Notes under the pieces: model-generated
Told to the model about the DNA's origin: nothing
Database searches by the model: none
The model's input: only the letters and a program-made list of their open reading frames with translations
Program-made: the position numbers and the translations under genes
Virus record (IMG/VR): IMGVR_UViG_2713896773_000021
Origin: a virus
Taxonomy: Duplodnaviria > Heunggongvirae > Uroviricota > Caudoviricetes
Strand: one strand, 5' to 3'
Length of the DNA stretch: 40,489 bases
Part shown: positions 1 through 40,489 of the stretch, one piece after another
Numbering within the stretch: position 1 is the stretch's first letter
How the letters are laid out: each line of letters begins with the position of its first letter

Positions 1-297
1 TTCTCCCAAACCAAGGTTTGTGAGAGCCGTAGAAATCGCCGCTGCACCATCTGATTTGATATCGGCAAATGGGTTTGCACGGCTCAGTGTGAGTTTTTGA
101 ATGGCTTTTAAAACCTGAGTCATATCGTTAATGTCGAGCGCCAATCCTGCTGACTCTACGATATGCGCTAACTCTTCCTGCATGGCATTAAACGCTGCTG
201 CCCGCAGCCTCGTTGCGGCAATACCACCAGCAACACTTCCATCAGTATATTTGCCATCCTGCGTTGCAGTGGCTTCGACTTGCCCGATTCGGAGCAT
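1..297 (-). CDS. Tail fiber protein, N-terminal part (gene continues beyond window start)
   Basis: Minus-strand ATG at 297 preceded by GAGGA; frame open to position 1 (MLRIGQVEATATQDGKYTDGS...); position directly after the gp48-like baseplate gene as in Mu-like tails. Confidence 0.5.
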   Translation of the reverse strand, partial: MLRIGQVEATATQDGKYTDGSVAGGIAATRLRAAAFNAMQEELAHIVESAGLALDINDMTQVLKAIQKLTLSRANPFADIKSDGAAAISTALTNLGLGE

Positions 298-348
298 AGT
301 TAATCCTCACTTAGTGTTAAGCGATAAAATCAGAGGGGGAAATATCAG

Positions 349-942
349 TTATGAATAATTGAAAATGATGTTCAGATGGGATGGGGCAATTTTGTTGATT
401 GAACACTCCAGTTGTTTATTGCCCCACGATGCGAGCGGATCTCCGCAGTAGGACGCGCCAGCAAGCGAATACTTGATCGTTGTTTGTGGCGCATTTATCC
501 GCCAGGTAAATGGCCACTCGTCACCGTTAAGCGCATCACCGCATACTGACATGCCACTCATAGCGGGCCGGAACTGTGTGATAGTGATGGTATAACCAAG
601 AGCTGCAGCCACCCAGATGTAATAATCGCGGTTCAGGCCGCCGGTGCTGATTAACTTTGCCACCACGGCGCGCTGGCGATCGCTGACGCCACCGGATTCA
701 CCAATCGCACAATCATCTGGTAACCCCAGAGAGCTTTCCCATTCTGACAACATTACCGTCGCTGTAGGGGGAAAAGCACCAGTAATCAGGCTTTGCGCAT
801 CGTTGTCAGAACGCTGAAACGCGCTGCCCAGTGCCCGTAATACCGCAGCCTGTACCGTTCTTTGCGACCGGGGCCACGCCCTGCCCGTCGGTAGCAGCGC
901 ACCAAGCGCACCGGCATAATCATTTTTTGAAAAGAGGCTCAT
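349..942 (-). CDS. Baseplate/tail protein, Mu gp48-like (DUF2313, P2 gpI-like)
   Basis: 197-aa ORF; last gene of a translationally coupled baseplate series (ATGA overlap with upstream gene at 939-942). Confidence 0.55.
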   Translation of the reverse strand: MSLFSKNDYAGALGALLPTGRAWPRSQRTVQAAVLRALGSAFQRSDNDAQSLITGAFPPTATVMLSEWESSLGLPDDCAIGESGGVSDRQRAVVAKLISTGGLNRDYYIWVAAALGYTITITQFRPAMSGMSVCGDALNGDEWPFTWRINAPQTTIKYSLAGASYCGDPLASWGNKQLECSINKIAPSHLNIIFNYS

Positions 943-2081
943 ACAAAATTCACCCCGCCAAGCACCGGAATTTCGCCAACAGCAAAGGTGATATTGGCCG
1001 TCGGAGAGTTAAGAATATAGCCCGTCGTGCCGCTAACACCGCCGATACTCCCGTTAATATCAGAGAGGTAAACTTTCCCGGAACCATCAGGGTTAGCTTC
1101 ATCAAAAAACAGCGCCGTCAGCGCGTCTTTTATCCCCTGAACTGTGGTGCTGTCGGCATTTTTGATCCCAGAGATTTCAATATTGATGACTTTCTTGATC
1201 GGGGAACATACGAAAACAATGGCAGTGTCTGTCTGCTGCGGATAGATGTGGTCGGCGACAGCGAGCTGGTCTCCGGTGGCTTTAACAGCCCCCCAGTCCT
1301 CAAGTTGGGATATTCCGTCGGTACCGACCGGAAACCCACCATTGTCATTCCGATCACACATGATATACACGCCAACGGTCCCGGCCCCGTTCAGACGCCG
1401 CTTTACCCACGCGCGGGTGACGCCCGAAACCTCAAGCGCCCATTTTTTATAATCGGCGTCGCTTCCACCATGAGGCGGATTCTGCCATGCCAGCAAGCCA
1501 CGACTGCGAAAATCCTCTTCCGTTTCAATATCGGCTCCGCCGGTCGCAGCGGACAGTAACGTTACCTGTGGATCCACGCCAGCAATATTCGCGTCCAGGG
1601 TCATTATGGTCCCGGCATCAGCGTTACCGCGCGCGCCTCCACCCGTTACATCACTGGTAATATCCGGCAGTATGGCCGTCACCGCGACGATACCAAATCC
1701 ATCTGCCTGAATTTTAAGATCTGCATCCGTCCGGTACTGGTATCCGTCCCCGCGGTTAATGATCGAGCCAACAGGGATAATACAGTCAACACTGCCACTA
1801 GCCTGTACCGCAGGCGACTTCGCCGCTGCAGCTGGTTTTCTGAATACCTGCTTAAGGGCCATCCACCCGGCGAGATACTCATCGGTAGAGGTAAACGGGT
1901 TTGTCTGCAGGGCAATATAGTCAAGGTAGGCGTAATGCAGATGCCCCATCCCCGCATCCATGTCAGCCAGTACCTTCAGGTTCGCGAAGCGCAGGAGCGC
2001 ACCAACATCCTCAAGCTCCGCCTGCATAAATTTCCGGTTTCCGTCGCGGAGTTCGCTCAGCGTCGGTCGTTTAAACGGCAT
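939..2081 (-). CDS. Baseplate J-like protein (Mu gp47-like)
   Basis: Long ORF; start chosen at ATG 2081 (MPFKRPTLSELRDG...) which abuts stop of upstream gene at 2083 instead of the 2219 start that would overlap it by >130 nt. Confidence 0.65.
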   Translation of the reverse strand: MPFKRPTLSELRDGNRKFMQAELEDVGALLRFANLKVLADMDAGMGHLHYAYLDYIALQTNPFTSTDEYLAGWMALKQVFRKPAAAAKSPAVQASGSVDCIIPVGSIINRGDGYQYRTDADLKIQADGFGIVAVTAILPDITSDVTGGGARGNADAGTIMTLDANIAGVDPQVTLLSAATGGADIETEEDFRSRGLLAWQNPPHGGSDADYKKWALEVSGVTRAWVKRRLNGAGTVGVYIMCDRNDNGGFPVGTDGISQLEDWGAVKATGDQLAVADHIYPQQTDTAIVFVCSPIKKVINIEISGIKNADSTTVQGIKDALTALFFDEANPDGSGKVYLSDINGSIGGVSGTTGYILNSPTANITFAVGEIPVLGGVNFV

Positions 2082-2082
2082 A

Positions 2083-2520
2083 TTAACGTTGCTCCCATAT
2101 CCAGTAAAACCTGAATTCCTGCCAGTCCTTCCCCGGTGCCTGATAGCGGATAATGAGATTGAGCCGGTCAGGCAGGACGATCCTTGCAACAGGAATAACC
2201 TCGCTGACAACGCCATCAACCTTTAACCAGTTGAGCGCTTCACTCGAGTATTCCTCCGCTTTTTTTGCTACATCCGGGGTCAGTTTTTTCCGCCGTAGCA
2301 GCCACAGCCGGGATCCCAGTTGGGATTCCTCCCCGGAATCCCCCCACCAGCCGCGGCGATCGCTATCCTCATAATCATCGTCAGCGCGCGCCAGCCTGTC
2401 GGTAAACAGGCTGTCCAGTATTGCAGTCTGTAAATCGTTCCCCGTGGTGAGTTCACCCATCCCTTTCTGCCAGTCAGCAAACATCTCATCCACATTCCAG
2501 AATGAAGCGATGTCACTCAT
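2083..2520 (-). CDS. Baseplate protein, Mu gp46-like
   Basis: 145-aa ORF, ATGA-coupled to the gp45-like gene upstream; conserved position in Mu-type baseplate cluster. Confidence 0.55.
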   Translation of the reverse strand: MSDIASFWNVDEMFADWQKGMGELTTGNDLQTAILDSLFTDRLARADDDYEDSDRRGWWGDSGEESQLGSRLWLLRRKKLTPDVAKKAEEYSSEALNWLKVDGVVSEVIPVARIVLPDRLNLIIRYQAPGKDWQEFRFYWIWEQR

Positions 2521-3101
2521 GTCACCTGATCCTCTGTTTTTTGGCTGCGGATATTGTCATTGCCACTCTGGGCATTTTTAACCACATGATCATGGTCATT
2601 ATGTGCATCCCGCAGCTCTTTCAGTGTTCGGGTATTGGTTTCACAGTTATCAACAATGTCACCCGTGCACCTCAGGATCGGGGTATTTGCAAGAATCCCC
2701 TGGCTGGCATTGATGGTCACGTTAGTGGCGTTATTGACCTCAACATTCTGGCCTTTTGCATCCAGGAAGATCCCCTTCTCCGTCAGGAGAATATTAAGAC
2801 CCCACTGGTTATACATGACCGTTTCGCCCGCTTTCAGGCCTGTATGACGGAACCCCTGATGGTTGGACGCAATTACCACCGCGCTGGAACGATCACCGCC
2901 AATAAAAGCCAGAACCACGTCAGTCCCTGACGGCAGGCCGGATGAAAAACCAAATTCAGCCATCCGCGGTGCGCTGGCCACCTCCAGCGGAGTCTGGTAC
3001 TGGATTGACTGCACCACCCCACCATCTTTCATAGCCGTGATCCGGCCAATCCCCAGCATGCCGGCGATCCTGGTCGCTGCATGTTTAAATAGTTGCTTCA
3101 T
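2517..3101 (-). CDS. Baseplate assembly protein V / spike (Mu gp45-like)
   Basis: 194-aa ORF, ATGA-coupled; position between gpP-like and gp46-like genes. Confidence 0.55.
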   Translation of the reverse strand: MKQLFKHAATRIAGMLGIGRITAMKDGGVVQSIQYQTPLEVASAPRMAEFGFSSGLPSGTDVVLAFIGGDRSSAVVIASNHQGFRHTGLKAGETVMYNQWGLNILLTEKGIFLDAKGQNVEVNNATNVTINASQGILANTPILRCTGDIVDNCETNTRTLKELRDAHNDHDHVVKNAQSGNDNIRSQKTEDQVT

Positions 3102-4183
3102 GTATTGAATCCCGCCAGGTTCTGGTAGAAGGCATATGGCTGAACGGCGAATGCTTCAGGCGGCATCAGCGTCATGCGTGCATGGGTGCCGTAGTCATCG
3201 CGCATATAGGTGACTTCTGCCAGTAGCAATTCAGTCTCCGGCAACCGTAAGGTGGGAAGATCAACGGGGATCAATGTGTTTGGTTCCCACAGTTTCCCGT
3301 CTTTATCCCGCCAGGAATCGATGGTTACCGAGAGCTGTTTTGAACGTCCGTACCGCCGGTTCATTTCCCAGTCGATCGCACTTTGTGCCTGTTGAGTAGC
3401 CATCAGGGTACTTTCCACAATCGATATATGTTTTCGGTACCGCATACGGGCGGCCTCCGGATCTCTCGCCGTTGCCAGAGTCACAGCGTCATAGGCCGTA
3501 TCAGGCGAATACCCTGCAATTGGAGAAATGCTCATTGATACACCGACATAATCTGAAAACCTGTCAGCCATCGATTTGCGGTAGTATGCCTGCTCGACAT
3601 TTACCCCTTCGGCTATCCCACTCGCCGCACGACGTGTTCCCACCCGGGTCAGTAACAGGTTTCCATCGGGCTGATCGTAGTAAAGCAGAGCAGACCATCT
3701 GGCCACCCGATCGATGACTTCTTGCGGAGACTCACCCCAGTTCAGAGTGAACTGGGGTACCTTCACAAGCGCATCAACATCCGTGGTTACGGTGATGCCG
3801 TAGTAGGATGCCAGGCGAGAAGCAATTTCAAGTGCATTACTGGCATTAATGACGTTGTTAGGCCACTCAGCTGAGCAATCCACCAGGTCCTGACATTTGC
3901 TCCTGCCCGTGGCGCGGACCTCATGGCGGGAGCGCGATAGTGCGGGTTCCCAGTCATCAACATATCCCGTCAGTGTCAGATCATCTCCGATACGAACTTC
4001 ACAAGACATTCCCTCTTCAACGAGTTGACGATCTTCGTTGCCAGGGAAGTAATCCATTAGCCCAAGATCGAAATCAGAGGGAAAACGCTCAATACCCCGC
4101 GTTACCCGGACAGAATCCCACCCCTCGATGATTTTGCCGTCGACCGTCAAAGAAACAACATCCAGATCGCTGTCTGCATTCAT
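3098..4183 (-). CDS. Tail protein, Mu gpP-like (baseplate hub, late-control-D type)
   Basis: 361-aa ORF, ATGA-coupled to DNA circulation gene upstream. Confidence 0.6.
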   Translation of the reverse strand: MNADSDLDVVSLTVDGKIIEGWDSVRVTRGIERFPSDFDLGLMDYFPGNEDRQLVEEGMSCEVRIGDDLTLTGYVDDWEPALSRSRHEVRATGRSKCQDLVDCSAEWPNNVINASNALEIASRLASYYGITVTTDVDALVKVPQFTLNWGESPQEVIDRVARWSALLYYDQPDGNLLLTRVGTRRAASGIAEGVNVEQAYYRKSMADRFSDYVGVSMSISPIAGYSPDTAYDAVTLATARDPEAARMRYRKHISIVESTLMATQQAQSAIDWEMNRRYGRSKQLSVTIDSWRDKDGKLWEPNTLIPVDLPTLRLPETELLLAEVTYMRDDYGTHARMTLMPPEAFAVQPYAFYQNLAGFNT

Positions 4184-5586
4184 TGCCTCAGTACCTTCAT
4201 GGTTGTCGGCATAAACGCCGGATGCGGTACGCGCGCTTCCTGTACCAGTTCATCTGCACGGGTGGCATCCTGGTATAATCGGTTTGCCAGCGTCAGCGCC
4301 GGAAGCGGCTGAGCGGTAGTAACCTGCAGAAGCTCGCTCAGACCAGAAGCACGCTCACTCATCGTAGAAAGGAATGCCGATCTGACGGCGAGAAGCGCGT
4401 TATACATATCATCGTCCGCGCGGTCTCCAGCCAGAACCAGCGCCGTATCAAGTTGCACAGACACTCGTTGAGTTAACTCTTCTGCCTCGTCTGTACTGGC
4501 TGGTCTGGAGTCCGCAGCGGCACTGGTCATGGCACCAGTACATAGCACAACAATCAGCGTGTTCATGGTCGCCGAAATCGCTTTGCTGCTGTCGGACTGC
4601 TGGTACTCCGTGCTGATTGAATTAGCCAGTTTTTCCAGCGCTGTGATTCGGTCATTAACGCTGCCGGCGCTGTTAAGAATTGCGTTTACCACGTCGGCGA
4701 CGCCCTGGACAAACTCATCAGGTGTGTTGGAGCTGCTAAGCTGGCTCGACCTGTCGGTAACATTTTTCCGGTCCATTACCGACTGGGCTGTTACCTTGTC
4801 AGCCAGTGCTCTCTCATCATCCACATCAGCAACTGACGATTTGCCAGCAACAGCAGAGGAACTACCGCCCACAGAGCCTTTACTGTAACGTCCGTACCGG
4901 GTATTCCCGAACGTGGAGTTCAGGACATTGCTGAGATTCGTGACCTGACTGATGGTGCTGTCAACCATGTTAGTCCAGAACGTGACCGTGCCTCTGATGG
5001 TGTTTATAGCCTGTGTGACACCGCGGATTTCACTCTTAACCCTGGCAATCGTGCTCAGCACAGCAGTGCTGACCAGTTTCAGATAGTTGGTTTTCACCGT
5101 GGCGCCTGCAACGGTACTGCCCGTGACAGCAAACACTTTAAGCCCTGATTCAATTGCCATCAGGGTAAATTCAAATACTCGCCCGTTCTCCATCGAACCG
5201 GAAATACGCAAACCATTCTCAGGGATGGAAACCGTTAATTCGCCCAGTGTCGGATGGACAAGCGTACCGCTACCTTTTTGTTCACAGGCTTCAATCAGTG
5301 ACTGGCGCTGCGTGATAGCATCGCCGCCGCCGTAAACCTGGCTGTTCTGGATCAAGAAACCGCGAATAACAAATCGCCGTGTTGCCCGCCCGATATCCTC
5401 TATCCAGGCTGTATCACGGTAGGGATATTCATGTACCGCCTGGCGTCGGCCGTGGCTCCCTTCCTCAGCAACAATTGCAAATGGCACACCTCTGAATGAG
5501 CTGGGCCGTAACTGCCCCTGCCAGTCATCGCTGGTATCTCCCCCCAAAAGAGAAGTTATTGCGTCCTGGATAATTGACGGCATCAC
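4180..5586 (-). CDS. DNA circulation protein N-like (Mu gpN family)
   Basis: N-terminus ...WQGQLRPSSFRGVPFAIVAEEGSHGRRQAVHEYPYRDTAWIEDIGR... matches the Mu N 'DNA circulation' N-terminal signature; GGAGG RBS upstream; first ATG probably at 5583. Confidence 0.7.
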   Translation of the reverse strand: MMPSIIQDAITSLLGGDTSDDWQGQLRPSSFRGVPFAIVAEEGSHGRRQAVHEYPYRDTAWIEDIGRATRRFVIRGFLIQNSQVYGGGDAITQRQSLIEACEQKGSGTLVHPTLGELTVSIPENGLRISGSMENGRVFEFTLMAIESGLKVFAVTGSTVAGATVKTNYLKLVSTAVLSTIARVKSEIRGVTQAINTIRGTVTFWTNMVDSTISQVTNLSNVLNSTFGNTRYGRYSKGSVGGSSSAVAGKSSVADVDDERALADKVTAQSVMDRKNVTDRSSQLSSSNTPDEFVQGVADVVNAILNSAGSVNDRITALEKLANSISTEYQQSDSSKAISATMNTLIVVLCTGAMTSAAADSRPASTDEAEELTQRVSVQLDTALVLAGDRADDDMYNALLAVRSAFLSTMSERASGLSELLQVTTAQPLPALTLANRLYQDATRADELVQEARVPHPAFMPTTMKVLRQ

Positions 5587-5596
5587 GCCTCCGGAA

Positions 5597-5623
5597 ATAA
5601 AAAAACCGCCATGTCGGCGGTTT
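5597..5623 (-). terminator. Rho-independent terminator-like hairpin (stem ccgcc/ggcgg, then U7AUUU on minus-strand RNA)
   Basis: Plus strand aaaaaaaccgccatgtcggcggttt; sits in the 340-bp gap between tape measure and gpN-like gene. Confidence 0.45.
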
Positions 5624-5926
5624 ACATATGCACTGAAATGACTTATCTATTTATCGCTGGATCCATTACGGTCAAGAGATTCGGCGATCCTGTAAAGATG
5701 CTCAGTCGCCTTGAATGAGTTCATTAGGAACTCATAAAGCACACGTAAAAGCAATGCACTTACCACCGATATCGTAATCGCCGTGAAATTCATTGAGACA
5801 ACAGAAAAAACGAGGAAAATGCCAATTACCAGGTAAACAAGCGCAAAAACCTTTGGAGTCTAAATGGCTTTTGCTCCAAAAACTTTTTCATTCATAACTT
5901 CTTCCTTAACGAAATGACGACAGTGA

Positions 5927-7855
5927 TCAGTAATTCATGGCCGTTGTTATTCTGCCATTATTTTCCGCATTATAGGTTTTTCGCTCACCCTTATCATTAA
6001 CCATTGTGATTTCGAGCTTAAGTGGTTGTTCTGACATTGCCTCTTTAAGAGACTTAGCCAGATTGTCGCCGAGTACACTTTCATCACTTTTCTTACCCGT
6101 ATCACTCAGAATGATGGATTCCCGATTTCTGTTCTGCGAGCCTGAGAGAATATCAGTTTCATCACTCGGGTTACTAAGAGTGCTGGAGTCACGATTTCCA
6201 GTTTGCGAACCTGAGATAATATCATATCGCTGTTGAGCCAGAACTTCCGGGCTACGTAAACCCTTCCACCGATCGTCAATGATGGCCGTCCGGACAGAAT
6301 CGCTCAGTTCATTTTCGGTATACGGCTGTGCTCCGCTTTCATGTTTAATCATTGCTGCCATCAGTGTTTTTAACACATCAGGATCGTGGAGATTAATACG
6401 CTGCTGCGCTCCAAACCCAGTACTTTTTGATACGGAATCAATATATGCACGAGTATTATTCTCTGATTGCGGAGCATAGGTATGAATAATCCCATCCAGA
6501 GTATTATTCCCCCTGTCACCATACAACATCAGCTGTCTCGCCATTGCAGCTCTTCCGTCGGCATCATTCGCAAAGGTAGAAAATCCGCCATTTTTACCCG
6601 TTGCGTTTGCTGCAGCCCTCAAATTACCGGGATTATTATTTCTGAAGCCAATTGCGTTATTCCTTGTTTCCCCGTAAGGAACATTGCCGCGTGCAACGTT
6701 GGATTGTGGCTGGCTGATAGCGGATAAGTCATTCTGCAATTGAATCGCAGAATCGGTCGCGCGGTAATTCGCATCGTACCGCTTTCTTACAGCATCAGTC
6801 ATGAAACCCGCGTCAACCTGCCCACGTTCACTGCGGGGTAAGCTGTTATAAAGTTCCTTATCGTTCTGAATGCGCCGTAGTTTCTCAGCATCATTGCTGT
6901 TGATAAAACCGAGAGCATGAGACAGCCCAGTAAAATCACCATTAGTGAACAGATCGGTAACACCTTCAAGGCCGTCTTTGACTGAACCATCCGAAAGAAT
7001 GGTCTTAAGTGCCTTGTTTTTTGAACGTTGCCACAGACCATCCCAGGATGCGCTGAGCTCATTCATAGTGCCGTTCACTTCACTCAATTGCTGATTTAGT
7101 GCCGGATCCACAGTCAGACCAAATTCATCCGATTTCGCCAGCAGCTTTTTCATGCGCTCACCGTCACGCATTAGCGCCAGCAATTCGGGCGTCAGCCCAA
7201 GTGCATCAGCGGCGGACTTCTGCTGTTCAGGTCGCAAGGTTGGAAAAATTTTTGCGATAGACTCCAGTGTTTTAAGGGTATTTACTGAACCATCGCTGTT
7301 TTTTTGGATTTGAGCACCAATTTGCGCCATCGCTGCCATAACCCCCTCGTTTTTACCACTGGCAGCCTCATTGAATGCTTTGAAAATACCTTCTATTGAT
7401 GCATTAGCGCTCTCGCTGTCTGCCCCAAGAATACGCATTGCCCCGGAAAGTCGGGTAAAATCGTCAACGCGCATTCCCGCATTTTTTGCCGAGACATCAA
7501 GATTATAGGCCTGACGGGATGCCTCCCGAAATCCATAAGCGACCTGTTTCAGTCCGTAGCCGGCAGCACCGGCTAACCCCAGCGCCCCCATCTTCCCCGT
7601 GAGCTCCCCCACCATTTTCAGTGGGGGAACCATGTCGCCAATAAACTGCACGTTATCCCGCGCGCTCTTCGACATATTCTCGAGGCGAGAAATAAAACCG
7701 CTCAGTCCGTCGGCTGTTTCCTGACCGCCTAACTTGAGCCCTTCTTTAGTTTTATCTAGCTTCGGCTCCAGGTCACGGACAGCCTCATTAATGCGGTCTA
7801 TAGCCTCGCTAACCTGGTCGCTGGCCACCAGCTCAAAATCAAAAGAATTACTCAT
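5927..7855 (-). CDS. Tail length tape measure protein
   Basis: 642-aa ORF immediately downstream of the frameshifted chaperone; helical N-terminal half typical of tape measure proteins. Confidence 0.75.
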   Translation of the reverse strand: MSNSFDFELVASDQVSEAIDRINEAVRDLEPKLDKTKEGLKLGGQETADGLSGFISRLENMSKSARDNVQFIGDMVPPLKMVGELTGKMGALGLAGAAGYGLKQVAYGFREASRQAYNLDVSAKNAGMRVDDFTRLSGAMRILGADSESANASIEGIFKAFNEAASGKNEGVMAAMAQIGAQIQKNSDGSVNTLKTLESIAKIFPTLRPEQQKSAADALGLTPELLALMRDGERMKKLLAKSDEFGLTVDPALNQQLSEVNGTMNELSASWDGLWQRSKNKALKTILSDGSVKDGLEGVTDLFTNGDFTGLSHALGFINSNDAEKLRRIQNDKELYNSLPRSERGQVDAGFMTDAVRKRYDANYRATDSAIQLQNDLSAISQPQSNVARGNVPYGETRNNAIGFRNNNPGNLRAAANATGKNGGFSTFANDADGRAAMARQLMLYGDRGNNTLDGIIHTYAPQSENNTRAYIDSVSKSTGFGAQQRINLHDPDVLKTLMAAMIKHESGAQPYTENELSDSVRTAIIDDRWKGLRSPEVLAQQRYDIISGSQTGNRDSSTLSNPSDETDILSGSQNRNRESIILSDTGKKSDESVLGDNLAKSLKEAMSEQPLKLEITMVNDKGERKTYNAENNGRITTAMNY

Positions 7856-8018
7856 CGTCTTCAGGTTTCCTAAGCTTGTTTATCCGGGATGCCTGCGCCA
7901 CCCACCATTTCAGCCGGGCGCGGGTCATTCCCCACGCCCTGTCCTCAGACCAGCGGAAATAGAAGGTGACGTCAGCGGCCATTTCCTGCCAGGTTGTCAG
8001 GGCTTCCAGGTCAAAAAA
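7848..8018 (-). other. Programmed -1 ribosomal frameshift site (T TTT TTG at 8018..8012) and the ~54-codon -1 frame extension ending at TAA 7850..7848
   Basis: Heptamer agT TTT TTG lies 8 codons after a stop in the -1 frame; my hand translation of the -1 frame runs ...DLEALTTWQEMAADVTFYFRWSEDRAWGMTRARLKWWVAQASRINKLRKPEDDE* and ends overlapping the tape measure ATG. Confidence 0.45.
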
Positions 8019-8275
8019 CTGAGCAGATACTCCTCACACTTACGGAAGTCGAGAAAATCCATCGGCTGCAGTACGCTTTCACGCGTACCGGAAACCAGCG
8101 CAATAAGCAGGCGCATCGCCGCGAGCGACGTTGACGCAGCCTGTTTCTCGTAAAACTGCTCAGCCTGGCTTAGCGTGGGTGCTTTCAGCTCCAGCTGCGT
8201 ATAAGTGGTCTTCTCCGCAGCATCATCCAGCGCTACGGTTAATGGAATGGTTTTAACGCGTTCAATCTCAGCCAT
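7997..8275 (-). CDS. Tail assembly chaperone (short, zero-frame product)
   Basis: 92-aa ORF between tube and tape measure genes; carries the slippery heptamer near its 3' end. Confidence 0.6.
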   Translation of the reverse strand: MAEIERVKTIPLTVALDDAAEKTTYTQLELKAPTLSQAEQFYEKQAASTSLAAMRLLIALVSGTRESVLQPMDFLDFRKCEEYLLSFLTWKP

Positions 8276-8276
8276 C

Positions 8277-8648
8277 TTAGTTCTCCGTTACGTCGCGGCC
8301 TTCCCAGCGAACATCAAATACTGCATCTTCGCTTTCCACTTCCTGGACGTTGACCGTCCAGAGTGAACGGCCAATGATAGTTTTCCCGTTAGCCAGCTCG
8401 GCGATCACGTTGACGTTCGTCTGCTGGTTAAAGCCCTGCACATTCGTTCCGCCACTGTCACGCAGTCGGGCAGAAATGTATGGCGCCACAGGTTTTTCCT
8501 TATATCCGTGCACACCATCCATCCCTGTCAGGGTGGTACGGTTTACGGTGGCAGCCTGGTATTTAAACGAGCCCTCCACCATTACCGTCACACCGTTAAC
8601 AGTGACATAGGCGGTTCCCGCCAGGCGGTTAGTAGTATCACCTGCCAT
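8277..8648 (-). CDS. Tail tube protein (Mu gpM-like)
   Basis: 123-aa ORF immediately downstream of sheath gene. Confidence 0.65.
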   Translation of the reverse strand: MAGDTTNRLAGTAYVTVNGVTVMVEGSFKYQAATVNRTTLTGMDGVHGYKEKPVAPYISARLRDSGGTNVQGFNQQTNVNVIAELANGKTIIGRSLWTVNVQEVESEDAVFDVRWEGRDVTEN

Positions 8649-8651
8649 CGT

Positions 8652-10154
8652 TTAAGCTCCTGTTGATTCAGCCCGAGTGCGGAACTGATTGAGCAGCGCG
8701 AAAATGCGCAACTGGTTCATGAGGGTTCCCGGCCACAGCACATCGACGCGGTTCGGATTTTTGGCGTTCTGCTCGACGATGATATTTTTTGCGAATGCCT
8801 CCGCATCCTGCGCATAACCGTTCCATACCAGAGTCTGGTACTCGGCAATCTGATCGGCCTTGATAATGTTTGGCGTGACGATCGCCGCGCCAGGTGCAAA
8901 TCGGGTTCCATCCGCAGCAAGCTTCATACGGCCAAACTTGCTGGTCACCGCTGTGCGCAGGTAGCGGGTCACAAACATCAGGCTGAACAGCGTCTCCACT
9001 TCCAGATAACTGTCATCTGCATCGCCATAGCTGTTTTTCTGGTAGGTGGTGATCAGGTTTTCAATGCGCACCGTGCCATCGTCATCGACCGTAAATGTCG
9101 AAATGCCGCTGTACAGCAGATTGTTACGCTCGGTCAGCTCAAAGCGATCCTGCAGTTCTGGCGCAAGCACCCCCTGAACAGCGAGCGACTGTAGCGGGCG
9201 GCCGGGGTCATTACGCAGACTCACCGCAGCTGCGCCGGTGTAAGCTGCAGACCATGCCCAGGAAGGGGACGGCGATTTATTTACGCCCAGCAGGGTCTCA
9301 TGCTGGTTATTGCGCAGCTCACCTTTGGTACCGAGCTGGGCGTAAGTCCCGGTGGTGGTACCAAAGGAATGGCCATAAAGCTGCTTGTCCCATGCCCAGC
9401 GACCGCCAGTGTCTGACAGGAACTCCTTCATCACATTCAACGAGGTTGTATCGTCGTAAGGGTTGATGATGAAATCGAATGTCCGATCCTGCAGGTTTGC
9501 CAGCTCGCCGGTAATATCCGGAGCCCCGACTCCGTTAGACATAGCAGTAATCGTCAGTTCCAGGCCTGCAGGTGTGGACTCGCCTCCAGGTAAGCCGAGG
9601 AAGTTCAGGCGAATGTCGATCCCATTACCCGTAGCACCAAGATTCTTCGCGGTCAGGGTTACGGTATCCGTAGTCGCACTGGCGGTTACAGGTAGCGTGG
9701 TTTTTGCGTTAATCGCCGCGGCCAGAGAGGTGGCGATCGCTGCCACCGTATCTGTTGCTACAACGGTCAACTGAATGCGCTCACCAGCAATATAAAGGGA
9801 GATCACTCCGGTTGCCGTCGGTGCGCTGCTCACTCTAATGGTGCCGGTTGCAGCCACCATGGAATCGGAGTCTTCCTCCAGCGGCAGGATCCAGACTTCG
9901 GCTGCGGTATCATTTTTCTGATACGCCGCCATCATGGCCTGCAGAATTCCCCCTTTTCCTGTCAGCTCACCGACGGTATCCGAAGAGGAAACTCGCTGCG
10001 GAATACCAGGGAGGGTTGAGCCGGTACTGAGCATCCCACCGATAAGCAGGGTGCGCTGCGTGGCAGTGGCGTTATTCGCCATTGAGTTATCAAACTCAAC
10101 GAAGAAAAGCCCTACCCGCAGGTTATCGGGAACACGAGCGAAAGGTACGGTCAT
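8652..10154 (-). CDS. Contractile tail sheath protein (Mu gpL-like)
   Basis: 500-aa ORF with GGGAGAA RBS; size and position (before tube) match myovirus sheath. Confidence 0.75.
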   Translation of the reverse strand: MTVPFARVPDNLRVGLFFVEFDNSMANNATATQRTLLIGGMLSTGSTLPGIPQRVSSSDTVGELTGKGGILQAMMAAYQKNDTAAEVWILPLEEDSDSMVAATGTIRVSSAPTATGVISLYIAGERIQLTVVATDTVAAIATSLAAAINAKTTLPVTASATTDTVTLTAKNLGATGNGIDIRLNFLGLPGGESTPAGLELTITAMSNGVGAPDITGELANLQDRTFDFIINPYDDTTSLNVMKEFLSDTGGRWAWDKQLYGHSFGTTTGTYAQLGTKGELRNNQHETLLGVNKSPSPSWAWSAAYTGAAAVSLRNDPGRPLQSLAVQGVLAPELQDRFELTERNNLLYSGISTFTVDDDGTVRIENLITTYQKNSYGDADDSYLEVETLFSLMFVTRYLRTAVTSKFGRMKLAADGTRFAPGAAIVTPNIIKADQIAEYQTLVWNGYAQDAEAFAKNIIVEQNAKNPNRVDVLWPGTLMNQLRIFALLNQFRTRAESTGA

Positions 10155-10348
10155 TCATTTTCTCCCGCTTTTTTAGGTAATGATTGTTTCTCTGGCGCGC
10201 CCTCATCCTTTTTAGAGAGGATCACGTCCCCATCGCTCAGACGGCGACGCCAGAAAATATTGTCAGGTACTTCAGCACCCTCTTTAGGCAATGGGATGCC
10301 CTTGACGGGGCAGCGAACGCTGAGCCCGTTGTTCGGCTTAACAAACAT
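10151..10348 (-). CDS. Small tail-associated protein (DUF2635-like)
   Basis: 65-aa ORF, ATGA-coupled to sheath start. Confidence 0.4.
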   Translation of the reverse strand: MFVKPNNGLSVRCPVKGIPLPKEGAEVPDNIFWRRRLSDGDVILSKKDEGAPEKQSLPKKAGENE

Positions 10349-10351
10349 GGA

Positions 10352-10897
10352 TTACTCCTGAAGATTGAGGCTGATACCCGGTTTAACTGTGCCGTCTGGC
10401 ATGTCGACCGCAATATCCATGCCCTCAAGGGGAACCGACTGGACAGGATAAAAATCTTCCGGCCCCTGGTAATGCTCTATGTCGATCTCGAAAAGAAGCT
10501 GCCCCATATGGGCCTCTCCTTCTGAATCAACATTGATGGTTGAACGAACTTCCGCGTATTTCTGAATATTCCGCGTCAGTTCGTAGCTGTTGATCACCGC
10601 GCGCTCCACCTGCTCGCGAAGGCTTTCAAGCGCCAGCTCTGCCCGCATGGCTCCATCATCCACTGTATCGCCGTCATACTCCTGAACGCGCCCAGTGATC
10701 CTGACAGTGGTGAGGGTGGTAAAAGCAGGGGTATTACGCCCCTGTGATTTTTTCTGTTCAAAAGGCGTCTGAACCAACAACACAGGATACATATCTGGTG
10801 AAGTTGACCAGTCGCGTGGAGAGAATACGCGGTCGCCCGCGCTGGTTGTCCCGGTTAGTGCAGTGACAACCATTTGCCGTATCGCTGCTGAATTCAT
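10352..10897 (-). CDS. Virion neck / tail completion protein (assigned by position)
   Basis: 181-aa ORF between head-tail joining gene and sheath. Confidence 0.4.
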   Translation of the reverse strand: MNSAAIRQMVVTALTGTTSAGDRVFSPRDWSTSPDMYPVLLVQTPFEQKKSQGRNTPAFTTLTTVRITGRVQEYDGDTVDDGAMRAELALESLREQVERAVINSYELTRNIQKYAEVRSTINVDSEGEAHMGQLLFEIDIEHYQGPEDFYPVQSVPLEGMDIAVDMPDGTVKPGISLNLQE

Positions 10898-11253
10898 CGC
10901 GGTTTTACCACATTGAGGACAAGACGAGATCCGCCATGACTGTCGGGTTCGACGTTTGACACAACAAATAACTGATTGATGATGTGACCACCGACCGTCT
11001 TTATAAATACCCGGTCAGATACAGCAGGTTGCGATTTACCCAGCTTGCGAAATTCAGCATCGCGCACACCCAACATCGGGCTGGAGGTGTTAATTTCTGA
11101 ATCGCCATCAAGGTTTTCAGCAACCTGCGCATAACCACGGTCAAAAATCCCGTTAATTGTAAAAGGAGTACCGTTACGTGGACGGTACTCGTGCTCATCG
11201 CCAAAGACATCATGCAGCGGACTCAGAAGATGAGAATCCCAGTCCACGCCCAT
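10894..11253 (-). CDS. Head-tail joining protein, FII-like (by position and size)
   Basis: Start taken at ATG 11253 (MGVDWDS...), ~119 aa; the longer 11358 start would overlap the upstream gene. Confidence 0.4.
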   Translation of the reverse strand: MGVDWDSHLLSPLHDVFGDEHEYRPRNGTPFTINGIFDRGYAQVAENLDGDSEINTSSPMLGVRDAEFRKLGKSQPAVSDRVFIKTVGGHIINQLFVVSNVEPDSHGGSRLVLNVVKPR

Positions 11254-11257
11254 GTCA

Positions 11258-11638
11258 TTACCCTGTCGTAACTGAAACTGATGGCTGAGAAGCAAGAACT
11301 CGCTTACGAAGCACATCAACATCAGCAATAACGCCGGACTGCAGAAGACGCTCAGCATCTTTGCCGGTTACAGGGATGCGCATATTTTCGCGGTACATCT
11401 CCCCGTCATGACGAATGCAATTCCCTTTCAACACCACATACTCCTGCGATTCAGTGTCTCCGGATTTTTCGTCACCACCATCGTCATCAACAGACAATTC
11501 GGCATCATCTGTTTTGCTCAAAGGCTGTTTTTCCTGGGTGTTATCGCCAGCATTCAGGTCGTCAACGCTCAGGCCGTCTTTGGCAGATCCTTCTGCATTC
11601 AGATCATCAGCCAGCCCGGTATTAGGTTGTTTTGCCAT
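11258..11638 (-). CDS. Acidic head-associated protein, FI-like by position
   Basis: Start at ATG 11638 (MAKQPNTG...) just after capsid stop 11640. Confidence 0.35.
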   Translation of the reverse strand: MAKQPNTGLADDLNAEGSAKDGLSVDDLNAGDNTQEKQPLSKTDDAELSVDDDGGDEKSGDTESQEYVVLKGNCIRHDGEMYRENMRIPVTGKDAERLLQSGVIADVDVLRKRVLASQPSVSVTTG

Positions 11639-11639
11639 A

Positions 11640-12689
11640 TCAGACCACCGTTGCGCAGAGGGATGCATTTACCCGGCTCGGAATAACCAGCGGGGAGGAT
11701 TGCATCAGGATAAGACGCTGGGCTGGATCTTCTTTCACCCAGGATTTTGGCGCATAAGCCAGCGGACCGTAGTTGAAAGCCGGGTCCAGGATAACGCCAA
11801 ATGCGCGGGTACCCATCAGATCGGCACCACTCATAATGACAGCGCCATCGGGGATCATAGGCTTCTCGACGTTGTCCAGCGGGTCAATAAACCAGTCGTT
11901 ATATAACCAGAGGTCAAAGTTACCCCAGCGCCCTTTATAAATTGCGCCCTTCATTACCTGTGGGCCGGCGTTAATCTGGTTACCAAACGGGCTCAGCGCC
12001 GGGAATGTAATGGCGTTATCCTTGATGGTGGTATCCAGTCGGAATGCACGCCATGACTTATTCGTAAAGACCAGATCCGTGGCGACAGAGCCGGACTCTT
12101 TCAGGAAAGTAGTCTGCCAGATTTCAATGTCATCTGATGGCTGGGTATTGGTAGCGCCAGCTGCAACGGTCAGTGGCCATTTATCCGAGCCGCTAAGAGT
12201 GATGGTCAGATCCGAAGCACGCCCGAAATCCACCACCTGAGTTTCATAGCCCTCCCCGGCGACGGTTACGGTCCCGGACACCAGCGCACTCGCCGCCATC
12301 CATTCCAGACGACGGTTGATCATGTCAATCTGGTCAGTCATTTCAAACTGAAGGTTCAGCATTTCGCGCTCGGCAGCGGTATATTCCCCGCCAATACGCT
12401 CACCAATCTGGCGGCGGATAGGTTTGCGCAGGTCCGGCGCGCGCTTATCTTTGATGTATGCCGGTTTGAAGGTATTGGTCTGGTATTTACGGGATTCGAC
12501 CAGCTTACCTTCCACCAGCGGGGAGACGAACGGCGCCATACGACGCAGGCCGACATCAACATCAATCGCCACTTCTTCAGTCTCGTAAGTCACGACATTC
12601 GGGAAGAAGCGATCGAGCAGCCAGTTCTGACTGGTTTTCAGGTTAGGAACAACCTGCACCAGCACGCTGGTATCAAAAATATTTTCCAT
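11640..12689 (-). CDS. Major capsid protein (lambda gpE-like)
   Basis: Start at ATG 12689 (MENIFDTSVLVQVVPNLKTSQNWLLDRFFP...); follows decoration gene as in lambda. Confidence 0.8.
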   Translation of the reverse strand: MENIFDTSVLVQVVPNLKTSQNWLLDRFFPNVVTYETEEVAIDVDVGLRRMAPFVSPLVEGKLVESRKYQTNTFKPAYIKDKRAPDLRKPIRRQIGERIGGEYTAAEREMLNLQFEMTDQIDMINRRLEWMAASALVSGTVTVAGEGYETQVVDFGRASDLTITLSGSDKWPLTVAAGATNTQPSDDIEIWQTTFLKESGSVATDLVFTNKSWRAFRLDTTIKDNAITFPALSPFGNQINAGPQVMKGAIYKGRWGNFDLWLYNDWFIDPLDNVEKPMIPDGAVIMSGADLMGTRAFGVILDPAFNYGPLAYAPKSWVKEDPAQRLILMQSSPLVIPSRVNASLCATVV

Positions 12690-12786
12690 ATTCAGTCTCT
12701 TGATAGTGCCAGCCGCAGCTGGCAAAAAATTTAAACGAGCCAGCCCCTGCCGGTTAAAGCATTCGTCAGGAGAGCCGTGGGGGAAA

Positions 12787-13191
12787 TCAGGAGGTGGTTA
12801 CAGGTGCCTGGTCACTGTCTTTCAGGAAGATAGCCAGCGGTCGGAGCGCTTTTTTCAGGTCAGCGGTCGTCCAGGAGTTATCAAAAATAATTCGGTGCTG
12901 GTTGAATTCCCCCATCAGATACAGGCCGCCGTTCTGATCGGAAGACGATGCATCAACATCATCAACCAGAATAGCAACGGGTAACTGACTGCCATCTTCA
13001 GCCGTTTTCACACATTGCGTGTATTTCCCGCTGGCAGCCACCAGGCCCAGGACAGTACCACGCTTAAAGGCACCGCCCGTAATGATCCCGGTGTCAGTCA
13101 CCAGCTGGAGCGTGCCAGCGACAAGCTGATCCGGAACAAACAGCGCGCTCTTCATGCCAGGCGCAAACGCATTCTGACCAAACTGATCCAT
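12787..13191 (-). CDS. Head decoration protein (lambda gpD-like)
   Basis: 134-aa ORF between scaffold and capsid genes. Confidence 0.6.
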   Translation of the reverse strand: MDQFGQNAFAPGMKSALFVPDQLVAGTLQLVTDTGIITGGAFKRGTVLGLVAASGKYTQCVKTAEDGSQLPVAILVDDVDASSSDQNGGLYLMGEFNQHRIIFDNSWTTADLKKALRPLAIFLKDSDQAPVTTS

Positions 13192-13781
13192 TATTTCTCT
13201 CCTCTTGTGGAGTTGTAGAGGCCGGTCATTTTACTTACCAGCGCAGACTTTCCGGTCTCTTTCTGTCCGCTATCCGGATTAAGCCGGACCTGGTGGCTTT
13301 CCTGCATACGCTGATCGAGAGAGCGTTTACGGGATGGCTGAGATGCGGCTGCGGCCGGAGCCGAAGAGGCCAGGACATTAATTGCTGCCGCAGAACTCAT
13401 CCCGGTATTGAAAGCCAGTGACGCGGCCAGTGAAGGATTCGCAGCTGCATGCTTACTGCCGAAAATACGGGCGCAGCGTTTACGCTCAGCAGCGCGTGCA
13501 TTTTTTACCGCCTTACTCTCTTTGCGATCGTCGTCGCCGTCGTCTTCAGAATCATCATCTTCTGACGCATCCGGATCATCGCCGTCATCTTCAGCATCAT
13601 CGTCGCGTTCGTCTTCTTCCGCGTCGTCGTCGCGCTCATCATCATCGGCATCATCTTCGCGCTCGTCCTCTTCCGCGCGACGGGCTTTCGCTTTTTTGGC
13701 TTTTTTATCCTCTTCTTCCTCAGAAGCGGAAGGGCCAAGACCAATGAGGTGAGCAAAACTAAACGTCTTTTTCTTTGCCAT
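13191..13781 (-). CDS. Scaffolding-like protein with long Asp/Glu-rich tract
   Basis: Start at ATG 13781 (MAKKKTFSFAHLIGLGP...) with AGGAG RBS; acidic repeats EEDEREDDADDDERDDDAEEDERDDDAEDDGDD. Confidence 0.5.
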   Translation of the reverse strand: MAKKKTFSFAHLIGLGPSASEEEEDKKAKKAKARRAEEDEREDDADDDERDDDAEEDERDDDAEDDGDDPDASEDDDSEDDGDDDRKESKAVKNARAAERKRCARIFGSKHAAANPSLAASLAFNTGMSSAAAINVLASSAPAAAASQPSRKRSLDQRMQESHQVRLNPDSGQKETGKSALVSKMTGLYNSTRGEK

Positions 13782-13782
13782 T

Positions 13783-14649
13783 TCAGGCTCCTGTTTTTTC
13801 AAGTAAGTTTTTGAACGCAGCGTCAGGAGGACACACCTCATCAGCCAGTCCAATTTCAACGCCATCAGCAGCCATAAAACAGGCGGCCTGGGTACTTTTT
13901 ATAACCTTTGCGCTAATCCCCCGGTTTCTGGCAACAGTGTTCACAAACAATTCGCCCATGGTGTTAATGTCCTGCTGGATGGCGGCCAGCGCTTCATCTG
14001 ACAACTCTCTCAGCGGCGAACCTTCAGCCTTGCGGGATCCATAGGTGATGATCGTAACTTTAAGACCGTCATCTTTAATCCGCTGCGTCCAGTCAAGGTG
14101 CATGGTGATCACACCCACAGAACCCACTCCGCCGGTGCGCGGAACAGAAATCCGGTCCGCTGCACTGGCAATGGCATACGCAGCGGAATAAGCGCTTTCC
14201 GTCAGAATGGCATGGATAGGCTTTTTCCCCCGGGAGCCGTAAATGACATCAACCAGATCGAAGCATCCAGCGACCTCGCCGCCGGGTGAGTCGATATCCA
14301 GGCAAATGCCCGAAATGTCGGGATCTTCCATCGCAGTAAGAAACGCCTGACGAATGCCGTCATACCCTGTCATTCCACTGTACGGACGCAGACTGCCCAG
14401 TTTTTGCACCAGCGTTCCGCATATCGGGATGACGGCGACACCCAGCACATTGTCATAACCCGGATCACTACGGGATTCACGTCCCCGGTTATCGTCATAT
14501 CCGTACCAGTCATCCTCCATGGCAAGAGAAGATTCGATTTTACTGATACCAAATCGGTCCATTACGGATGCCATGATGACTTCGGCTTTACTCGGGTGCA
14601 GCGCCAGCGGGGTGTTAAATAATCGCTGGGCCAGATGGGGTAGATTCAC
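13783..14649 (-). CDS. Prohead maturation protease (S49 / ClpP-fold, lambda gpC-like)
   Basis: 288-aa ORF ATGA-coupled to portal stop. Confidence 0.7.
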   Translation of the reverse strand: MNLPHLAQRLFNTPLALHPSKAEVIMASVMDRFGISKIESSLAMEDDWYGYDDNRGRESRSDPGYDNVLGVAVIPICGTLVQKLGSLRPYSGMTGYDGIRQAFLTAMEDPDISGICLDIDSPGGEVAGCFDLVDVIYGSRGKKPIHAILTESAYSAAYAIASAADRISVPRTGGVGSVGVITMHLDWTQRIKDDGLKVTIITYGSRKAEGSPLRELSDEALAAIQQDINTMGELFVNTVARNRGISAKVIKSTQAACFMAADGVEIGLADEVCPPDAAFKNLLEKTGA

Positions 14650-16283
14650 TTTTCCTCCGGATCGGTAATGGTCTGGCTCGCAAACTGGTCAGCCTGTGCC
14701 CAGCTCGGAAGCGGTAATCCGCGTTTAAGACATGACTCAATTTCTCTCTGGCGCTGATCAAGCACTTCTTCCCAGTCTTCACCGACGTTTTCACCCACCT
14801 CAATCTCGAGGGTGGAAAGTCCGGCATCCAGACCAAGAATGGCGCCTTTTTTCTCTGCAACCGGATCCACCCAGCCGCGCCCTGGCCCCATCCAGCGCGC
14901 GCGAGAATACGCGGCTCTGGCGTCAACAAAATCAGGTGCGCCTGCGGGCAGGGGTAAATCCTCATTGTCGTGAACTTCTTCAACAAAGGCGGTGAGAATG
15001 GGCTGAGCGAAGCCGGTAGAAAAATCGTCCCGGCGGCGAGTCAGTGTTTTCCATGCCTCCAGCAACGAGGAGCGTGCAGAACTGTAGTTAACGTCAGACC
15101 AGTCCTGGGTGACCTGCTGTGGGGACAACCCTGTTCCTGAAGAAAAATTACGGAGAACAGCAGATTCGAAGACTTCAAAATTGCTGTAGGGCCGCGCCGC
15201 GTTAACCGTCGTGATTTTCTCACCAGGATAAAGAATGGGCATTCGGGCACCATTCTGAAGTGTCAGACGCCGATCGTTATGGAACTCAACACGCCCGTCC
15301 TGATAAGTGCCTAACTCCGACTCGTCATAGGTCTCGCCCAGGGCAGACTGAACCATCGCAGGGTCATAGGGTGACTCAATGTAAGCGGCAAATATGGCAT
15401 TAAGAATTGCTGCCTCAAGCTCACTCTGGTCATACTTCACCAGCATTTTCAGACGCTGAATAACCGGAGTCAGGATGCCGTTACCGCGGTGCTGCGCGCC
15501 ACGCTCATGATCAAAATCGTGAACCACATGCGGGCGGCCCCAGTCAGTTTCACGCGGGATACGCTGCCACGTCATGGTTTTAGCCCCGCTCCACCAGTCA
15601 CCGATATGGGCCTCCCTGATGTGGTAAGCAACCGGCGCACCGTCCGCATCAATTTCAACGCCACCACGGACATTTGGCATATCGAAATTCTGCTGAGGAT
15701 TACTGAGGCGGTCAGGATCGACAATCTGTACCGTGGTGGCGTAACGCCCTCTTCCGGGACCAAGCCTGTCAGTTCTGTACTGGAGAATGGCCAGAGCATC
15801 CCCGTCAATAAGCTTATGACGAAATCCCAGGCGTAACATCTGCGACACGGTGAGTTTTCGTTCAACATCACAATACCGGCCAGGATCGTTACTCCAGGTC
15901 CGCCAGTGCCCGTCCAGTGCTTTTCCGTACTCTTCCGCCCAGGACGCATCAAACGCCTTGTTTCCGGTGATCATTCTGAGAACACGGTAATCGGGTTTCA
16001 TGATGGGGCGGAAGTTGGCACCAACCGCATTATCCAGCAGACGTGTGACCGCACCGTTTGCCCAGCCGTCATTACGGACCAGATCGCGTGCGCGGGACAC
16101 GATGCGATCCCGGTAAATGTTAATTTCATTGTCCGGGGACCACAGCGCGGGTTGCCAGTTCGCCAGTTGATCGCTGAAAGAGTCAGCTGCGTCATAAGGT
16201 ACGCGGCTCCCCCCCACCAGCATAGAGGGACGCTGCTGTCGCAACGGCTGCCCATCAGAGCCCAGTATCTGTACTTTATTCAT
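14646..16283 (-). CDS. Portal protein (lambda gpB family)
   Basis: 545-aa ORF downstream of terminase and W-like gene. Confidence 0.8.
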   Translation of the reverse strand: MNKVQILGSDGQPLRQQRPSMLVGGSRVPYDAADSFSDQLANWQPALWSPDNEINIYRDRIVSRARDLVRNDGWANGAVTRLLDNAVGANFRPIMKPDYRVLRMITGNKAFDASWAEEYGKALDGHWRTWSNDPGRYCDVERKLTVSQMLRLGFRHKLIDGDALAILQYRTDRLGPGRGRYATTVQIVDPDRLSNPQQNFDMPNVRGGVEIDADGAPVAYHIREAHIGDWWSGAKTMTWQRIPRETDWGRPHVVHDFDHERGAQHRGNGILTPVIQRLKMLVKYDQSELEAAILNAIFAAYIESPYDPAMVQSALGETYDESELGTYQDGRVEFHNDRRLTLQNGARMPILYPGEKITTVNAARPYSNFEVFESAVLRNFSSGTGLSPQQVTQDWSDVNYSSARSSLLEAWKTLTRRRDDFSTGFAQPILTAFVEEVHDNEDLPLPAGAPDFVDARAAYSRARWMGPGRGWVDPVAEKKGAILGLDAGLSTLEIEVGENVGEDWEEVLDQRQREIESCLKRGLPLPSWAQADQFASQTITDPEEK

Positions 16284-16546
16284 CAGAATCTAAACCTCGC
16301 TGGTTTCCGGGGACGAGAGATAATCCCCAGTTGCGCCTGCAGAAGTTGAATCAGGGCCAGCAGATCAGCCAGGGTGCTTTGCTGATAGGACACTGATCGC
16401 GTCCCGTCTCCCTGCGTATAGGAAAACGAAACACCGTGGCTCCCGGTTGCTAAATCAATGTACGCCTGCTGAGCTTTCGCAAGCGCATCCCTGAGCTGAT
16501 CGTCAGTCATTGCGCCGGCAAGCAGGCTGGTGTTCCGGTTGAACAT
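16283..16546 (-). CDS. Head-tail joining protein W-like
   Basis: 87-aa ORF with AAGGAAA RBS; C-terminal part resembles lambda gpW. Confidence 0.5.
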   Translation of the reverse strand: MFNRNTSLLAGAMTDDQLRDALAKAQQAYIDLATGSHGVSFSYTQGDGTRSVSYQQSTLADLLALIQLLQAQLGIISRPRKPARFRF

Positions 16547-16554
16547 GATTTTCC

Positions 16555-18684
16555 TTATTTCGGCAGGAGTTGCGATATTCGCTTACGTTTGACCGGCGCT
16601 GGTTCTTCAATAACCGCACCCGGCAGCTCGTAATTGATTTTTTCTTCCTGTCCAACTGGCGCTGGCAGGAACTTATCCGGATCGGCTACGAGGTTGGCGG
16701 CCCGGACGTTGAGTTTTAACCCCATATGTTTGAGACCGCACAGCGCGGCATAGCTGTAAACGAGGCAGTCAAGCGCTTCGTTAGCTCGTCCTGGTATTGC
16801 TTCCCAGATACTGTACCGCTGCCCGGAAATGACTTTGTAAACCAGTCGCTCCGCCAGCAGCTGATTGAAGTACCCGAGATCGCGATCGTCAGGAAAATGC
16901 ATATAACCCGCAGCGGCGGCGCCAGGTTTGGGTGGCTCAAGATGCAGGCGACCGCGTATCACGTCTTTCGCTGAGTTAACCCCCAGAATGACAGGGCGGA
17001 AACTGGCTTTGCTTTTCGATGATGGTCGTTTGGTCGGCCAGACAGGATTGCGTTTACCTCCCTGTGCAGACTCCCCCTTAATTGCCCAGACACGACGGCC
17101 AAGACGCTCTTTGGCGAATTCGTATACCTTCTGCGTATGGTGGCCACCGGAGTCCATGCACGTTGCCATGATATTCAGGCCGCGCCCGTCACCACGTCGC
17201 CAGATCTGTTTCAGGTATGCATCCAGTCGCTTCCAGGGTTCTTCCGTCTCAAGGTCACCATAAATAACGTCATGCGCGACCGACCACGATTCTTCATCTC
17301 TCCCCCAGCCGGTGATCGTAATTTCGAAGCGATCGTCCTGGGTATCAACTCCAGCTGTTAACAATGCCACCCCGTCCGGAACGACGGCCGGAAATATTTC
17401 CCGGCGCGCCAGCAGAACATCAACAGGGAGCTGTTTCCCATGATTAGGTCGGTGCGGAAGCCCCATCTGGGTATTCCACCACGCCTGTTCCTTATCCGGA
17501 TCGCCCTTCGCATCGATATATTTTTTCGCAATATCCGACGGCTTATCTTTTTGCCAGGGGCTGAAAAGCTTGGATGCCTGGTACCCCGCGTGGTGGTTAT
17601 CGACTGCCTCCTTTCCACAGGAGGGGCAGATTGCGCGATAGACCGCATGCCGTTCCGACTCTGACCATTGCCAGACCTTTTCAACGCTGCCCTCGTCTGC
17701 CGCCCGCCAGGCAAGGTCATAATCCATCAGCGGTGAGTGCCGCTCCCCGCAGCACTCAAATGGGCGCGTCTGATGCCATCGAATAGTGTGCAGAGCTCTG
17801 AGGCGCTGTCCTTCGGACCAGCCACTACCACAGCATTCGCAATAGAGCATCGCCGATTTAGTCAGGTGTTTATCTCCCTCTTTCGGCCACTGAACGTGTT
17901 TGAAAAAGTCGGGGAACTGGCGGTGGCCACAGTGCGGGCAAACCACAGATGCCCGGCGCTGATCGGAGTCGGCGTAGCTGTCAGCAATGCGGCTCTCATC
18001 CTCCACCGTCGGCGAACAGGCGCGTACAGACAGCCAGGTCAGGCCAAATGTCGCTGTACGCTCTTCGGCCAGCGCAATTGGATCGCCTTCGCGGGTTATC
18101 GGGTACTTGTCCACTTCATCCGCCAGCAGGACACGAATCGGACGACGCGCAAGGTTATCAGGGCTACCAGCACCCGCCAGCGCCAGAAATCCGCCAGTGA
18201 ATGCCTTGTAAAGAATGGTTTCTTTCGAGCTTTTCTGTTTCGAATCACCGATGATTTTACGCAGTACCGGCGTCACCCTTACCAGCGGGCTAATACGCTC
18301 TTTCGAAAACTGTTCAGCGGCTTCTTCTTTCGGCTGCAGCAGCAGTATCGGACAAGGATCGAGGTGGGCAAAATAGCCAAAAAGGTTTTCCAGCAGTGCT
18401 GTCTTCATCAACTGGGTACAGCACATTACAGTGATGATATGAACCCCGGACTCCGTCGCGGCAAGCATCGGTCCGCGGGCAATTTCTACCGTCGATGTTT
18501 CCCAGTTTCCCGAAGTGCTCCCAGCCTCTTTTGCCAGCTTACGATAGTCATCTGCCCACTGCGGCACACTGATACGCGGCGGGGGTGTCCAGCCTTTGCG
18601 GACGCTTAATTCAAGACGCTCAATCTTCTGCCGGGTTAAACTCTGGCTCTCCGAGGACTGAGATGTGTTTGTGGACATGTTCAA
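16555..18684 (-). CDS. Terminase large subunit (lambda gpA-like)
   Basis: 709-aa ORF overlapping the 3' end of the small subunit gene as in lambda Nu1/A. Confidence 0.85.
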   Translation of the reverse strand: MNMSTNTSQSSESQSLTRQKIERLELSVRKGWTPPPRISVPQWADDYRKLAKEAGSTSGNWETSTVEIARGPMLAATESGVHIITVMCCTQLMKTALLENLFGYFAHLDPCPILLLQPKEEAAEQFSKERISPLVRVTPVLRKIIGDSKQKSSKETILYKAFTGGFLALAGAGSPDNLARRPIRVLLADEVDKYPITREGDPIALAEERTATFGLTWLSVRACSPTVEDESRIADSYADSDQRRASVVCPHCGHRQFPDFFKHVQWPKEGDKHLTKSAMLYCECCGSGWSEGQRLRALHTIRWHQTRPFECCGERHSPLMDYDLAWRAADEGSVEKVWQWSESERHAVYRAICPSCGKEAVDNHHAGYQASKLFSPWQKDKPSDIAKKYIDAKGDPDKEQAWWNTQMGLPHRPNHGKQLPVDVLLARREIFPAVVPDGVALLTAGVDTQDDRFEITITGWGRDEESWSVAHDVIYGDLETEEPWKRLDAYLKQIWRRGDGRGLNIMATCMDSGGHHTQKVYEFAKERLGRRVWAIKGESAQGGKRNPVWPTKRPSSKSKASFRPVILGVNSAKDVIRGRLHLEPPKPGAAAAGYMHFPDDRDLGYFNQLLAERLVYKVISGQRYSIWEAIPGRANEALDCLVYSYAALCGLKHMGLKLNVRAANLVADPDKFLPAPVGQEEKINYELPGAVIEEPAPVKRKRISQLLPK

Positions 18685-19189
18685 TCAGCACCTCTGTCAT
18701 CCTGTCCGCCGGTACATCCAGATCAGCAGCCATTAGCGGCGCCACCCTGGACGGCCAGTTAAGCCAGGCATCACGCTGTTGGCGAAAGGCGTTGAATAAA
18801 ACCTCCTCGGCTGCTGTCAGCTCAATAAGCTGGCCGCTGTCTTTTTCATACTGCAGCTTTGCCTGCAGGGCCATGTAATTCTCGCGGATACGTCCCGCTT
18901 CCTCTCTCGAAAGATCTGCCCCTTCAGTGAGCATTATCTGGCGGACAGTTTTATTGATTTCATCACCGTCATCATCGTTATCGCTAACGACGGGAGTTTT
19001 CTTTTTCTTCGCGTTCGAGGCGCGCGGGTCTTTGCCATCGCGGTTTTTCTTCAATGCCGCATCGCTGGCCTCTACGTCAATCAGGTCTCCGTCCATCACA
19101 ATGAAGCGCCCGGCTTTAATCCACCGACCAATTGTTTTGCGATCCACACCTGAATGTTGTGCGTACTGACTCTGGTTCATCGTGGTCAT
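18620..19189 (-). CDS. Terminase small subunit (lambda Nu1-like, N-terminal HTH)
   Basis: N-terminus QSQYAQHSGVDRKTIGRWIKAGRF resembles Nu1 HTH (KKQLADIFGASIRTIQNWQEQG); directly preceded by an array of binding-site-like repeats. Confidence 0.6.
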   Translation of the reverse strand: MTTMNQSQYAQHSGVDRKTIGRWIKAGRFIVMDGDLIDVEASDAALKKNRDGKDPRASNAKKKKTPVVSDNDDDGDEINKTVRQIMLTEGADLSREEAGRIRENYMALQAKLQYEKDSGQLIELTAAEEVLFNAFRQQRDAWLNWPSRVAPLMAADLDVPADRMTEVLIEHVHKHISVLGEPEFNPAED

Positions 19190-19337
19190 GGGACATCACC
19201 TGGGACATTTTCTGGGGTGGGACATTCGCCTGGGACATTTTTGCCATGTCCCACCAGAATGTCCCACTGGAATAAACTGGAATAGCCAGAGCTGGCGAGG
19301 TGTCCGTAATGATCGCCAGAGGTGGGACATGGGACAC
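19189..19337. repeat. Array of 8-bp repeats TGGGACAT (5 direct copies and 2 inverted, plus one GGGACAC variant); candidate cosB-like terminase binding region
   Basis: Direct copies at 19189, 19201, 19218, 19231, 19323; inverted ATGTCCCA at 19246 and 19259; the inner four copies are arranged with dyad symmetry around ~19242. Confidence 0.5.
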
Positions 19338-19427
19338 AAATCTGAAAGTTGTAGCTAGGAAAACACCGCGGCGCGCAATGCCCGTGCCTTACAAAAGGCT
19401 CAGGAAGGACCCAAAACCCCTGGGGGG

Positions 19428-20069
19428 CTATCTGGCCGAGCTGATCGCCTCAGCAATCGCCTGGTGCAGCGCTGAGGGTAACAATGCGTTGACCATGGTG
19501 TTTGCCCTGTCCATATAGCCGAGCGTTGGTTTGACTGGAAGCGCGTCTCCAAACCGAATGAGCAATTTTGGTGCAGGTTGCTTAATCTTGTCTCTGCGCG
19601 TGCCGTTCGGAGAACGTTTTGCCCGTTTCTTCCCTTTTTTGATTTTCGGCTTTTTTCTCTGCCACACGGCATTCACGCCACCAACGTCACCAATAAATAC
19701 GTTTGGCTTTGCTTTGAGCTGAGAGAGCTTATTACGCGGCAGGTTGCCGTATTTATTAAGCTTTATGTCTTTCGGATTAAGCAAAGCACTACCATTAAGC
19801 TTGTGCTCTCCGCCGAACTCGAAGGGTTCAAGGTAGCCAGCAGCAGTATCACGAACAAACACCTTCGCACGAAGGCTGTTTTTCCTGGCACCAACTGACC
19901 CTACCGATTTAACTGTAAAAGGTGTTGGATTATCCAGATTCCGCTCAAATGCTGTTTTTTGGGCCGCTTCTATCTGGCGAACCACTTTAGTCATAGCCTG
20001 GGCAGTCGCAAACGGTATTTGCTTCTGCAGCTGTCTTAACTGACTGGAAAGGTCCTTAAGCGTTGCCAT
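19428..20069 (-). CDS. Hypothetical basic protein (Lys/Arg-rich C-terminal region)
   Basis: 213-aa ORF with AGGAGG RBS 8 nt upstream of ATG 20069; lies between a terminator and the cos-like repeats. Confidence 0.45.
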   Translation of the reverse strand: MATLKDLSSQLRQLQKQIPFATAQAMTKVVRQIEAAQKTAFERNLDNPTPFTVKSVGSVGARKNSLRAKVFVRDTAAGYLEPFEFGGEHKLNGSALLNPKDIKLNKYGNLPRNKLSQLKAKPNVFIGDVGGVNAVWQRKKPKIKKGKKRAKRSPNGTRRDKIKQPAPKLLIRFGDALPVKPTLGYMDRANTMVNALLPSALHQAIAEAISSAR

Positions 20070-20120
20070 ATCATTGACCTCCTAGTTACAGTAATTAAGA
20101 TCAGTTTGCTCATAAAGTTG

Positions 20121-20147
20121 ACAATAAAAAACCGCCCGTAGGCGGTT
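20121..20147 (-). terminator. Rho-independent terminator (stem ccgcc/ggcgg then U-run)
   Basis: Plus strand aaaaaaccgcccgtaggcggtt overlapping the stop of the 20146..20550 gene. Confidence 0.5.
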
Positions 20148-20550
20148 AGTCGAACATTTTATCAAGTTGCTTAGCAAGAGCTCGGTTAAACAGCTCCTTC
20201 GAAACTGTCATCAGCGTGCCCATACTGGCATCTTTGAATCCGGTTTTTAATGTTGCCCAAACCTCTTTGTTACGGAGAGCATCCAAGAAGTCATGCCCCA
20301 TCGCGGTCAATCGCAAGGGCATTACAGCCCAGTGAGTCATTCCGTCTAAAGACTGAATAGCACCAAAGCCGGGCTCCCCATCACTCCTGATAATCAGCCC
20401 TCTATCCTCAAGCAAACGCATATGAAACACAAATGTGTCAGTTTCACAATTGAACCCTAAATCATTTAATCGAATAATATCGGTATCAGGTGAATCCGAT
20501 GCCTCGAAAGCCTCGAGCAAACCTTTAAGGTATTCTTGATCTATTTGCAT
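20146..20550 (-). CDS. Hypothetical protein at the end of the lysis operon (possible moron)
   Basis: 134-aa ORF after Rz, followed by terminator; no family recognised. Confidence 0.45.
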   Translation of the reverse strand: MQIDQEYLKGLLEAFEASDSPDTDIIRLNDLGFNCETDTFVFHMRLLEDRGLIIRSDGEPGFGAIQSLDGMTHWAVMPLRLTAMGHDFLDALRNKEVWATLKTGFKDASMGTLMTVSKELFNRALAKQLDKMFD

Positions 20551-20582
20551 AACCCCTACGTATGTAAAAGGTTAATTTAACA

Positions 20583-21062
20583 TCAATTTAAGCACTGCTC
20601 TTTGATGTATTCCTGCAAATATCCAACCTGTTTCGTCACTGTGACGATTCGCTCTCTGAGGGTGAAATAATCCCGTTCAGCGGAGTCAGTAAGTCGGGGG
20701 CCGGTAACATCGCCCAGGCCGCCGGTGCTGGTCGCTCCGTTCGCGGGACATCTGGCGTTGACGTGCAGCCCACACTTGCCAGTGCGAACACAACGCTGCA
20801 AATCATCAAGCTGCTTTTTAGCATCAGCTAAGTCCTTCGTGTATTTGGCATCCAGCACCGCTGCATCACGCTGGCGGATCTGCATGTCTTTGATGGTGGC
20901 GTTCGCCTGGTTAAGATTCTTAATGGCTTTATCGCGCTGGTCTTTGTAGGTGATGGCGTTGCCGCGGTAGTGGTTAATAGCCCAAGCCATGGAAACCATC
21001 AGGCAGATAACGACAGCACAGATAATTGCTGTTAATCGGCTCACTAATCTAACCCCCAACAC
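20583..21062 (-). CDS. Rz: Rz-like i-spanin
   Basis: N-terminal TM ([20 protein letters not shown]) then coiled-coil-like periplasmic part; likely true start is GTG at 21044 overlapping endolysin stop. Confidence 0.6.
20636..20824 (-). CDS. Rz1: Rz1-like o-spanin lipoprotein embedded in the +1 frame of Rz
   Basis: [20 protein letters not shown] signal/lipobox-like; ...[26 protein letters not shown] closely resembles lambda Rz1 ([26 protein letters not shown]). Confidence 0.6.
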
Positions 21063-21580
21063 GCCAGCGCGCTTTCCTGGTCCCGTCTCTCAACCTGACC
21101 ATAGCAGCCATTCTTCTGGCCTTTGGTTAGTCGGCAATCGCGGCCACCGTCTTTGATCCACCAGCGGATTGCTTCACATGCCCCTTTACGATCACCGGCG
21201 TTGATGCGTTTATAAAAGGTAGAAGGGAAGCATTTACCAGGACCAATGTTGTACGGGCAGAATGAGGCAATCCCCGCTTTCTGCGGTTCGGTCAGTGGTA
21301 CCTGGATATTGCGGTCGACCCAAGCCAGCGCCTTGTTCAGCTCGCTGGCGTTCACCTGATTACATTTCTCTGGCGATAGCCTCATACCTGGGGTAACAGG
21401 CTTGCCGTCAACCGTGGTAGCTCCCCGGCAAATCGTCCAGATACCGCTGCCATCTTTGTACGCTGTAAGGCTGTTTCCCTCTTTCTCATTCAGAAACTGA
21501 TCGAGAATGACGGATGCTGGCGCACCAGCAAGTACCAACCCCAGAACAGCAGCACTTAATTTTGCTCTGGATCCCATCAC
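21044..21580 (-). CDS. SAR endolysin (phage lysozyme, P21 R-like)
   Basis: N-terminal hydrophobic signal-anchor ([19 protein letters not shown]); motifs EG..L.AYKD..G.WTICRG, Y..G.G.F.ST..KRIN.GD.KGAC, RR..E...CWG shared with P21-type lysozymes. Confidence 0.8.
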
Positions 21581-21879
21581 TCACCTTCCTTTTGTAATGC
21601 CTCAACGACCACGCTTGCAGCCGCAGGACGTTCGTGAAGGGGTTTATCACCAACGCCTTTCAGGTAGTCATTAACCATTTTTGTTCGCTTCTCGTCCTCT
21701 CTACGCCTGCGGTGGGCATCCACGCGACCATTGACATAGGAGGCAAACGAGATAAGCAGACCAGCGGCGCCAAAGAACATGAACACCATATCCTGAGTGG
21801 TAAAACCAATGGCTGACGCCAGAGCTGCTACCCACGCGAAGAACTGCGTGAAAATGTTCCCTGAATCATTCATTTTCAT
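21577..21879 (-). CDS. Holin (two hydrophobic segments; MKM dual-start motif)
   Basis: 100-aa ORF, GAGGTGA RBS; starts MKMNDSG... like lambda S dual start; ATGA-coupled to endolysin. Confidence 0.65.
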   Translation of the reverse strand: MKMNDSGNIFTQFFAWVAALASAIGFTTQDMVFMFFGAAGLLISFASYVNGRVDAHRRRREDEKRTKMVNDYLKGVGDKPLHERPAAASVVVEALQKEGE

Positions 21880-21914
21880 GGTCTCTCACCTCGCTGTGTG
21901 CGGGTGTTATTGAG

Positions 21915-21941
21915 GTAATAAAAAAGGCCGCTTGAGCGACC
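21915..21941 (-). terminator. Terminator-like hairpin (ggucgc/gcggcc with G-U pair, then U6AUU) between methyltransferase and holin
   Basis: Plus strand taataaaaaaggccgcttgagcgacc. Confidence 0.4.
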
Positions 21942-21947
21942 TCACGT

Positions 21948-23000
21948 TTATTCCCCTGTTAACGCCCTTATTTCCTCCACCGTCTGGCTAAACCTGTCCT
22001 CCTCGAGTTCAACGCCGATAGCCTGGCGGCCAAGTTCCAGCGCGATTTTCACGGTCGAACCGGACCCCATAAAGAAATCAGCCACCACATCACTAGGCTT
22101 ACTGCTGGCGTTGATGATCTGCCGCAACATGTCAGCGGGTTTTTCGCATGGGTGTTTACCTGGGTAAAACTGAACGGGTTTATGTGTCCAGACGTCGGTA
22201 TAAGGAACGGATACGGAAACAGAGAAATGCCGCCGAAGCGATTTGTACTCTTCGAGCAGCTCTGAATACTTGCGATTTAACGAATGCCACATAGCCACCA
22301 GCTGGTGGTGTGGTGTTGCCAGTTCGCCGTTCTGGTGCTTTTCGATGGCTACCTGCGTGAAAAGGGACTGAAGATTCCGGTAGTCTGATTCATTCGGTAA
22401 TTGCCACTGGCTACCGCTGAACCAGTGAGACACCATGTTCTTCTTTCCAGTCGCATCGGCTATTTGTTTTGAGGTTATGCCAAGCGCTTCACGTGCATCC
22501 CGGAAATAAGAAATTAGGGGAGTCATTACATGCTGCTTCAGCTCGCTTCCCTTCTCCGCGTAACCGTCGCTCTTTGGTTTATACGGCCCCTGGTAATGCT
22601 CAGCGAAGAGGATGCGCTCTGTTGCAGGGAAGTAAGAGCGCAGACTCTCTTTATTACAGCCATTCCAGCGGCCCGACGGTTTAGCCCAGATGATGTGGTT
22701 CAGGACGTTGAACCGCTCACGCATCATGATCTCAATGTCTGCCGCCAGGCGGTGACCGGAGAAAAGATAAAGACTGCCAGCAGGTTTAAGCACTCGCCAG
22801 AATTGTGCGAGGCACATATCAAGCCAGCGAAGATAATCCTCATCCCCTTTCCACTGATTGTCCCAGCCGTTGGGTTTCACTTTGAAGTACGGCGGATCCG
22901 TGACTATCAGGTCAATGGAGTTATCAGGGAGAGTGGCGATGTATTGCAGGCTATCAGCGTTGACTAACTCAACACTGTTTATATTTACAGTATTTTTCAT
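21948..23000 (-). CDS. DNA methyltransferase, beta-class (DPPY motif before FxGxG); N6-adenine or N4-cytosine specific
   Basis: ...IDLIVTDPPYFK... near N-terminus and ...DVVADFFMGSGSTVKIAL... near C-terminus. Confidence 0.75.
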   Translation of the reverse strand: MKNTVNINSVELVNADSLQYIATLPDNSIDLIVTDPPYFKVKPNGWDNQWKGDEDYLRWLDMCLAQFWRVLKPAGSLYLFSGHRLAADIEIMMRERFNVLNHIIWAKPSGRWNGCNKESLRSYFPATERILFAEHYQGPYKPKSDGYAEKGSELKQHVMTPLISYFRDAREALGITSKQIADATGKKNMVSHWFSGSQWQLPNESDYRNLQSLFTQVAIEKHQNGELATPHHQLVAMWHSLNRKYSELLEEYKSLRRHFSVSVSVPYTDVWTHKPVQFYPGKHPCEKPADMLRQIINASSKPSDVVADFFMGSGSTVKIALELGRQAIGVELEEDRFSQTVEEIRALTGE

Positions 23001-23167
23001 AGATCAATAAGCGTAACTCTGATAGGCTCTCTTTGCTTTTGCGCTAAAGCAATGGGCCTTGGTTAGCTTGTGACCTGAAAGCATGAGCTGATGGCTGGTG
23101 GGTGCTCCAACATCCACCAGCCGCCCATTTTCACAGCAAAATACCTCCGAAATGGAGGTGCGAAGGC

Positions 23168-23192
23168 ATAAAAAAACCCCGCTTAAGCGAGG
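23168..23192 (-). terminator. Terminator-like hairpin (ccucgc/gcgggg with G-U pair, then U7) downstream of HEPN gene
   Basis: Plus strand ataaaaaaaccccgcttaagcgagg, 18 nt after stop of 23210..23614. Confidence 0.4.
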
Positions 23193-23209
23193 TTATTTCG
23201 AATAGATAA

Positions 23210-23614
23210 TCAAGCAGCAGGTTCGGATGGATAAACCTGCTCATACATCTGCTGAAGGGTGTCAATAGCTTTGTTAGCCATTATCAATATAGCTTCCGCA
23301 TCAGCCTTACTTAAAGTTCTATCAAGCTCGTAATCTGCCCATTTACGTCGGGTATGCAAATGTCTCAGCATTGTTCCCATAGAAATGAGTTTCATTTTTT
23401 CAAACGGCTCATTTCCTTTTAACCATGCATCATTTGTAAGATAGTCGCGAACAGCTTGGTGTGACGACTTGTTTGGGCATTTCTCAAGCTTATCAAGCGT
23501 TTCATGATAAACTCCATAATACGCTCGACCAATGGCGTTTCTGTAACCGATTTCATCGTTGTGAGAAATGCATTTACCAGCAAAAACAATAAAATCTTTC
23601 CCCGATACGCTCAT
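23210..23614 (-). CDS. HEPN-domain protein (predicted RNase-type effector/toxin)
   Basis: 134 aa; ...NAIGRAYYGVYHETLDKL... and ...RRKWADYE... match the classic HEPN helix-1 (RAYYamfH) and R..ADY motifs; start ATG overlaps stop of upstream gene (TGATGA). Confidence 0.6.
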   Translation of the reverse strand: MSVSGKDFIVFAGKCISHNDEIGYRNAIGRAYYGVYHETLDKLEKCPNKSSHQAVRDYLTNDAWLKGNEPFEKMKLISMGTMLRHLHTRRKWADYELDRTLSKADAEAILIMANKAIDTLQQMYEQVYPSEPAA

Positions 23615-24369
23615 CAGTAAATCCCTCTTTTTTCATCGCTTTGAAACCAGGATGTAAAAGGGCTGTTCCGATAACTATCATCTGAGAGCAAAACCAACAG
23701 TTCCATGTTCATTTCAGCTAAAACCTGCGGATCAGCAGTTTGGGCTCTAACGATGAATGCATTGTCATCATCTCCACCAAGATAATAGCTAACACTTGAA
23801 CAGTTAATACCGCGCTTGTTCGCAATCTCTTCAGCTTGATCGCAAAGGGCTTCTAGTTCTCGAGAAGAAAGACGGGTAGCGTTTTTGAAATCAACAATCT
23901 GTTCAGCCATATAATTTCCCTGATTGATTATATCCTCTCGCTCTTGGCCATCATAAAGAGCAGCCATTTTGAGGGAGAACTTTTTAACCAACTTGTCGTT
24001 GCCGATACAAAATGCAGCGTTTCTTGCTACAAGCCTCAGTTCATGTGAAGGGAAAAGCTCAACTATTCTAAACAACTCAACGCGATGCTCATAGTTATGA
24101 GCCGAACGAGAAAGATACGCCAAGTAGTTTTGTGCGATCGTTGGACTCCCAGAGCTCATCGCGTCTTTGAATAAACGTACTGCATCAGAGTGACGCCCGA
24201 GAGTTCCATTAAGCCATGCATACGCATGTGCGCGCTCACTTATTGGAAGTTTAGCAATGTCGCGCTCAATTTCCGCAATAGTGTCTGTATCCGGGACTTC
24301 TCCCTTCTGGAAGTAATCGAGGATTGTTGCAAGCAGTTCTTGTTCTTTTGACTCAGGCTGTCCTGACAT
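23614..24369 (-). CDS. Uncharacterised helical protein, partner of HEPN protein
   Basis: First ATG at 24369 (MSGQPESKEQ...), ~251 aa; no catalytic motif recognised; 1-nt overlap with HEPN gene implies co-translation. Confidence 0.5.
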   Translation of the reverse strand: MSGQPESKEQELLATILDYFQKGEVPDTDTIAEIERDIAKLPISERAHAYAWLNGTLGRHSDAVRLFKDAMSSGSPTIAQNYLAYLSRSAHNYEHRVELFRIVELFPSHELRLVARNAAFCIGNDKLVKKFSLKMAALYDGQEREDIINQGNYMAEQIVDFKNATRLSSRELEALCDQAEEIANKRGINCSSVSYYLGGDDDNAFIVRAQTADPQVLAEMNMELLVLLSDDSYRNSPFTSWFQSDEKRGIY

Positions 24370-24520
24370 AATTTTCCCGAAGAAAACCAAATTCTGTATG
24401 TTTTCAATAGCTTCACTGGATAGGTTTTTATATTGCTGTCATCAGTATTGAAGCTTTTACGGGATTGTACAGGACCATCAGCGTTCTACTTGTGCATAAG
24501 AATTTAATAAACCTACAGAC

Positions 24521-24594
24521 TTATCCACAGAAAAAAGAGTTATCAACAAAAAAAGTTATTCACAACTTAACTAATAGCAAAATATTGTTGATAA
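24521..24594. promoter_or_regulatory. Cluster of DnaA-box-like 9-mers in AT-rich leader of the cargo operon
   Basis: TTATCCACA 24521-24529 (perfect consensus), TTATCAACA 24540-24548, TTATTCACA 24556-24564, inverted TGTTGATAA 24586-24594. Confidence 0.3.
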
Positions 24595-24716
24595 GCTGTG
24601 CGTAATTATCATATCCATCAAACTTACGCACATTAGAGCCTTGTGTTGCCTATCCATCGTTTTTTCCTATCAAAACGAAACGACATGCTTTTCTGCGATT
24701 AAAAAAGTATTCCGCA

Positions 24717-24746
24717 AAATTAAAAAACCCGCTCACTGGCGGGTTT
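24717..24746 (-). terminator. tR'-like rho-independent terminator just downstream of Q-like gene
   Basis: Minus-strand RNA aaacccgccagugagcggguuuuuuaauuuu (stem cccgc/gcggg). Confidence 0.55.
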
Positions 24747-24778
24747 ATATACTGTTGGCAACATATCAAATTAGCTTC

Positions 24779-24808
24779 AAATATCGCTTATTTTGTTGCA
24801 TTTTGCAA
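24779..24808 (-). promoter_or_regulatory. Candidate late promoter (PR'-like): -35 TTGCAA, 17-18 nt spacer, -10 GATATT/ATATTT
   Basis: Located between Q-like stop (24839) and the terminator; sigma70-like hexamers read on the minus strand. Confidence 0.25.
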
Positions 24809-24838
24809 GCCCAATTGAGGGAGTTAGTGAAAGTTATC

Positions 24839-25531
24839 TCACATTTCCGCCACTTTGAGTTCTTGGTACTCTTCGTACCGTGACAAAATTTCGCTTAGTG
24901 CCTGGCTGTCCATTTCTGCAAACGACGCTTTGAAAGCCGCCCAGTGGCCTGAATACACTCTGAGCCAGGTGGAACGCTCAACGCTGACCATGCGCGCCAG
25001 AGCTGCTCCAGCATACTCCTGATAGGTATCGTTATTACGCGAGGCAGCAACTTCTTGCGCCGCCAGCCAGACAAGCCCTATCAGTTTTTTAGTGACACGG
25101 CCCTGTATTTTTTTGCCGCTATGCTGACGCTGAAATTGTTCCCACACGTACTGGCACATTAACGTCTGGTACCGGAAGGTCAGGTCATACCCATAGCAAT
25201 ACCGCACCCATGCCTGCAAATGCTCCCCCAGACCATTCACCGACCGACGCCATGCTGAACAAGCGAACTCCGTATCCTTAATAGGCGGTAAAGGTCGGCG
25301 ACGGCTCCTTGTCTCAAGAACATAAAGCGGAGTGGCCAGAGTTTTTACAACCTTCGATCCACAACCTTCCCCACCTTCCATGACGATTTCAGGATGGTGC
25401 CGGGGGTATTTGTTCTTATCTGCTGGTGGATGCTCACTGAACGCCTGCAGCTGTCCTTTTGTCGAACCTGATAAATCCGCCAGCGCTCGGCGCAGTTCAA
25501 TCCGCGTATATTCCAGTTCTTGTAAATTCAT
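24839..25531 (-). CDS. Putative late-gene antiterminator (Q-like by position; family not recognised)
   Basis: First ATG at 25531 (MNLQELEYTRIELRR...); immediately upstream of a promoter/terminator pair and the late operon; no zinc-finger motif. Confidence 0.4.
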   Translation of the reverse strand: MNLQELEYTRIELRRALADLSGSTKGQLQAFSEHPPADKNKYPRHHPEIVMEGGEGCGSKVVKTLATPLYVLETRSRRRPLPPIKDTEFACSAWRRSVNGLGEHLQAWVRYCYGYDLTFRYQTLMCQYVWEQFQRQHSGKKIQGRVTKKLIGLVWLAAQEVAASRNNDTYQEYAGAALARMVSVERSTWLRVYSGHWAAFKASFAEMDSQALSEILSRYEEYQELKVAEM

Positions 25532-25552
25532 TATGCTCAGCGCTCCATACAA

Positions 25553-26614
25553 TTACGCTTTTGTTATTACGCCGATCGCCAGCGCTCGATTCATAAATCG
25601 GAATAGCAGCTCCAGCTGGGTACCGTGTTTTTTCTCGAACGCTGCAACATCAGCATGTAATTTGTCGTGACACTCTCTGCACAGAGGGATCACGAACAAA
25701 TCGTGGGCTTTAGTGGCGGTACCGCCCATGCCGTGACCAATGACATGGTGTGGATCATCCGCTGGCCGCCGGCAACCTTCACAGGGCTGGGTTTTAGCCC
25801 ACCGGGTATAGTCCTCATTCACCCACCTGCGGTGTTTTGGGCGCAACATGAATGATTCAGGGGATTCAGGATCCGCATGCAGAGCCAGAACCTGTGGCTG
25901 GTCATAGGCCACTTCCTGATTTGTTCCATGCTTTAAATGCGCAGCCGTGACCGCAGGGGTGACCTTCTTCTGCAAAATGTTTTTTGTCGGTGGCATCGGC
26001 ACAATGTCACTTTCGCGATATACGGATAAAAACGGCTCATCCGGTAAGCGAAGCGCATGCTGGGCCATCCTTTCCGTGATTGCATCAGCAATGCCTGAGT
26101 AAACGGCCCACCAGCACAATTCACCGAGGGATAGTTCACGCTCGTTGTTGTAGCCAAGCGAAGACAGGATAGAACTGATCAGCCAGTTAATGAGATTACG
26201 CCGGGCCAGTTCTGCCAGCGCCGCGGTGGTTTGCTCGCGCAGCTGGTTATCGCAATGCCAACAGAGCAACATTGATCCAGGGGGATGTCGCATCGTTACC
26301 AGCTCATGATGGTGATAATCAGTGTGCGGGTACTGGCATTCCTTCACGTTACGCTCTAGCCAGGATTCCAACCCGGACAAACCGCCTGCTGCACGGATAA
26401 CTCTCTCGTCGGTGAAGAATTCCTCGAGGGACTTATCTTCTGCCAGCGGCTGCCGGGCATCAGGGACGAGCCCCGACGGAAGCCCAGCCATGCTTTTTGG
26501 CTGAGGCTCCACCAGCACACGCCCCTGTTGAAACAAAGACATCAGTTCGCTACCCGGCTTTAACAGCACAAGCCCAAGGCGCGGAACAGTCTCGGCTGTA
26601 AACAGTCCTCTCAC
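25553..26614 (-). CDS. DUF968-like protein with C-terminal Cys/His cluster
   Basis: C-terminus ...CEGCRRPADDPHHVIGHGMGGTATKAHDLFVIPLCRECHDKLH...; GTG start overlapping upstream stop. Confidence 0.5.
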   Translation of the reverse strand: MRGLFTAETVPRLGLVLLKPGSELMSLFQQGRVLVEPQPKSMAGLPSGLVPDARQPLAEDKSLEEFFTDERVIRAAGGLSGLESWLERNVKECQYPHTDYHHHELVTMRHPPGSMLLCWHCDNQLREQTTAALAELARRNLINWLISSILSSLGYNNERELSLGELCWWAVYSGIADAITERMAQHALRLPDEPFLSVYRESDIVPMPPTKNILQKKVTPAVTAAHLKHGTNQEVAYDQPQVLALHADPESPESFMLRPKHRRWVNEDYTRWAKTQPCEGCRRPADDPHHVIGHGMGGTATKAHDLFVIPLCRECHDKLHADVAAFEKKHGTQLELLFRFMNRALAIGVITKA

Positions 26615-27303
26615 GCGGCATGCCCCTTAGCGATGTGTGCCGTCCACAGGCCGCCGATCCACTCGATGCCTTTGGGTGTAAAACGTGCCTGGCTAAAGGC
26701 GTAGTTTGTTTCGCTCGTAGTGCCAGTTTTCACTTCAAACCGCCCGGCAGCAATGTGCTGGTGCCGAGGTGTCAGCACTCCACTGAGCCGGTACAAAATG
26801 CCGCTCTCAATGAGGAACAAGCGGAAATCGGTCTCTTTGGCCTGCAACAGCTTTGCCACCTGGCGGAAAGACATTGAGCCTTTGGCAGTACAATATCGAT
26901 CGACAAACTCAACTTTCGGCGCGGCAGCGGCTAACTGCTGGCTGAGTTGTTCTTTCTGCTCGGCCAGATCCGCGGCGAGACGTAATGCCTCCGGCAATGT
27001 TTGCGGGACACTTACGGCCTGGCTGTTCTCCAGCTCTTGCCAGCGATCGACAACAGCGGCGGTAAATTCTGGCGACAGCCTGGCGACGATCACCAGAGAA
27101 TCACGTTTGTTAAACCAATACTCCTCGTAGGTTTGCCCGTTTTGCGGGTGTGTGTAGGGGGTGTGCGCCAACGGCGCGGTTAAAATACCAGCAGATGCAA
27201 GGCGCTCAGCTGAGCGCTTCACATCACCATGTTTGCTCTGCACCAGCCTGGCAATTTCACGGCTGGACATTGTCACAACACCCTTAGCGGTTAACTGATT
27301 CAT
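26611..27303 (-). CDS. Antirepressor (Rha-type N-terminal domain + KilA-C-like C-terminal domain)
   Basis: Start at ATG 27303 with GGAGAAA RBS; N-terminus MNQLTAKGVVTMSSREIARLVQSKHGDVKRSAERL is Rha-like. Confidence 0.65.
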   Translation of the reverse strand: MNQLTAKGVVTMSSREIARLVQSKHGDVKRSAERLASAGILTAPLAHTPYTHPQNGQTYEEYWFNKRDSLVIVARLSPEFTAAVVDRWQELENSQAVSVPQTLPEALRLAADLAEQKEQLSQQLAAAAPKVEFVDRYCTAKGSMSFRQVAKLLQAKETDFRLFLIESGILYRLSGVLTPRHQHIAAGRFEVKTGTTSETNYAFSQARFTPKGIEWIGGLWTAHIAKGHAA

Positions 27304-27317
27304 GCTATTTCTCCATA

Positions 27318-29255
27318 TCAGGCGGCTGCACCCGCCTTTTGATTTGCACATAATTCAGGAAGATTTGCTTCTACCAGCGCACGAGCGAACGGCGGCGGTA
27401 CTGCGTTACCACAGCGCGCTACCTGCTTGTCTTTGGCGTAACGATTGCCGCGATAGTCCTGATCGATAACGTAGCCGTCAGGGAAGCCCTGCGCCTTATA
27501 AAGCTCATGCGGTTGCAGCATGCGCATTCCGATATCGACGATCTGGTACTTAACCCCCTCGATCGTCACCAGCCATTCATCCTCGCTATCACCGCAGTAG
27601 GTTTCGAGGAATGTCCGGACCTCGCCAACGTGCTGGCCACCAGCGGTAATCGTCGGCATAGGTGTATCCATGGTCTGACCGTCGCGGCAGGTTCCGCGCA
27701 GCTTCACCAGGTGCGACGCAACTACCGCGTGGTGATCAACAGTAGTGACTGAGTGGGCAGGCTCATCCATACCAACACCCGGCCCCGTGTAATTCCCACC
27801 ATAGTGCTTCGCCAGGAACGCGCTCACCGTTGCAAACTTATTACCACCAGCAGTGACCGTGCCGAGCGGGTTATTCAGTTGAAGAACACGCGGTTCTTGC
27901 CCTGGGCGTTCGCCGTACCCCATCTGGATCAGTGTTGGAGTTACCAGCTGCGACTTACCGCCACCACCTGCAGTAATCGTCGCACTCGGTTCGTCAGCCC
28001 TGTGCCCAACACTGGCTCCAAACTGGCGGGCGATGACCGGCGCAACCACGCACGCGCGGGACTGCTTGAGGATTGTATGAGCGGGTTTATCCAGCGGGCG
28101 CGGCTTTGCCTGGTACTCACTGCCGCCATTGCCAGCCAGGAACGGTGTCAGGGCGGCCTCAACTACGCCAAGCGCATGCCCATTCCCGCCCGGGCGCGCC
28201 GACGTACCAGCGGTGACAGTTGGTACCGGCTCGGTCACTGGCTGCCCGGTGGCCCCGGTGCGGAATTTAGTAAGATGCGGTACCGCCAGTGCGTAGCCAT
28301 GCTTTTTAGTGATGGTCTGCAATGGCTCTAACAACGATTGCCCGCGGAAACAGTCATAACCTCCTTTCGTCGTGGTGTGGTTACACTTCACGATGAAAGG
28401 TGATGCGCTTTCGATAACAAAGCGCTGGATGCCGCGCGCGATACGTTTGAGCGTATTTTCCGCCAGCGGCTTTTTGCGGTCGAAGATGGACCGGGCCGGG
28501 ATATTCCAGTCAATGCACTCCGCCGCGGTACGCCATGGCGCCAGCTTGCCGCTTTGTACTTCCAGTGATTTTGGATCCCCATGAGTCGCTTCAGGCCAAT
28601 GAATCTTGCGGCCGTCACAGCGCATGACCATGAAGAAACGCTTTCTGATCGTCGGCGCGCCGTAGTCACATGCGCGCAGCTCCCGATAATCAACCTCATA
28701 ACCAAGCCCGGCGATCAGCTGTTGCGCCTGCTGGCCGTGCGGCTCAATGGCAAGGAATTCACAAACCTCAGCCAGCGCAGGGTGATTCGCCGCGATCCCC
28801 GTCGACAGCATGCCGACAAATGCCTCGAATGTTTCGCCAGCACGCTCAGGATCCGGGCGTAATTCTTCATCCAGCAGCGGGCCCCATGTCTTAAACTCTT
28901 CGACGTTCTCCAGCATCATGACGCGGGGACGTACTGCCAGCGCCCAGCGCAGGACAATCCACGCCAGCCCGCGAATCTCTTTCTTAACCGGCTTAGCGCC
29001 CTTCGCCTTGGAAAAGTGGCGGCAGTCAGGGCTAAACCAGGCCAGACCGACAGGTTTACCGCTGGTGGCTGCGCTTGGGTCAACGTCAAACACCGACTCG
29101 CAATAATGCAGCGTGTCAGGGTGATTCGTCTTATGCATCGCAATAGCGTTTTCGTCGTGGTTGATAGCGATATCCACGCTACGCCCGATCGCCAGTTCAA
29201 TGCCGGTACTCGCGCCGCCGCCACCAGCAAAGTTATCAACGATAATTTCACGCAT
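27318..29255 (-). CDS. DNA (cytosine-5)-methyltransferase-like protein with long C-terminal region of repeated modules
   Basis: Start at ATG 29255 (MREIIVDNFAGGGGAS...); FAGGGG (motif I-like), FSPDCRHFS (PC-motif variant), MLENVEEF (ENV motif); four P-x-T-[IV]-T-A-G-G modules in C-terminal half. Confidence 0.55.
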   Translation of the reverse strand: MREIIVDNFAGGGGASTGIELAIGRSVDIAINHDENAIAMHKTNHPDTLHYCESVFDVDPSAATSGKPVGLAWFSPDCRHFSKAKGAKPVKKEIRGLAWIVLRWALAVRPRVMMLENVEEFKTWGPLLDEELRPDPERAGETFEAFVGMLSTGIAANHPALAEVCEFLAIEPHGQQAQQLIAGLGYEVDYRELRACDYGAPTIRKRFFMVMRCDGRKIHWPEATHGDPKSLEVQSGKLAPWRTAAECIDWNIPARSIFDRKKPLAENTLKRIARGIQRFVIESASPFIVKCNHTTTKGGYDCFRGQSLLEPLQTITKKHGYALAVPHLTKFRTGATGQPVTEPVPTVTAGTSARPGGNGHALGVVEAALTPFLAGNGGSEYQAKPRPLDKPAHTILKQSRACVVAPVIARQFGASVGHRADEPSATITAGGGGKSQLVTPTLIQMGYGERPGQEPRVLQLNNPLGTVTAGGNKFATVSAFLAKHYGGNYTGPGVGMDEPAHSVTTVDHHAVVASHLVKLRGTCRDGQTMDTPMPTITAGGQHVGEVRTFLETYCGDSEDEWLVTIEGVKYQIVDIGMRMLQPHELYKAQGFPDGYVIDQDYRGNRYAKDKQVARCGNAVPPPFARALVEANLPELCANQKAGAAA

Positions 29256-30582
29256 TGACGGCCCCCTGCATGCTGTTGAAGAGACCACCAGCGGTCGTGA
29301 TAATTTCACTCGTCGGCATACGTTCGAGCCACAGCTGGTTGATATTGGCTTTCAGCTTGTTCTGCTGCGAAACAGGTAGAGCGTCAGCCCCTTCAATCTG
29401 GTTAAACACCAGTCCAACCTCAAGAGGCCAAACGCGCGATTCGTTTAACGCCTTGTCCTTTGATTCCTGCGTCTCACGGACATGGGCGCGGATCCCCCGA
29501 ATATTTGACCATTTGGCTTTATCCAGGCTTTCCATGGTCGCGATGAATTCACTGTGGTTAATGCCGTATTCTTTCGCAGACTCAACGGCAACCGTGCGTA
29601 ACCGCTCTGACATGTCTTGTTTCACGTCATCGCTATCAAAGGGCAATGTTTCCAGCCATGCATTAACACCCACCAGGATGCTCTCGCTGATCAGCTTTTT
29701 CGCTCTGTCGATCGTCAGCGGTGAAACATTGGTAAATTCAGGGTTTTCCAGAGAGTCGGCAGCCCAGGTATGACCAAACTTTGACTCGCTGAAGGTGTAC
29801 TCGTCTTTCTCGCCGAACGCCGCGACAACACAGGCCCAAGCCTCTACACCGCTGGTTTCCAGAATGGCTTTTTGGGTTAATGGCAGTTCTGCCTCTGATT
29901 TCTTCGGCACTACCTCAGCGTCCAGCTCTGGCGCCGCATCAGTTTGCGTTCTTCCCACGGCAAATTGGGCCAGCGACATCGCAGCACGGCCTTTGGCCTC
30001 CAGGTCGGTGCGGTTGATGTAACTGAAACGCTCACCCCGCCATGTTTTGTCGAAGACCACGATAGCGCCAGCAAAAAATGCGCTGGTGGGCTGCTGCTTT
30101 TCGTCTTTCGGCACGAACCATGTAGGAAGATCGAAACCAATTCGGCCACGGATGAATGTGACGTGATCTGCCTCTTCCGGCCACCACGTTTCACTCGTCG
30201 CAGACTTAATGAGAAAAACGTACCGACCACCCTTTTCTCGCATGGCCATAGCGTGGTTAATGATGTGGGTCATTCCGGTAACGGCCTGCTTGTCGTGGTA
30301 CTGAGAGCGGCTGTAAGGCGGGTTGCCAAACCCGGCACCACCGAGTTCTGCCAGCCGCTCTGACCAATCCTGCGTCAGGGCATTATCTTCAGCCGTGTAC
30401 CATGCTGGGCACTTCGCGTTGCTGTCGTCGGCAAAAAGGTCCAACACCAGAGGGCCGAACATCGCATTGATCCCCCAAAACAACAGATCCGGAGTGCGCC
30501 ATTGATCACCGACCTCTTTCAACTCGTGTGCTGGTTTTGAACGGAGTTCAGCCAGTGCACGGCAGTATTTATTTTCCATCAT
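29248..30582 (-). CDS. Phage Dam-like N6-adenine methyltransferase domain fused to ~260-aa uncharacterised C-terminal region
   Basis: QWRTPDLLFWGINAMFGPLVLDLFADDSNAKCPAWYT...GFGNPPYS (NPPY motif). Confidence 0.7.
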   Translation of the reverse strand: MMENKYCRALAELRSKPAHELKEVGDQWRTPDLLFWGINAMFGPLVLDLFADDSNAKCPAWYTAEDNALTQDWSERLAELGGAGFGNPPYSRSQYHDKQAVTGMTHIINHAMAMREKGGRYVFLIKSATSETWWPEEADHVTFIRGRIGFDLPTWFVPKDEKQQPTSAFFAGAIVVFDKTWRGERFSYINRTDLEAKGRAAMSLAQFAVGRTQTDAAPELDAEVVPKKSEAELPLTQKAILETSGVEAWACVVAAFGEKDEYTFSESKFGHTWAADSLENPEFTNVSPLTIDRAKKLISESILVGVNAWLETLPFDSDDVKQDMSERLRTVAVESAKEYGINHSEFIATMESLDKAKWSNIRGIRAHVRETQESKDKALNESRVWPLEVGLVFNQIEGADALPVSQQNKLKANINQLWLERMPTSEIITTAGGLFNSMQGAVNA

Positions 30583-31433
30583 CCTCTGAACCCCTCTGGA
30601 ATCTTGCTATCAACCGGACCGAACTTCATCGGGTCATGTTTCTTTTCACCCCAGCTGTCACGCGGTGGCCGCCCCTTCTTGTCCCAGCGGATCCCGCTTT
30701 GCAGATAACCTTCAAATTTTTTCGGACCGAAGAGCGTTTCAGGACGCATGTACTGGTACTGCACGTCATTGCCGTTCCAGTGCTCATGCTTAAGGTCGAT
30801 CACCAGCTGTAAGTCGCTAACGGTGTAACCTTCACGCAGACGAGCACGGATGTTTTCCAGAGAAGTTTTTGATTTTTGGTATCGTGAGCCACTAACCAGG
30901 TTCAGATGATTCAGAACCAGGATGGCGTTATCGGTGATCATCACTTCAGGGTCTGGTTGCGGCGCAACCGGACAAGAAGGTTTTTTAACTGATGGATCAG
31001 TAGTTGTATTTACTGACGGATCCCCCCCAGATTCTGACGGGTGAAAACCGCCTTTTTCATCGTTTTTTGATGCCTCAGATTTTGACGCGTCTGTTTTTGA
31101 GGCATCAGATTTTGATGCGTCAGAATCTGACAGGTGAGAAAAGGCAGCAGCCTGCAATTTCGCAACATTGAGCTGGTAAACGTTCGATGCATTTCGGTTG
31201 CCTTTACGGCGCTGCTGGCGGGTTAACCAACCATCTTTTTCCAGCTGAGATATGGCTGTACGAACCGTGCTCTCACCAGCACCAATCTGGCGCGCGATGG
31301 TAGCGATGGAAGGCCAGCTAACCCCTTCATCACTGCTGAAGTCTGCCAGACGCGCCATGATGGCAACGCTGGATAACTTCATGCCTGACGAAGCGCATGC
31401 ATCCCATACGTAACCGGTTAATTTAGTGCTCAT
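30579..31433 (-). CDS. Replication initiation protein (O-like; N-terminal wHTH, Ser/Asp/Lys repeat linker, conserved phage C-terminal domain)
   Basis: N-terminus ...WPSIATIARQIGAGESTVRTAISQLEKDGWL...; internal SDASKSDASKTDASKSEASK encoded by tandem DNA repeats. Confidence 0.6.
   Translation of the reverse strand: MSTKLTGYVWDACASSGMKLSSVAIMARLADFSSDEGVSWPSIATIARQIGAGESTVRTAISQLEKDGWLTRQQRRKGNRNASNVYQLNVAKLQAAAFSHLSDSDASKSDASKTDASKSEASKNDEKGGFHPSESGGDPSVNTTTDPSVKKPSCPVAPQPDPEVMITDNAILVLNHLNLVSGSRYQKSKTSLENIRARLREGYTVSDLQLVIDLKHEHWNGNDVQYQYMRPETLFGPKKFEGYLQSGIRWDKKGRPPRDSWGEKKHDPMKFGPVDSKIPEGFRG
31062..31121. repeat. Four tandem imperfect 15-bp repeats inside the O-like gene (candidate origin iterons)
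   Basis: gttttttgatgcctc / agattttgacgcgtc / tgtttttgaggcatc / agattttgatgcgtc, flanked by near-palindromes cagattctgac (31029) and gtcagaatctgac (31120). Confidence 0.4.
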
Positions 31434-31442
31434 GGTCGTCCT

Positions 31443-31781
31443 TTAATTCTGTAAATTTACGCTGGAATTGTTCAAGAGGGCTGAAGCACTCATGATCGTA
31501 CCCTTAGCGAAGGTATATAACGCGCTGTGTATCTGGCTCCCAGCGGACAACTCTGACGGGAACTCCGTAGTGATCTCTGAACCGCCGGTTAACTTCAGCC
31601 ATTCCTCGCGCCCCTTCTCGTTCATCTGAACAAATGCTTCTACCATCAAGTCTGCTGGCTGGTAGTTGCCTCCATCAGCCGCGTTATTTATGATTTCCAC
31701 ATAGCCGAACTGGGCATCTTTACCCACCAGCGGCAAACATCTGAATTGCTTAGCTGGTCTGAATCGGTTTACACTGTTCAT
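31443..31781 (-). CDS. Hypothetical protein
   Basis: 112-aa ORF ATGA-coupled to CII-like gene. Confidence 0.4.
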   Translation of the reverse strand: MNSVNRFRPAKQFRCLPLVGKDAQFGYVEIINNAADGGNYQPADLMVEAFVQMNEKGREEWLKLTGGSEITTEFPSELSAGSQIHSALYTFAKGTIMSASALLNNSSVNLQN

Positions 31782-32341
31782 GCGTTAGTTTCTCCACTGA
31801 TACGACACGCCAAGGCGCCCGGAGCTGCACACTCGCGGGCGTCACCTTTTCTGCCTGTTGAAACGAATACGTCAATCGCCTGATCTGAAACACCAACCCC
31901 ATAAAGCGCCATAAATCCCAGGAACCCGTGAATCTGGTGGCGGAGCTTCTTACTGAATAATTCTGAAAGCGTTTTGCGCTCTGATGAATCAATTACCCCA
32001 TCAGCCGCTGCTGCCATCTTGGCATTAGCCAGCTCACCAGATGCTGCTGCCGCTTTCATCTCAATGCTGTACAGCTCAACGTTATCCAGGCTCTCAGCAG
32101 TTGGAACATCCACCAGCCATTTCCCTTTTCGGTTCGCCTGGTACTCGGCCAAGTAACAAGAACCAGACAGGTCCTCCATCCGTTCCAGTTCTGCCAAGGT
32201 AAAGAACCGACTGCCACACTTCTGGTACAGGTGGTTGTGGAACTGGTCGATAGTCATCCCTAAATCGGAAGCCATACCTAAGCGACCATGCTTGTGTGCC
32301 TTACACATCAGGCGGATTGCTGTATTTATGCTGTCTACCAT
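31778..32341 (-). CDS. CII-like / YdaT-family early regulator (tentative)
   Basis: Start at ATG 32341 with AGAGGGAAA RBS; second gene of the Cro operon. Confidence 0.4.
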   Translation of the reverse strand: MVDSINTAIRLMCKAHKHGRLGMASDLGMTIDQFHNHLYQKCGSRFFTLAELERMEDLSGSCYLAEYQANRKGKWLVDVPTAESLDNVELYSIEMKAAAASGELANAKMAAAADGVIDSSERKTLSELFSKKLRHQIHGFLGFMALYGVGVSDQAIDVFVSTGRKGDARECAAPGALACRISGETNA

Positions 32342-32372
32342 GTTGATTTCCCTCTGGTAGTTAATAATCAAC

Positions 32373-32630
32373 TTAAAGTTGACTATTGTTGTTAGCGGAA
32401 GGTATGCCGTCATTTTTGTTCGGATAAATATCAGGTCGTAATTGATGGGGAGTTACTACCCATCCGCCCCATTGGCAGAGTTGAATAACTCTTTCAGAAG
32501 GTACTCGGTTCTTTGCAATCCAGTTCGCAACAGATTGAACTGATTGGAATTCAAACCGCCTTGATACCTCTGAAATCGACCCGATCGCCTTCACAGCTTT
32601 AGCTGTTACATTCTTGTGTTGAGATGACAT
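32373..32630 (-). CDS. cro: Cro-like repressor
   Basis: Start at ATG 32630 with AGGAGAA RBS; ~85 aa; divergent from CI across an operator-containing gap. Confidence 0.55.
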   Translation of the reverse strand: MSSQHKNVTAKAVKAIGSISEVSRRFEFQSVQSVANWIAKNRVPSERVIQLCQWGGWVVTPHQLRPDIYPNKNDGIPSANNNSQL

Positions 32631-32661
32631 GTGTTCTCCTATGACTAAGCCTGCATCAATA

Positions 32662-32674
32662 CTACTTATAGTAG
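32662..32674. promoter_or_regulatory. Operator-like 13-bp near-palindrome CTACTTATAGTAG in the cro/cI divergent region (OR)
   Basis: Related to perfect palindrome at 33535; a further half-site CTACTTA at ~32730. Confidence 0.4.
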
Positions 32675-32699
32675 CAATTATTAGCAACTTAAAATAGAA

Positions 32700-33419
32700 A
32701 TGACAACTATGCCTTGTGCGCTTAATCTTCTACTTATGGTGGAAAATGCTAAATACAAAGACTTTGCCGAAAGGCTAAACAGGTCTCTCCAAGAGCAATC
32801 TATTGGAGTTAAAGAATTGTCAGAGTTCAGTGGTGTCTCGTATGAGATGGCGCGGCGCTACACTCTTGGTACTGCAAAGCCGAGAGATGAGAAGATGATT
32901 CGAATTGCAGAAAGACTTGCCGTCTCACCGGCTTATCTTGATTATGGTGTGCCTGTTAATGGTGGCGACGCGCCAGCCAAAGGCACGGTCAGAATAGAGC
33001 AATTGGATGTTCATGCTTCAGCCGGTTCCGGATATATAAACCAACCATTCCCTACAATAGTGAGCTCAATAGAGATTCCAGAAGAGAGGATCTTCGAGTT
33101 GTTTGGTCGTAGAAGCCTTGATGGCATCGTCATGATAAATGTTGATGGCGATAGCATGATGCCCACGCTTTGCCCAAAGGACCTGCTTTTCATAGACAGC
33201 AAGGTTGAACAATTCAGCGGCGACGGCGTTTATGTGTTCAATTTTGAAGACAGTACGTTCGTTAAACGTTTGCAGAAGGTAAAAGGGCGCCGACTGGCAG
33301 TTCTTTCAGACAATGAACATTACCCGCCCTTCTTCATAGAGGAGCATGAAATGAATGAACTATACATATTCGGCAAGCTAATCAGATGCTTACCTCTAAA
33401 AATGATAGAGTTTGGCTAA
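32700..33419 (+). CDS. cI: CI-type repressor (N-terminal HTH, C-terminal S24 LexA-like self-cleavage domain)
   Basis: 239-aa ORF; HTH ...IGVKELSEFSGVSYEMARRYTLG...; no SD before the ATGs at 32700/32709/32736, consistent with a leaderless transcript. Confidence 0.8.
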   Translation: MTTMPCALNLLLMVENAKYKDFAERLNRSLQEQSIGVKELSEFSGVSYEMARRYTLGTAKPRDEKMIRIAERLAVSPAYLDYGVPVNGGDAPAKGTVRIEQLDVHASAGSGYINQPFPTIVSSIEIPEERIFELFGRRSLDGIVMINVDGDSMMPTLCPKDLLFIDSKVEQFSGDGVYVFNFEDSTFVKRLQKVKGRRLAVLSDNEHYPPFFIEEHEMNELYIFGKLIRCLPLKMIEFG

Positions 33420-33436
33420 TAATTAATTCATCAAGA

Positions 33437-33460
33437 AACCGGCGAAAGCCGGTTTTTTTT
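33437..33460 (+). terminator. Rho-independent terminator after cI (stem accggc/gccggt, loop gaaa, T8)
   Basis: aaaccggcgaaagccggtttttttt. Confidence 0.6.
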
Positions 33461-33524
33461 ACGCCTCCAATTCCTCACCTCATAACACTACACTACTAAA
33501 AATTTCATTTTCTACTTTTTGTTG

Positions 33525-33554
33525 TTGCAATTATCTACTTAAAGTAGCTATAGT
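33525..33554 (+). promoter_or_regulatory. Early-left promoter candidate (-35 TTGCAA, 18-nt spacer, -10 TATAGT) with perfect 13-bp palindromic operator CTACTTAAAGTAG (33535-33547) in the spacer
   Basis: Hexamers and palindrome read directly; lies upstream of the plus-strand early operon. Confidence 0.4.
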
Positions 33555-33663
33555 CATTGCATCGAAAGCGAACAGGCAGGACGCCCACGAAGTAGCCGCC
33601 GGTGGCATATGAATAACCGGATGATTCGCTGACAGAAAACTTAGGTTGGGGGTAGAGGTTTAC

Positions 33664-34029
33664 ATGAATCATTTATTCACATGCTCATTTTGCGGAGCAA
33701 CCGAACTGGGAGCGATAAAGATCGTCGCAAAAGGTGGTAAGGACGAACCTGCCATCTGTTCGGAATGCGTAGTCACATGTGTAGAAAAAATGATCCTGAC
33801 TAAAAAATCAGAGGCTGAAAAACCAACCTCTGATAACGAAATAATATCAGTCGATAAAAAACTATTTAAAGAGCTTCTTCAGCTTGTCCTCAACCTTCCT
33901 GATTTCGGAAGTAAGCTGGCTGCTGTTGACATTGATAGTAGCTCCACATCGACAAGTGAAACTTTTGTTCGACTTGAGCCAAGCGATTTTCTTCTTCGTC
34001 TTAGTGCCGCACTTAGGGCATGCGGGTAA
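33664..34029 (+). CDS. Small protein with ClpX-type C4 zinc finger at N-terminus
   Basis: Start at ATG 33664; ...FTCSFCGATELGAIKIVAKGGKDEPAICSECVVTCVEKM... parallels ClpX N-domain (CSFCG...ICDECV). Confidence 0.5.
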   Translation: MNHLFTCSFCGATELGAIKIVAKGGKDEPAICSECVVTCVEKMILTKKSEAEKPTSDNEIISVDKKLFKELLQLVLNLPDFGSKLAAVDIDSSSTSTSETFVRLEPSDFLLRLSAALRACG

Positions 34030-34362
34030 CGTAATTTCCTGGTTATCAAAAGCGCCCATAAACATCCCTCTTGGTTGTGTGAGAACACCAAGATACCACC
34101 GCGCCTGATGTGGTTAAAAGCAGGCTAAAGCAATAACAAGTAACTCCCTGTTCTGGCGGCCCGGTGTTTTCCCGTGTATTTCCGGTAACCGCCAGCCTTT
34201 TTCAGGGCACAACAGAAAAGGGCATCACCGGGCGACGGGCTCATTCCCCAATCCACCCGGGCAAGAGGATAGCGATTGCAGTCGCCGACAAATGCAGGTG
34301 CCCTTCTCTGTTGTGTATGGAGAAAGTTCGGCGGTGGCAGCCGCCATAACGAGGGTAAAACC

Positions 34363-34734
34363 ATGAGTAATGACCGCATGACCGTAGTGCCCGACTTTTT
34401 GGGCGAGCTGGATGCCGGTGTGTTCATGAACAAAATCGCGGCAGCACTTAACACCACCGCGCTTGGCGTTCTGAACAACGGCAACAAAGGCAAAGTAGTC
34501 CTCACCTTTGATTTTGAGCGTATGGGTAATTCCGTTGAAGAGAAGCGCGTCAAGATCAAGCACAAGCTGAACTACAGCACCCCAACCCCGCGCGGTAAAG
34601 CCTCCGAAGAGGACACAACCGAAACCCCTATGTGGGTTAACAAAGGCGGGAAGCTAACCATCCTCCAGGAGGATCAGGGGCAACTGTTCGGGATCACCGG
34701 CGCGGTGGACGGAAAGCTTAAAGCGGCTCAGTGA
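34363..34734 (+). CDS. Hypothetical protein, YfdP-like
   Basis: Start ATG 34363 with GAGGG RBS; size and position before YfdQ-like gene. Confidence 0.45.
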   Translation: MSNDRMTVVPDFLGELDAGVFMNKIAAALNTTALGVLNNGNKGKVVLTFDFERMGNSVEEKRVKIKHKLNYSTPTPRGKASEEDTTETPMWVNKGGKLTILQEDQGQLFGITGAVDGKLKAAQ

Positions 34735-34790
34735 TCCGCAACAACAAACTCACTGATACCACTTTGATCATCAGTTAATAAGGAATTTTT

Positions 34791-35618
34791 ATGTCTCAGT
34801 TAGACAGCGGCACCTTCAAGCAGGTCAAAGACCTGGTCCTTTCCGGTTATCACCTGAATGATATTCATGGCCTGGCTTGCCCGACCGCATTACTGCCAGA
34901 GGGTACTGGCGTTGAAAGCCTTGAGCGCTTTTCTCTGGAACGTTTCCGCTTTCGTGGCGCAATGACCACAACCAGTATTGACGACTTCGCACGTTATTCT
35001 AAAGGTTATGCCAGCGCCAGCGAGCCAGCTCGTTGCTTCATTGACGCTGACAACATGACCGCCCGTTCAGTGTTCAACATCGGCACCCTGGATAACCCCG
35101 GTCACGCCGATAACGTTGCTTCAATCACTCTGAAGAAAACCGCCCCGTTTCGCGCGCTACTACAGATCGATGGTCAGCGTCTGAAACAAAAGCAAATCGC
35201 TGAATGGCTGGAAGACTGGAGTGATTACCTGCTGGCGTTTGACGCTGATGGTAAGACGATGGAGATTTCTCAGGCGGCTCAGGCCGTGCGTCGTATCACT
35301 ATCCAACAAGCAACCCAGCAGGATCATGAAACTGGTGATTTCGCTGGTAAAAAATCACTCATGCAAAGCGTCGAAGCAAGCAGCAAAGACGTAATGCCGG
35401 TAGCGTTCGAATTCAAATGTGTGCCGTATGAAGGTCTGGGCGAACGCCGCTTTAGCTTGCGTAACAGCCTGCTGACCAGCGATGAACCCTGCTTTGTTCT
35501 GCGCATCGTCCAACTTGAAGCCCAGGAAGAAGCAATCGCCAACGAATTCCGCGATTTACTGATCAGCAAGTTCGACGGTGAATCAGTGGAAACTTTCATC
35601 GGTAACTTTAAAGCCTAA
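34791..35618 (+). CDS. YfdQ-like protein (DUF2303)
   Basis: 275-aa ORF; size and context match the CPS-53 yfdP-yfdQ-yfdR arrangement. Confidence 0.55.
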   Translation: MSQLDSGTFKQVKDLVLSGYHLNDIHGLACPTALLPEGTGVESLERFSLERFRFRGAMTTTSIDDFARYSKGYASASEPARCFIDADNMTARSVFNIGTLDNPGHADNVASITLKKTAPFRALLQIDGQRLKQKQIAEWLEDWSDYLLAFDADGKTMEISQAAQAVRRITIQQATQQDHETGDFAGKKSLMQSVEASSKDVMPVAFEFKCVPYEGLGERRFSLRNSLLTSDEPCFVLRIVQLEAQEEAIANEFRDLLISKFDGESVETFIGNFKA

Positions 35619-35630
35619 TTGCTCTGCATT

Positions 35631-35658
35631 AAATCCCCGGCGCCGCGGGGATTTATTG
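35631..35658 (+). terminator. Hairpin (aaatcccc / ggggattt stem) with weak T tract between YfdQ-like and YfdR-like genes
   Basis: aaatccccggcgccgcggggatttattg. Confidence 0.3.
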
Positions 35659-35746
35659 AAGCGTAATTCCATTAATTATCGCCATCCGGCGAGGGATTCG
35701 TGCAACCAAAATCTGCGCGGTGCAGCGCGCCAATATGGAGAAAACC

Positions 35747-36286
35747 ATGAGCTACATTCAGACATTATCCGGCAAACACTTTAATTACCTCGATATCCAA
35801 CAGGACGATATCGTCATCGAGGATATTGCTACTGCGCTGTCTCATATCTGCCGTTTTGCTGGGCATCTTCCTGAGTTTTACAGCGTCGGCCAGCATAGCG
35901 TTTTAACCAGCCATCTCGTTCCGCAGGAGTTTGCCTTAGAAGCACTGCTTCATGATGCCGCCGAAGCCTACCTGCAAGATATTCCCTCACCGCTTAAGCG
36001 CCTGTTACCGGATTACCAGGTGATCGAAGCTCGCGTAGACGCTGCTATTCGCCAGAAATTTGGCCTACCGACGGAGCAACACCCAACAGTGAAATATGCC
36101 GATCTGGTGATGCTCGCCAGCGAACGCCGCGATTTTGAGATTGACGAAGGTTCCGTGTGGCCATGCCTCGATGGCGTTGTCCCGACGGACCTATTCATCA
36201 TCAATCCAGTTCGTCCAGGCCAGTCATACGGCATGTTCATAAATCGCTTTAATGAGTTGATGGAGCAGCGTCAATGCGCCGCATGA
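35747..36286 (+). CDS. HD-domain phosphohydrolase, YfdR-like 5'-deoxynucleotidase
   Basis: Start ATG 35747 with GGAG RBS; HD motif ...ALLHDAAEAYLQD...; ~180 aa. Confidence 0.65.
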   Translation: MSYIQTLSGKHFNYLDIQQDDIVIEDIATALSHICRFAGHLPEFYSVGQHSVLTSHLVPQEFALEALLHDAAEAYLQDIPSPLKRLLPDYQVIEARVDAAIRQKFGLPTEQHPTVKYADLVMLASERRDFEIDEGSVWPCLDGVVPTDLFIINPVRPGQSYGMFINRFNELMEQRQCAA

Positions 36287-36450
36287 AGGTAAAAGAACTC
36301 GTGGCGGAGGCGTTTGCCTCCGTGGCTGAATTGCCACCAAAGCATGCATCGCTTATGCGCGAAGTCGCTACCAGGCTTGAAGCTACGTTCGCAGCATTAA
36401 CCGAATCATTGGCGCAACTGGAACAGGAACGTAAAGGTAAAACGCAATGA
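36274..36450 (+). CDS. Small hypothetical protein (58 aa)
   Basis: My hand translation from ATG 36274 (MRRMKVKELVAEAFASVAELPPKHASLMREVATRLEATFAALTESLAQLEQERKGKTQ); overlaps neighbours by a few nt. Confidence 0.3.
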   Translation: MRRMKVKELVAEAFASVAELPPKHASLMREVATRLEATFAALTESLAQLEQERKGKTQ

Positions 36451-36701
36451 CCGTATTTGAATATCTCCAGGGCCACCCGAACGCCACCAGCGGTGAAATC
36501 GCAAGGGCGATGGGTAAAAAGACGCCAGCCGTAGCCAGCGCACTATCTCAGCTTTATGCAACAGGGAGAATTGTTAAGTCTGGCGCACGCGGTGGGATAC
36601 CGACATACCGCGTCAATGATCTGCCGTTTGGATGCAGCAATAACTTAACGCTGATATTTAACCAGCTTCTGCGAAACGTCCGCAAAGGAGCAGCCCAATG
36701 A
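36447..36701 (+). CDS. Hypothetical small protein (possible winged-helix DNA binding)
   Basis: 84-aa ORF, tightly packed in the early operon. Confidence 0.4.
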   Translation: MTVFEYLQGHPNATSGEIARAMGKKTPAVASALSQLYATGRIVKSGARGGIPTYRVNDLPFGCSNNLTLIFNQLLRNVRKGAAQ

Positions 36702-37015
36702 GCAAATTTACGGCATTACCAGTAGAACGCGACCAATACGGCTACTGGACTCACCCCGTCTATGAGCAATTTTGCGATGGTCGTGAATTTATCTCACCTG
36801 ATGAGTTCAACGCCTGGCTGGATAAAAACGGCCTCGAATGGACGGTAGTTTACCGGGATGAAGAAGACATCGATCCTGAAGTTGATGGTTACGATATTTC
36901 AGCCTGGCAGTCAGAATCGCCAGCCGGTGAAGGTTGGTTTGTCGGTTCAATTCACAACACCGAAGATGGCGCGGTATGCATCTGGTTACGTAACGTTGAA
37001 GGCGGTGCAGCATGA
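36698..37015 (+). CDS. Eaa-like early protein (tentative)
   Basis: 105-aa ORF, ATGA-coupled. Confidence 0.4.
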   Translation: MSKFTALPVERDQYGYWTHPVYEQFCDGREFISPDEFNAWLDKNGLEWTVVYRDEEDIDPEVDGYDISAWQSESPAGEGWFVGSIHNTEDGAVCIWLRNVEGGAA

Positions 37016-37368
37016 GCAAATCATTAAATGCACGCTGTATCCGCCGCTGGGAAGTTGAGTTCAAAGGCCTTTGTGATTCGAAGGTGAGTCCGTGGTGGAA
37101 TAAGCGCGATCTCCGCGGCTATATCCGTGAATGCGCCCTGACAACTGCTGAATGCATGGTAGAGAGCCTGGCCTATAACAACGCAATGCATGATTTTTTT
37201 GCTGAAAACGGCGATGACCGTGGCTGGTCTCCAGAATTCTCAGTTTGGTACGACAGCAGCCGTCGTGAGCAGTACAGGAAAGAAGCACTGAGCTACCTCA
37301 ATGAAGAGGCCAGCAACGACGAAATAGACGAAGAGATTCAGAACGAGCTGGAGGCCTGGAATGACTAA
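37012..37368 (+). CDS. Hypothetical protein
   Basis: 118-aa ORF, ATGA-coupled. Confidence 0.4.
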   Translation: MSKSLNARCIRRWEVEFKGLCDSKVSPWWNKRDLRGYIRECALTTAECMVESLAYNNAMHDFFAENGDDRGWSPEFSVWYDSSRREQYRKEALSYLNEEASNDEIDEEIQNELEAWND

Positions 37369-37630
37369 CTGCCCATCAACACCTAAACCTTTTCGCGCTG
37401 ACGGCGGCGATATAAGCACTGGCCGCCTCAAAGAAATAGCGGACAATCCATACGGTGACGAAGAGAAATGCTGTCTGGCTAAGCGTGTGCTGGCGTCACT
37501 TGAAGTGGAGCCTGTGGCGTGGACTGATGCGGATGAATTGCGTGATGTAAAGAATGGAGGCAGCGGCTATCTGTTTGCTATTGGTGGTGAGGCCAATAAA
37601 TTTGCTGATCCGCACCGCCAACGCCGGTAG
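37361..37630 (+). CDS. Hypothetical protein
   Basis: 89-aa ORF overlapping the previous stop. Confidence 0.4.
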   Translation: MTNCPSTPKPFRADGGDISTGRLKEIADNPYGDEEKCCLAKRVLASLEVEPVAWTDADELRDVKNGGSGYLFAIGGEANKFADPHRQRR

Positions 37631-38058
37631 TGCCAGAAGAAATGCCAAAAGGTCTGGCTGGTCAGATTGTCAGTCTTCTGGCGCATAACATCGGGGATAA
37701 ATTTTTGGCACAGAAAATCTGGAACGCCTGCCGCACCGCCATGCATCTGGGTGCCGAAAACACCGAGTCGCGCTGCACCATGCAGCCCGCGTCAGCATTA
37801 GATTCTTTGCCCTCAAATGCCGATTCGCGCTGCAGCAACTCTCCGGTGATTCCGGATGGTTGGAAACTGGTACCGATTGTGCCGACGGAGAAGATGGTTA
37901 TCGAAGGCTTCGAGTCGGAGCCAGACGAATTCTTCAGTAAATCTGAAGTGTGGGAGGCGTATCAGAAAATGAGTGGCTGCGAACAAGCGGCGCATCGGGC
38001 CAAGTTATGCTGGGCAGCGATGATCTCAGCAGCACCACAACAGGAGGTGAAGCTGTGA
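37630..38058 (+). CDS. Hypothetical protein
   Basis: 142-aa ORF (GTG at 37630 or ATG at 37642). Confidence 0.4.
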   Translation: MPEEMPKGLAGQIVSLLAHNIGDKFLAQKIWNACRTAMHLGAENTESRCTMQPASALDSLPSNADSRCSNSPVIPDGWKLVPIVPTEKMVIEGFESEPDEFFSKSEVWEAYQKMSGCEQAAHRAKLCWAAMISAAPQQEVKL

Positions 38059-38294
38059 CTAAATCAGAATTCCTCCAGAAGGTAGCGGTGCTGGCCGGTG
38101 AATGCCATAAGTTGGCCTGTGAGCTGGACATAGGCGATGAACGAATAGAGATGTTCGAGATTTATGAAGTGCTTCGCCGAATCCAGCGGAGTGGTGCAGC
38201 CGGTGAAATGCTGGCTGCAACAAACCCTTTACTATCCCCTGGAATACCTGAGGACACTGAATGGGTAAATTTCCATAAAGAGGATCATGCCTGA
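38055..38294 (+). CDS. Hypothetical small protein (79 aa, GTG start)
   Basis: AGGAGG 6 nt upstream of GTG 38055, which overlaps the upstream stop (GTGA). Confidence 0.4.
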   Translation: MTKSEFLQKVAVLAGECHKLACELDIGDERIEMFEIYEVLRRIQRSGAAGEMLAATNPLLSPGIPEDTEWVNFHKEDHA

Positions 38295-38470
38295 TGCCTA
38301 AGACAATCATCATAACCTTAGAAATTGATGTTCCGGAACACGCTACCGATAGCGACATATCAGATTGGGTAGACGTCGAGTACGGGCAGTGTGGTGGACA
38401 AAAATTAGATAACCCCTGCCGTGGCGATGCCACCGAAGTAATAAACCATTCATGGAAATTTGAGAGCTAA
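38294..38470 (+). CDS. Small hypothetical protein (58 aa, two Cys)
   Basis: My hand translation MPKTIIITLEIDVPEHATDSDISDWVDVEYGQCGGQKLDNPCRGDATEVINHSWKFES; ATG overlaps upstream stop. Confidence 0.3.
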   Translation: MPKTIIITLEIDVPEHATDSDISDWVDVEYGQCGGQKLDNPCRGDATEVINHSWKFES

Positions 38471-38472
38471 AG

Positions 38473-39045
38473 ATGAACGACTTAATGATTGACCTCGAAT
38501 CAATGGGGAAAAAGCCAAACGCGCCGATCGTCTCAGTTGGTGCTGTCTTTTTTAACCCTCAAACAGGTGAACTAGGCCAAGAATTCTATACAGCCGTCTC
38601 GCTTGAAAGCTCAATGGATCAAGGCGCGGTACCGGATGGAGATACGATTCTTTGGTGGCTAAAACAAAGCCCTGAAGCGCGCTCAGCTATCTGCGTTGAT
38701 GATGCGATGCCTATCACTGATGCACTGTCGGAACTTAGCCATTTCATTCACCGGCATGCATATAATCTCAAATACATGAAGGTCTGGGGTAACGGGGCCA
38801 CCTTTGACAATGTGATTCTGCGCGGAGCTTACGAACGCGCCGGACGCATTTGCCCGTGGGAATTTTGGAACGATCATGATGTACGCACGATTGTTACCCT
38901 CGGTCGCAGTGTTGGTTTCGATCCGAAGCGTGACATGCCATTCATTGGCGATGTTCACAACGCCCTGGCTGATGCGCGCCATCAGGCAAAATATGTGTCA
39001 GCAATTTGGCAGAAAATTATCCCTGCCACCAGCACCAACGAGTAA
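38473..39045 (+). CDS. DEDD-family 3'-5' exonuclease (DnaQ-like fold)
   Basis: N-terminal Exo I-like motif ...LMIDLESMG...; 190 aa. Confidence 0.55.
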   Translation: MNDLMIDLESMGKKPNAPIVSVGAVFFNPQTGELGQEFYTAVSLESSMDQGAVPDGDTILWWLKQSPEARSAICVDDAMPITDALSELSHFIHRHAYNLKYMKVWGNGATFDNVILRGAYERAGRICPWEFWNDHDVRTIVTLGRSVGFDPKRDMPFIGDVHNALADARHQAKYVSAIWQKIIPATSTNE

Positions 39046-39089
39046 ACCACTCAGTCCGGGTGCAGCCGGGCTTTATGGAGAAGGAAACC

Positions 39090-39299
39090 ATGGCAAAGCT
39101 AATGAAAGCGAGTCTCTGGAGTAAGCGCGAATTTACCAAAGACTCCATTCCTGACAACCGTACAATTAAACGTTGGGTCGAAAACGGATTACTCATGGGA
39201 AGGATTGTAGATGGTTCAGTTTTTGTCTATGAAACCGAAAAGTGGGGAGTTGACTCAATTGTTAATCAGGCGGTACGTCAGTTAATAATTGAGGGTTGA
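39090..39299 (+). CDS. xis: Excisionase (putative)
   Basis: ~69 aa from ATG 39090 with GGAGAAGG RBS; stop overlaps integrase start region. Confidence 0.5.
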   Translation: MAKLMKASLWSKREFTKDSIPDNRTIKRWVENGLLMGRIVDGSVFVYETEKWGVDSIVNQAVRQLIIEG

Positions 39300-39301
39300 C
39301 C

Positions 39302-40489
39302 ATGGCAGCAAGGCCACGAAAAAAAGAATACCGCCACCTTCCTGATTATCTTTTTTTTGATAAAGATCGTGGCGTGTATAAGTTCACGCTTATAACTGGG
39401 AAAAAGAAAACTCTAGGTTCGGATCGAGTAATGGCTATCGCCATCGCCCGAGAATATAACCTGAGGATGCGCCCTGAAAATACACCATCGATAGATTCAT
39501 TAATTCGGGAATCGGGAGGGCTGAATGGTGAAGCCCACCCGTTTTCTGAACATGTTGATCGCATTATGGAGAGAGCTATCAAAGATGAGCAACCGTCTAA
39601 AAGCACACTTGACGATTGGAATAATGATGCCATCAGGGTTAAAGAATTTTTTAATAACATACCCGCATGCGACATTGAGCTTGAGCACGTAAATGCCTAC
39701 ATACGAAATTACCATTCTGAATCGTCGGCCAATGTTCAGAACCGAAAAGTTAGCTTCCTGAAAAAGCTATTCTCTTATGCTGTTGATGAATCGCTAATGA
39801 TGGATAACCCTGCAACACGGAAAAAAATGCGGCGTGTCGATAAAAAGGTCCGCCGGCGACTTACTTTGGAGCAGTTCCTGGCCATACATGCAGCTGCTGA
39901 ACCCTGGCTGAAGACAGCAATGGACCTTGCATTACAAACTACTCAAGCACGCCTGGAAGTATCCCGGATCCGGTACTCGATCAAGGAACCTCAAGAAGGA
40001 GTTTGCGGCTGTGTATGGTTCGATCAGGAAGAGGCTGGCATATTCGGAACGCTTTACATTCATCGGCAAAAAGTGCAACACAAAGAGGCCTCTCACGTTG
40101 CAATTCCGATCGGCAGGGCCCTGAAAGAGATCATCGACAATAGCAGAGACAATGTGGCCAGTCCTTATGTTGTTCACCGGCTTTTGGAAAAGAGAAGCAA
40201 TCCGATAAGCAAGGAAGTTAACCACCCAACACAGGTGGCCCCTGATTATTTGAGCAGAGCATTTTCAGAGCTGCGGGACCGGATAGGTATAGCGGCAGAA
40301 TTACCTATCAAAGAAAGGCCAACTTTCCACGAGATTAGAGCGCTGGCGGCTCATATTTTCGAAAGACAAGGTATCGATCCGCAGGCAAGGATGGCCCATA
40401 GTGATGCAAAATCGACAAAAATTTATACCCAGAACCATGTTGAATGGGTAGAAGTTCCTCATGCTGAAATTGTCTTTAAAGCCGGGTGA
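39302..40489 (+). CDS. int: Tyrosine integrase (lambda Int family)
   Basis: ATG 39302 after GAGGG; ~395 aa, stop at the last base of the window. Confidence 0.85.
   Translation: MAARPRKKEYRHLPDYLFFDKDRGVYKFTLITGKKKTLGSDRVMAIAIAREYNLRMRPENTPSIDSLIRESGGLNGEAHPFSEHVDRIMERAIKDEQPSKSTLDDWNNDAIRVKEFFNNIPACDIELEHVNAYIRNYHSESSANVQNRKVSFLKKLFSYAVDESLMMDNPATRKKMRRVDKKVRRRLTLEQFLAIHAAAEPWLKTAMDLALQTTQARLEVSRIRYSIKEPQEGVCGCVWFDQEEAGIFGTLYIHRQKVQHKEASHVAIPIGRALKEIIDNSRDNVASPYVVHRLLEKRSNPISKEVNHPTQVAPDYLSRAFSELRDRIGIAAELPIKERPTFHEIRALAAHIFERQGIDPQARMAHSDAKSTKIYTQNHVEWVEVPHAEIVFKAG

Follow-up and report, generated by a model that had tools for sequence, protein, structure and literature searches.

The window analysed here, a 40,489-nt stretch of DNA, represents a lambdoid E. 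coli prophage from the Chi-rich, LLS-like class. What the preliminary description had treated as one cargo island in its late operon (21915-24640) is two distinct things, a mobile cassette at 23180-24716 and a DNA methyltransferase gene of the phage backbone. The cassette (approximately 1.5 kb) consists of a leader, a gene for a 251-aa TPR-like protein, a gene for a 134-aa HEPN-fold protein and a terminator of its own. Morons have been defined by differing GC content together with a promoter and a terminator of their own (Cumby, Davidson and Maxwell 2012, PMC3594210), and the two-gene cassette is an element of this known kind, its claim to a promoter resting on orthologous cassettes. We consider it probable that the account as a whole is correct, namely that a moron occupies a slot behind the late terminator tR', is transcribed from a leader promoter in the lysogen, is read through by Q-dependent transcription after induction, and encodes a pair of proteins that would benefit the lysogen. 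The genes, leaders, promoter elements and terminators of the window that are described below all lie on the minus strand.

The slot behind Q and the mobility of the cassette

Comparison with relatives, which the preliminary description had advised for defining the insertion boundaries, showed that the borders of the pair are not common to them. Homology to relatives carrying the same Q gene ends at 23148-23179 and restarts at 24716-24723. In six of these relatives the slot has six different contents between identical flanks: an SDH protease pair in one, a single gene of 181, 63 or 192 aa in three others, a 159-aa gene in reverse orientation, and 51 bp. Phage Flotzy has 51 bp in the slot, L006 has a tRNA gene, and L021 has two cassettes in tandem. 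The slot cassettes are all 35-47% GC, compared with about 51% in the flanks. Judged from these sequence alignments, the slot between tR' and the methyltransferase leader is a recombination-prone site that holds interchangeable low-GC cassettes. No description of it was found in the literature searched.

The base composition of the cassette (40.7% GC overall, 42.8% in the coding sequence of the pair) is lower than that of Q (51.7%), the methyltransferase gene (50.5%), the lysis genes (52.4%) and the whole window (51.4%). A computed GC profile bears out the AT-rich leader reported earlier, with 33.7% GC at 24370-24716 against about 51% in the flanks. At an identity of at least 99.7%, the cassette is present in 12 of 5,426 E. 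coli genomes, and the identical cassette adjoins three distinct Q modules. Wherever the pair was examined, its two genes lay side by side, each time with a terminator 3' of the HEPN gene; diverged copies occupy further moron sites. The contexts are the Q-to-lysis slot in Enterobacter and Morganella, the end of a Mu-like prophage, an island beside umuDC, and a site between the tail chaperone and tape measure genes.

The cassette resembles morons, of which HK97 gene 15 and lambda lom and bor are named examples (PMC3594210), in that it is absent from close relatives, has a lower GC content, carries its own terminator and lies between two operon genes; homologous cassettes also carry consensus promoters. 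One distant copy of the pair occupies the same tail chaperone-tape measure site as HK97 gene 15. The window copy differs from morons in having no recognisable consensus promoter, DnaA boxes taking the place of the -35 element, and its expression from the prophage is predicted only. The TPR-like and HEPN genes form a small conserved two-gene family that moves among classic moron sites. As in the P2/P4 hotspots (PMC9122126) and phi80 Tai, which lies upstream of the packaging genes (PMC11364771), a fixed site receives many alternative small systems, and protease- and HEPN-type proteins are among the alternatives, as in prophage and satellite defence hotspots. In contrast to those hotspots, the slot cassettes are candidate defence systems only, known here from their sequences. 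The slot provides a clean, well-bounded case of lambdoid prophages swapping cassettes behind a late terminator, with terminators at the joints.

Terminators, the probable late control block and the methyltransferase

A terminator scan identified hairpins followed by T-runs at 24746-24725, 23194-23175 and 21943-21924, recovering all three of the terminators previously placed at 24717-24746, 23168-23192 and 21915-21941. They are referred to here as terminators 1 (24715-24746), 2 (23165-23194) and 3 (21914-21943), and their hairpins contain 8 pairs apiece, of which 5 are G-C. A fourth terminator is located at 20147-20130, 3' of a DUF2513 gene. The folding energies of the four are -12.0, -13.1, -11.9 and -12.8 kcal/mol, their z-scores lie between -2.2 and -3.6 (-3.4 for terminator 2 and -2.8 for terminator 3), and the region contains 23 terminator-like sites compared with 12.6 +/- 3.2 in shuffles. 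The similarity that had been noted among the three holds for terminators 2 and 3, in which about 22 of 30 positions are identical by eye and, where the stems differ, the changes compensate each other (CC..GG versus GG..CC). Terminator 2, which is borne by the cassette, is almost unchanged in sequence in L021 and L022, and is nearly identical to the allele of the post-Q terminator in relatives L004 and L009. Terminator 3 precedes the holin gene, and a near-identical one does so in Morganella prophages that lack the methyltransferase.

The late antiterminator gene Q (24839-25552, 237 aa) matches PF06323 (E 5e-41) and phrog_304 (anti-termination protein Q-like), in agreement with its earlier identification. 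The protein is 34% identical to phage 434 Q, and the Q proteins of Gifsy-1 and N15 fall in the same family. Comparison of Q with solved structures by sequence gave no match, so the geometry of the Q-binding site is not transferable from lambda, 21 or 82. A candidate late promoter, TTGCAA-N17-GATATT (24780-24808, 8/12 match), is followed by an invariant TAATTTGATAT and then by the hairpin of terminator 1. This block is kept in 11 loci with this Q family, Morganella among them, and in L007, in which it overlaps the Q stop codon; across relatives the hairpin is retained while its stems and loops differ. Since the promoter-like element and the hairpin are conserved with the Q family, terminator 1 is most likely the tR' of the late promoter and part of the Q module. 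It had been taken for a border of the cargo, which it probably is not. The breakpoints of homology to relatives with other cargo lie just past its T-run. The TTGCAA-N17-GATATT element would then function as PR', with the intervening TAATTTGATAT as a candidate Q-binding element. The arrangement corresponds to lambda-type late control in two features, a Q-family gene directly upstream and a conserved promoter with a close intrinsic terminator. A search of Rfam with 19000-26000 returned sub-threshold chance matches only, for example Trp_leader (E 0.048) over the PR'-tR' block, and ARAGORN found no tRNA or tmRNA in the window.

The gene at 21948-23000 encodes a beta-class DNA methyltransferase (N6_N4_Mtase) with an inserted HTH. 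Its DPPY motif is visible in the translation, and matches to PF01555 (E 4e-42) and PADLOC MTase_II (E 1.7e-145) confirm the assignment made previously. No restriction endonuclease was found beside it; it lies between the HEPN pair and the holin gene, and because no nuclease ORF adjoins it we regard it as an orphan enzyme. Irrespective of cargo, all E. coli and Enterobacter relatives have the gene together with its leader, and both match mEp460-like phages and further E. coli genomes in which the cassette is missing. The gene is absent from the Morganella relatives. No promoter-like site of at least 8/12 was detected in its 165-nt leader. With its presence in every close relative, its backbone GC content and this leader, the methyltransferase gene does not belong to the cargo with which it had been grouped, and is most likely, from its sequence context, an ordinary Q-dependent late gene of the phage backbone. 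Horizontal acquisition, as originally suggested for the entire island, holds for the TPR-HEPN pair with its own terminator. With respect to annotation, terminators alone do not define independent units, as the methyltransferase gene is bracketed by them yet looks like an ordinary late gene.

The conserved methyltransferase leader (23001-23164, the GAAATGGGCGGCTGG leader) occurs in all relatives, L022 included. It contains a terminator-like hairpin at 23159-23143 (-9.4 kcal/mol) and a long hairpin at 23128-23090 (-27 kcal/mol), the latter being formed by two inverted Chi sites, at 23094-23101 on the plus strand and 23114-23121 on the minus strand. [quoted passage not shown] The leader was also rejected as a peptide gene, its short ORF (MGGWW...) varying in length, and as a tRNA remnant, for which ARAGORN finds nothing.

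The lysis cassette (20583-21879), comprising holin, lysozyme and Rz with an embedded Rz1, is reached only from upstream via terminators 1-3. No promoter was found before the holin and lysis genes, and Q-modified polymerase must therefore also transcribe the cargo during lytic growth. In Shiga-toxin phages (see PMC8065619), stx cargo lies between Q/PR'/tR' and the lysis genes and is co-transcribed with the late genes after induction. The cassette described here likewise comes directly after the late promoter and terminator and before the holin gene, and would share that co-transcription. It differs in carrying a TPR-HEPN pair and no animal-host toxin, and in having the methyltransferase gene between cargo and holin.

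The TPR-like and HEPN proteins

The first gene of the pair (23614-24369, phrog_17809) was initially read as a 258-aa ORF. Its start codon is most likely the ATG at 24369, which gives a protein of 251 aa, as in the homologues. The product has a TPR-like array and a C-terminal alpha/beta domain that is RimP-like by fold comparison. No family was found for it in Pfam, NCBIfam or PADLOC, and a fold search of a viral library returned only two uncharacterised phage proteins with the same architecture.

The second gene (23210-23614, phrog_5176) is translationally coupled to the first, its start overlapping the upstream stop codon (ATGA). For the window protein alone, which has no Pfam match, the identification as HEPN in the preliminary description lacks Pfam support; at the level of the family and by fold it is supported. 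Among 24 family members, 8 match PF05168 (best E 1.5e-5), and the family profile matches the solved HEPN proteins 9xbd and 9xbc (E 3e-5). The structural model (pLDDT 93.7) agrees with the four-helix HEPN fold and has 2hsb as its top Foldseek match, with probability 1.0; 2q00, 1ufb and sacsin HEPN are also among the top matches, and the E-values of all of these are weak, at 0.06 or above. Residues R25, N26, R30, H37, R90, D94 and Y95 are invariant. With regard to the catalytic R-x4-6-H motif, R30-x6-H37 and R90-x3-D94-Y95 are the conserved elements, either of which may form an active RNase site.

The small all-helical HEPN protein, the tight two-gene operon and the location on mobile DNA recall HEPN-MNT (HepT-MntA) and the UPF0332/PF05168 minimal HEPN proteins. 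In contrast to HEPN-MNT, the partner gene comes first, RNase activity of the window HEPN is putative, and the partner, at 251 aa, combines a TPR-like array with a RimP-like domain and is not a nucleotidyltransferase. We rejected the latter identity on the basis of the fold, no nucleotidyltransferase being present among the matches listed. PADLOC-DB v2 gave no system match, with only a weak HEPN match to PDC-M05B (E 0.012), and nothing convincing for the partner and ten distant relatives. The pair is most likely a toxin/sensor-type module that would aid the lysogen by anti-phage defence or addiction, in which HEPN would be the putative effector and the fast-evolving TPR protein its putative regulator. 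The family is a reasonable anti-phage or addiction candidate.

The cassette leader and proposed expression of the pair

Alignment of the 347-nt leader (24370-24716) with those of L009 and L021 reveals conserved islands between diverged spacers. On the coding strand no consensus sigma-70 promoter of at least 9/12 was found in the window leader, the best match being 8/12. The candidate -10 element TACAAT (24464-24469) is invariant in the window, L009 and L021. It has no -35 element, and a DnaA box lies 21 nt upstream, at the -35 place; an alternative promoter match, TGTACA-16-AATACT, is found at 24471-24444. In L013, L018 and L023, GTGACA-N16-TGnTA(C/G)AAT precedes the start codon by some 80-100 nt, and TACAAT in the window matches the position of the -10 element in the GTGACA-N16-TGgTACAAT promoters of L013 and L018. 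Since orthologous cassettes carry consensus promoters whose -10 element is kept in the window, Q-independent expression of the pair in the lysogen is plausible. The Morganella copies have a leader of only 150 nt with TACCCT in place of TACAAT, and the pair may depend on read-through in some lineages.

Five DnaA-box-like 9-mers (24491-99, 24521-29, 24540-48, 24556-64 and 24586-94) form a cluster at 24491-24594, the sole unexpected feature of the window. The second of these is a perfect TTATCCACA, and three of the window's four matches to TTWTNCACA fall inside the cluster. Of 16 DnaA sites within one mismatch, 5 fall in these 104 bp, which none of 300 block shuffles equalled, and the cluster of consensus TTATNCACA boxes exceeds chance. 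It is conserved in L009, L021 and L022, over a protein divergence of about 45%. Such boxes are missing from the other slot cassettes, and we therefore rejected them as a property of the slot. Pairs of boxes 2-3 bp apart are reported to be favoured by DnaA in vivo (PMC11317965). Such pairs are not found among the five boxes of the window, which have gaps of 7-21 bp and starts 16-30 bp apart. L009 has TGTGGATAA-CTC-TGTGGATTT, the second site of which matches at only 5/9 in the window.

Taken with the anatomy of the region, these features suggest how the pair might be expressed. In the lysogen, polymerase from PR' would halt at tR', and the pair would be transcribed from a weak or factor-dependent leader promoter, with TACAAT as -10 element and DnaA boxes replacing the -35 element, as far as terminator 2. 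Terminator 2, the conserved hairpin and terminator 3 would shield the holin and lysozyme genes from this transcription. Upon induction, Q-modified polymerase would pass all three terminators, and the pair, the promoter-less methyltransferase gene, and the lysis and structural genes would form one late operon.

It is possible, although we think it unlikely, that the pair consists of purely Q-dependent late genes that have no promoter of their own, are silent in the lysogen and act during the lytic cycle, for instance against rival phages or the defences of the host, with the terminators only insulating the late operon from stray transcription. The co-orientation of the pair within the late operon, where Q-modified polymerase necessarily transcribes it, agrees with this, as do the lack of a consensus promoter in the window leader, the short Morganella leader with its degraded -10 element, and the location of most copies found directly behind a Q gene. 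However, where the pair lies outside any late operon (L013, L018, L025) it has consensus promoters and terminators, the leader shows regulatory-style islands of conservation and a DnaA-box cluster, and a terminator carried by the cassette would be pointless for a gene expressed purely by read-through.

An explanation that we consider very unlikely is that the AT-rich leader is mainly a predicted DnaA-binding element and not a promoter, with the pair merely travelling along; it could serve to titrate or reactivate DnaA in the manner of datA or DARS, act as a roadblock to transcription, or be the remnant of a plasmid or phage origin. Five roughly symmetric boxes in 104 bp of AT-rich DNA, conserved over long divergence, would fit such an element. 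Their restriction to the region upstream of this pair, and only in the late-operon setting, would not, and neither would the box that lies, in the window and L022, precisely where the -35 partner of a conserved -10 element would be, the spacing unlike the pairs preferred in vivo, or the absence of a replication initiator gene and iterons. The reading to which we give least credence is that of the preliminary description, which takes the whole of 21915-24746, pair and methyltransferase together, as a single acquired island of separate lysogen-expressed units. A terminator does follow each gene block, and the methyltransferase is dispensable over wider distances, being missing from Morganella. 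Against this, the enzyme and its leader are universal among the E. coli and Enterobacter relatives whereas the cassette occurs in 12 genomes. The methyltransferase also has backbone GC content, a promoter-less leader and matches in mEp460-like phages and cassette-free E. coli.

A bolder version of the moron reading, in which the late-operon pair is a defence or addiction module whose promoter has been rebuilt so that DnaA, and not a -35 element, controls its putative expression, is in our judgement doubtful. If true, expression of a toxin system borne by the prophage would be coupled to the replication status of the host cell or of an incoming phage. The literature searched yielded nothing relevant on DnaA boxes in the promoters of prophage defence or toxin-antitoxin systems, and the cluster represents a possible connection of prophage cargo with a replication factor of the host that is undescribed there. 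Its consensus boxes lie at and upstream of the promoter core, as in the DnaA-regulated promoters of dnaA, nrdAB and other genes (PMC8203912, PMC11317965); it differs from these in belonging to prophage cargo and in the wider spacing of its five predicted boxes, which are not paired at 2-3 bp.

The cassette behind the Q gene

The examined region of the window matches a prophage of E. coli ECONIH4 at 100% identity, and the prophage is a member of the LLS-like lambdoid phages, phage LLS being a relative whose Q has been named ‘type 5’ (PMC12315714). All genes of this region lie on the minus strand. In transcription order they encode an Ant-like antirepressor (26611-27351), a DUF968 protein (25553-26614), the Q antiterminator (24839-25552; PF06323), a 251-aa protein (23614-24369), a 134-aa protein (23210-23614), an N6_N4 DNA methyltransferase (21948-23000), holin, lysozyme and Rz/Rz1 (20583-21879), a DUF2513 protein (20146-20550) and the small terminase subunit. 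The start of the 251-aa gene lies in 24369-24390: a 258-aa reading frame opens with TTG there, and homologues and the RefSeq annotation use the ATG at 24369, for a product of 251 aa.

The preliminary description had proposed 21915-24640 as an acquired island with its own transcription units, holding the 251-aa and 134-aa genes together with the methyltransferase. Its observations were borne out. A terminator scan recovered the three minus-strand hairpin terminators as stem-loops with T-runs after Q (24746-24725), after the 134-aa gene (23194-23175) and before the holin (21943-21924), with a fourth at 20147-20130; the hairpins have folding energies of -12 to -13 kcal/mol, beating nearly all shuffles. 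The leader of the gene pair (24370-24716) is indeed AT-rich, with 33.7% GC and 42.8% in the pair, compared with 50.5-52.4% in the Q, methyltransferase and lysis genes.

The interpretation stood only in part. Comparison with six relatives sharing this Q (three phages, Eeyore, Flotzy and LLS, plus three prophages of E. coli) placed the borders elsewhere, since homology stops at 23148-23179 and restarts at 24716-24723. The slot contents differ in each relative: an SDH-type protease with a small gene, a 181-aa gene, an opposite-strand 159-aa gene, a 63-aa gene, a 192-aa gene or, in Flotzy, 51 bp only, and all inserts have 35-47% GC. The methyltransferase, its 165-nt leader and the terminator before the holin are present in all six. 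In two further E. coli prophages, other Q modules precede a pair, methyltransferase and lysis genes identical to those of the window, in one case with a tRNA-Thr gene. The swapped slot, the constant methyltransferase and the identical pair behind other Q modules show that the mobile unit measures about 1.5 kb, comprising leader, pair and terminator, rather than the 2.7 kb marked in the preliminary description, and that the methyltransferase belongs to the backbone. The cassette (23180-24716) was found in 12 of 5,426 complete E. coli genomes, each time with at least 99.7% identity, and in none of the sequenced phage records searched. The terminator after the pair is almost identical to the post-Q terminator allele of related loci L004 and L009, and the tail TTTTTTTATGCC is found again after the post-Q terminator in the empty site, which suggests cassette exchange at terminators.

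In homologous loci the 251-aa gene always precedes the 134-aa gene, and the stop codon of the first usually overlaps the start codon of the second. The pair occupies the same slot in Enterobacter hormaechei and the Q-holin interval, without methyltransferase, in Morganella; it also lies downstream of PF03589-type Q genes, at the end of a Mu-like prophage adjoining an acyltransferase, in an island next to umuDC and a resolvase and, for distant members, between the tail chaperone and tape measure genes. Downstream of the second gene, every context examined has an intrinsic terminator, and in locus L021 the pair cassette and the 63-aa cassette stand in tandem with a terminator between them. Across these contexts, the pair travels as a unit.

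Other features of the window were also recorded. The terminator before the holin (GGTCGC..GCGGCCTTTTTTATTNCC, 21914-21943) is nearly the same in methyltransferase-less Morganella prophages (L019, about 5540-5570) and therefore belongs to the lysis module, not to the methyltransferase. A 663-aa gene two genes upstream of Q (27318-29309) has as its counterpart in L009-L012 and L021 a 645-660-aa C5 cytosine methyltransferase gene (PF00145); L009-L011 additionally encode a Dam-type methylase, so that these prophages each carry two or three DNA methyltransferases. With 23 Chi sites (GCTGGTGG), 18 of which are on the minus strand, the window exceeds the expected 1.6 and agrees with the published Chi-rich LLS class (PMC12315714).

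Proposed late transcription across the slot

In lambda, late control runs from PR' followed by tR'. A conserved block follows Q in all 11 loci with this Q family, Morganella among them, and is also kept in prophage L007, there overlapping the Q stop codon. It consists of TTGCAA-N17-(G/C)ATATT, an invariant TAATTTGATAT and a hairpin whose pairing is maintained while stem and loop sequences vary. By analogy, the block is best read as PR' then tR', with a predicted transcript of about 55 nt, and the post-Q terminator would thus be part of the Q module.

Neither 23001-23164 nor the DNA in front of the holin has a promoter-like site matching at least 8 of 12 positions. Polymerase therefore probably reaches the methyltransferase and lysis genes from PR', through all three terminators and a conserved terminator-like hairpin, and hence would be Q-modified, so that the cargo would be transcribed late in the lytic cycle too. 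The cassette-borne terminator may guard the lysogen, as transcription from a cassette promoter into holin and lysozyme would be harmful.

The methyltransferase leader (165 nt, 23001-23164) is conserved at least as strongly as the gene and is found even in the divergent locus L022. Its two hairpins fold at -9.4 and -27 kcal/mol, and the leader matched no Rfam family. Inverted Chi sites at 23094-23101 (plus strand) and 23114-23121 (minus strand) form the arms of the long hairpin, adjoining the slot border.

DnaA boxes in the cargo leader

In three related loci (L013, L018 and L023), GTGACA-N16-TGnTA(C/G)AAT, a near-consensus extended -10 promoter, lies about 80-100 nt before the start codon of the pair. 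The window, L009 and L021 retain TACAAT within an invariant block (24469-24464) and lack a -35 element for it. Instead, one of five DnaA-box-like 9-mers, which span 104 bp (24491-24594) and include one perfect TTATCCACA, lies 21 nt upstream of TACAAT, at the expected -35 position. Of the four matches to the DnaA-box consensus in the whole window, three lie in this cluster, and no block shuffle reproduced the clustering. L009 and L021 have the boxes at unchanged positions, with diverged intervening spacers. Even L022, with a protein only 55% identical and another Q family, has three perfect boxes, one again overlapping the place where the -35 of a TGgTAGAAA element would lie. Boxes were absent from other slot cassettes and from pair copies outside late operons.

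The retained TACAAT block and the conserved box cluster mark the leader as a regulatory region, plausibly with a candidate Q-independent promoter. DnaA is capable of activation or repression (PMC8203912); its in vivo preference is for box pairs 2-3 bp apart (PMC11317965), from which the leader spacing departs. On the plus strand at 24559-24588, two weak promoter-like sites (TTCACA-16-AATATT and TTCACA-18-TATTGT, both 9/12) overlap a DnaA box, face Q and could give an antisense transcript. Distant from the cargo, 170 bp at 2486-2655 contain three 9-mers within one mismatch of a DnaA box.

The two proteins and comparable cargo

The 134-aa protein belongs to the HEPN-fold proteins, as shown by PF05168 hits for eight of 24 family members, by a family profile that scores against solved HEPN structures (E 3e-5) and by a confident model whose best structural neighbours are HEPN proteins. 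Its invariant residues include R30, H37, R90, D94 and Y95. The 251-aa protein, whose family has about 68 representatives of nearly constant length, combines a TPR-like helical array with a small C-terminal alpha/beta domain akin to the RimP N-domain, and matched no Pfam or defence model. As this partner is not a nucleotidyltransferase, a HEPN-MNT system was ruled out. The HEPN protein is better conserved than its partner, which is only suggestive of an effector with a fast-evolving regulator.

A literature search found no description of a slot behind this Q, of a TPR-HEPN pair or of DnaA boxes on prophage cargo, and this so far uncharacterised two-gene family merits testing. In its architecture the cassette agrees with the published moron definition, namely differing GC, its own promoter (here a candidate) and its own terminator (PMC3594210); the DnaA-box cluster is its sole unexpected detail. 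In Shiga-toxin phages, stx occupies the same position as this cargo. Variable slots with small defence systems are known from P2/P4 (PMC9122126) and phi80 (PMC11364771), and the hotspot of phi80 Tai, ‘upstream of the packaging module’, matches a second slot after Rz in the window (PMC11364771). In this slot (20120-20550) lies the DUF2513 gene, which is low in GC (44%) and is followed by a terminator of its own (20147-20130); in relatives the place is taken by a serine-threonine kinase, SDH protease, S1 peptidase or YfbU.

Follow-up and report, generated by a model that had tools for sequence, protein, structure and literature searches.

A lambdoid prophage of E. coli carries a two-gene cassette of 1.2 kb, in which a gene for a repeat-scaffold protein (the partner) is followed by a gene for a small protein of the HEPN fold. 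The cassette is conserved and uncharacterised, and it resembles modules in which a HEPN protein serves as a toxin or in phage defence. Nucleases of the HEPN class recur as effectors in bacterial immunity and in toxin-antitoxin systems, and on the comparative evidence presented here we lean, with modest confidence, towards the view that the pair is a partner-regulated HEPN RNase conflict module, acting in abortive infection or as a toxin-antitoxin system. We could match neither protein itself to a curated family, to an established defence model or to a publication, in agreement with the novelty attributed to the pair by an earlier, sequence-only reading of this DNA.

Organization of the cassette

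Both open reading frames were confirmed, on the minus strand, at the positions assigned to them by the sequence-only reading. The HEPN-fold gene (23210..23614, minus strand) has an ATG start and encodes 134 aa. The longest ORF of the partner gene, 23614-24390, opens at TTG; because homologues begin at the ATG at 24369, the partner is taken to be a protein of 251 aa encoded by 23614..24369 (minus strand). The partner stop and the HEPN start have one base in common (ACTGATGAG, i.e. TGATG), which bears out the proposed coupling of the HEPN gene to the gene upstream of it. The neighbours of the cassette in the window (the whole stretch of 40,489 nucleotides that was analysed) comprise genes for Q, DUF968, a methyltransferase and lysis functions. 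Upstream lie the Q antiterminator gene (PF06323, E 5e-41) and then an intrinsic terminator. Downstream, after a gap of about 210 nt that includes a terminator, a 350-aa N6/N4 DNA methyltransferase is encoded at 21948-23000, ahead of the holin and lysozyme genes. The cassette had been placed between a Q-like terminator and the lysis genes; the Q and terminator side of this placement stands, and the lysis side does not, since the methyltransferase gene intervenes and the cassette is thus not a direct neighbour of the lysis genes.

The suggestion that this is a lambdoid accessory ("moron") slot is supported by a deviant base composition (GC 0.34-0.45 across 23200-24800, against 0.50-0.58 in the flanks), by a known accessory position, and by a terminator belonging to the cassette itself. 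The latter is an intrinsic-terminator-like hairpin with T-run at 23175..23194 (minus strand), 16 nt past the HEPN stop codon, with an 8-bp stem containing five GC pairs (AACCTCGCTTAAGCGGGGTT then TTTTTAT); a weaker second hairpin follows at 23159-23143. On the other side, a tR'-like intrinsic terminator downstream of Q (24725..24746, minus strand; AAACCCGCCAGTGAGCGGGTTT then a T-run) parts the cassette from the Q/pR' leader, in which a pR'-like TTGCAA-17-GATATT at 24808-24780 is a weak match to consensus.

Signals upstream of the partner gene

No convincing sigma-70 promoter was detected between tR' and the partner gene in the window, and a scan of the window's minus strand yielded weak candidates only, none of which passed. 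The partner ATG is preceded, at a distance of about 95 nt, by a -10-like hexamer, TACAAT (24464..24469, minus strand), which aligns with the -10 element of a promoter-like site in relatives, GTGACA-16-TACAAT with TG, which scores a 10/12 match in two loci (L013 and L003); the window has no good -35 to accompany it. In the window the cassette may depend solely on Q-dependent read-through, late in the phage's lytic cycle, a mode of expression that fits a role in defence of the lysogen less well.

The same upstream region contains a cluster of DnaA-box-like 9-mers (24491..24564, no strand assigned), comprising TTATGCACA, TTATCCACA, TTATTCACA and a copy with one mismatch, TTATCAACA; the proximal one lies right beside the place where a -35 element would be expected. 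Three of the four perfect matches to TTATNCACA in the window fall within this cluster, where 1.23 would be expected over the entire 40.5 kb. The sole tandem repeat, at 24517-24555 (19 nt x 2.1), belongs to the cluster. The DnaA-box-like stretch travels with the cassette regardless of the type of Q, boxes occur upstream of the partner gene across loci at 1.74 per kb compared with 0.023 per kb, and a box is present in 7 of 31 independent upstream clusters. Control by DnaA, which is possible, would be an unusual regulatory input for a module of this kind. An RNA antitoxin of the type described for AbiV was considered and rejected: no Rfam family scored at its gathering threshold between 22900 and 25000, and no repeat RNA was detected. 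No tRNAs were found in the window.

Fold of the small protein and architecture of its partner

The assignment of the 134-aa protein to the HEPN fold is upheld by profile comparison, in which the family profile matched PDB structures 9xbd (E 1.5e-12) and 2hsb (E 4.4e-8) and the protein displays the all-alpha, up-down helical bundle of a HEPN domain. (We found no paper describing 9xbd or 9xbc.) Searches with single sequences were uninformative, those of PDB returning noise only and those of Pfam and NCBIfam giving no usable match for either protein. The Pfam HEPN model PF05168, proposed earlier as a check, gives a divided answer: the window protein alone has no Pfam match at E<=1, and its relatives match weakly, in a profile search that recovered 8 of 24 close and 28 of 63 distant relatives (best E 1.3e-7). 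PADLOC models behave similarly. Models of PDC-M05B are each matched by 1 to 7 of the 63 relatives (best E 8e-5) and weakly by the window protein (E 0.012, residues 82-129), and HEPN_IX, the model for the HEPN effector of type IX retrons, is matched by 37 of the 63 (best E 5.5e-6) with no match to the window protein at E<=1. In PADLOC-DB v2 the partner has no match, the PDC-M05B match is the only one for the HEPN protein, and the accessions are absent from the DefensePredictor supplements.

The partner comprises a TPR-like helical solenoid (residues ~8-136), a long helix (141-165) and a small, RimP-N-like alpha-beta-beta-alpha-beta domain (169-244). Hardly any of its polar residues are invariant, it lacks conserved catalytic residues, and it matches no enzyme family. 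The earlier observation that it lacks nucleotidyltransferase features is borne out by the absence of any match to nucleotidyltransferase models in Pfam and PADLOC, and by its fold; hence this is not a canonical HEPN/MNT pair, and neutralisation by AMPylation is not expected.

Conservation of the pair and a possible addiction module

Upwards of 130 loci have retained the two genes together, in almost every case with an overlap. Both were present in 53 of 54 loci in a first scan and in all 81 in a second, with the partner directly upstream of the HEPN gene in every locus that could be assessed. The overlap, 1 nt in the window, is mostly 1-17 nt elsewhere; exceptions are three Gilliamella loci with a gap of ~14 nt and two IMG/VR loci in which the genes abut or stand 2 nt apart. 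A relative from a hydrothermal vent also has the pair (hhalign E 2.3e-5). At a Thiotrichaceae locus (L020), a 266-aa upstream ORF overlaps the HEPN start, and its homology to the partner is not demonstrable (hhalign E 0.52). No MNT gene stood beside the HEPN gene in the loci examined, every one of which has the present partner instead. Both genes are under purifying selection (Ka/Ks 0.02-0.04 in the HEPN gene, 0.08-0.09 in that of its partner); these values, together with the consistent pairing in the two scans, rule out a chance arrangement of ORFs. The identities of the two proteins co-vary closely (r 0.93, Mantel p 0.001), as is expected from the linkage of adjacent genes alone, so that this co-divergence is no proof of physical interaction. 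In one assembly of Enterobacter sp. SA187, a frameshifted partner stands beside an intact HEPN gene.

An upstream gene overlapping a downstream gene in the toxin position is the order of type II toxin-antitoxin systems, and this antitoxin-first arrangement, the constant presence and co-divergence of both genes, their occurrence next to int at prophage ends and at non-phage chromosomal sites, and the role of HEPN-T proteins as toxins of HEPN/MNT pairs could all be accommodated by a plain addiction module, in which a labile TPR antitoxin would bind the HEPN toxin and stabilise a prophage or island without sensing of phage. We regard this as unlikely in so simple a form, though it is not a negligible alternative. 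A type II antitoxin is typically small, DNA-binding and autoregulatory; the partner is a TPR scaffold of 251 aa with no DNA-binding domain, and the recurrent DnaA-box-like elements suggest control by a host factor and not autoregulation by an antitoxin. Moreover, a toxin-antitoxin role would not preclude one in abortive infection.

Genomic slots and a possible lytic function

The cassette is frequent among prophages of E. coli, Klebsiella, Citrobacter, Enterobacter and Morganella; relatives are encoded in 304 IMG/VR stretches, and the cassette occurs in 12 of 5426 complete E. coli genomes. Three accessory slots of prophages hold the pair: between Q and the lysis genes, adjacent to int, and beyond the tail fibres. 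In the first of these, represented by the window, Morganella and Enterobacter ludwigii, it lies in the late operon downstream of tR', co-oriented with Q and the lysis genes. This position, the failure to find a strong promoter belonging to the cassette in the window, and the number of viral stretches that encode relatives would be in keeping with a service to the phage's own lytic cycle, whether by late remodelling or degradation of host RNA or by counter-defence, with the HEPN and TPR surfaces binding a nucleotide signal or host factor. We nevertheless consider such a function distinctly unlikely. Copies in the two end-of-prophage slots, adjacent to int or the tail fibres, are convergent with the phage genes and have a promoter-like site of their own; in Gilliamella the pair occupies chromosomal frr-MFS sites outside recognisable prophages; and the cassette is present in only some of otherwise similar phages and is found behind different Q and lysis backgrounds, a patchiness and swapping typical of dispensable cargo.

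Candidate active site and relation to known HEPN systems

The strings GRAYYGVYH and RRKWADYE, singled out in the sequence-only reading, are both present in the 134-aa protein, and diverse relatives preserve, with little or no variation, their residues R30, Y32, Y33, H37, R90, D94 and Y95. The interpretation of the first as a classic R-x6-H signature is not sustained: R30, Y32, Y33 and H37 form a conserved motif of helix 2, which is not the location of the HEPN catalytic motif, and H37 aligns with a Tyr in 9xbd. [quoted passage not shown] Helix 73-95 ends in R90, D94 and Y95, and a helix of the insert between helices 2 and 3 (52-62) starts at a further histidine, H52. These four residues are invariant or at least 90% conserved in 63 relatives of 26-48% identity (R90 invariant, H52 at least 90%), H52 and R90 are invariant in 15 diverse members, and this His and Arg align with those of 9xbd and 2hsb. 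In the AF0298-like clade, an alternative His between helices 2 and 3 has been proposed to act with the motif Arg (PMC3710099). The H52/R90 arrangement fits that description, and the 134-aa protein is assigned to the AF0298-like HEPN-T clade. H52 and R90, with D94 and Y95 adjoining, are predicted to be catalytic or ligand-binding residues, and the protein probably cuts RNA; since the canonical His is absent, the argument for catalysis rests on analogy with AF0298-like proteins and with the HEPN of type IX retrons.

Catalysis in this branch of HEPN proteins was demonstrated only recently, in type IX retrons. The Retron-Kva2 HEPN (PDB 36ht) is 2hsb-like and without the canonical His, and depends on H64 and R122 for both its defence function and its toxicity. 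It is toxic by itself and cleaves both rRNA and tRNA; its gene overlaps that of a non-enzymatic partner, and steric occlusion keeps the HEPN inactive. The window pair shares the missing His and the overlap with a gene for a non-enzymatic partner. It differs in its reversed, partner-first order, in having no reverse transcriptase, ncRNA or winged-helix partner beside it, and in the HEPN protein itself, which has 134 aa compared with 174 aa and is weakly related in sequence (E 0.12 for the Kva2 chain against the family profile).

In the light of these parallels, the partner-regulated conflict module that we favour may be envisaged as an autonomous, horizontally mobile pair of genes found chiefly in temperate phages of Enterobacterales. 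The AF0298-like HEPN-T protein would dimerise and act as an RNase on rRNA and/or tRNA, using a putative non-canonical active site in which R90 operates with D94, Y95 and the alternative H52 contributed by the insert. The 251-aa protein, produced from the same transcript by translational coupling, would stand as a non-enzymatic TPR scaffold in the place held by the MNT nucleotidyltransferase in canonical HEPN-T pairs, binding the HEPN protein and keeping it inactive. The partner is probably also a sensor, whose TPR groove would bind a phage- or stress-derived ligand and thereby release or activate a toxic nuclease. The ensuing abortive infection or growth arrest would protect the lysogen population, stabilise the prophage, or both. 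The cassette would place the AF0298-like branch under a wholly different, non-enzymatic regulator; were a role in lysogen defence true, it would represent a system overlooked by current defence finders and offer a simple model of a TPR sensor gating a HEPN nuclease. A more specific version, which we put forward tentatively and as rather speculative, is that of an unnamed HEPN conflict family in which a regulator or sensor with TPR and RimP-N-like domains replaces the MNT over an AF0298-type His/Arg RNase, the RimP-like domain might guide the nuclease towards the small subunit of the ribosome, and DnaA boxes overlapping the promoter in several lineages would couple the module to the state of replication.

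Other described systems share single features with the pair. AF0298-like HEPN-T proteins (PF05168 / UPF0332) are known as the HEPN partners of minimal nucleotidyltransferases (PADLOC candidate PDC-M05; type VII HEPN-MNT toxin-antitoxin logic); the window protein falls below every Pfam threshold, and its partner is a TPR and alpha/beta protein, not a nucleotidyltransferase. HepS, of the Salmonella Gifsy-1 prophage, is a solo HEPN abortive-infection protein, inactive by default, that becomes an anticodon nuclease when activated by a phage protein; it too is a prophage-encoded HEPN in a lambdoid accessory locus, and we set it aside as an analogue at the level of the superfamily only. AbiV of Lactococcus is a reported RNase on rRNA, and an alternative His is common to AbiV and the first HEPN-T family (Anantharaman et al. 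2013); the AbiV antitoxin is an RNA, unlike anything found here. Links between HEPN families and TPR or Sel1 partners have been described (PMC3710099), and such neighbourhoods recur in conflict systems, as in LA2681 and AbiU2 (Anantharaman et al. 2013). The likeness in these cases is in the type of gene neighbourhood, the present partner having in addition its RimP-N-like domain. Identity with two validated E. coli systems from DefensePredictor was rejected: DS-28 (ANEX), a HEPN with a 252-aa protein, has its genes in the reverse order and shows no similarity that we could detect, and HEP3 is unrelated to either protein.

Non-catalytic HEPN domains are on record (PMC3710099), and together with the missing canonical His this raises the prospect that the HEPN protein is inert, serving as a regulator that binds RNA or nucleotides (a role suggested for MtlR-type HEPN domains) with a TPR adaptor and causing neither killing nor arrest. 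The SA187 assembly would be tolerable if the HEPN were harmless; the frameshift, however, consists of one homopolymer base on which two assemblies of the strain disagree, perhaps through an error of sequencing, and we rejected it as a sign of harmlessness. The full polar set (E21, R25, R30, H37, H52, R90, D94 and Y95) shows little or no variation even at about 26-30% identity, which is the pattern of an active site, and catalysis in the related retron HEPN depends on the same H/R pair; an inert HEPN therefore appears improbable.

The adjacent methyltransferase gene

The methyltransferase gene follows the pair in every locus of the E. coli clade, at 79-100% identity, even where the Q and lysis genes differ, and HEPN-T genes are known to cluster with R-M operons (PMC3710099). 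A three-gene unit in E. coli, R-M-like or otherwise linked to methylation and with the HEPN as second-line effector, is nonetheless very improbable, given that a terminator and the intergenic gap separate the HEPN and methyltransferase genes, that no methyltransferase gene adjoins the pair in the loci of Morganella, E. ludwigii, Erwinia, Hafnia, Klebsiella, Citrobacter and Gilliamella, that the region examined contained no recognisable gene for a restriction endonuclease, and that the best PADLOC match of the methyltransferase is a type II methyltransferase model (E 1.7e-145).

Organization of the cassette region

Every gene in the cassette part of the window lies on the minus strand. In transcription order, a DUF968/HNH-like gene (25553-26614) is followed by the Q antiterminator gene (24839-25552; PF06323, E 5e-41; PHROG 304), a short leader ending at a strong intrinsic terminator (24746-24725), an AT-rich spacer of ~350 nt, the gene for the 251-aa partner (ATG at 24369, stop at 23614), the 134-aa HEPN gene (23614-23210), a second intrinsic terminator (23194-23175), a gene for a 350-aa N6/N4 DNA methyltransferase (23000-21948; PF01555, E 4e-42), and finally the holin-like, lysozyme and Rz-like genes. 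The partner stop codon and the HEPN start codon have one base in common (ACTGATGAG), and GC content is 0.34-0.45 over the cassette and upstream spacer versus 0.50-0.58 in both flanks. The ORFs and the overlap thus agree with the sequence-only reading, whose coordinates, lengths and peptide strings were correct; its placement of the pair between Q and the lysis genes holds on the upstream side, but the methyltransferase gene intervenes before lysis.

The putative pR' leader (24725-24808, minus strand) is very short. A promoter-like site, TTGCAA-17-GATATT, lies ~30 nt past the Q stop, with the strong terminator within ~35-55 nt after it; a sub-threshold Trp_leader-like Rfam match (24719-24819) reflects the shape of this leader and terminator. 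There is no tRNA gene in the whole window. In a second E. coli prophage background (L002, NZ_CP032237.1) this cassette follows an unrelated Q gene, with a tRNA-Thr gene (9699-9773) between the two, at a position equivalent to ~24800 of the window.

A conserved and mobile gene pair

The two genes form a single conserved, mobile unit. The HEPN gene is directly preceded by a partner homologue in 53 of the 54 loci first collected and in 81/81 loci of a second viral scan, and relatives are encoded on 304 IMG/VR stretches. The two genes mostly overlap by 1-17 nt, apart from three Gilliamella loci with a gap of ~14 nt and two IMG/VR loci in which they abut or lie 2 nt apart. The sole exception among the 54, a Thiotrichaceae contig, has an overlapping upstream ORF of 266 aa for which homology to the partner could not be demonstrated. 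Upstream of a hydrothermal-vent HEPN relative (~29% identity), with a 4-nt overlap, lies a gene for a 254-aa protein that is collinear with the partner profile (hhalign E 2.3e-5). Among 150 listed of the 264 representatives returned by an exhaustive search for HEPN relatives (E<=1e-10), almost all are 115-155 aa long, bar a few fragments, and hence no fusions were seen. The two proteins show correlated pairwise identities (r 0.93, Mantel p 0.001), the partner being the faster-evolving; Ka/Ks is 0.08-0.09 for the partner and 0.02-0.04 for the HEPN gene.

Of 5426 complete E. coli genomes, 12 carry the cassette at an identity of at least 99.7%, with both products annotated as hypothetical proteins. 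The Q gene that precedes it is of at least three different kinds, and the lysis genes that follow it also differ. It occupies the slot between Q and the lysis genes in E. coli, Morganella and Enterobacter ludwigii, the prophage end beside the integrase gene in Hafnia, Klebsiella, Citrobacter, Lonsdalea and Pseudocitrobacter, and a position beyond the tail-fibre or umuDC end in Erwinia, Enterobacter sp. SA187 and metagenomes; in Gilliamella the pair lies between frr and a transporter gene, with phage genes absent nearby.

Two assemblies of Enterobacter sp. SA187 (L012, at ~5530, versus L013) differ by one additional homopolymer A, which in one of them splits the partner gene, the HEPN gene staying intact. 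The extra base is due to a sequencing error or else marks a natural partner-null allele; the latter, if real, would bear on the toxicity of the HEPN protein alone.

The HEPN protein and its partner

Profile-HMM searches, proposed earlier as a check on the HEPN assignment, returned no Pfam or NCBIfam family for the 134-aa protein alone, but PF05168 is matched by 8/24 close and 28/63 distant relatives (best E 1.3e-7). With PADLOC the single protein gave one weak match (E 0.012), to PDC-M05B, which represents the HEPN component of a candidate MNT-HEPN system. The family profile matches the PDB chains 9xbd and 9xbc ('HEPN domain-containing protein'; E 1.5e-12 and 1.6e-11) and AF0298 (2hsb; E 4.4e-8). 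At the family level, the evidence for the predicted HEPN domain is clear, and the earlier assignment stands.

Anantharaman et al. 2013 (PMC3710099) place the Rx4-6H motif at the terminus of helix 3. AF0298-like HEPN-T proteins typically lack its His; for these an alternative active site is proposed, completed by another conserved His that comes from the insert between helices 2 and 3. In the 134-aa protein the helix at 73-95 terminates in R90-KWA-D94-Y95, with no His there, and H52 is the first residue of the insert helix. Across 63 relatives of 26-48% identity there is no variation at R90, D94 or Y95, and H52 is kept in at least 90%; all four align with counterparts in 9xbd and 2hsb. This pattern is exactly that of the AF0298-like HEPN-T clade, to which we assign the protein. 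The GRAYYGVYH string, previously taken for a classic HEPN R-x6-H, is not the catalytic Rx4-6H motif: it lies in helix 2, its His aligns with a Tyr in 9xbd, and the RAYY within it is a clade signature.

The closest solved relatives, 9xbc and 9xbd, have deposited chains of 131 and 125 aa and differ, in the aligned region shown, by a Tyr to Phe change in the R-x3-D-Y motif, which suggests that to the depositors the Y95-equivalent Tyr matters for function, for instance as a site of modification. We found no publication on either entry in the literature.

The partner matches no family in Pfam, NCBIfam or PADLOC and belongs to PHROG 17809, annotated 'unknown function'. Some members of its family give weak TPR matches, and relatives are named 'tetratricopeptide repeat protein' in some sources. 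Among members down to ~20% identity only N81, Y82, Y85, R101, G123, F161, A183 and D213 are invariant, and the alignment contains no catalytic signature and nothing like the nucleotidyltransferase GS/DxD residues, as the sequence-only reading had observed.

Promoter-like and DnaA-box-like sites

Where the pair occupies an end-of-prophage slot, it converges with the phage genes, and in front of it lies the promoter-like GTGACA-16-TACAAT with an upstream TG, a 10/12 match to consensus. Of this site the window retains only TACAAT (24469-24464), for which it offers no good -35 element; the expected -35 position is abutted by the proximal member of a cluster of DnaA boxes directly upstream of the cassette (24491-24564). 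The 40.5-kb window has four perfect consensus sites (TTATNCACA); three fall in this cluster, alongside a site with one mismatch. The boxes travel with the cassette, and across loci the 300 nt preceding the partner gene are ~75-fold enriched for them. Of 31 upstream-region clusters that are mutually unalignable, 7 carry boxes (binomial P ~1e-8 assuming uniform base composition, somewhat weaker for AT-rich DNA), and further loci with boxes there are L054, L096, L105, L122, L123 and L132; the int-adjacent clade has them as an inverted pair, TGTGGATAA-N7-TTATCCACA. These sequence features suggest that transcription of the cassette may be under DnaA-dependent control in some lineages. The boxes are absent from other clades and are therefore a lineage-specific regulatory feature rather than a defining one.

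Relation to known systems and proposed function

The cassette does not fit the known systems built on AF0298-like HEPN-T proteins. An MNT gene was looked for and is absent, in keeping with the earlier view that this is not a canonical HEPN/MNT pair, and the cassette lacks the components of a type IX retron. The type IX retron effector is the closest characterised relative of the HEPN protein; the PADLOC HEPN_IX profile is matched by 37 of 63 relatives, and the Kva2 HEPN chain itself matches the family profile with an E of only 0.12. Mestre et al. modelled this effector on 2hsb, the canonical His being missing and an alternative His noted (PMC7736814). In a July 2026 preprint, H64 and R122 of the Retron-Kva2 HEPN are required for defence and toxicity, rRNA and tRNA are cleaved, and RT-msDNA and a non-enzymatic partner, whose gene overlaps that of the HEPN, jointly block the HEPN active site by steric occlusion (10.64898/2026.07.14.738597). 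HepS is a solo, canonical HEPN, whereas the cassette protein is paired and lacks the canonical His; AbiV has an RNA antitoxin, and none like it was found for the cassette. DefensePredictor DS-28, considered as the same system, proved unrelated. TPR or Sel1 genes have already been noted beside HEPN genes in the LA2681 and AbiU2 families, so the HEPN-TPR theme is not new; a published description of this particular pair was not found in the literature.

Beyond the fold, clade, residues, pairing and mobility, which are observed, we infer an activity, a toxicity, an interaction and a trigger. By analogy with the retron effector, the 134-aa protein would be a dimeric RNase using H52 and R90, and the TPR partner, occupying the position that the MNT enzyme has in canonical HEPN-T pairs, would bind it and hold it silent. 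A ligand in the TPR groove, or loss of the partner, would free the nuclease and arrest growth, leading to abortive infection and/or post-segregational killing. We regard this account as somewhat better than an even bet. That the pair is purely an addiction module seems unlikely; that it serves the phage's lytic cycle or counter-defence, given that in Gilliamella it lies apart from phage genes, is a little less likely still. We find it improbable that the HEPN protein, with its conserved H52 and R90, is a non-catalytic binding protein, and a three-gene unit of pair and methyltransferase is very improbable. Further HEPN cassettes in prophage accessory slots are what a specialist would expect; this one is widespread, escapes the defence finders now in use, has clean boundaries and lends itself readily to testing.

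Neighbouring methyltransferase genes

Within the PF01555 methyltransferase (21948-23000, minus strand) there is a weak HTH_3 match, and its best PADLOC match is a type II MTase model (E 1.7e-145); the region examined contained no recognisable restriction endonuclease gene. In the E. coli clade every locus has this methyltransferase gene after the cassette, with 79-100% identity, including loci where the Q and lysis genes differ; in other clades the pair does not have it as an immediate neighbour. In L001, a locus from the same prophage, a frameshifted DNA cytosine methyltransferase gene and a phage N-6-adenine methyltransferase gene (12219-14155 and 14148-15482) lie upstream of Ant, DUF968 and Q, corresponding to ~27350-30600 of the window by a rough placement from offset only, which brings the prophage total to three methyltransferase genes.

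Follow-up and report, generated by a model that had tools for sequence, protein, structure and literature searches.

The gene described here, an orphan phage gene for a DNA cytosine-5 (C5) methyltransferase, lies in a 40,489-nucleotide stretch of viral DNA (hereafter, the window) and probably encodes an active, multispecific, anti-restriction m5C methylase in which a single core serves seven autonomous target-recognition modules. This reading, which is drawn from the sequence and from analogy, had been put forward in the original prediction as an anti-restriction multispecific methylase, and it is now supported, as a prediction, by the fold, by conserved cassettes, and by a layout like that of the Bacillus phage enzymes. 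By the same analogy, this single enzyme would probably shield the DNA of the phage from a number of restriction enzymes simultaneously. The textbook example of one enzyme with which a phage overcomes many restriction systems is the multispecific methylase, of which the known cases come from a small number of Bacillus phages, with some other enzymes besides.

The gene and its position in an early operon

The gene and its upstream neighbour are as follows:

27318..29255, minus strand: C5 gene, whole coding sequence (645 aa plus stop), orphan phage DNA cytosine-5 methyltransferase
29248..30582, minus strand: upstream neighbour, Dam-like N6-adenine methyltransferase (444 aa; PF05869, 1.9e-43; TIGR01712, 5.6e-61)

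The open reading frame and the strand originally assigned to the gene (27318-29255, minus) were borne out. If read from an upstream GTG, the frame extends over 27318..29309 on the minus strand; the start backed by homologues is the ATG at 29255 (MREIIVDNFAGGGG), which is where the database homologues begin, which gives a protein of 645 aa, and which is preceded by AGGGGG 6 nt upstream. The longer GTG start at 29309 was dismissed because the homologues start at MREI and because the extension overlaps the Dam-like gene. An identical protein is present in NCBI under the name 'MULTISPECIES: DNA cytosine methyltransferase [Enterobacteriaceae]', where it is found on 580 contigs.

The C5 gene sits in the early operon of a lambdoid prophage, without a cognate restriction enzyme, and is flanked by a replication gene and the Dam-like methylase gene on one side and by an antirepressor gene on the other, the neighbours being the Dam-like methylase, the replication protein, Ant/Rha, DUF968, and Q. 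The stop of the Dam-like gene overlaps the start of the C5 gene by 8 nt, and phages phiNP and phiC725A are annotated with the same pair of genes. This position suggests that, on induction or infection, the C5 gene would be transcribed with the early replication genes and alongside the Dam-like methylase gene. Progeny DNA would then be pre-methylated, which would allow the phage to escape the Type II restriction systems of its next host.

The catalytic core and the variant motif IV

A search with the PF00145 profile, which had been proposed at the outset, matched the 645-aa protein over three stretches and above threshold (E=1.9e-20; 74 bits for a Pfam cutoff of 22). PHROG 23072 and 116 (DNA methyltransferase) also match the protein, and the narrower TIGR00675 model (dcm) gives a score of 53, which is below its cutoff of 100.65. 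The AF2 model of the protein, built from an 87-sequence alignment, has a confident catalytic domain, and Foldseek with this model matches 3g7u, DNMT1, MET1, M.HhaI, and M.HaeIII; the two-domain fold of the C5 methyltransferases, on which the original prediction depended, is thus present. The invariance of residues was judged in an alignment of 87 relatives at 46-63% identity (A1), and the motifs of the core are as follows:

29214..29231, minus strand: motif I, FAGGGG, AdoMet binding (aa 9-14; G11, G13, and G14 invariant in A1)
29010..29033, minus strand: variant of motif IV, SPDCRHFS (aa 75-82; catalytic nucleophile predicted to be C78)
28902..28910, minus strand: motif VI, ENV (aa 116-118; E116, N117, and V118 invariant in A1)
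28638..28655, minus strand: motif VIII, PTIRKR (aa 201-206; Thr in place of the Gln of canonical QxRxR)
27480..27524, minus strand: motif IX, RMLQPHELYKAQGFP (aa 578-592; aligns with motif IX of DNMT1/MET1)
27390..27410, minus strand: motif X, GNAVPPP (aa 616-622; aligns with DNMT1/MET1)

FAGGGG, SPDCRHFS, and ENV had all been noticed originally, and all three are indeed in the protein. In motif VIII, which pairs with 'aptirtr' of 3g7u, T202, R204, and R206 are invariant in A1, as are R578, M579, E584, and L585 in motif IX and G616, N617, and V619 in motif X. Ahead of the module array lies a conserved insert, 'WRTAAECIDW...', which spans aa ~207-295 and is about 90 aa long. Judged by sequence, all the residues required for C5 chemistry are shown to be present: FxGxG, Cys78, Glu116, Arg204, Arg206, and the Gly-Asn of motif X.

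The variant catalytic motif is real and is conserved across the family. D77 stands where the canonical Pro is expected and the Cys is kept, while the canonical Gln of PCQxFS is Arg here and Lys, Thr, or Arg in the relatives; the C-x-x-F-S spacing is retained and the literal Pro-Cys dipeptide is absent. HMMER pairs 'fspdcrhfs' with 'ggppcqgfs' of 3g7u. S75, P76, D77, C78, and S82 are invariant in the 87 sequences of A1, the family-wide form of the motif being SPDC[KTR][HY][FH]S, and in seven relatives (three confirmed by Pfam) an intein is inserted exactly before the Cys. SPDC can be read as a clade signature that keeps the nucleophile and is compatible with ordinary methyl transfer; the invariant Asp beside the nucleophile is a small mechanistic question.

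The broken PC dipeptide and the TIGR00675 score below cutoff could point to a catalytically dead or regulatory remnant, that is, to a methylase-derived DNA-binding protein without modifying activity, and prophage methylases are often silent in lysogens, as M.BceSV is in its native host. This is very improbable, however, given that the Cys and all the other catalytic residues are invariant in relatives of only 46-63% identity, that more than 2,500 sequence clusters of this phage-borne family (E<1e-30) keep the full-length architecture, and that inteins target the position of the catalytic Cys, which is typical of essential active sites; silence in a lysogen, moreover, is a matter of regulation and not of lost activity.

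Another possibility, raised originally in general form, is that of a diverged enzyme with another base-modifying activity; with a C5-methyltransferase fold, it could transfer a group other than methyl (carboxymethyl, for example) or act on RNA or single-stranded DNA, the SPDC and PTxRxR motifs reflecting the change. The model for such a transfer is CmoX (PDB 8yf3), a phage DNA cytosine C5-carboxymethyltransferase in which an Arg replaces the Asn of motif X, contacts the carboxyl group of carboxy-SAM from the position of N304 in M.HhaI, and which is linked to the genes for CmoA (carboxy-SAM synthase) and CmoY (PMC12783734). This Arg is the sole determinant known for a C5 transfer other than that of methyl. 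The protein studied here differs from CmoX in that the determinant Arg is absent and Asn617 is retained and invariant in A1, and the carboxymethyltransferase reading was dismissed on this basis; methyl rather than carboxymethyl transfer would be expected because N617 is kept. Neither a CmoA nor a CmoY/ligase gene turned up in the subset of window ORFs that was searched with Pfam or in the annotated relative Eeyore. Moreover, the residues that hold the cytosine (Glu116, Arg204, and Arg206) are invariant in A1, and 3g7u, whose PPCQ motif is normal, likewise has a motif VIII of the form PTIRxR. A change of chemistry is therefore weakened as an explanation and appears quite improbable, if somewhat less so than a dead remnant.

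The seven-module array and its shuffling among homologues

Between motifs VIII and IX lies an array of repeated units:

27600..28370, minus strand: array of seven modules resembling target-recognition domains (TRDs) (aa 296-552)
28263..28358, minus strand: module A, anchor PLQTITKK (aa 300-331)
28140..28262, minus strand: module B, anchor PVPTVTAG (aa 332-372)
28029..28139, minus strand: module C, anchor PAHTILKQ (aa 373-409; precisely absent from the 609-aa homologue P0026)
27936..28028, minus strand: module D, anchor PSATITAG (aa 410-440; absent from P0079)
27816..27935, minus strand: module E, anchor PLGTVTAG (aa 441-480; precisely absent from 605-aa homologues, e.g., P0040)
27708..27815, minus strand: module F, anchor PAHSVTTV (aa 481-516; in the 680-695-aa homologues, either duplicated or replaced)
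27600..27707, minus strand: module G, anchor PMPTITAG (aa 517-552; exchanged for type K in some homologues)

Each unit, as defined in a module alignment (A4), is 31-41 aa long and consists of a Gly-rich loop, (D/E)xPxxT[IV]T, and then a hydrophobic strand. The original prediction had counted four repeats; four T[IV]TAG motifs are indeed present (at aa 346, 426, 466, and 535, where 20,000 shuffles gave a mean of 0.004 and a maximum of 1), but four is too low a count for the modules, of which there are seven. The looser anchor P-x-x-[TS]-[IVL]-[TL] occurs in seven copies (aa 311, 343, 391, 423, 463, 499, and 532), which are spaced 32-48 aa apart; the shuffles averaged 0.12 copies of this anchor, never had more than 3, and reached seven in 0 of the 20,000. 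At the DNA level, repeats are confined to 18-19 nt around the TxTAGG codons (74-89% identity), and because these short stretches alone are repeated, the units appear to be old and diverged, and a recent DNA duplication was dismissed as the origin of the repeats.

The homologues reveal how the units behave. In a set of 121 proteins with identities of 78% or more, 12 architectures are built from 13 module types, including ABCDEFG, ABCDFG, and ABCDEFFK, and near-identical homologues vary by the in-register loss, gain, duplication, or swap of a single unit, the deletions being exact. Family members have from 1 to 11 modules, a count that correlates with the length of the variable region (r=0.71), and the order of the modules differs across 150 family representatives. 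In homologues of the same length, identity is 92% in the array, 90-96% in the catalytic segments 1-125 and 186-295, and 88% in the C-terminal segment 553-630; by this measure of sequence, conservation is as high in the module units as in the catalytic core. The repeats are thus conserved in homologues, as the original prediction needed them to be, and they behave as autonomous cassettes.

One alternative is that the enzyme has a single or relaxed specificity, the seven units together forming one composite DNA-binding domain, perhaps a solenoid or beta-meander clamped on DNA or tracking along it, so that the repeat number tunes affinity rather than targets and the outcome is a long or degenerate site or a processive, dense methylation. 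In the AF2 models, every module junction is a long beta-strand, and such strands could make one sheet; solenoid-type repeat proteins likewise tolerate changes in repeat number; and the modules are weakly similar to proven TRDs, in a family where no member has a known specificity. In the AF2 model of the whole protein, most of aa 299-510 (modules A-F) has a pLDDT under 50, and within the array moderate confidence is attained only from aa 511 on (including module G; means of 10-residue blocks of ~68-78); the model is therefore uninformative on how the modules pack. In a natural two-module homologue, AF2 places just one of the two modules with confidence. Members with one or two modules exist, and one of them yields a complete M.HhaI-like fold. 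The existence of 13 discrete, well-conserved types in varied orders and combinations favours individually functioning cassettes over equivalent structural repeats, and in the Bacillus enzymes, whose layout is the same, separate specificities are reported to result from it. The composite domain is accordingly judged unlikely, albeit the most serious of the alternatives.

If the modules are individually functioning cassettes, each would, by analogy with M.SPRI and M.Phi3TI, dock in turn beside the active site and put its own recognition loop into the major groove, and the enzyme would methylate several unrelated short sequences. As is the case in the Bacillus enzymes, silent pseudo-domains may be present among the modules. 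The comparison of homologues suggests that recombination at the conserved module junctions could add, remove, or exchange modules and so retune the spectrum of protection. Variants that differ naturally by a deletion or a swap, such as ABCDEFG and ABCDFG, constitute a ready series for experiments in which each module is matched to its target.

Relatives are encoded in 355 phage records, often beside a second methylase, and the hosts of the family are Proteobacteria and Actinobacteria, with prophages of Enterobacteriaceae, Pseudomonas, Vibrio, Mycobacterium, and Gordonia. A literature search found no paper that characterises the SPDC family or describes multispecific C5 methylases in enterobacterial phages, and no methylation data for the protein or for any family member were found in the sources searched. 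A wider proposal, which we make tentatively and with less confidence than that for the individual enzyme, is that this large clade of phage C5 methyltransferases with an invariant Ser-Pro-Asp-Cys may be a combinatorial recognition-cassette system outside the Bacillus phages, in which discrete TRD types are shuffled in register between phages to give up to about 11 specificities (seven here). Seven or more specificities would exceed the number known for any characterised methylase. If the family does work in this way, the strategy would be widespread in the prophages of the five groups just named, and it would bear on horizontal transfer, on the host range of therapeutic phages, and on the reading of 5mC methylomes, the detection of 5mC having long been difficult. 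The engineering of sequence-specific cytosine modification would also benefit from a large collection of such small and portable recognition cassettes.

Comparison with known C5 methyltransferases

M.HhaI and M.HaeIII differ from the protein studied here in having a single recognition domain, a Pro-Cys-Gln motif IV, and a QxRxR motif VIII, and in being usually paired with a restriction enzyme. The best match among solved structures, both by sequence (E=6e-7) and by Foldseek, is 3G7U, a putative methyltransferase from the E. coli O157 prophage CP-933R, which shares the prophage origin and the APTIRxR motif VIII but which is 376 aa long (348 in the crystal chain), has a normal GPPCQGFS motif IV, and is without a module array. 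The array alone, compared by phmmer with PDB sequences, gave no match beyond chance (E=0.22).

M.BssHII, which reportedly has five targets, and M.BceSV resemble the C5 gene product in that a single C5 methyltransferase has several targets, a likeness that is one of description rather than of compared sequences. M.BceSV is prophage-encoded and has no activity in its native host; such silence is also what would be expected of the C5 gene in a lysogen, whereas virion DNA would be expected to carry the methylation, so that a methylome taken from the lysogen alone could miss it. Methylases of the multispecific m5C kind are also predicted to be toxic to Mcr+ E. coli K-12.

The closest parallel is with M.SPRI, M.Phi3TI, M.Rho11sI, and M.H2I of temperate Bacillus phages, in which multiple specificities have been attributed to tandem TRDs (PMC8936443; PMC12707154); a 2025 expert review credits TRD arrays to Bacillus temperate phages only (PMC12707154). 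The differences from these four are several. Kinship in sequence is not close beyond PF00145; motif IV is SPCQ or FPCP in the Bacillus enzymes versus SPDC here; the insert of ~90 aa before the array belongs to the protein studied here; the anchors number two to four there, whereas the protein studied here has seven modules and its family as many as 11; the hosts are Bacillus there and Proteobacteria and Actinobacteria here; and multispecificity is experimentally proven there whereas here it is predicted. An HMM made from the seven query modules alone found no match in the four Bacillus enzymes. An HMM of 732 family modules, in contrast, puts all four above 1,000 shuffled decoys, with marginal values (E=0.013-0.057) and with matches that fall on the T[LIV] anchors, such that the similarity rests largely on the short anchor. 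When EPAFTVNTIDRHGVAV of the Bacillus enzymes is set against EPAHSVTTVDHHAVVA of module F, 8 of 16 positions match (counted by eye).

The likeness in organisation to the M.SPRI and M.Phi3TI type, which had been suggested originally, emerges from the direct comparison, extended to M.H2I and M.Rho11sI, as one and the same module layout. In both cases, a phage-borne orphan C5 methyltransferase has a single catalytic core and, between motifs VIII and IX, tandem modules of ~35-50 aa, where the sizes of the Bacillus TRDs and the assignment of a target to each module are inferred from the modules shared by the four sequences, together with the lists of their targets. In both, a module has a single Thr-[Leu/Ile/Val] anchor (T[LIV][TSN][TSA], one per module, in the four Bacillus enzymes) with a hydrophobic strand a few residues further on. 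And in both, relatives gain or lack whole modules in register, which is how M.SPRI, M.Phi3TI, M.H2I, and M.Rho11sI vary from one another.

The catalytic core and its variant motif IV

The C5 methylase gene lies in a single long ORF (27318-29309, minus strand), in which the ATG at 29255, with AGGGGG 6 nt upstream, is the homologue-backed start and gives a protein of 645 aa (N-terminus MREIIVDNFAGGGG). A longer version starting at a GTG (29309) was rejected because the database homologues begin at ATG 29255 and because this version overlaps the upstream gene. The three motifs named in the original prediction of a C5-methyltransferase-like enzyme were all found in the 645-aa protein:

aa 9-14, motif I, FAGGGG
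aa 75-82, motif IV, SPDCRHFS
aa 116-118, motif VI, ENV

In keeping with that prediction, the protein scores 74 bits against PF00145, the Pfam family of DNA cytosine-5 methyltransferases (cutoff 22). PHROGs labels it a DNA methyltransferase, and it scores under the cutoff of the NCBIfam dcm model, which is narrower than PF00145. Against the prophage methylase 3g7u, HMMER places fSPDCRHFS opposite gGPPCQGFS: the catalytic Cys is retained, as is the C-x-x-F-S spacing; the preceding Pro is replaced by Asp, and the Gln by Arg. Motif VIII reads APTIRKR (APTIRTR in 3g7u) instead of QxRxR, and motifs IX and X can be aligned with DNMT1 and MET1. Judged from its sequence, the enzyme is a member of PF00145 in which the sole deviation is the literal Pro-Cys signature.

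An exhaustive profile-free search gave 8,619 cluster representatives at E<1e-3, 2,589 of them at E<1e-30 (403-1113 aa among the 150 listed); by tblastn, 355 phage records, including those of phages of Gordonia, Mycobacterium, Pseudomonas, Arthrobacter, Vibrio, and Klebsiella, encode relatives. In an alignment of 87 relatives (A1; 46-63% identity to the query), S75, P76, D77, C78, S82, E116, N117, and V118 are invariant, as are T202, R204, R206, R578, E584, G616, N617, and V619. Motif IV has the form SPDC[KTR][HY][FH]S across the 150 listed representatives, with isolated exceptions only. Because of this invariance and uniformity, the variant motif is a strongly constrained signature of the clade rather than a sign of decay, and, by alignment, every residue required for C5 chemistry is conserved in the clade. 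The idea of a dead enzyme is contradicted by catalytic residues that are invariant across thousands of relatives; the protein is very probably an active m5C methylase.

Seven relatives of 931-1113 aa (P0131, P0189, P0209, P0198, P0215, P0221, and P0255) carry an intein, with IVVHN/C[KTR]HFS in place of SPD/C[KTR]HFS; in the three scanned with Pfam (P0131, P0189, and P0209), it was confirmed by Hint and LAGLIDADG homing-endonuclease domains. Its position directly before the nucleophile marks this Cys as essential.

The least conserved part of the query is aa 126-185 (about 28701-28880, minus strand), between motifs VI and VIII, with 74% identity among same-length homologues versus 88-96% elsewhere. 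AF2 confidently models it as three helices, and three homologues (P0015, P0060, and P0072) have an additional insert of about 20 aa within it.

Seven modules at the recognition-domain site

Four repeat modules had originally been proposed. The T[IV]TAG motifs behind this number are real (aa 346, 426, 466, and 535; shuffling the protein 20,000 times gave a mean of 0.004 and a maximum of 1), but four is an undercount: the looser anchor P-x-x-[TS]-[IVL]-[TL] occurs seven times (aa 311, 343, 391, 423, 463, 499, and 532), at a spacing of 32-48 aa, and none of 20,000 shuffles attained seven (mean 0.12). The seven units, A to G, occupy aa 296-552, the site of the recognition domain in all C5 methyltransferases. 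When they are aligned by their natural boundaries, the pattern is (T)P-h-h-x-x-x-x-G, a Gly-rich loop, and (D/E)-x-P-x-x-T-[IV]-T, followed by 4-9 residues and a hydrophobic strand. Since repetition between units at the DNA level is limited to 18-19 nt around the anchor codons, the units are old and diverged.

In most members of the clade, the array closes directly before motif IX with PxxTxTxKDRxGLVTVxGxxYxIVDIGMRML (A1 consensus). The corresponding last unit of the query (27600-27660, minus strand) has lost the anchor and reads CGDSEDEWLVTIEGVKYQIVDIG.

Homologues at least 78% identical to the query are 605-695 aa long, and the differences in length arise from single units that have been lost, gained, duplicated, or replaced, exactly and in register: P0026 is without module C, P0040 is without E, P0002 has an additional unit behind F, and P0079 is without D and has one additional unit. 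When the 22-aa module cores from 121 close homologues were clustered, 13 module types in 12 architectures emerged.

Module architectures named among 121 close homologues (K, a type other than A-G)
ABCDEFG (query type): 29 proteins
ABCDFG: 26 proteins
ABCDEFFK: 19 proteins
ABCDEFFG: 14 proteins

A module HMM found 1-11 modules per protein in 263 clade members, in which module count follows the length of the variable region (r=0.71, about 28 aa per module); among the 150 diverged representatives, relatives of the query's module types appear in many orders, intermixed with many other types. The repeats are conserved, as the original reading required: in same-length homologues, identity to the query is 92% in the array, compared with 96% (aa 1-125), 90% (aa 186-295), and 88% (aa 553-630) in the catalytic segments, which indicates purifying selection on the modules. 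Sequence and models show a complete C5 catalytic core and seven conserved, individually dispensable modules at the recognition-domain site.

Such an array could also be one composite DNA-binding domain of single or relaxed specificity, since the strands that AF2 places at the module junctions could build one sheet and repeat proteins can accommodate a varying number of copies; however, individual functions are the better fit to module types that are discrete and conserved and that vary in order and combination. We consider it reasonably likely that the enzyme is multispecific through its module array.

Genomic setting and expression

The window is a lambdoid prophage, and the methylase gene, which is 100% identical to that of Escherichia phage Phi06_2987 and 98% to those of phages Flotzy and Eeyore, belongs to the early rightward operon. 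The first 8 nt of the gene are shared with the end of the gene for a Dam-like N6-adenine methylase (PF05869, TIGR01712). The Dam-like gene has a replication-initiator gene and a CII-like gene upstream of it; the C5 gene is followed by Ant/Rha antirepressor, DUF968, and Q genes. No restriction gene adjoins it in the window, and relatives in other phages likewise adjoin a second methylase.

21948-23000, minus strand, third orphan methylase, 350 aa
25553-26614, minus strand, DUF968 protein, 353 aa
27318-29255, minus strand, C5 methylase, 645 aa
29248-30582, minus strand, Dam-like methylase, 444 aa

The identical protein, annotated just as "DNA cytosine methyltransferase", is on 580 database contigs and, among 5,426 complete genomes of E. 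coli, in 13; it is also widespread in Enterobacter, Klebsiella, Citrobacter, Salmonella, and Kluyvera.

From its position, the gene would be expressed with the early genes on induction or infection, and progeny DNA would be shielded from Type II restriction in the next host. In the lysogen, the gene is probably silent, as has been reported for the prophage enzyme M.BceSV and likewise for M.EcoGII and Mom; methylome sequencing of the lysogen only could therefore yield a false negative.

Several neighbouring genes deserve comment. The Dam domain of the Dam-like protein covers aa 19-199 only, and the C-terminal 245 aa or so have no Pfam assignment. In PHROG 33262 and derived phage annotations, this protein goes by the name "phosphoadenosine phosphosulfate reductase", apparently a misannotation passed on by transfer. 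The Dam-like protein and the C5 methylase fall into one 90% protein cluster, a hint that some gene calls, somewhere, are fused or merged. The third methylase, between antiterminator Q and the lysis genes, belongs to the beta class of N6/N4 amino-methyltransferases (PF01555, E=4e-42), and a weak HTH_3 match (E=8e-4, under the Pfam cutoff) lies mid-protein; its best solved relatives are 8urk and M.RsrI. The DUF968 protein, two genes downstream of the C5 methylase, has a weak HNH-nuclease match and is named "HNH endonuclease" in relatives; nothing pointed to it as a restriction partner of the methylase. Eeyore, a 93%-identical relative, has in its early-left operon (6050-6802) a gene annotated "queuine tRNA-ribosyltransferase", possibly a DpdA-type 7-deazaguanine DNA-modification gene. 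No counterpart was found among the scanned ORFs of window 34000-39000 (DUF2303, a weak YfbR-like match, and an Rv2179c-like exonuclease), and the two phages differ in the early-left region.

Comparison with the multispecific Bacillus phage enzymes

A literature search found no paper on this clade or on multispecific C5 methylases of phages with Gram-negative hosts. In Bacillus phage enzymes, multiple targets are due to TRDs placed in tandem (PMC8936443), and a single enzyme can thus guard against many restriction systems (PMC12707154). The sequences of M.SPRI, M.Rho11sI, M.H2I, and M.Phi3TI, taken from GenBank, have a common core and differ in a variable region, where individual blocks of about 40-50 aa occur in some of the enzymes and are missing, in register, from others; the query clade behaves alike. 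Each block has one T[LI][TSN][TSA] anchor, with Pro, Thr, or His before it and a hydrophobic strand after it (SPTITT, SHTLSA, ATTLTS, SPTLTT, and PAFTVNT), and the equivalent of the terminal unit, at the same position, is PAFTVNTIDRHGVAIGEYPKYRIRKL.

The anchors of these enzymes are at least as many as their published specificities, and GGCC is the one target common to all four; judged by which modules are shared, the module EPAFTVNTIDRHGVA, which the four share, would be paired with GGCC. It is identical to module F of the query, EPAHSVTTVDHHAVVA, at 8 of 16 positions (counted by eye). With an HMM of the seven query modules only, no match was obtained in the four enzymes; one built from 732 clade modules placed all four above 1,000 shuffled decoys (E=0.013-0.057, with matches at the anchors), a weak but consistent match.

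If the Bacillus enzymes are a guide, each module of the query could recognize a target of its own, some modules possibly being silent pseudo-domains, and the enzyme would methylate several unrelated sequences. The query enzyme, which is not closely related to the SPR and Phi3T multispecific methylases, would share their working mode.
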